Positions 1-63,889 are shown, counted from the first letter of the stretch. The stretch: 63,889 bases of DNA from Octopus bimaculoides (GCF_001194135.2 NC_068995.1:35520588-35584476); one strand, 5' to 3'. Notes: a model not told the origin generated them from the letters alone. A program made the numbers and translations.

Positions 1-26243: not shown

Positions 26244-28015
26244 ATTCATGAACATCTTTCAATTCAGTTTCCATTTCTTGGCGAGTGTATTCCTGATACC
26301 CTGGGAAGAGAAACGATTGGTAGGCCCATTGCAATAAAGACACCAGATTGTTCCTTTACAAAGTCATGCAAAACAGAAAAAGTGGATGAAATATAGAGAG
26401 AAAAAGGAAAACGTACAAAATAAACAAAAAAATAAAGGGGAAAAAGGAAACAAAATTCACAGCAACAGTGCTCTTCTCAGTACCTGTGACGTACCAGCTA
26501 AGACAATCTTTTGCATTTTCTGCATGGATGGTAAGCCAGGGATCATTCTTAAATAATTTTCACTTCCTCTTTTGATCATTCCATACGGTCCTACAATCAC
26601 TAGTATTGTAACGGTCTTGAGATGTCATATCTTTTCGATTTCGATTAGCAAATCTTTATATTTTCTGAGTTTATCAAATTCTTTTGCCGACATATTATTG
26701 TCACAGGGTATGCTCATATCAATCAATAAACAGACTTTATTGTTTTCGTCTTGCACAACAATATCTGGTTTATTTGCTTTGATGATCCGGTATGTACATA
26801 CTGGGAAGTCCCAAAGAATCGTTACATTATCTCCCTCAGTTACAGCCTCGGAGTGGTGCTTGTACCATTTGTCAGCAGTTTTGATTTTATAATGCCAACA
26901 CATTATCCAATGTAGATATTGGCCAACTCTGTAGTGTCTTGATTTGTACTCTACAGGGGCTAAAACTTTACAACCAGATATCAGACGGTCCACTGTTTCA
27001 ATCTCATCGTTGCAGTATCAGCACTTTGGGTTTACACCATTTTTCATCACATTGGCTGCTAATCTTGAAGAGCCAAGATAAAGCCTTTACTCTCTGCCTT
27101 TAGCCCTAAGCTCTGTATCCACTGATGGGTGTTTTTTTTTCTGGTCTACATCAGTTTGTTTGCTACCGGCCACGTATTTGCAATGCAGAGGTTTTTGTTC
27201 CCACCTATCAGCCAATTGTTCAAACGCATTTTGCTTTGCTGTTGATTTCACCTTCTTTGCAACAACAGTTACTGCACTTCCATCATGGTTTTAAACCTGG
27301 GTATTATGCATAAACTCACTTGAAAATGTGTTGCTCTCCTTCATAACAGAATGAAGCTTATTAGGCCTATCATGGTTTTCAACAAGCTTTAGCATCCAGT
27401 CGTTAGATGTTTCAGGATATTTTGCCAGTCCAACTGTGGTGGTTTTGTAAGAGATTTCAAATTGGATCAAGCCTCGACGTCCTTGAGCTCTGGGTAGGTA
27501 AAGATGATCTGCGTCTGCCTTTGGGTGGTGCAACTTATTGCAAGGCAGCAGCTTAAGAATTTTCCTCTCAATCTTCCTTCTTTCGTTCACATTCCAGTTA
27601 AACACATTGAAACTATACATAACCGGGACTGCAAAAGAATTTATAGCTAACACCTTGTTACGTGCATTTAACTCAGATTTTAGGACTGCTCGAATTCTCC
27701 TGTAACATTCCTTCCTGATCTTCTCTTTCATGCATGCATGCTGAATGCCAAAGCCCACATTTATTCCTCGGTGTTTGTAAGTTTGTTCCTGCTCGAGATC
27801 CTTTATGACTGCGTTAACACCCAACACCACTGAAAATGAGGTCGTCAATTTCCCTTTCTGGATAGAGGCCTTGGCACATTTATCAAGAACGAATTCAATC
27901 CCGATGTCATCACTGAATGATTTAACAGTACGTAGTATTCCTTCAAGCTCATTATAGTCTTTGCTATAGGGCTTTAAATCAAGAATATAAAATAGATGAC
28001 TTATCTTCTTGTATT
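26244..28015 (-). mobile_element. 5'-truncated R4/Dong-like LINE (RT C-terminus, zinc finger/RLE, 3' UTR)
   Basis: KISHLFY..DLK, DDIGIEF, HPKADADHLYLPRAQGRRGL, TVDRLISGCKVLAPVEYKSRH, ILWDFPV..NKPDIVV..LIDMSIP. The 3' UTR ends in (AAT)n at 26243. Confidence 0.92.
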
Positions 28016-28244
28016 AGGGCTATTCAAAAAATTAAAGGTGAAAGTGAGTCACTTTGGAAAATGCTGCAGTTGATATTAATATTTTTTGCAGTCACCAGTC
28101 TATTAGAGTAGTATAATTGGAGATTCGTATTCCTGACATGTTGTGCTTCAGGAAAGTTTGAAATCACAGGAGAAATTTTGAATCTATCCAGCGATTTCAA
28201 GATTCATGAATGCGGTATGCTGTCAAAGGCTTTTTTGATAATAG

Positions 28245-28738
28245 TATGTTTACGTTTGCTTTAGGGTACAGTGCCCCATGCAGCGTCACCTTCTCATCCT
28301 TCTATACAGTGTTGATATTTCCTCCTTAGTCCATCCTGAAATGGATGCACTGTATCTGACCATCTCAACTGCCCAGATATTTATTGCAGTAATCAAAATT
28401 TTGGCATTCAGGTTGGATTTCACCAACATCTTCACCCTTTTTTTATACGCCTCGCTTATCCTGACTTTCATTTCTCTGTGTAGAATACCATCCAGCTCCA
28501 AAATCTCTAAATACCTATACCCACTACCGTCGGGTTCACCCATAGTCTCTCCTGATGGTAACCGCAATCCTCTGCAGGCTGCTTTCTTCCCTCTTTTCAT
28601 ATTAAGTACTGAGCATTTGATAATCCTAAATTCCATACCGATGTCTTTACCACACTTCTGGACTGTTTTGGCTCAGGAATCCATCTGTTTTTCAGATTTC
28701 CCAAACAATTTCAGGTCATCGATAAACATTTTTTCCTC
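28245..28738 (-). mobile_element. R4/Dong-like LINE RT fragment
   Basis: MFIDDLKLFGKSEKQMDS, DIGMEFRIIKC, YRYLEILE, LNAKILITAINIWA, GALYPKA. Confidence 0.85.
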
Positions 28739-28744
28739 CACATC

Positions 28745-29276
28745 ATAAGTTATGGCTGCTGCTATCTACATTACGTCGTATCCTGCAGGTATTTCTTCTA
28801 CGGTTATTTTTGCCGTTCTTCTACCCAAATACGTTGGTAGTAGACTTATTTCCTCATTTTTTAAAGTTATTGTTGATAACTCCTCAGCCGTGTTCTCATT
28901 GGCAAACTGTGCTTCTACCGTGCCATTCTTTTTACCACGTCCAACATACACAATTTTATTCCATATAGGTGCTAGACACCTTTCAATTATTTCACTTTTA
29001 CAAGTTACAATTCTTTTTCTTTTAGGTTGTACGTTTTATAAGCCACTGTTCTTGCAGCTATATTGTGTACAATTTCCTAGGGAGGGAGTAACTTCGTATC
29101 ATTTCCGTTCTTTTTTACGAGATTTCCGTACTTAATTCAGCCATCTCCACCTCTAGCGTTACCATATTCCCACATACGGCTGCCAAGAAACTGGATTTTT
29201 CCACAAACACTTGTCTTACATTATCAGCTTCGCCGTTTGTTACTCCTTCCATTTCTGGGAAATCTCCCTTAGACAT
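28745..29276 (-). pseudogene. Degenerate gag/ORF1-like protein, copy 2
   Basis: ATG at 29276. DTKLLPP*..RTVAYKTYNLKEK..ERCLAPIWNKIVYVGRGKKNGTVEAQF..LLPTYLGRRTAKITVEEIPAGYDVM*IAAAI is colinear with copy 1. Truncated by the LINE fragment. Confidence 0.65.
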
Positions 29277-29620
29277 TACGTTGAATTGCATAATGCAACT
29301 TTACAGAAAAATAAGTTCCTTAAAAAGGAATATACAAATGACAAAAATAATTTTGACAAAAAATAATTATTGCCAAAAAAATAATACTTTTTACCCTGCA
29401 AAGGGTAAGAGTTCAAATCACAAAAAGTCCATTAGCAGTTGTTTCCAACAATATTAAAATATTTTACAATTGTCTGCCCCGCAGGGCGAAAATGACAGTT
29501 CACAGCAGTTCAAATTTCAACAGGTACGACATACAGTGCAATAACAAAGAAACATTAGATAATAACAAATAGAACTCACAAACATGCAGTAGCCAACACC
29601 GAGATGTAGCTATGAGATGC

Positions 29621-29680
29621 GACTCTGAACGAACTTATAGAGCTGTAGCTTTATATATAATTCAGTCAACACGTTGACTG
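29621..29680 (-). promoter_or_regulatory. Putative TATA box plus initiator core promoter upstream of the ORF1-like relic
   Basis: Minus-strand TATATAAAG starts at 29657 and TCAGAG (A at 29626) lies 31 nt downstream. It is preceded by the perfect inverted repeat cagtcaac-ac-gttgactg (29663-29680). Confidence 0.45.
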
Positions 29681-29750
29681 GTTTGCGCTAGTAGATCGCC
29701 CGACCGAGGTAAATAGCGAAGTGTTAGCACTAAGCAGTGTGTAAGAAAGA

Positions 29751-30049
29751 GCAGAATTAAGTTTAAGTTGAAATATGCTTGTCACATATTTCAACTGCTA
29801 AAAGGCAAATACACTGCAGTTATCGTGGAGAATAAATCTCTCTTATGGTAAAAAGGTGTGAAAACACCCGGTTCGTTCCGTGTAACCGTCGTTATGACTG
29901 GGATTCCTAATAGATGGCGACACTGAACGAACGGGATGTTTTCACATCTTTTTACCATGAGAGAGATTATTCTCCATGGTAACTACAGTGTATTTCCCTT
30001 TTAGCAGTTGAAATATGTGACAAGCATACTTCAACTTACCTAATTCTGC
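29751..30049. mobile_element. Fold-back/MITE-like element with ~135-bp inverted arms
   Basis: The left arm gcagaattaagtttaagttgaaatatgcttgtcacatatttcaactgctaaaagg...cccggttcgttc is the near-exact reverse complement of the right arm gaacgaacgggatg...cttttagcagttgaaatatgtgacaagcatacttcaacttacctaattctgc. Confidence 0.85.
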
Positions 30050-31130
30050 ATATAGAATATTCTTGTTTTTAATGAAACGTCTAAAGGTTGCTTTCTACAT
30101 ATATGTGTGTGTATGTATGTCTGTATGTATGTTTTTGTAGGTATGTACATATGTGTGTGTTTGAGTTTTTGTGTGTAAATGCGTGTATAAATATGTGTGT
30201 ATGTATGTAGGTGTCTGTGTGTGTGTGTTCATATAGGCTATGTATGCATGCATCTTTATATGTATATGGATAAGTATGAATATAACTGCGTATTTCTTTG
30301 TCTATGTATTAATACTTGCATTGTATATCTGTATATCTTGTGAGAGTTTGTGTGCTATAGAAAATTCTTTACAAATCAACTGTTTTCCTTTAAGCTCGAA
30401 GGTCAACTGATACATTCTCCAATCATAAAAAACAGTAAGATCAATATTATTTCTTCTTCATTTCATCAGTTTGTTCGTTGATCAGCTTCAAAAATTTGCT
30501 GTCTATTCTTTTTTTTTCTCTTCCGAAATGCTAATAGTTAACTGATTAAAATATTTCATTAATAGATTACATAAACACTTCTGGCTTCATGTAATATAGG
30601 AATATGGCGCATATGAAGAACATGAAGAAGCATTATCATATAATATTACTGAATCAGGATAGAAAGTCTAACAATGATAAAACGAAGCAGGGTGTCTCAC
30701 TGTTTTGAATATTTTCACATTTAAAAAAATTTAACTATAAGGAACCATTTTCAAAAGTTTCTATTGAAAATTAACTAGAAATTATCATCACAAGAAAATA
30801 ATTGAATATGTTGAAATTGATCTTCCCACAAGCGGTGATTAACGCTAGATAATACAAATTTTGTTGTTACTGGTGTTAGATTGAATATTTTTTAGTTAGG
30901 CATTAATCTCTGATAAGGAGACGATATTCAACGGTAACTATTTGAAAATATTATTTTATAATCAAAATATAGCAACGTAAATCATTTAGAATATTGTATT
31001 GTTAGTTGATGTATTANNNNNNNNNNNNNNNNNNNNNNNNNNNNNNNNNNNNNNNNNNNNNNNNNNNNNNNNNNNNNNNNNNNNNNNNNNNNNNNNNNNN
31101 NNNNNNNNNNNNNNNNNNNNNNNNNNATAA

Positions 31131-31454
31131 CTGGCACTCCATCGGTTACGATGACAAGGGTTCCAGTTGATCTGATCAATGGATCAGCCGGCTCGTGAAA
31201 TTTACGTAGATGTGCCTGAGCAATCCATAGATACGTATACCGTTAATGTAGTTCTCAAGGAGATTTAGCGAGTCACAGAGTTTGACAAAGCTGGCCCTTC
31301 AAAATACAAGTACTACTCATTTTTGCCAGCTGAGTGACCTGAATCAACGTGAAATAAAGTGTTTTGCTCAATGACACGAGGCGTCACCGAGAATTGAACT
31401 CCTGACCTTGGATCGTGAGCCGAATACCCCAACCGCTAACCTGCATGCCTTCAC
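31131..31454 (-). mobile_element. SINE family C variant with a CORE-like central domain
   Basis: Shares the 3' domain with 20587-20921 and 50699-50897. The middle (minus strand) reads tcattgagcaaaacactttatttcacgttg..cactcagctggcaaaaatgagta, resembling the CORE-SINE domain (inference). Confidence 0.75.
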
Positions 31455-31591
31455 TACATATATATATATAATCAATACTATGCACAATCACTCCTTAAAA
31501 ATCCAACAATTGTTTCAATTGCTTTAACACACACGCGCGCAAACGAACACACAGACACACACATACATACATATATATATATATGTGTGTG

Positions 31592-31666
<75 letters not shown>

Positions 31667-31679
31667 TATAGAAGAAACA

Positions 31680-32540
31680 ATGATGGGTACCCGACTAAGC
31701 TTTTGAACAATAAAAAATGTTTATAGAACTGCTGCTAGCAGATTGAAAACGCAATCGAACTGCAAGGACAAAACTTTAAGAGGCAGTTACAAAGAAATCC
31801 ACGAACAGGACTCACCTTACTAGAAATGTATTTTCTAAAGTACAAAAATATTTTACGGGAGACGTGAAATAACAGTTTCAAATTGAAGTGCCCATCATAG
31901 TTTAAAGTACTGTCTTTGTACACGTTACATTTCAAGCATATTCTCTCAATAAAGATGATCCAAACCGAAGAATGGAGTTTGGCAAGATATATAGAGGATA
32001 CACATTTTCCATCAAAGACTATTTGGATTGATGAGACTACATTAAAATAAAATAGCTCTATTAAACACCAGCATTGTACCTACTAGCGACCTGAACGTTT
32101 GCATATTGCAGTATGGTAATCATCAAAAGCTTACCTTCAAAAGGATTAAGTGAAGCATTTTGTTTTGATGGTACCTCTGATAGGTCCCATTCACTTGAAC
32201 TTGCTGCGATAATCTATCATGATAAGCATTGAAGACGACTTTGAAGATGTACAATTTTATTTCCAGCAGGATGGGGCACACCATAGTATCCTAGTAACGT
32301 AAGGGCATACCTTGGTGAGATTTCGCCTAACAGGTGAATTAGTTGAAGAGGTCCCGTGTTCACTGGACTTCACACTACAAGACTTTTTTTGCGACACCAT
32401 TGCTTCGCGTCTTCAGCAGTGCTTAGATCAGAACGGTCACCAGTTTGAAAACAGATATTCATGAAATAATTAAATTCTGTTTCTCAATTCTATCAAATTT
32501 TGAAAATGAAATGTATTATTTTAACAAACGCTGAGTCTTT
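31680..32540 (+). mobile_element. Highly decayed Tc1/mariner-superfamily transposase relic (DD37D-DD41D-like)
   Basis: Remnants MMGTRLSF, NKDDPNRRMEF, KTIWIDETT.K.NSSI, FYFQQDGA and SRLQQCLDQNGHQFE occur in the expected order, with many deletions. Confidence 0.6.
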
Positions 32541-33039
32541 GACCATTCAATATGTGTCTACATTTTAGAGAGGAAAATCCAATATATGTATATGTATGTA
32601 CGAGCGTCTGTCTGAGTGTGTGCATATGTGTGAGTATAAAACTGCCAGACATACAGGCAAATTAGGGGAGATACAGACAAAAAGATCGATAAGCAATCTT
32701 GGAAGCAAAGATATATCTGCATCAAACGAGCCTAAAGTATTTCAGAGAAAATCGTCAACAAATCAACAGCAACGAAAACGAAAACTGGTAAAAGAATTAA
32801 TAAAAATCAGGAATAAGAATGAAGATCTACTTCATAGAACAATACATTCAGATAAAATATTACTTCATAACTATGTTACAGGATTTGTATGTATATTGTG
32901 ATCAGTAGAGATTTTATATCAGTTATCTGTCTCTGACTGTCTACAATGTGTTGTCGTAATTCTTTCAATCTTCCTTTAACTGTTTCAATCTTAATTTCAT
33001 AATTTTGTTTCTTTTTACTTGAAGAGTGGAGTATGTGAG

Positions 33040-33325
33040 AATGAGAGTGAGAGAAAGAGAGAGATGGGGAGAAAATATTTCCTGAGAATCCACTTTCACG
33101 GTCATATTTATTTCGGATTAGTGTGTTCTCGATTGACCGTTGACTGAACACTATTCAATTTTTTTTCTCCGTGTTTTTCTCCTTGTCTCCGTATTCTTTC
33201 TGTTGAAGAGCGTAGCTCGAAACGTCAAAGACTTTCCGTATTCCCGAGCGTCATACTAATATATACTTTTGTTATTTACACCACCTGTCCTCGTCTGTTG
33301 TTATTTTTTGTATATTCTCCCATGT
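33040..33325 (+). mobile_element. Penelope-like element pseudo-LTR remnant
   Basis: ctgttgaagagcgtagctcgaaacgtcaaagactttcc...taatatatacttttgttatttacaccacctgtc is a pattern typical of PLE termini. It ends in a TA repeat and a gap. Confidence 0.55.
33195..33231 (+). ncRNA. Minimal hammerhead-ribozyme-like motif
   Basis: tcttt|ctgttga|a gagc gta gctc|gaaac gtc|aaaga. Stem I tcttt/aaaga, 4-bp stem II, palindromic AC-GT stem III, GUC triplet. Core reads CUGUUGA (A6>U). Confidence 0.45.
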
Positions 33326-33584
33326 ATGTAAATATATATTTATGTAAAGATATGTATATATATATATATNNNNNNNNNNNNNNNNNNNNNNNNNNNNNNN
33401 NNNNNNNNNNNNNNNNNNNNNNNNNNNNNNNNNNNNNNNNNNNNNNNNNNNNNNNNNNNCTTTACATAAATATATGTATATACACATATGCATAATATAT
33501 ATATTATAGTACAGTGGTTATACTCGGTGTGTATTTGATCTACTGTACATTCTGTCTTTATTAGTTTGTATATTTTTTTATCAT

Positions 33585-34577
33585 TTTATATATTCTGTCT
33601 TGATGCATGTAATTTGGTATTGTTTCGTAAGAAATAAAAGGTATATATTTGATACTAAATTCTATATCTATATATATCGACGGTTAACTTGTATATCGGA
33701 TATTTTCTCTTTGTTTTATCGACTCAGTCGACAGACAGCAGTTACATCAATGAGTTCATGGAAGACAGGAAAAAATATAACTTATTTTTGATATCCAATG
33801 TAAAGTGGATACGTAAACAACCACGAAAGGAAAAAGAGTAAATATTTTATGTCTGTTGAACTGAGATTATTGATTATTTAGTGTTTGTTTGTTACATGGT
33901 AATAATTTACCTCACGAGACAAAAATAAAAATGGGAATAGATCACACAATATATCGTAATCGAACAAAATAATGTGTTGTTATCTGTAAATACGTAGGGG
34001 GTGGCAAAAATAATAGAGTAGTCAGTATTATGAGACACCAAGGAGGAGGCTATTTTGGGATCTAACTAGGCTCTTACAATTTTAAGCTTCGTATCAGTAA
34101 GTTTTTATTCCTTGTATTTTCTTTGTATAACTATATTTCATTTAATGTAAAACAAATATTTGAACACATATACGTCATTTGAACAAAAATATTTTATTTT
34201 TAATGTTCATACACATCCTTGGAAAAGAGTTAAGAATATTACGTACGGTCATCCTGTTTCCTTTATAGGCTGAATCCAGCTCAAATATTTTATGTTTCTT
34301 ATTTAAAGAACATTAAGGTTTTCAATGCTATGCTTCCACATATTCCCTTGCTTTTAAATCTAAAATCGTCGTCTATGTTTATGTGTCTTTAGTGGTGAGT
34401 TGAGACACCTATTTTGATGAAAATTCTCTGAGCCCACTCAACTGTTAGATGTTCGTTAATTTATATATTCTGTCTTGATGCATGTAATTTGGTATTGTTT
34501 CGTAAGAAATAAAAGGTATATATTTGATACTAAATTCCATATCTATATATATCGACGGTTAACTTGTATATCGGATA
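33585..34577 (+). repeat. 118-bp direct duplication (33585-33702 and 34460-34577)
   Basis: One mismatch seen by manual comparison; offset 875. Confidence 0.93.
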
Positions 34578-36022
34578 AGATGCAAGGGGACTTTGGTGGG
34601 GATTTAGGGAAAAAAAGTGCGCCTTATATGTCATGTCGGAAAATACGGTAATTTCTGATTAATTGAAACTTTCTTATGGACTACAGCTAATATTCCTAAA
34701 GAATACAGAAGAGAACCCAGGTGGAAAAAAAATGATGACATCAACAGTCCGTGCTGCTATATTGAATGGTTAACCACAGCATTAAAATGTAAGGGAATAA
34801 TGATTAACACATTATTAAGACCTTATAAAAAACTATATCAAAATTTTTTACCTACATTCCAGCGATGAAACTTCGTAACATTGTTAGAAGCAAGCTTCTT
34901 GCAGATATATCTTAAATAATAAAAGCTAGAAAAGAACATATGCATACATATATATTAAAACCAGATATTTCCTCCGGTTCTAAAGATTCTGGTAACAGTA
35001 ATTGTGTGCAGCTGCAAAGGGGTGGGGATCCGAATGTATTGAACACTCTCTGACCTTTTGTGCGTACATCTTTGCCATTTCGGCAACCAACATCTTCAAT
35101 AAGAAGCAGTTCGGTGTTTTGAGTGATTACAGCCCTTGTGAGCATACATGTATACATTTATGTGCTTTTCCTACAGCATTAGAGGATTTTAGTTCTTATT
35201 TCTAGCAATGTAAGTGTCTTGACACACTTAGTCGCGTTTAAAAATAAGCAATACAATTAAGCATTAAAGATTAAAAATTAAGAATTAAAAATTAAGAATA
35301 AAAATTATACTTTGTAATATTAAGAATTAAAATTTATAAATTATACATTATAAATATGAATTAGTATATATATATATATATATCAATCATGTAAAGTATA
35401 TATCAAATACAGAATGTGAGATATAAGATTAAACATCAGAATAAAAATGTCTGTGTTTAAATGTGATATATAACAAGAAAATTGTTAGCTGACGCTCTTT
35501 GATAAGCTATTATGGTTGTCTAAGTTACAAATCTTAGCTTAACACTACCAAATACCACCACTGATTTCCACCTTCACCAGTATTGCCCATCATCAATAAT
35601 ACTAAGCCTACCGAAGGCCTGATCTTCAGCACATAAGATATAAGGGGACTTTGGTGGGGATTTAGGGGAAAAAAGAGCGCCTTATATGTCATGTCGGAAA
35701 ATACGGTAATTTCTGATTAATTGAAACTTTCTTATAGACTACAGCTAATATTCCTAAAGAATACAGAAGAGAACCCAGGTGGAAAAAAAATGATGACATC
35801 AACAGTCCGTGCTGTTATATTGAATGGTTAACCACAGCATTAAAATGTAAGGGAATAATGATTAACACATTATTAAGACCTTATGAAAAACTATATCAAA
35901 ATTTTTTACCTACATTCCAGCGATGAAACTTCGTAACATTGTTAGAAGCAAGCTTCTTGCAGATATATCTTAAATAATAAAAGCTAGAAAAGAACATATG
36001 CATACATATATATTAAAATCAG
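34575..36022 (+). repeat. ~390-bp direct duplication (34575-34964 and 35633-36022)
   Basis: Colinear at offset 1058 with about 7-8 substitutions and no indels. Confidence 0.93.
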
Positions 36023-36084
36023 TTACTGGACCACTGATGGAAATCGAGCAAATGCGCCTTTCACAGAGGGGACAAACAAGGACA

Positions 36085-36261
36085 GAGAAAGGGATTAAGT
36101 CGATTACATCGACCTCAGTGCGCAACTGGTACTTATTTAATCGACCCCGAAAGGATGAAAAGCAAGATCGACCTCGGCGGAATTTGAACTCAGAATGTAA
36201 CGGCAGAGGAAATACCGCGAAGCATTTCGCACGGCGTGCTAACGATTCTGCCAGCTCGCCG
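36085..36261 (-). mobile_element. SINE family A
   Basis: Minus strand: gcggcgagctggcagaatcgttagcacgccgtgcgaaatgctt...ttctgagttcaaattccgccgaggtcga. Confidence 0.9.
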
Positions 36262-36521
36262 CATAATATAAACGTTATCTGGTAATCGTTATACATATGG
36301 AAACAGGAATTCGTTGTTAATAAACGTAGTGAAACATTCAATAGACAATTGTTTTATACAAGAATATACGATCTCTTTACCGTGTGGAGTAGTGTGATTG
36401 ATTGTAAACAAAACGTCTTTTCTTCTTACAAGCGTAATCGTTAGTCTTCTATTAAATTTGACTTGTTGCAAATACATTTTTTATAAATGTATGTATGTGG
36501 GTATATTTGTGTGCGTGTGTG

Positions 36522-36536
36522 TAGATAGATAGATAA

Positions 36537-36598
<62 letters not shown>
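36522..36598. repeat. (GATA)n microsatellite in the intron upstream of the GPCR exon
   Basis: Direct reading. Confidence 0.95.
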
Positions 36599-36743
36599 CC
36601 AAACATACATACATACATACATACATAAAGATACATATGTATATGTGTGTCTATATATATATATGTTAGAGGGCGATGTGTGTGGGTTTATGTGTACGTG
36701 TGTGTGTGTGCGTGCTCGTATATCCCGAATACATAACGAATGT

Positions 36744-36772
36744 TATTAACATACTTCATTTTCTATTTCCAG
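36744..36772 (+). promoter_or_regulatory. Branch point, polypyrimidine tract and 3' splice acceptor of the GPCR coding exon
   Basis: TATTAAC (36744-50), then cttcattttctatttccAG (AG at 36771-72), 14 nt before the ATG at 36787. Confidence 0.7.
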
Positions 36773-36786
36773 ACGTTAACTGCAAT

Positions 36787-37908
36787 ATGGAAGACAACCA
36801 GACGACAGAGTATTCCTACTTAAATAACAGTGTTTACCACCGCTATTCATGGCCTGTTGGTATTTTTAAAGAATTCTGTCCCGTAGCGCTCTATGTCGAC
36901 CGCTACGTTACAATAGTTTGGTATATCATTGGACTTTTTACAAACCCAATTTCAGCCTTTCTGTGGATGCAGCCACGTATCAGACGCAATAACTCTTCGG
37001 CAATCTATTTGGCTGCTTTATCAATAACTGACTTTATGTTCCTGTGGCTACATTTTATAAATGAACTACAAATAGCGTGGGGTATTTCAACTGTTGCTTA
37101 CACTGGAATATGTGAATTGTACAACTTCATCTACATGATCCCTCAGTATATGGCACCACTTATTGTTCTTGCTTTTACGGTAGAACGATGGATTGCCGTA
37201 TGTAAGCCATTCCAAAAAGAAAAATATTGTACTGTTAACAGAGCTATATATGTTGTTTGTGGACTTATCGTGACGTGTACGTCACTTGCTTCAATTCAGA
37301 TATACATTTGGTACTACGATGAAAAATTTCAAATTTGCACATATCGAGAAGGTCAGATTGAAAACTACAGTTTCACAATTATTTGGAATTGGTTAAGTGA
37401 GTTAACTATATTTGGTATTGTGCCGATTTTCGTGCTCCTTTTTAATATACAAGTAATTCGCGAAATTAGGAAGATTACAAAGTCTAATCCGATTCAAATC
37501 CCTTACCAGACAACGACATCAAACAGCAACGCTGCTTCAACTATAACTTTGTTGTCCATTTCTTTTTACTTGATCTTCACCACTCTTCCAGTAACTCTTG
37601 TGTTTGTTGTTGAAAGTAACATTCATTTAGGAAATTTTAACATGACAGATCAAGAAATCCGATCCGACCCGGTTTGGAACAGATATTTCACCTTCTTAGC
37701 AATTCGAAGATTTACTGAGGAACTATGCTTCTCACATTATGCATGCTATTTTTTTGTTTACTGTTTAACGGGGCCTCAGTTCAGGAGAGCCTTCATCTCT
37801 TATGTCCCTAGAAAGCTTTGTCCGGCAGTAAAATCTAAACATGTAGGATATACTTCCGTAGCAGGAAATGGAAGAACCGGAAATGAGACATGCACAACTT
37901 ACGTGTGA
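36787..37908 (+). CDS. Class A (rhodopsin-like) GPCR, FMRFamide/sex-peptide-receptor-like invertebrate peptide receptor group, 373 aa, CDS uninterrupted
   Basis: Seven hydrophobic segments; N-glycosylation sequons NQT and NNS; TM1 GLFTN; TM2 LAALSITD; ECL1 Cys (GICE) and ECL2 Cys (QICT); TM3 FTVERWIAVCKPF; TM5 Pro (IVP); TM6 TTLP; TM7 SHYACYFFVY then helix 8 (GPQFRRAF). No stops or frameshifts. The ORF-track start at 36676 lies in a GT repeat, so the ATG at 36787 is preferred. Confidence 0.95.
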   Translation: MEDNQTTEYSYLNNSVYHRYSWPVGIFKEFCPVALYVDRYVTIVWYIIGLFTNPISAFLWMQPRIRRNNSSAIYLAALSITDFMFLWLHFINELQIAWGISTVAYTGICELYNFIYMIPQYMAPLIVLAFTVERWIAVCKPFQKEKYCTVNRAIYVVCGLIVTCTSLASIQIYIWYYDEKFQICTYREGQIENYSFTIIWNWLSELTIFGIVPIFVLLFNIQVIREIRKITKSNPIQIPYQTTTSNSNAASTITLLSISFYLIFTTLPVTLVFVVESNIHLGNFNMTDQEIRSDPVWNRYFTFLAIRRFTEELCFSHYACYFFVYCLTGPQFRRAFISYVPRKLCPAVKSKHVGYTSVAGNGRTGNETCTTYV

Positions 37909-39334
37909 ATTTTCTGCAACAGATTATACTTTAGATAATGTTCGAATGTATATTGTCCGTCTTATTCTTAACGAAAATGTTTATAAACCAAACTTGACAT
38001 CTTCGGCTTTGACTATTAATATGTAGAAATGTGTATATCTGTGTATGTATTAATAGCCTGAACAAGTATATCATATGTCTAAAATCTGAGCAAAATAAAA
38101 TTAAATTCCAAAACAATGAAGCAAAGAGGTGTATTTGGAAGACAGATGTTCATAGCGACATGTGACACACGCACACATTTGATGCATAATTTTCCAACCG
38201 TTAATTTCCAAAGTAAAATAGAGACATGTTTATGAAAATTAAATAATTGTTTCGTGAAAACTTGTTACAAACAATTTGGTCGCTCTTGCGTCTCATTCAT
38301 CAAATTCCGACCAAATATCATGGAAAAAATATTCTAGTTAATGAAGAAACAAAATGGATCAATCATTTTATGCTCTCACTTTACATATTTCTGTTATTAT
38401 TATTTTTCTTTGTCCTCATCGTATGTTTGCTATTTAATCTATCTCATTCTTCTTTTCACTTCTTGGATTCACAAATTCATATGAATTGATCTATCTGTAA
38501 GCAAAAACTTATGCCTATACGTTAATGCATGTATACATGTTTACTTACGACTAGTTTCGTTTAAATACAGAAATTACAGTGAACTTTTGTGAAATTTCTC
38601 AAAATAGTTGCTTCATTTTAAAGCTTTTATTTATTTATTTTTTTTCAATAACATTACATTGATCTTATCTTCTCTAAAAATCATTGTACTAAGGCTTCCT
38701 GTTCCATACTTTTTAATTTCCATGCGTTTCTTCAAAACTGCGTCATTAAATTTGAGACGGAGACGATGTGAAGACTGATTATAGTAATTATATTATTTTC
38801 TTTCAGTAGTCATTAGCTTAAGCCTTTGAGGAAATTGATTAATGTTCGTGTACATCTAATAAAAATCTTTTCATCGTTGCATGCTAATTATTTGCCTTAT
38901 CAACTTTCACACTTTTAGGTCAAACTCCAAATTCCATTCATTATATAACCTACAAATGTTTCTTGAGAAATATATTATCACGTAACACTTTTGCTCTTAA
39001 CAGTGCAAATTAATCTGCAGTATGAGCAACTTATTCTTTGTGTGTATTATGTAGTCCTTAATATACATATCTTATATTGCAACACCAATAGCTATTTGTC
39101 ATCCAGAAATTGAAAATGCATAAGTAATCCTAGAAACGACAAAATCATTTTGTTCTGAATTATTTCAATCTAAATACAAATTCTTTCTTTTATTCTGACT
39201 CGATCTCATAAGATTTCACTTGAGACGGCATAAAAGCGTTAGTCTGTGATTCAATTCATTGGATTAGTTCCAATACTGTTATATTGAAATTCATCATAAA
39301 GACATTCGTGGCTTTCCACAATATTCCCAATCAG

Positions 39335-39378
<44 letters not shown>

Positions 39379-39474
39379 GTACATACTCACAAGCACACAC
39401 ACATATACATATACAGATTTATATTTCTATATTTAGGTATATGTATGTGTGTGTGAGTGTATTGTTTGTTTATT

Positions 39475-39890
39475 AAGACAGAGCGATGTAAGAGTTGTTA
39501 ACGGCATGCGACAAAGTGCTTAGTAGCATTTCTTTCTTCTGACTCCATACGTTCTGAGTTCAAATCCTACCGAAGTCGACTTTATTTTCCATCCTTTTAG
39601 AGCAGAGTGTAGATAAATTAAGTAACAGTTGTACACTGGGTATGATGTAATCGACGTCTACCCTTTCCACCAAATTTCGGGCCTTGTACCTATATTAGAT
39701 AGAATGTTTTTGCGCGCTGCGAGGTGGCAGGATCGTTACCGCACCGGACAAAATGCTTATGGACATTTCGTCCATCTTTATGTTTTAATTTAACATTCCC
39801 CCGAGGTTGACTTTGCCATTCATCCTTTCGTAATTGATGAAATAAGTAGCAGTGGAGCACTGGGGTCGATATGATCGACTATCCTCCTCA
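39475..39890 (+). mobile_element. Two tandem diverged SINE family A copies (39475-39703 and 39712-39890)
   Basis: Both carry the acgttctgagttcaaat/gaggttgactttgcc...aaataagta...cactggggtcga pattern. Confidence 0.75.
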
Positions 39891-41154
39891 CATACATATA
39901 GAAACATACAATAAGTATACATATATGCAATATGCACCCGTATATTCAAACACATAAATTCACGTAATAGTATTTCTTTGCAAGCATGTCAAAACATTTT
40001 TTTTATTTCTTTGTGATAAAATTCGGTCTGTGGATCCATGAATATCAATAGTCATATAGAAACTCGTAACTGAAGATCATGTATATAATTATTCACTTTC
40101 CAATGTATTTGGATTTAATTAGAAAAGTATAAGTAATATAGCTAATCATATGAGACAATGCTGTATCAGTGTGCCATTTTAAAGAGAAATTTGTTTCTTC
40201 CCAAATTGCGAACAGCAATCCAATAAAGAACACTTAGTATCAACTAGTTTAATCCGCTATCCGCAAAATTATAAAATGGATCATATCTATAAATTTGGAA
40301 AGTTTAATTGGAAAAGAAATAAACATTTCACAAATACTAAAATTGTGTAGCTAAAATAATGTAAAAGACAAGTAACAGTGTACAAAAAAATCCGGAGCTA
40401 AATAATAAGTAAATATTCAAAGAGTAATCCGAAAAACATTCGGGAAGCTGAATATAACTACTGGATTAAACAGATATCTCTTGCTTCAGAGAAACAAAAA
40501 CAAATGCAAAATCCCCAGGCTGATATCACAGAAACAAATTATTATATATTGCTGTAGGTTAAGCGAGATTTCAAACCATTTTCTTTTCAATCCCATATCC
40601 TCATTCAGGATTGATAAAAATAGGATTTCCGGAAAATTATAACATGTCAAATAGTGATGTATTGACCATTTCGACATAAATGGTCAATGATAGAAGTCAG
40701 CATATCTTACAGAGAAGTGGCAAGACAATTTCAACGGTGAAGTAAAGAAAAATAACATTATATATCAAGCTATTCATATCGAAATGCCAAGGAAAATGAC
40801 ATTCTGTTTGCCAAATAATAGCATTATAGAACTGCATTGTCAACTGGATGTTTGCATTTCCTCGTCTCGCATCACTGAATGCAAACAATAATCCTTAGCA
40901 TTGAAACTATTCTTCCATATTATCGTGTAGGTCCAATCCATCTCCGGTAAGAAATCTGAGATATCGGTTAGCTAGTTAATATTTATAACAATATATGTAG
41001 GTGTACGTATATGGAAGTCAGTGTAGATAAATAAAGTTTAGCAGCAGGGGGTCACTGCCTATCATTTATAGATGTAATTTTCATATTATTTACAAGCACA
41101 GTCATCTGTTAGAGTACACACACAACACATATACATATATGGATACACACGCTT

Positions 41155-41232
<78 letters not shown>

Positions 41233-41252
41233 TCATACATACATACATACAT

Positions 41253-41285
<33 letters not shown>

Positions 41286-42363
41286 TATATATATGTATGT
41301 ATGCGCGCAGTATTATAGATTTATATACAGTCAAAAGTTATTGATAGTTTCGTACATAAATCTTCCACAGAAAGACGGAATACCTAAGCACTCATCAGAG
41401 ATGGGCGGGCAGAAATGTGTGGCTTCGGCTCTTTTGTATTTAAGGTTTGAAAGAAAACACCGGGTCAATATGTCAGAGCGTTTTGCTTATGTTAAAAACC
41501 GGAGCAAAAAGAAATGAAAAAGTAACCGAAAATTAAATAGGAAAACATATAAAACTGAGTCCTGTTCTACCCTAGTTAATCAAATTCACACCCTGTGATC
41601 AAAACTGGAGAGGAAGCTATGTACTTCTTTGTACTTCTTTGTATGTGGAGCAGAGTTAAGAGATAAGGAAAGGCGTCGAGAGAAGAGGGGGATGAAAGTT
41701 GAAAGGGAGAAGGTATTGTAAACCGGTTTGAAGAAGTGTTGTATATCTGGGTATGTTTTTGTTTATGTATTTGTTGTGTGAAAAATATTTTAAAAGGGTG
41801 AGGGCAAGATGATAAAAGAAGGAATAGTGATAGGGGAAATATAGGGAGGTGAAGTGAAAGAGAGAGAGATATGCGGTGGGAAAAATGCTCATTTGGAATA
41901 CTTCTGTCTCTTGATATATTCATTCCTTTTGACATTTTCTCCTTCCTTCCAAACTCTTCGATGTATATATACATTTCTCTCTTCCAGCTATCTTCAGACC
42001 CTCCTTTTCTCTTCTTCTTTCACCAATTTTCTCTCTGTTTACCATAATTAGCCCTTCCATTTCTCACCCCTTTGTTAACTCCAGTTTTCCCTCGCTTTCA
42101 CTGCAGCTCTAACTCTACTTCACTCACATATATGGAAAACAGTTTTTACTGCAGTCTGACTCACGGAGTGAATTTAACCTATCAGACCACTCGAAGGGAT
42201 ATAAGTCTGGAAGGCCTAGATCCAGCTTCACACATCGCCATTTTGCATTTGCTTCTTCTTTTGACCATCTCTGTTTTGTTTTGTTTTTTCTTTCTTTTGT
42301 GTCAGATTTTGTGCCACAAAAACTGCCTGGTAATTTGTTAGAAGCAACAATTTTAATACAGTA

Positions 42364-42576
42364 AAGGAGCAAGCTGGCATAATCGATAGCACGCCGGAAA
42401 AATGCTTAGCGGCATTTTGTCCGTCTTTACGTTCTGAGTTCAAATTCCGCCGAGGTCTACTTTACCTTTCATCCTTCCAGGCTCGATTAAACAAATACAA
42501 GTTGAACACTGGGGTCAGTGATAGCGATATATCCCATCACAGAAATGTTGGACTTTGCGCCAAACTTTGAAACTAA
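42364..42576 (+). mobile_element. SINE family A
   Basis: gctggcataatcgatagcacgccggaaaaatgcttagcggcattttgtccgtctttacgttctgagttcaaattccgccgagg. Confidence 0.9.
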
Positions 42577-42794
42577 TATTTTAATACAGTATTTCCCATA
42601 TTTCTATGATGAATGGTGACGTCTTCATGGAAGTCCGATATTCCTGTATCCCAGTGCATTACATTTCTGCCAATGCAATGATCTCACCTATTTCAGTTCA
42701 GAGTCTTTAAATTTCCGAGTCTGAACTGTAAAGAGTAAAAGTTGAAATATCATTTAATATTTTAATAGCTAGTAGCAAAAAGAACACAAACGCC

Positions 42795-43365
42795 GCTACG
42801 ATAAAATGTGTATGAATCTTCATTGGCTCTTATGCTGTAAATACCAATATGAAGTAACAGAGAACTGGTACGAGCATGTACCAAGTAAAGTTATGCAGGA
42901 GGATGGAAAAGTAACGATACTCTGGGACTATGATTTTCAGACGGATCGTGTAATCGAACACCGTCAGCTGGATATTGTCATATTGAATAAGAGAGACAAA
43001 TACTGTCAGGTCATTGATGCAGCCATACCAAATGACATAAATGTTGTGAGTAAAGAGGTTGAAAAATTCACCAAGTACTCCGAGCTGAAAGTAGCAATGG
43101 CATGACTGTATAGAATGCAAGAGGGTAATGTAAACTTAATACCAGTGGTGATCGGAGCGTCGGGATCAATCCCATTGAAACTTCAAAACTTCTTAAGCCA
43201 ACTGGAAATCACATGCAAGATTAATGTCTTGCAAAAATCAGCCTTATTGAGGACAGCGCACATCTTAAGGAAAGTATTATCTGTCTGAGGTCCTTGTTGT
43301 GACTTGACAGATGACTAAAGACTCCGGTGCATTTCTACCTACACTGTGTTACGAAGGAATGATAA
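42795..43365 (+). mobile_element. 3' end of an R4/Dong-like LINE (RLE domain plus 3' UTR)
   Basis: LHWLLC..WYEHVP..ILWDYDFQTDRVIEHRQLDIVI..IDAAIP..KEVEKFTKYSEL..IPVVIGASG..QKSALLRTAHILRKVLSV*, followed by (AAT)n. Confidence 0.92.
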
Positions 43366-43366
43366 C

Positions 43367-43418
<52 letters not shown>

Positions 43419-43439
43419 GTAATAGTAATGATAATGATA

Positions 43440-43479
<40 letters not shown>

Positions 43480-43503
43480 GGAGGAGGAGGAGGAGGAGGA
43501 GGA
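43366..43503. repeat. Compound microsatellite (AAT)n-(GAT)n-(GAG)n
   Basis: Direct reading. Confidence 0.95.
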
Positions 43504-44091
43504 TAAAATCTGTCTTCTCTCAGTTCAGTCAAGTTGTCTACTGAAGAAAGCGCGTTTTGTTTACCCGTGCAACGAATGATGCAGTATGATTCTATATTTA
43601 GAGAAATGGTCAACTGCATTCTATCTGATAATGGGAGACTATAGCGAATTCTGCAGACCTTACAGTGTTCAACTAATTGAAATCTTTAATCTATGCCACT
43701 GTAGTTGACAGAGTCGGTTATCACTTAGTATCGATTAATGAGAAAATCAAAATATTTGTATGTCAATAGTTGCAATTTCCATTAGTCTAGACATGATTGC
43801 AGCTCTAAGAGTTTTTATCGTTAACGTTCTATCCTCAATAATGCATAAATACACGCTCGTGCGCGTACGACACAACACACATACGCTCACACTTTTGGAT
43901 GGCCATTGACTGAGTGTATCCGCCGTTCGAGAAATTTTGGTTTTCGTTATTTAGGGTGTCCAACATAAACAACCCTCCCCATCATACAGGTTTGGTGTGG
44001 GTTAACAGTTTAGTCCCCGAGTATCCAAACATGACATAAATTCTACTGGGTTAAATGTTACTACTACTACTACTATTACTACTACTACTAC

Positions 44092-44142
<51 letters not shown>

Positions 44143-44146
<4 letters not shown>

Positions 44147-44451
44147 ATACAAAGACCTGGAAATAGAGGTAACTCGAATGTGGAATCTAAAAATAAACAA
44201 TTCCTATCATAGTAGGTGCCTTAGGTATAATAAAAAATATTCAGACAAATACATAACAAAAACACTAGGACTTACAAATATATATAACATACAGAAAATT
44301 GAACTACTGGGCACTGCACACATCCTACACAAAACGCTTTCAATACAGTAACCATAAGAGCATCATAGCAAACCACAGCACATACCCAAGGCACACAGAG
44401 ATGCGCTCGGTAGTGAAGTGAAAGCACGTTATAAAAATAAAACTACTGAAC
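44143..44451 (+). mobile_element. Extreme 3' end of another R4/Dong-like LINE family, inserted in (TAA)n
   Basis: KYKDLEIEVTRMWNLK..GALG..IQKIELLGTAHILHKTLSIQ* plus UTR. (TAA)n lies on both sides (44093-44142 and 44452-44580). Confidence 0.9.
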
Positions 44452-44479
44452 AATAATAATAATAATAATAATAAAAATG

Positions 44480-44570
<91 letters not shown>

Positions 44571-44580
44571 TAATAATAAT

Positions 44581-45232
44581 CAAGAGAGGAATTTTCCTCT
44601 TTAATATTTGTCTTATGCTTGATCCCTCTCAGTTTAGTATTAAGGAAGGCAAAGGTAGAGTATCAGTTCAGAAATAGTAAGAGAAAAATAGACCATTTGC
44701 TCTACATGGATGACCTGAATCTTTTTAGTAAGAATGAAAAAGAGATAGATTCCTTAATACAGTCTATAAGACTCATCAGCAAATACATAGGCATGGAATT
44801 TGGCATATATAAGTGTGCAATATTAGTCATGAGAATGGGACAGGTAGTCAACAGTGAAAGCATCCAATTACCAGATGGCCAGACATTAAGATCTTTGAAA
44901 GGAGAGAGTTATAAGTATCTAGCAGTATTAGAATCTGACAGAGTACTAACTATAGAAATGGAAACGAAAATTGAGGAATACATCAATAGGGTGAGGAAAT
45001 TAACCAAGTCAAAGGTAAATGGTTCGAAGTTAGTGAAGGCTATAAATACTTCGGCAGTATCATTGTTTGGATACTCAACAGCTTTTGTAGATTGGACAAA
45101 AACTCAATTAGTAAGGCTAGACAGGAGAACTAGGAAGGAATTCAATATAAATGGCAGACTCCATCCAAGGGCAGGAGTAGCAAGATTATACTTCCCTAGA
45201 AAGAAGGCAGAAGCGGGTTAATATCTGTAGTA
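44581..45232 (+). mobile_element. R4/Dong-like LINE RT fragment
   Basis: KRGIF, IPLSLVL, HLLYMDDLNLF, IGMEFGIYKC, YKYLAVLE, RLHPRAGVARLYFPRK. Starts immediately after (TAA)n. Confidence 0.9.
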
Positions 45233-45576
45233 GCGGCTGATTTTCACGATGGGTTCGACCGATTGCTAGATCTGTCATACATGTGGCAGCGATAACTTTC
45301 TAAATTATTTGACGCAACGAGTTAGTAATGTCCAAAGATTGAAATAGTTTGGGCAGAACATTTTCATCTCTCTGTACTCATCTGGGACAGTCTCGTCTGA
45401 CTGCTCTTTCACATCTGTAGTATCATTCAGTTGCATTGACAAGCTAAGGTATCTGGAAGTTATCCCTTGCAGTTTCTTGCCCGAGAGTCCTGCAGAACAG
45501 ACCAGCCCGTTTTCTCATTGATATCCAGTTATCCTAAAGATGCATTCGCTCATTCTCACCGCTAGGTTTCTACATA

Positions 45577-45778
45577 TTGGTTTCAAATTTTCGTATAACG
45601 CCAGCAATTTCGAGGAGTGAGTAAGCAGATTACATCGACCTCAACTGGTACTTATTTCATTGACCCCAAAAGGATGAAAGACAAAGTTGACCTCAGCAGA
45701 ATCTGAACTCAGAGCGTAAAGCGAACGAAATGGCGCTGAACATTTTGCCCAGCGTGTTAACAATTCTGCCAGCACGCC
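45577..45778 (-). mobile_element. SINE family A
   Basis: Minus strand: ggcgtgctggcagaattgttaacacgctgggcaaaatg...ctctgagttcagattctgctgaggtcaactttgtctttcatcc. Confidence 0.85.
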
Positions 45779-46854
45779 TATATATTACCAAAGTGAAATT
45801 CTGCTGAACAGAATGAGAATCATGATCATCTGTCGCGATACCTGATGCAATTCATGACGTCAGATGCCTAGCCACTCGCCAGTCAGCTTAAATTTTGTAT
45901 CTCTAGTATTTCAAGAATGCAAATTTTGTCTACATTAGACAAAGCAGTACCTATCAAACATCAGATGCTAATATCTGACGATACATCTACCACCCTCAAC
46001 ATCGCATGCGCCGGTCAATATAAACCTGCATTGGTTTTATTTTCTTATCTGAGTTTCAACACACTTGACCAACTCGGAGAGAGTATTGTATGGTTGTGAC
46101 AGGAGACTCAAAAGACCGCAACGTTGTAGCCACTTTACTAAGCAAAACTTTAAACCAACTTATGATGTTATGGAGTATTTCTTATTGTTTCAGATTTTCA
46201 GATGCCATAGCATAAGCAGTAATCATATACACTCATAAAAATCAGCAATAACGTTTATATTGTAATTGTGAAACTTCGGGGTATGTTAAATACTGGATCT
46301 AAAATCCATCAAAAGTTGTAATGAAGGTTGAGGTTTCATGCAAATCACAAATGCTGTGTAATTCTCTTTTTTGTTAGCTATCGAATCCAATATTCTGGTG
46401 AGACCCTTCATGAAGTAAGACATCAACATAAAGAGTAATCATCTGCAAAAGTGATTCGCAATTCTGACGTAGAAACAGAATTAATTATTAGTTTAACAAG
46501 ATCTCATATAAAATTGCAGGGAACTAGTAATTTTGTGTAAATCAGTGGGCTTTGCATTAAGATCAACATATCTAGTGAGGGCCATTTTTCAGACTATCAC
46601 AAGTGAATGCTAATTAAGTTCTTTCAGAAATTCTCAGATATACTTCGACACTTTTCTTTATCATTTTGGTCAGGAGGGAAGAAGTGTTCGTGACGGAGCC
46701 TCTGAGAATGGCTATGAGAGAGAAGGAGAAAGATATCCTGAAACTGGATATCTGTCCCCAGCGCTTGCAAAAGACGAAATTCCCTTAAAGTCACCCAAAG
46801 TGCTGGGTGATGGTGTGAAACCTGGCGTCTTGTTAAGTCTACTAACCAAGTAGG

Positions 46855-47035
46855 CCATAGCAGAATTTGTGCTCAGAACGCAAAAGAGCCAAAACAAATA
46901 CCGCAAGGCCCCCAGTCAGACGGTCTTACAGTCTCACCAGTCCACCGACTTGGGTTGGTTGTATTTTATCGGCCGCCGAAAGAACGGAAGATAAAGTTAA
47001 ACTTGCTGGAATTTCAAGTGCAATGAGTCGGAACA
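46855..47035 (-). mobile_element. Degenerate SINE family A head fragments
   Basis: Minus strand: ccttgcggtatttgttttggctcttttgcgttctgagcacaaattctgc and gaaattccagcaagtttaacttt..ccgataaaata. Confidence 0.5.
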
Positions 47036-48393
47036 AATACTATGATGCATTTTATCAAATATTTTATGTAATCAAAACCTAATTATTCCATTTTTAATTC
47101 CGTTTATAAGATACACTCCTAAATATCAAAAATTAATTATTTTTGTGACATAATGACCACTTTTAACTAATTATTAATCTATTAAGTATTTATTCAAGTA
47201 AACGATGTTATTATCCTGCAGAAACAGCATACAAAGGTTAAGTAGATAATCTCTTTATGTAAAATGTGTAGGCAGGCAACTCCATTAAGTAGTGTAATTA
47301 ACTATTAAGAATGGAGATTTTCTTCTTCCTGTCAACTATATGATTCATAATTAATAAATTAATTAATTAGTAAAGAATTTGTGTATCAAGCTATCACTTA
47401 AGACCGTGGTGAATCACGAGGAAATAAATTTATTAATAATTAGAATCACGTCATGAATTCATTGTAAATATAAAAATGAAATTCGAGAATGATGATGGTA
47501 CAATCAATGAAACCGAAATCCCTCGGATTTATGTTGTCCAGTTTTGATACTATGACTTGAGATTATACATAAGAACTGATATCGATATCGATGGCAGCGT
47601 ATGAGTATGATTATATGTGTGTGTGTGTGTCTGTATGTTTGCGTATATCTGTACGTGTATGTGTTTAGACATTGATGTATATGCGAAGATAAATATATCT
47701 ACTTATGTATGCATGGTAGATATATTTATCGCTTCCTTATTCTTTCCTTATATATATATATATATATATATATATNNNNNNNNNNNNNNNNNNNNNNNNN
47801 NNNNNNNNNNNNNNNNNNNNNNNNNNNNNNNNNNNNNNNNNNNNNNNNNNNNNNNNNNNNNNNNNNNNNNNNNNNNNNNNNNNNNNNNNNNNNNNNNNNN
47901 NNNNNNNNNNNNNNNNNNNNNNNNNNNNNNNNNNNNNNNNNNNNNNNNNNNNNNNNNNNNNNNNNNNNNNNNNNNNNNNNNNNNNNNNNNNNNNNNNNNN
48001 NNNNNNNNNNNNNNNNNNNNNNNNNNNNNNNNNNNNNNNNNNNNNNNNNNNNNNNNNNNNNNNNNNNNNNNNNNNNNNNNNNNNNNNNNNNNNNNNNNNN
48101 NNNNNNNNNNNNNNNNNNNNNNNNNNNNNNNNNNNNNNNNNNNNNNNNNNNNNNNNNNNNNNNNNNNNNNNNNNNNNNNNNNNNNNNNNNNNNNNNNNNN
48201 NNNNNNNNNNNNNNNNNNNNNNNNNNNNNNNNNNNNNNNNNNNNNNNNNNNNNNNNNNNNNNNNNNNNNNNNNNNNNNNNTTCTCTATTCCAAATCTTCA
48301 GTCCGATATTCTGATAAATTTGAAAGTGTCTCTAAAAGAATTCACGGTAATCTTTGGCCATGCGACACCAAAAATCAATTATGATTTTATATA

Positions 48394-48431
<38 letters not shown>

Positions 48432-48434
<3 letters not shown>

Positions 48435-49596
48435 GGCTTGGGTAAAACAATGGAAACACCTAGCAGCATAGCATCATAATTTTGAAATATCAATAACACC
48501 CGCATAAGATTGTTTGTTTTGATTTTGGGATTTATTATTAGTGTTGCTTAATATGTTTTGTTAAAATTGCTGTTTCTTTTCAGATATCATCCGAAAAAGG
48601 TAATTAAAATTCATTACAATGACAGACCTATCGGACTTTCAAAGAGGTCAAATTGTTGGTGCTCTTAATGGCAGGTACTAACATTATGAAAATGGACGAA
48701 ACGTGTGGAAACGGACTCTTACACGAGTTGTTAGAAAGGATCACAAAAGTACAGCTCCCAAAATTACAGCAGATCTTAATGACCACCTCGAGAACCCAGT
48801 TTCCACAAAACCTGTTCGCCAGGAGCTGCACAAGGCCGGATATAACTGGAGGGCTGCAATTAGAAAACTACTACTTTCAAAACCAAACGTTGCAGAGCGT
48901 TTAGAGTGGAGTAAGAACCTACAGAATTGGTCCCTAGAGCAATAGGAGAATGCTATTTTCCCGTACGAGTCATCCTATACCTTATTTCCGACCGCCGGTC
49001 GAGTATACATATGGGGACAGCCAAAAGAAGCTTTTGACCCAGACTGCCTTCTTACAACTCTTAAACATGGAGGATCTGTAATAATCTGGGGGGCTATGTC
49101 TTGGAAAACTGCCGGCTCAATGGTTTCCCTTCATGACAGAATTAATAGTCAAGACTATTTAATCATTTTATCTCATAAAATTCATCTTACGTTTGCGGAA
49201 CTGTTTCCGGTGGGAAACGCAATCTTTCAGGATGATAATCCACCAATTCACACAGCTAAAGTTGTTACTGAATGGCAAAGGCACGAGGAACATTCTAGTG
49301 AAGTTGAACATCTTATCTGGCCACCACAGTCCCCAGATCTCAATATTATTGAACATTTATGGTGCATTTTAGAAAAACAAGTAAGGAGTCGATATCCTCC
49401 ACCATCATCACTACAAGAACTGGAGACGGTTTTAGCTGAAGAATGGACAAATATTCCTTTGGAAACAATTCAAACTTTGTATAAGTCCATACCTCATAGA
49501 ATTCAAGCTGTAATTACTGCCAAAGCGGTCCTATCTCCATATAAAATAAATTTGTTTGAAATTTTAAGGTGTTTCCATTATTTTGTCAAACCCCTG
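48432..49596 (+). mobile_element. Tc1-like transposon with both TIRs (1165 bp), copy c
   Basis: TIRs cagggcttgggtaaaacaatggaaacacc and ggtgtttccattattttgtcaaacccctg, with TA TSDs at 48430-31 and 49597-98. ATG at 48619 (MTDLSDFQRGQIVGA), then IFQDDNPPIH...WPPQSPDLNIIEHLW. The transposase is disrupted. Confidence 0.95.
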
Positions 49597-49658
49597 TATA
49601 TACATATATACACACATACATGCATACATACATACATACATACATACATACATACATA

Positions 49659-49877
49659 CGAGGGGGAGGGCTAAATAGTTCCTGGCGTTAAGGGCATCAC
49701 GAAAGGCCTGGTTGGGGGCCCAACATTCCGAGTTCTTTTACAGGGCTTAAAAAAACTGACGGGCTGCAGCAATAAGTGTGTATATCTGAAAAGGAAATAT
49801 GTTGAATAGAATCATGATTCACTGATCCTCCTGTATTCTCTTTAACCCTAAGCCAGAGACATTTCAGCACTCCCTCG
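49659..49877 (+). mobile_element. Mariner-derived MITE
   Basis: TIRs cgagggggagggctaaatagttcctggc and gccagagacatttcagcactccctcg, TA-flanked. The interior retains remnants of the last transposase codons (…K..EYVE*). Confidence 0.88.
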
Positions 49878-50698
49878 TACACGCCATAGTGCTCAGCTGT
49901 ACAAATAAAGCAAATAATTTTTTTGAATATATAGTGATGTTGGAAATATTTTTAAAATTAACATCAATAGTGAATCATCAGTAGCTTTAAGACATTTTCA
50001 AAGCCAGTCATAATATATGACTGTGGTATAGGACTGGAGCATATAGAAATGGATTAAGTAGATAGTAATACAATAAGAAAATTACCTTGTACGAAAATTA
50101 TCACGAGTGTGACATATAGCGATGGTACACTCCAAGATAAAAGATCGTAGAGGGCTATTGAACAACAAGTAACAGTTTAACAAAGTAGTTAAATCATTTT
50201 GATCGCTACCTATCCAAGTCACAAGTCCTGTTACGTGCTCTTATTGATTACGATCGCAAATATGGAAGCAGTCGATTATATTCACGGCAACAAAAATCCT
50301 CAGAAGGAAATGGATTAGAATTCGAACAGCTGAAGTATAAATCTAAAGCAACTGATAAAGTGGATTCATTGATTTATAAGTAAGTCAACCGTAGTGAACA
50401 ACTGTAAAAAAACAAGCTTGTGCATGGCTGATCGTTCCGGAAACAAAAATGCACTTCACTAATAAGAATAAATTCAACCTGAATGATGTGACAAAACTAA
50501 CAACATTCACTGACCAAACAAGTCATACCACTCGATATTTTGAAAGGAACACCCATAATTATTACAAGACACTCGACATTTATGCGTTATATATACTTAG
50601 TTTCATTAAGGTATCAAAGTTGTTTCTCATCCCCTTGACCACCTGAATCCAGATACTTCTATAAAAATCTCAGTTCCCCAGCATCTATCAAAAATGAT

Positions 50699-50897
50699 TG
50701 TACTCCGTCGGTTGCGACGATGAGCGTTCCACTTGATCCGATCAACGGAACCGCTTGCTCATGAAATTAACGTGCAAGCGGCTGGGCACTCCAAAGACAC
50801 GTGTGCTCTTAACATAGCTCTTAAGGAGATTCAGCGTGACACAGAATGTAACCTCACTGGCCCTTTGAGCTACATATACAGCTCATTCTTGTAAGCT
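50699..50897 (-). mobile_element. 5'-truncated SINE family C (3' domain)
   Basis: ctccgtcggttgcgacgatgagcgttcc..gatccgatcaacggaac..aaattaacgtgcaag..cagcgtgacacaga is shared with the 20587 and 31131 copies. Confidence 0.85.
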
Positions 50898-51486
50898 CAG
50901 TATCGAACATATTACAATATGAAAAATACTGTGGAATTTTAACATAAATCGACGTGGAAACTATAAATGACAATTTTGTGTAAATGTACTGTAAGTCTGA
51001 GGATTTACATCCACCCTATCAAGTGAATTATAAACATAGTAACATTTACAAAATGTGAATATCATCTGATTTGTAGAGACAGTGATAGGTTACCAATACG
51101 GATAAATATTATCATGTTCCATAATACAGGGATGCTACTGGGGTAATTTCAACATAAATATATAAATAGAAATGAATAACCTTGAAAACTGTTTTTAAAA
51201 AAGTGATATAAAATGTCATATATCGAACAACTAAGCTCATAGCAGTTATTTTTACTACTGCTGGCTGAGACAGGACGTTTTACTTTTCCTATAAGTATGC
51301 ATTATTCACTTTTTCCTTTTACACACTCTAACCACTTTATAGTCAGCCCCATGATAGTTATAACAATGCTTCACAGCAACGTTTCCCTTACTACACCCGC
51401 CAATGAACAGAAAAGTCGCAGAATCATAGAAGTTACTCTGTATGTGTGTATTAAGCCATTTTCATTATATAGGTAATGCATGTATA

Positions 51487-52370
51487 CACTGAACCGCAAA
51501 AGAAACACAAGACGTGTGTGACTGTGAAATATGTTTTAATTTCGTGATGTCAGAGATAAATTTGGATAAATCTGATAAAGTCAATTTTTTGGATGCACAT
51601 TGACCACAGTTTATGGGTCGTCATGTGTTCTGGTAGTGGGCGGATCCAGCACATCGAGATTGTACGGCGTGACATGTTCAATACCGTGTATGCCCTCCTT
51701 AGGTGTTCAAAACGGCCATACACCATCGGTACATGGAGTGCATGAGGCGATTCAGAAAACTCATTCACGCCTGTGCCCACACCCTTAGGAAAGCTACATC
51801 CAGCTCCACACGAGTTGTCAGCCTTGGGACCACCTGGTTCAGTCGGCTCTGGATTTCATCCCACAGGTGTTCAATTGGGTGCAAATGCTGAGAGCGAGCC
51901 ACTGCATGGTTCTGATGTTGTGCTGACGCAGGAAGTTCATGTGACTCTGGCCGTGTGGGAGGGAGTATTGTCCTGCTGGTACATGTAGCTATGGTGACGC
52001 GCGAAAAAGGGCACAATGTAAGGTCTTAGGATCTGGTCAACGTAACGCTGCGCAGTGATGCCATTCCCTCTGCCTACACCAATCTTTTGTAACATATGGG
52101 GCCTAAATTCCTTCTTTCAGGCCTGTAGGACCCCAAACCATGATGCTCTGGCCACCCCACGCGTCTTTCTCCATGACACATGCGTCTCTCTAGCGTTCAC
52201 CCCTTCTACGCCACATCTTCACTTTGCCAACCAAGGCGGAAACGGAGTACCGGCTCTCGGCAGAGAAGACTATCGACCTCCATTGTTGATGCCGCCAATG
52301 TCGGTGCTGTGTAGCCCACTGTAGCCGTGTCTGACGGTGGTGAGCGGTGAGGACAGGCCCTCGAACAGGA
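51487..52370 (-). mobile_element. Tc1-like transposon relic (DD34E), a different family from copies a-c
   Basis: TIR cactgaaccgcaaaagaaac after TA. GPVLTAHHRQTRLQWA..WRSIVFSAESRY, GGQSIMVWG, YQQDNTPSHTARV..W.ALS..LHPIEHLWDEI. The 5' part is lost next to the LINE. Confidence 0.9.
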
Positions 52371-52459
52371 CGACGACAACAAGGTGTTTTTAAAACACAG
52401 CAACAAATTTAACAAACGCAACAACGTGAGACAACAAGCAATCAAGCTTACCAACTTTG

Positions 52460-54088
52460 GAACTTGGAAACACCACGTCCGAATTCAAAACAGTTCAGTC
52501 ATTTGACTGTTTCCCCTGTATCTGACGAGGAATGTTACAGGTATCTAGGGGTGGATGAAAATATATCTTACAATGGCACCTGTAACAAAACACGTACCAC
52601 AGAAGAATATTACAGAATAAAGAAAATCTGTACCTCAGAACTCTCTGCATTCAATAAAACAGTGGCCCACAATGTGTTTACAGTTCCAGTACGTAAACCA
52701 ACTTTTGGACTGCTTGATTGGACGCTTGATGAGATCGGAGCCATTGATGCGAAAACCCGAAAATATTAACAAGCACACATAATTTCCACATAAACAGTGA
52801 TGTAGACCACATCTACCTAAAACGTAAAAAAGGCGGCAGAGGCTTAACATCGATCCAAAATGCCTTTGAATGTCGTATCATATTCCTTCGGCAACATCTT
52901 TTAACCACCAAGCGTCGAAGTGCATCCCTTGACCACGTTTGCATACATGAGACTGATAACATCATAACACTTGGAAGGCAGCTCCTTGAGCAACACTCTT
53001 TGTCTGATAACCTAGAATACATGCCCAAAGAAGTCGCACGATTCTACCGCAACATATCATCAGGTGAAAGGACGGGCCTATATGAGCAGAAGACTATGCA
53101 TGGATATGTTAGTAGAAAGCTCCGTGATGATAACAAAATCGATCATCAAAGCAGTTAATCATGGACGAATAGCCGGACTACTACCTCCCTCTTTGAAGGG
53201 TATACGTTTGCAATCTAAGAACAGGAACGTTTGCAATCTAAGAACAGGAAATATAAACGAAGTACCTGGTGCATAAAAGAGATAGAGATGCGGGAAAAGC
53301 CGTAAAATGTGACAACCGATGCAGACTTTGTGGAGTCCACACTGAAGATATCACCCACATCATAAGCAGTTGTCCGAAAATATCACCACAGTATTATCTA
53401 CCGATGAGACGTGACGTTGTAGCTCGGACACTCTATAATGAAATCCATCGGAAGGATAATCCCGAGGACAAAGAAATAAAAATCCACAATGTGGTAGAAG
53501 CCATAGCCACTCATAATGAAAAGGAATATTGGAGGAATGTACTAGTGAAGACCTCAATAAAATGTAAACACAACAGACTTGATATAATGATTTGGGATAG
53601 TGAAGAGAAACTGTGCACAGTTGTGGAAATTAGCTGCCCAGCAGATGTTGACATAAAGCTGAAGATCAGTGAAAAGAACATCCTATACTGAACTATTGAG
53701 AAATCTGCAGTTGCTCTATCCAGATTACAAGTTCAGGTTTATACCTGTAATTATTGGAGCCATGGGATATGTAACACACTGCATAAATACCAATCTTGAG
53801 AAATTAGGCTTCTCAGAAAGGAGAAAGCTAATTCGAAGACTACAGATCCAATCCATCACTGAAACTGTAAAAATCTGTAAAAATTTCCAGAAGTTTATCA
53901 TTTAAATACATATGAGCTTGTCTAGATATGTAACTATATGCACGAGAATACATACATAAAACATACAAATCTGCACATACATACATACCCTGTTGTTGAT
54001 GTTGAAATCCCAATGAAGGAATCTTGGTTCTAGGTTAGAAACCGGTTCTGTGTCTATTGACAAGAATTCTTGAAATAAACTGAATAAT
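52460..54088 (+). mobile_element. 5'-truncated R4/Dong-like LINE (RT C-terminus, CCHC finger, RLE, 3' UTR)
   Basis: YRYLGVDE, LYLKRKKGGRGL, CRLCGVHTEDITHIISSCP..MRRDVVA, KHNRLDIMIW..VEISCPAD..EK, IPVIIGAMG. A 23-bp tandem duplication at 53204-53249 frameshifts the ORF. Confidence 0.92.
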
Positions 54089-54351
54089 GACATACACACA
54101 TACATAGATTACATCAGAATTGAATCTGTTTGTCCTAAGGCGGACTACGTACTCGTGTGATAAGTAAATAAATAAATAAATAGATATNNNNNNNNNNNNN
54201 NNNNNNNNNNNNNNNNNNNNNNNNNNNNNNNNNNNNNNNNNNNNNNNNNNNNNNNNNNNNNNNNNNNNNNNNNNNNNNNNNNNNNNNNNNNNNNNNNNNN
54301 NNNNNNNNNNNNNNNNNNNNNNNNNNNNNNNNNNNNNNNNNNNNNNNNNNN

Positions 54352-54388
<37 letters not shown>

Positions 54389-55749
54389 GTGTGTGTGTGT
54401 GCGTGTGTGTGTGTGTGTGTGTTGTATGAATAAACAGTGTTTTTATGATCAGAAATATATTTTCGTTTTTTACTAACACAAATAATTCTAGATTTCATTG
54501 CTCATTGCTTTGACGCCTAAATTAATTGCAATCATTATGTTTTTCTATTCTTGTTTTTAAAAAAAAAAACTCTTAAAAGCAGAATAATGTCTACTCAATT
54601 TCCAAGTAGTAATAATTACATATTTTGAAATACCACACTGGTGCCATTCTGTTCATATTAGCAGACATTCGTCAATATTCTGGTGCATCATATATTTTTC
54701 TTCGTATTCTCAGGAAACAAAAGTTCTAGGAATGAAGAAGTAAATATTTTATAATGAATATTCGCAAAAACAGAAAATTTTCATTCTCAGAATATATATA
54801 AAGAACCTTTTTTTCTTGTCAATCTTTCTTGTTTCATTATTATCACTGATTTTTACCTGCACCAGATATGATCTTATTTTTCTGTTACACAAGTATATCT
54901 TGTTCAAATAGTAATCACGTAGAAGAATCTTTATTACATAGCTTCTATCACTTCCGTAAAAAATTGAATTTTAACTTACATGAGTGAATAAAAGAAATAA
55001 TCACCCATCTCTGTAGACAGACTATTATTTTTTTCTTTATTCCCATATTCATATCCATGATCATCTCACAGGAAATCTATTCAAATCCAATTAATGTAAT
55101 CCGAGTAAATGACAATATATCTGAGATTTAACAAATATAGATAAGTATTAAGACTTGTGCCAAAACTTCGTAAAGAATTAGCATTTGCCTTTACGAGATT
55201 ACTATTGGCTGAAGTGACTAAGGCCATAAGTTTACCTTAGTGGGTATGGTTATAGATAAAGCTGAATCGAGGATAAGAGTATGTTATGTCAATTTGGACT
55301 GAGGATTTGCAGATAATAGTGGTACCGAGTCCAATGTTAGGATATTGAGAAATATTCTGCGGTTGCTGTTTCGTATGCCCATGTTGGCAAGGGCGTGTGA
55401 CGTGATACTCAGCGTTTCTGTAACTCGGACAAAGTGTAAATGCCATTTTAAAATGCATAATGATGTACGAGGATATTTGTTATGACTATTATGTGGAATC
55501 ACTTGTCATATAGAATAACAAAATATTGCCACATTTTTTATCATCCGCTGCTGGAGATTCATATTCAAAGGTATTGCCATAACTTATTCCACATCAACTA
55601 ATCCCGTGATTAACCCTAATTCCAATGATTCTTAGAAAATTGGTGATCAAACTTAATAGAATTCATGGCATAGATCTGACACCTCTGAACCCTACAGCAA
55701 CGCGAAGAGAAATGTTGCAGGCTCCCAAGTCTCTCTTATTTTATTTTTT

Positions 55750-56087
55750 ATCTTTTACTTGTTTCAGTCATTTGCACTACGGTCATGCTGGGGCACAACC
55801 TTGAAAACTTTTAGTCGAACGCATCGAGCCCAGAACTTACTTTTCAAGCCTCTTACTTATTCGATTGGTCTTTTGCCGAACCGCTAAGTTACAGGGATGT
55901 ATACACACCAACGCCGGTTGTCATGCAGACGTGGGTTACAAACATCAACACACACACACACATACACACACATACACACACATACGCACACGCACACACA
56001 CGCATACATATATATATATACATACATATATATATATATACGACGGGCTTCTTTCAGTTTCTGTCTGCTAAATCTACTCACAAGGTT
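55750..56087 (-). mobile_element. SINE family B, head truncated
   Basis: tcttttacttgtttcagtcattt...gccgaaccgctaagttac...cgacgggcttctttcagttt...actcacaagg matches 16809-17215. Confidence 0.88.
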
Positions 56088-56354
56088 GTGTATTGTTTTT
56101 AGCTTTGCCTGAAAAATCGTTATGAACTTTCCTTATAAACGAGTTTACTTCCCCTATTTACTTACAAGAAAAAGAAATGACCAAGACAATATTCGATTAT
56201 CTTTTCTAGCCCTGGAAGTATTTTTTGTAGTACGAAAATACTTTGTGGTATTGGCACTTTAATGCAATAAAGATATAAATCTTACTGCTTTGCATATACA
56301 ATGTTTCCAGTTTCACTTGCTTCTTTTGGTTTAACAAAAGTTTGCATAAAACTT

Positions 56355-57381
<1,027 letters not shown>

Positions 57382-58491
57382 TTATTTTCGGATAAAAACC
57401 TTCGAGAATGCTATGTAAAGCTCGACTACAGTTATTGGTTCCTGATGTCATCATACAGTAGAAATACACATGATACTGGATGTACTTCAGGAATTCCATA
57501 TTGTCCGTACACCTTATATAAATGATTCAGGGACAGAAAAGGGAATTCACAAGTTTCTTTATTCAAAACTAATACAATTGTTTCGACTCGTTCTCGCAAC
57601 TATATGACGTTGTGCAGATCAATTCACTTGCATTACACGTGCAGCTGTAGAATATGCCTCCTTGGGTGACTTTTTAAACAAGTTTCTTATTATTTCACTT
57701 TTTTCTCGCTATTTCACTTTGCCTTATTATAATGTATAGCAGGGTAGATGTTGCATTTTAGCTGTTCTCAGACGAAGAGGGACATGAAACAATTACCGTC
57801 AAAAAATAAATTAAATACACCGATAAAAAATCCATAGATAAATAAAAAAAAATATACATGAAACCAAAATAAAAATAAAAGATGCATAAATAAGATATAC
57901 ATGAAATCAAAATAAATAGAAATACAAAAAATGTATTAAAGGGACCCGTTTGGTTATCATTTATCATTAGAATGATTATGAAGATGAAAGAATTAGATAG
58001 ACCAGTTAGGGTAGACGTCATGTCGACTCGAAAGAAAGGAAATTAGATTTATAAAGGTATGTTTTAGAGGCGATAAACATATGCAAAATGACCAATCACC
58101 TATTGCACTGTGTAACACGATTTTTGCCTTTGGGTGGCAACTGTTATTTCCTATTTGCTTACCCCTGGAAAGTATGAAAAGTAGTTAATATTTCGTTCAA
58201 TCTTTGCTTTTGTTACATTTATTCAGAGCCCCAAAAATCCCTCTCGGCACATGGCAATGATGCTCCCACACTACTTCTGCTCATGACCAGAAATGCACAT
58301 ATCGTCGGCTACTAAGGGACATGCTCAAGTGGTTATAGTCAAGGAACTGACAAGCAAATCTGCGGTACTGAGTAGAATATTTTCTATAACGATATTTCTG
58401 AAATTTATTTATTCCCATGGGAAAACTGTCAAATGTGAACATTCTCGTTCACGCAAATAAGGAACAAAACGACGTATGATTCAAAAGTAGC

Positions 58492-58556
58492 ATTCTTGAA
58501 ACTTTTAGAAACTTCTCGAAAGTTCTTGAACCTTCGAGAAAGTTCTAGAAAATTCT
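58492..58556. promoter_or_regulatory. Heat-shock-element array (13 alternating nTTCn/nGAAn pentamers)
   Basis: aTTCttGAAacTTTtaGAAacTTCtcGAAagTTCttGAAccTTCgaGAAagTTCtaGAAaaTTCt: strict 10-bp phase, 12 of 13 cores perfect. Confidence 0.65.
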
Positions 58557-59136
58557 GCTTCAGCAACTCAGCGCAGAAACTGTCTGAAATATAATGGAAA
58601 ATAAGCAGTTTGAAACCATTGATGTCCAAGTCGCAAAAGCAAGGTTTGAAGGGAACAGTAGTCATTTCCTTTAATTTCTAGATAGAAGCAAATATGAAAT
58701 ATCGCTCACTGACCAAAGTCAAAAAAGATATAATAAATTTCGTTACACAATGTTATCACTTCACTATCTTCTAACCGTTTTTTATTTTCTATTTTCTTCC
58801 TAACTTTATTTTTTAGTCTATCTAATACTTCCATCCTCATAATCCTTCTTATGGGAATTTATAGCCAAACGAATCACTTTATCTCAGATTTTTTAAAAAC
58901 AGTTAAACGTATGTAAGAAGAATGTCTATATCTATATGTAATAAAAGAATATATATNNNNNNNNNNNNNNNNNNNNNNNNNNNNNNNNNNNNNNNNNNNN
59001 NNNNNNNNNNNNNNNNNNNNNNNNNNNNNNNNNNNNNNNNNNNNNNNNNNNNNNNNNNNNNNNNNNNNNNNNNNNNNNTATATGGATATTATTGTTTACA
59101 ATAATATCAAATGGAATATCATGAAGCAAAAAATTA

Positions 59137-59500
59137 TTAATTAATAGTTAAGGGTATTATAGGTAGTACCGGCAAGCTAAAGATAGCAGTCAAAAGACAA
59201 CTACAACCACAAATTTTCACTGATACACATTATTTAAAGTTGGGGGAATGAACAAGAATTCTAAGCCCCGCACCAATAGCGAAAAGAATCGTAAATTGAA
59301 AAGCCAGACATACCCGTATCGTCACGACTTCAAACTTTGTGGAAGTGCCACTTAGTTCCCCTCAGCGAGTCTCACTGACCTAAGGGTCATAGATCTTGCC
59401 CATCTCAACAAATGTGCGCGATGTCCGTTTCTAATGCCGCGGCAAATTTAAAAAGGTGATCGGAGTGAATAATAAATTAGTACCCTTAATTATTAATTAA
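59137..59500. mobile_element. MITE-like element with ~24-bp TIRs, TA-flanked
   Basis: ttaattaatagttaagggtattat versus attagtacccttaattattaattaa (reverse complement, 3 mismatches). The interior is more GC-rich than the flanks. Confidence 0.55.
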
Positions 59501-60306
59501 TACATAAATACAATTATCAAATTATACACACACACACACATATATATATGTGTGTGTGTGTGTGTGTGTATGTGTGTGTGTGTGTGTGTACGTGTGTGTG
59601 TGTGTCTGCGTGTGTGTACACAAATTACCTTTATGCACGTTTAGCCTCGTCTAAGTATGTTTGTTAGTAGTGTATATGCGTCCATATATGAATAGACATA
59701 TATAGGTATATGCCAGTATAAAATATTTTATTTTATTTAACTTCATAATATTGTTTTATCTATTTCAGTTTTTATAAACAGTTAGAAGGTATGAAACAAG
59801 TGTACATATGTGTATATAAGTGCATATACAATAGATATATGTATGCATTTTTTATGTCTTAATTTACTTTCTTTTATGTCTGTCTTCTGAAATAGTATGC
59901 TTATAAGAAGTGGATATGTGTACATATCGACCGCACATGCACTTAGCTTATGTAATCGATAATGTTTAAAACACTACCGCTGCTTTTAATTCGTTATTGA
60001 ATTTTATCGTACGTATTCATCGGCGTGGCATACCAGTAAGTGATTTTTACACCATTTATATTCAGTCATGTTTTGGCGATACGCTTCGTTCCCGGTTCAA
60101 TTCAATTACGTCATGTTGATAAGCCACAAAAATGGCAAAATATCGGTACTTATCACACGTGAATGATTTTCAGGTGTTTTAATACCCAGCATAATGGGGG
60201 AGTTATCCTCCAGTCACTATACGCAGCGAACCGGTGAACAAACAAAGCACATGCATTGACTATCTGTGGTCAATAATATACAAAGATATATATATATATA
60301 TATATA

Positions 60307-61495
60307 TTAGGTCATTAAGAATTAAATGTCTGATTTTCTTATGCACCAAGTTTAACAGTCATTAACTCTATTGTTTTTCCTAAAAATTCTTTGTTTTACA
60401 ACATTGAAGAGTTACATCATCACATTTCGAAATGCAATTCATGGTGTCTGATTATATTGTGAGTTTTCTCTAGTAAATCAATCTGTGTGAACTCATGGAT
60501 AGATTAAAAATCCGTGTTGTTTGTGAATATGAGTTCCGTTGTGGAACCAATGTATCCTAAACAGCTTCAAACATTAATGAGGCGTTTGGTGAAGACGTGG
60601 CGAATGAGCGCACTGTACGTCGATGCTTTGAGAAGTTCCGATCTGATGACTTTACTCTGGAAAATCAGCCTCATGGTAGACCTGAGACCAAGGTGGATAA
60701 TGATAAGCGGGAAAACTGTAGCGGAAGCGGATACATCACAAACTACGCGCGAGTTAGCAGCTAGGTTTGATGTTTCGATTCCAACTGTATCGGACCATCT
60801 GAAACAAGGTAAAGAAGCTGGACACGTAGGTACCACACGAACTGAACGTACATCAAATGACACGTCGTCTTGAAACTTGCTGTTCTTTGCTGCCACAGCG
60901 ACGAAGTGTCAAATCACAATCCAAAACCGAATATTCACCAAAAAATTTAATAGTATTTGCTTGGTGGTCCAGCGCTGGTGTCATCTACTACAGCTTCATG
61001 AGACCTGGTAAGTCATTTATAGCGGATGTATACATCAACCAATTGGGTGGAATGATGGGTGAACTTGCAAATAAAAAAAACCGAGATTGGTCAATAGAGA
61101 CAAGCCAATTCCCTTGCAAGACAATACTCGGCTACATGTTGCACAAAGAACGCTAGTCAAGTTACAGGAACTGAACTTGGAAGTACTCTGTCGTCCACTA
61201 TATTCACCAAACCTTGCACCAACTGACTATCACGTTTTCCAGGCATTAAACTGCTTTTTGTAAGGAAAAAACTTCAAACTTCAAACTTAAAGAAGATGCG
61301 AAAATAGCCTTACATGATTTCATCGCCTCTTGCTCTCCAGAATTCTACACTGCCGACATAATTAAGCTACTGATAAAATGCAAAATTGTGTTGATAATTT
61401 AGGTGCACACTTTGATTAACTGCAATGCTTTTTGTTGAGATAAAGTAAAATAAACTTTTAGTTCAAAATCGGACATTTCATTCTTAATGACCTGG
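60307..61495 (+). mobile_element. Mariner transposon, near full length (1189 bp), pseudogenised
   Basis: TIRs ttaggtcattaagaattaaatgtctgatttt and aaaatcggacatttcattcttaatgacctgg, with TA TSDs. YEFRCG, NERTVRRCFEKFRS, WWSSAGVIYYSF, QDNTRLH and YSPNLAPTDYH motifs. Confidence 0.93.
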
Positions 61496-62527
61496 TATAT
61501 ATAGGCATATATATACGTGCTTATATATATATGTCAACCATGTATTTCTGTTATCTGTTTGTCAGTGTGATTTGGTCTAAGCACTAATGCTTTTGATCCT
61601 TCCCTCGTACCACCTTGTTCTTTAAGCCGTTGAAAGCTGTTACATTCTTATCATGTTTACATTAATATCAGATTTTTCTTTCTTTTCTCTTCTTGTTTTA
61701 TTTGTCTTAATATTAAACAATTGAGAATATTCGTGATTAAATAATTCAATAAATAAAACATTTTTGTTGTTGTTGTTGTCTATTAATCTTTTATCCTTGA
61801 AATCAATTGAGATATTCTGTATGCTGTTTCAACTTGTATTTATCGCTTCTTGTTATTATCACCAACATCAGTTGCAGTAATGTGATCAAGTTTCACAATG
61901 CCTCCTAGGTGACATTATCAATAACAGTATTCTCAACAGAAGTTTCAACGTGGGCATTATTAACAACAGCATTTGCGACTTCATCATCTTCGACATCCAA
62001 TATGACCAGATAAGTGCTTCTAGAACGCTCCAAGAAAATTCTCAAAATGAAAAAAAAGCTTTTTACGCTCATTAGTAGGTTTATTCCCACATTATATAAA
62101 GGTTACAACTTATAATTGAACGATTGGTTGCAAACTGAAGTAAATAGACGGAGAAAGAGAGCCTTACTTTTTCAATACCAATACGAATACTCAAAGTCAG
62201 TCGCTGGAACTGCAGATAAAAATAGTGAAATAGTCATATACTGTTTCTACCAACCTAAAAAAAAGCAGAAAATATAGTCCTAGATAGAACTAGAATGTCT
62301 TTCAATATGGATCATGGGTGAACAGGAGCTAAACAATTGTACTATCTTCTTCATCATTATCACTAAATTCATCTTTCTTTGCAGCACAGTGGCAGATACA
62401 TCAACAACCAAAATAGTAATACTGCCATCACTCACGAAGACAACATCACTGTCATAACACTACTCTCGGTGGAAATTTGGTGTTTTCCGGTCCTTGATTA
62501 TTAGGCCCGTGCAGTTTGCCTTGATCT

Positions 62528-62537
62528 CTTTATTATT

Positions 62538-62598
<61 letters not shown>
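62528..62598. repeat. (TTA)n microsatellite
   Basis: Direct reading. Confidence 0.95.
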
Positions 62599-62599
<1 letters not shown>

Positions 62600-62777
62600 A
62601 TTCAAATTACGACAAACGTAAATAAACAAACGAAGTTTGCTTTTAGAAGCGTTGAGATGTCTTTTAGAAAGTTAAAGAAGTGATTTTAAATTCTCAATCG
62701 CAGAATAATGCTAATAATATAGCCTGAACAGGATAAACTATCCCTATTTTGCAGAGAAAAGCGTAGGTGGCTAGCTA

Positions 62778-62971
62778 AGGCGGCGAGTTGGTAGAATCGT
62801 TAGCACGGTGAAATGCTTAGCATATTTCAGCTGCCGGTACGCTCTGATTTCAAATTCCGAGGTCGTCTTTACTTTTCATCCTCTCGCGGTCGATAAATTA
62901 AGTACTACCTGAGTACTGGAGTCGATGTCATCCACTTGTCCCTTCCCCAAAAAATTCGAGGCTTCTGTAGA

Positions 62972-63007
<36 letters not shown>

Positions 63008-63199
63008 CAGGGCGGTGAGCTAGCAGCATCGTTAACGGCATTTCGTTCATCTTTCTGTACTGAGTTAAAATTCCGCCGAGGCCGACTGTCCCTTTCATGC
63101 TTTCGGGATCGATAACTTAAGTACCAGTGAAACACTGCGGTCGATGTAGTCGACTTAATCCCCTCCCCCAAGCAGCCCTTGTGGCAAAAATTTGAAATC

Positions 63200-63250
<51 letters not shown>
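62778..63250 (+). mobile_element. Two tandem SINE family A copies (62778-62970 and 63010-63200), each followed by (TTA)n
   Basis: Heads ggcggcgagttggtagaatcgttagcac and gggcggtgagctagcagcatcgttaac, with shared bodies and (att)n tails. Confidence 0.88.
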
Positions 63251-63251
<1 letters not shown>

Positions 63252-63889
63252 GAGGAATTTTACTCATTATATTGATTATAAACTGCAAATCATAGCAATA
63301 AACTAACAAATCTAGTAATTAAATTTTAACAAAGAAATTTAGTTCATACATTACGAATATTAATGAGCATTAACATAATAATTTATAGCAATAATTAACA
63401 TAAAAATTGTTATAACTTCTCTTACTAAACACAAATTTTTCTAGAATGCCAACTAACTTACTAAACCAATATATTATTCATATCTAAACGATTACAAATG
63501 TGAATCTAAACATTTCGCATGTATTAATGTAAAAAAAACTTATTTCATGTTATATATGTTACAACCATGAACATATTCATAAAATTTAAATTGCCATTGC
63601 CATGAATAAATATTTATTATATATTTTTCAGAACAATTTCCTTATAATGTAAGCAATGCAATTTTGCATTACTGCATCTGATCTGAATTCCATACAAACA
63701 TTTCTCTAGCAAACGACATGCTTAACTATACAAACATGAATACGTACCCATATACATACATATGGGCGCATATGTGTGTATTATTTATATATATAACTTA
63801 TTCTTATATATTTACATATATATATACATAAATACATACATTACATAAATGTATATATATACACACATATACAAACATACCTATATATA

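What the first reader, a model, noticed from the sequence alone, without database searches (positions are those of the whole stretch)
58492..58556. Orphan, near-perfect 13-pentamer heat-shock-element array
Seen: six consecutive TTCnnGAA decamers plus a final TTC in exact 10-bp register. The spacer bases vary (tt, ta, tc, tt, ga, ta) while the cores are conserved (12/13), which is unlike a slippage microsatellite. Established: HSF trimers bind alternating nGAAn pentamers, and 13 could hold about 4 trimers cooperatively, as strong as or stronger than hsp70 promoters. Helitron-borne HSE arrays are known to put genes under heat-shock control in nematodes. Inference: with no hsp gene in the window, this may be a TE-delivered stress enhancer acting on the GPCR ~21 kb away or on a gene beyond the window, or a heat-inducible TE promoter.
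Basis: partly seen in the sequence, partly recalled or inferred. Interest (0 to 1): 0.75.

Follow-up and report, generated by a model that had tools for sequence, protein, structure and literature searches.

The report
Heat-shock-element-like repeat inside an octopus retroposon
The perfect-looking array of heat-shock-factor binding motifs is real, but it is not an orphan: it is a 10-bp internal tandem repeat carried by a small subfamily of a dispersed octopus retroposon. Nothing available shows that it acts as a heat-shock switch.

Summary
Positions 58493-58557 carry 13 alternating TTC/GAA pentamers in exact 5-bp register, 12 of them perfect, and nothing similar occurs elsewhere in the window.

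It is not orphan. The array lies inside a poly(A)-tailed, SINE-like retroposon copy (58102-58737, + strand). Its core has about 10^4 genomic copies and its 3' tail about 10^3.

Most copies of this subfamily join 58395 directly to 58553. This copy carries an extra 157 bp: a low-copy piece (58401-58491) plus the array.

The array itself occurs in tens of copies (up to roughly 100-200 by crude depth ratios) in at least three, probably four, Octopus species. It always sits directly upstream of the same 3' tail, behind a different 5' flank (…CCAGAACGTTCTAGAA), and with 10- or 30-bp length variants.

The mosaic at this locus is also present in two sister species, so the insertion is old.

- Among paralogs, core bases vary about as much as spacers; G/C content predicts variability better.
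- In the family consensus, two of the four "n" positions are invariant, asymmetrically about the dyads.
- No TATA box is conserved, no transcript starts nearby, and no hsp gene is near.

Best reading: a retroposon-internal minisatellite that could bind HSF, with function unproven. Interest is low to moderate.

The parts
58492..58557 (.). HSE-like 10-bp tandem array: 13 alternating nTTCn/nGAAn pentamers. The last TTCTG (58553-58557) is also the first 5 nt of the shared retroposon tail.
   Evidence: Sequence; TRF periods 10/20/30; motif enrichment. Multicopy in four runs covering three species (A, B, C): word depth 930-5400 against a single-copy baseline of 20-60 (one search adds organism D). 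Folds as a hairpin in RNA, -21.5 kcal/mol, z=-2.27.
58102..58400 (+). Body of a SINE-like non-autonomous retroposon copy, with a sharp family 5' boundary at 58102-58106. No tRNA-like head was detected.
   Evidence: Read and contig depth rises abruptly at 58102-58106, and the loose ends before it have no consensus. ARAGORN and Rfam found nothing.
58206..58387 (+). Hyper-abundant core segment shared with a much larger repeat family, whose members mostly continue with a different tail (GCTGTAGCCCATCTTTTATACC...).
   Evidence: Raw-read depth of about 12,000-14,000 from 1.93 Gb of reads sampled from one run. 4492 reads diverge at 58382 with a common alternative continuation.
58401..58491 (.). 'Piece X': low-copy filler between the retroposon body and the array. 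Part of it (58418-58494) belongs to a separate family of about 1-9 copies with different flanks.
   Evidence: Single-copy depth in organism A. 1-9 contigs in relatives, with different continuations. Absent from normal family copies, which join 58395 to 58553 (148 reads, 5-bp overlap TTCTG).
58553..58713 (+). Retroposon 3' tail, shared by the SINE-like family (about 10^3 copies) and by the array-bearing subfamily.
   Evidence: Depth about 75,000 against a baseline of about 50 in X1. The continuation GCTTCAGCAACTCAGCGCTGAATCTGTCTG follows both kinds of copy. The family consensus ends ...ACTTACTGACC followed by poly(A).
58714..58737 (+). Degenerate A-rich tail of this copy (AAAGTCAAAAAAGATATAATAAA).
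   Evidence: Sequence. Paralogs have pure poly(A) at this point (loose ends behind 58701, 58718 and 58726).
57923..58002 (.). Left arm of a single-copy inverted repeat that brackets the retroposon. The retroposon appears to have landed in the loop of an older foldback.
   Evidence: blastn, 80% over 66 nt; the repeat finder I1, 80 nt at 76%. Depth is single-copy. RNA reads show A>G at 57969 and 57982.
58816..58895 (.). Right arm of the same inverted repeat.

Best explanation
The array is an internal 10-bp (higher-order 30-bp) minisatellite of a non-LTR retroposon family of Octopus.

One repeat unit (NTTCTNGAAA) happens to spell the heat-shock-element core, so tandem duplication automatically yields a long, perfectly phased HSE-like array. 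The array lies directly upstream of a roughly 160-nt 3' tail. A small array-bearing subfamily (tens of copies, with 5' flank ...GCCATCTATGTTGCCAGAACGTTCTAGAA) shares that tail with an abundant SINE-like family (about 10^3 copies). It is therefore copied through RNA and spread by retroposition.

The window copy is a chimera: SINE-like body + 91 bp of unrelated low-copy DNA + array + tail + A-rich tail. It probably arose by template switching or recombination at the TTCTG junction. It became fixed before this species split from two sister species and has since drifted at about the neutral rate.

It would very probably bind HSF trimers if accessible. Nothing indicates that it controls a host gene or a transcript here.

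**Shown:** TE context, copy numbers, the 157-bp extra segment, orthology, and the paralog and ortholog variation patterns.
**Inferred:** minisatellite origin, the template-switch mechanism, and lack of function.
For: 1. **The flanks are highly repeated.** Contig word depth in X1 is about 17,000-160,000 on both flanks, against a baseline of about 55. In raw reads the core reaches about 14,000.
2. **Family boundaries.** The 5' boundary is sharp at 58102-58106 and the 3' end is poly(A).
3. **Extra segment.** 148 reads join 58395 to 58553, so the 157 bp is extra in this copy.
4. **The array is multicopy.** The sum of contig word depths over the array is 930-5400 against a single-copy baseline of about 20-60, which gives crude estimates of tens up to roughly 100-200 copies. 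These copies are always followed by the tail and mostly preceded by one different consensus flank. That flank joins at 58492, 58508 or 58523, giving unit-number variants of 10 and 30 bp.
5. **Orthology.** Orthologous mosaic contigs exist in two other species: 58340-58528 with 12 differences, and 58356-58523 with 8.
6. **Paralog variability (58522-58555).** Core 4.2% against spacer 7.7% (p=0.09). G/C against A/T gives p=0.0025. The critical C of TTC and G of GAA vary 9.1% against 7.7% for spacers (p=0.58).
7. **Consensus units.** They vary only at positions 1 and 6; the 'n' positions 5 and 10 are fixed. This is asymmetric about both dyads and not what a symmetric HSF trimer would select.
8. **No conserved TATA box.** The window's TATAAT is private to this copy; the family has G at 58591 in about 90% of reads.
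9. **No RNA start at the array.** Array-containing RNA reads are about as rare, relative to tail reads, as array copies are relative to tail copies in DNA (4 against about 50-80 reads).
10. **Gene context.** The only real gene in the window is a GPCR 21 kb away; the rest are TE fragments.
Against: - Within the array the TTC/GAA cores are significantly better kept than unit positions 1 and 6 (Fisher p=0.0003 for this copy, p=0.0025 for the consensus).
- Within base classes, paralog cores are 1.6-3 times less variable than spacers. Register shifts between length variants inflate apparent spacer variation, so this is confounded.
- The first 32-37 nt of the array are identical in the two sister-species orthologs, while the flanks differ by 6-10%. 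This is only suggestive: P=0.07-0.18.
- No heat-stress, HSF-binding or chromatin data could be examined, so function is not excluded.
- The parent element of the array-bearing subfamily was not recovered, so 'internal minisatellite of a retroposon' rests on 30-nt flank consensuses and depth profiles.
Confidence: 0.55

Rival explanations
1. The array is a functional HSF-binding module of the retroposon family. It would make the element, or nearby promoters, heat-inducible, as ONSEN LTRs do in Arabidopsis and Helitron HSE clusters do in Caenorhabditis. This copy would be a fossil of such a stress-responsive element and might retain enhancer activity.
For: - 13 phased pentamers fit about 4 HSF trimers, and the consensus units TTCTAGAA are the ideal palindromic HSE.
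- The specific order of units is retained across paralogs and species rather than being scrambled by slippage, because high-depth contigs match the window at most positions.
- The 5' flank of the array-bearing family adds three further pentamers (GAAcgTTCtaGAA).
- Cores are kept better than positions 1 and 6.
- The first half of the array is identical in the orthologs.
- TE-borne tandem HSEs that wire GPCR and collagen genes into the heat-shock response are documented (PMC6927752).
Against: - The array sits in the 3' part of a poly(A) retroposon, so it cannot be the upstream promoter of its own RNA.
- No TATA box is conserved downstream.
- The critical G/C of the cores is among the most variable positions in paralogs.
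- The conservation pattern is asymmetric about the dyads.
- The three upstream pentamers are 1 nt out of register (GAA-A-TTC), judging from 30-nt flank consensuses.
- Only 1.5-6% of tail-bearing copies carry the array, so it was not needed for amplification of the main family.
- There is no excess of array-bearing RNA.
Confidence: 0.25
2. This particular copy has been exapted as a host stress enhancer. It would act on the GPCR at 36787-37908 or on a gene beyond the window.
For: - The insertion is fixed and shared by three species.
- The first half of the array is unchanged between species.
- The GPCR is under strong purifying selection: 26 synonymous and 0 non-synonymous differences from O. 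vulgaris.
- Helitron HSEs in C. elegans drive GPCR genes (PMC6927752).
Against: - The array is 21 kb from the GPCR, across TE-rich DNA.
- Whole-array divergence from the putative species-B ortholog is 3/66, including a core G>A at 58548, which is about neutral.
- The two substitutions private to this lineage make it less like the consensus.
- There is no discrete RNA unit on either side.
- Conservation of the first half is not significant.
Confidence: 0.07
3. The array matters as nucleic-acid structure, not as a protein-binding site. Its self-complementary units would form a long hairpin in the element's RNA, next to the 3' tail that the partner reverse transcriptase recognises, or a cruciform or slippage-prone structure in DNA.
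For: - The array folds into a single long hairpin: -21.5 kcal/mol, z=-2.27, with 5 of 200 shuffles as good.
- It shows inverted symmetry: 58498-58525 against 58528-58555 are 79% complementary.
- Its position is immediately 5' of the conserved tail.
- Strand-asymmetric conservation (positions 5 and 10 fixed, 1 and 6 free) fits a strand-specific or repeat-history constraint better than a symmetric protein.
- From my own knowledge: 3' stem-loops are recognition elements in several stringent LINE/SINE pairs.
Against: - The z-score is modest, and any palindromic repeat folds like this.
- The abundant SINE-like family amplifies with the same tail but without the array.
- Length variants of 10 and 30 bp are tolerated.
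- No covariation test was possible.
Confidence: 0.1

Closest known systems
Helitron-borne tandem HSE clusters in Caenorhabditis (Hac-HSEs; Garrigues et al. 2019, PMC6927752)
   Same: Dense, overlapping tandem HSEs are carried inside a multicopy transposable element and dispersed around the genome. A GPCR gene is in the neighbourhood here, and GPCR genes are the class reported as targets in worms.
   Different: The carrier here is a poly(A) non-LTR retroposon, not a Helitron. Only tens of copies carry the array. No HSF binding, Pol II recruitment or heat induction has been shown. The nearest gene is 21 kb away. The worm paper reported that high-density HSE clusters did not occur outside Helitrons in the other species it examined.
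ONSEN (ATCOPIA78) heat-activated LTR retrotransposon of Arabidopsis (PMC8376061; HSEs in the LTR from my own knowledge)
   Same: It is a retroelement whose own sequence contains HSF-binding motifs.
   Different: ONSEN's HSEs lie in the LTR promoter upstream of the transcription start, and heat activation has been shown experimentally. Here the array is internal, 3'-proximal and untested.
HSF1-bound satellite repeats (human satellite III and other non-coding HSF1 targets; review PMC9032817)
   Same: These are tandemly repeated non-coding DNA matching the HSF recognition sequence that can recruit HSF1 away from hsp genes.
   Different: Satellite III forms megabase pericentromeric blocks of GGAAT-type repeats. 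This is a 66-bp array inside a dispersed retroposon copy.
Internal or 3'-terminal short tandem repeats of non-LTR retroposons (for example the 8-bp repeats at CR1-type LINE 3' ends; my own knowledge, not tested here)
   Same: A short tandem repeat is embedded in the 3' region of a retroposon and propagated with it, with unit-number variation among copies.
   Different: The unit here is a 10-bp palindrome-like HSE core. It lies upstream of, not at, the 3' terminus. The partner LINE was not identified.
Canonical hsp70/hsp promoter HSEs
   Same: They share the alternating nGAAn pentamers in 5-bp register. This array is longer than the typical 3-8 pentamers of hsp promoters (textbook knowledge).
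   Different: There is no downstream hsp gene, no conserved TATA box, no transcript start, and the context is a TE.

Membership tests
Heat-shock element (HSF-binding site) | At least 3 contiguous inverted nGAAn pentamers in 5-bp register | tested here: met
   13 pentamers, 12 perfect; 10 consecutive perfect cores from 58508.
Heat-shock element (HSF-binding site) | Bound by HSF in vitro or in vivo | not testable with these tools
   No ChIP, CUT&Tag or EMSA data are reachable.
Heat-shock element (HSF-binding site) | Confers heat-inducible transcription on an adjacent transcription unit | tested here: inconclusive
   No transcript start appears near the array in 3 raw RNA-seq runs or in RNA contigs, only sparse read-through. 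The run conditions are coded and unknown, so heat stress was probably not sampled.
Heat-shock element (HSF-binding site) | Located in the promoter or proximal upstream region of a stress-responsive gene | tested here: not met
   No hsp or other gene is adjacent. The only Pfam-supported gene is a 7tm_1 GPCR 21 kb away. The TATA-like box is private to this copy.
Heat-shock element (HSF-binding site) | Purifying selection on GAA/TTC cores relative to spacers across copies and orthologs | tested here: inconclusive
   Paralogs: core 4.2% against spacer 7.7% (p=0.09); critical G/C 9.1% against 7.7%. Orthologs: 0/37 in the first half (P about 0.07); 3/66 overall, including 1 core change.
Helitron-borne HSE cluster | The array lies inside a Helitron (5' TC, 3' CTRR with subterminal hairpin, insertion between A and T, no TSD) | tested here: not met
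   The host element has a defined 5' end at 58102-58106 (ATTGCACTG...) and a poly(A) 3' end in paralogs.
Non-LTR retroposon / SINE | Dispersed multicopy family with a defined 5' end and a 3' A-rich tail | tested here: met
   About 10^3 copies of the tail and about 10^4 of the core. Loose ends give a poly(A) consensus after ...ACTGACC.
Non-LTR retroposon / SINE | Pol III promoter head derived from tRNA, 5S or 7SL | tested here: not met
   ARAGORN found none. Rfam gave only chance-level hits. The element is therefore called 'SINE-like', not a proven SINE.
Non-LTR retroposon / SINE | Target-site duplication flanking the copy | tested here: inconclusive
   Only a weak 7-bp candidate was seen (ATCACCT at 58094-58100 against ATCACTT at 58755-58761). 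An unexplained 18-nt inverted match joins 58106-58123 and 58735-58752.
Non-LTR retroposon / SINE | 3' tail shared with a partner LINE | tested here: inconclusive
   The tail is shared with a second family that has a different upstream sequence (the array-bearing copies). That family could not be extended beyond 30 nt or shown to encode a reverse transcriptase.
Slippage-type mini/microsatellite (VNTR) | Head-to-tail units whose number varies between copies or alleles | tested here: met
   TRF period 10/20/30. Paralogs lack one 10-bp unit or a 30-bp block, because the same 5' flank joins at 58492, 58508 and 58523. Allelic variation at this locus was not tested; the X1 contig is identical to the window over 58371-58521.

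The most novel reading that the evidence does not exclude
Octopus genomes harbour a non-LTR retroposon subfamily whose consensus carries a 13-16-pentamer ideal HSE array. Through it, heat-shock-factor-responsive enhancers would be scattered around the genome. This would be a cephalopod, retroposon-based counterpart of the Helitron HSE network of Caenorhabditis, with this fixed, partly conserved copy as one such stress-responsive site.
Probability: 0.15. Interest if true: 0.6.

Novelty: new member of a known kind. Interest (0 to 1): 0.3.

Why it matters
If the array-bearing copies bind HSF and respond to heat, they would be the first TE-dispersed heat-shock enhancers reported in a mollusc, and the first carried by a non-LTR retroposon. 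That would matter for how TE-rich cephalopod genomes rewire stress responses. The array gives a compact, testable sequence for this: about 66 bp in tens of copies.

If the evidence is right in leaning the other way, the finding is a cautionary case. A tandem repeat whose unit contains TTCnnGAA automatically mimics a super-strong HSE, so motif perfection alone is not evidence of regulatory function.

Tried and rejected
1. **DNA-transposon/MITE reading.** It rested on an apparent terminal inverted repeat (58106-58123 against 58735-58752). I rejected it as the main model because paralogs end in poly(A) at about 58713-58726 and depth drops there. The inverted match remains unexplained.
2. **'Unique insertion' reading of the array.** After one search showed zero raw-read depth on 58414-58517, I took the array to be unique. 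Searches overturned this by showing tens of array copies with another 5' flank.
3. **Other family copies in sequence held here.** blastn of 58000-58900 and of the flank and tail consensuses against the window and the 21-kb O. vulgaris locus found none.
4. **Exact scan of JGI metagenome contigs for the tail:** 0 hits.
5. **Protein search with the 78-aa minus-strand ORF running through tail and array,** to fish out paralogous copies: no candidate.
6. **Rfam and ARAGORN on 57500-59300:** only chance-level hits and no tRNA.
8. **One Python fuzzy-regex search** timed out.
9. **O. vulgaris ortholog.** I could not fetch it from the chromosome assembly, because only protein-anchored look-ups with flanks of up to 10 kb are possible and the nearest called gene is 21 kb away.
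10. **Bacterial promoter/terminator scanner:** not used, as it is irrelevant to an animal genome.

Full report
**1.

Positions 58492-58557 read aTTCttGAAa cTTTtaGAAa cTTCtcGAAa gTTCttGAAc cTTCgaGAAa gTTCtaGAAa aTTCtg.
- That is 13 alternating TTC/GAA pentamers in exact 5-bp register. Twelve are perfect; the exception is TTT at 58503-05.
- TRF reports the array with periods 10, 20 and 30.
- The two-HSE pattern TTCNNGAANNTTCNNGAA, with up to 1 mismatch, hits five overlapping times. All hits are here, against 0.29 expected, and no shuffle reached 5.
- Exact three-pentamer HSEs occur 8 times in the window, all here, and not at all in 21 kb of a related genome.
- Deviations from the unit consensus fall outside the cores: 1/39 against 10/27, Fisher p=0.0003.

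**2. The organism and the neighbourhood**

- The window is AT-rich animal DNA with N gaps, many microsatellites and TE fragments (RVT_1, DDE_3, mariner Transposase_1). It has one Pfam-supported gene, a rhodopsin-type GPCR at 36787-37908.
- That GPCR protein is encoded identically on OX597828.1 of GCA_951406725.2. This is the Octopus vulgaris reference.
- The DNA around it is only 87-93% identical to the window. The CDS differs at 26 sites, all synonymous.
- The window therefore comes from a different Octopus species. It is probably O. bimaculoides, judging from 2015 genome and RNA runs; this is an inference. Neutral divergence from O. vulgaris is about 0.1.
- No hsp gene is present.

**3. The array is inside a retroposon copy**

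Laying DNA contigs and raw reads of the same species on 57620-58950 shows single-copy depth outside 58102-58745 and enormous depth inside.
- In contig word depth (X1, baseline about 55), both flanks of the array reach 17,000-160,000.
- In raw reads, the core 58206-58387 reaches about 12,000-14,000 from 1.93 Gb of reads sampled from one run. The 5' part and the 3' part (58553-58725) reach about 400-800.
- The family has a sharp 5' boundary at 58102-58106. Upstream of it the paralogs share no consensus.
- At the 3' end the paralogs continue ...ACTTACTGACC followed by poly(A).
- The window copy has a degenerate A-rich tail at 58714-58737.

It is therefore a + strand, non-autonomous, poly(A) retroposon. 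I call it SINE-like because no tRNA-type head was found. Most members of the huge core family carry a different tail, diverging at 58382.

**4. This copy carries 157 extra bases**

- In the subfamily with this tail, 148 raw reads join 58395 directly to 58553, with a 5-bp overlap TTCTG.
- The normal sequence is ...GCTATAACGATAT-TTCTG-CTTCAGCAACTCAG....
- The window copy has, between the two TTCTG, a 91-bp 'piece X' (58401-58491) plus the array.
- Piece X is single-copy in this species. In relatives, part of it (58418-58494) belongs to a repeat of about 1-9 copies with other flanks.

**5. The array is not orphan**

At 80% or more identity the array has summed word depths of 930-5400, against single-copy baselines of 20-60, in four runs covering three species. 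One search shows the same in a fourth organism. This gives crude estimates of tens up to roughly 100-200 copies.
- These copies are followed by the same tail.
- Most are preceded by one shared but different flank, TGCCATCTATGTTGCCAGAACGTTCTAGAA. That flank adds three more pentamers, apparently 1 nt out of register.
- The flank joins the array at 58492, 58508 or 58523. Paralogs therefore differ by one 10-bp unit or one 30-bp block.
- High-depth contigs agree with the window at nearly all array positions. The exceptions are 58531 (family A, window C) and 58536 (family T, window G).
- The family consensus is ATTCTTGAAA CTTTTAGAAA CTTCTCGAAA GTTCTTGAAA CTTCTAGAAA GTTCTAGAAA ATTCTG.
- The array-bearing copies are about 1.5-6% of tail-bearing copies.

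The simplest reading is that two retroposon families share one 3' tail, as SINE/LINE partners do, and that the array is an internal repeat of the rarer one. The window copy is a chimera of both plus filler. Template switching during reverse transcription would explain this, but that mechanism is an inference.

**6. Age and orthologs**

- Contigs from two other Octopus species reproduce the same mosaic: 58340-58528 with 12 differences, and 58356-58523 with 8. The insertion therefore predates their split. The O. vulgaris/O. bimaculoides split is put at 13-33 Myr in PMC13282606.
- All differences in those contigs lie at or before 58459. The first 32-37 nt of the array are identical.
- Given the flank rates, this has P of about 0.07-0.18 and is not significant.
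- The contig that probably carries the second half in species B differs at 58531, 58536 and 58548. The last is a core G>A.
- That makes 3/66 overall, about the neutral rate, with 1 core change and 2 non-core.

**7. Selection tests on paralogs**

Per-position variant shares could be read for 58522-58555 in four runs.

| Comparison | Values | p |
|---|---|---|
| Core against spacer | 4.2% against 7.7% | 0.09 |
| G/C against A/T positions | – | 0.0025 |
| C of TTC / G of GAA against spacers | 9.1% against 7.7% | 0.58 |

- Base identity is the stronger predictor, matching the C>T/G>A-dominated spectrum of the family.
- The C of TTC and G of GAA make the key HSF contact. Two of the TTC cytosines reach about 20% variant share.
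- The remaining excess at spacers is at positions 1 and 6, exactly where units differ from each other. Ungapped alignment of length variants inflates it.
- In the consensus, only positions 1 and 6 vary; the other two 'n' positions (5 = T, 10 = A) are fixed.
- Position 5 is the dyad partner of 6, and position 10 is the partner of 1. A symmetric HSF trimer should therefore treat them alike. The asymmetry points to repeat history or a strand-specific constraint.

**8. Promoter and RNA evidence**

- The TATAAT 35 bp downstream (58590-95) is private to this copy; about 90% of family reads have G at 58591.
- Three deep RNA-seq runs, each sampled at about 6%, give almost no reads on the unique parts and no start near the array.
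- At 90% or more identity, 50-80 reads per run cover the tail. Only 4 reads, from a paralog, enter the array. This mirrors the DNA copy ratio.
- Two older RNA assemblies contain low-depth contigs that read through piece X and the array.
- Regions 1-2 kb up- and downstream are equally patchily represented.
- This looks like sparse pervasive or intronic RNA. Run conditions are hidden, so heat induction could not be assessed.

**9. Structure**

The array is self-complementary and folds into one hairpin: -21.5 kcal/mol, z=-2.27. This is expected for palindromic units and only modestly unusual.

**10. Chance**

- A 10-bp tandem repeat needs just one unit to contain TTCnnGAA. At this base composition, 0.34% of random units do so in some register.
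- The window alone has about a dozen period-10 TRF hits.
- HSE-like arrays are therefore expected somewhere in a 2.7-Gb, repeat-rich genome.

**11. Verdict**

- 'Orphan' is refuted and 'TE-delivered' is confirmed, although the carrier is a non-LTR retroposon, not a Helitron or an LTR element.
- 'Stress enhancer' is untested, and the indirect evidence leans neutral.
- The best explanation is a retroposon-internal minisatellite that mimics, and could physically act as, a strong HSE (0.55).
- Rivals: a functional HSF module of the TE family (0.25); an RNA/DNA hairpin role (0.10); an exapted host enhancer at this locus (0.07).
- The closest known system is the Helitron HSE clusters of Caenorhabditis (PMC6927752). 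It resembles them in kind (TE-borne tandem HSEs) but fails Helitron membership and lacks any functional evidence.
- I found no paper linking octopus TEs with heat-shock elements.

Noticed in passing
window 57923-58002 and 58816-58895: A single-copy inverted repeat (80 nt, 76-80% complementary) brackets the retroposon, as if the retroposon had landed in the loop of an older foldback. The only RNA-seq reads on the left arm carry A>G at 57969 and 57982 (3 of 3 reads). This looks like ADAR editing of a + sense RNA forming double-stranded RNA with the right arm.
   Followed up: partly
window 36787-37908 (+), L001 10001-11122: The rhodopsin-family GPCR (7tm_1) is 100% identical in protein to its O. 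vulgaris ortholog despite 26 nucleotide differences, all synonymous (dS about 0.1). This indicates very strong purifying selection. No other gene is called within 10 kb either side in O. vulgaris.
   Followed up: partly
window 58106-58123 and 58735-58752: There is an 18-nt inverted match (CACTGTGTAACACGATTT / AAATTTCGTTACACAATG) at the retroposon's 5' end and just beyond its A-rich tail. It is unexplained: it could be chance, or the target site could have resembled the element's 5' end.
   Followed up: partly
window 58958-59088: An assembly gap (run of N) lies 400 bp downstream of the array, flanked by (TA)n-like sequence. What lies there is unknown and could matter for any downstream-promoter idea.
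   Followed up: no
window 60514-61263 (+): This is a decayed mariner-type transposase: an HTH fragment and Pfam Transposase_1 (E=5e-13), split over several frames.
   Followed up: partly
window 5878-6005, 39548-39596, 39779-39906, 42428-42555, 63054-63181 (and inverse 3934-4031, 36130-36227, 45649-45746): Many copies of a different SINE with a tRNA-like B-box-type motif (…GAGTTCAAATTCCGCCGAGGTCGACTTTGCC…), often next to (TTA)n/(AAT)n microsatellites.
   Followed up: no
window 8632-9443, 12927-13507, 48783-49597: Three copies (two direct, one inverted; 81-91% identical) of a Tc1/mariner-like element with DDE_3 transposase fragments (ORFs 8857-9276 and 49096-49674).
   Followed up: no
window 33585-33702 / 34460-34577 and 34575-34874 / 35633-35932: Very recent local duplications (98-99% identical, spaced 875 and 1058 bp) lie just upstream of the GPCR. 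They are either a tandem segmental duplication or an assembly artefact.
   Followed up: no
window 58673: A>G appears in all RNA reads here, but the same G is the family-consensus base in DNA reads (about 90%). It is therefore a paralog signal, not RNA editing, which is a caution for editing calls inside repeats.
   Followed up: yes
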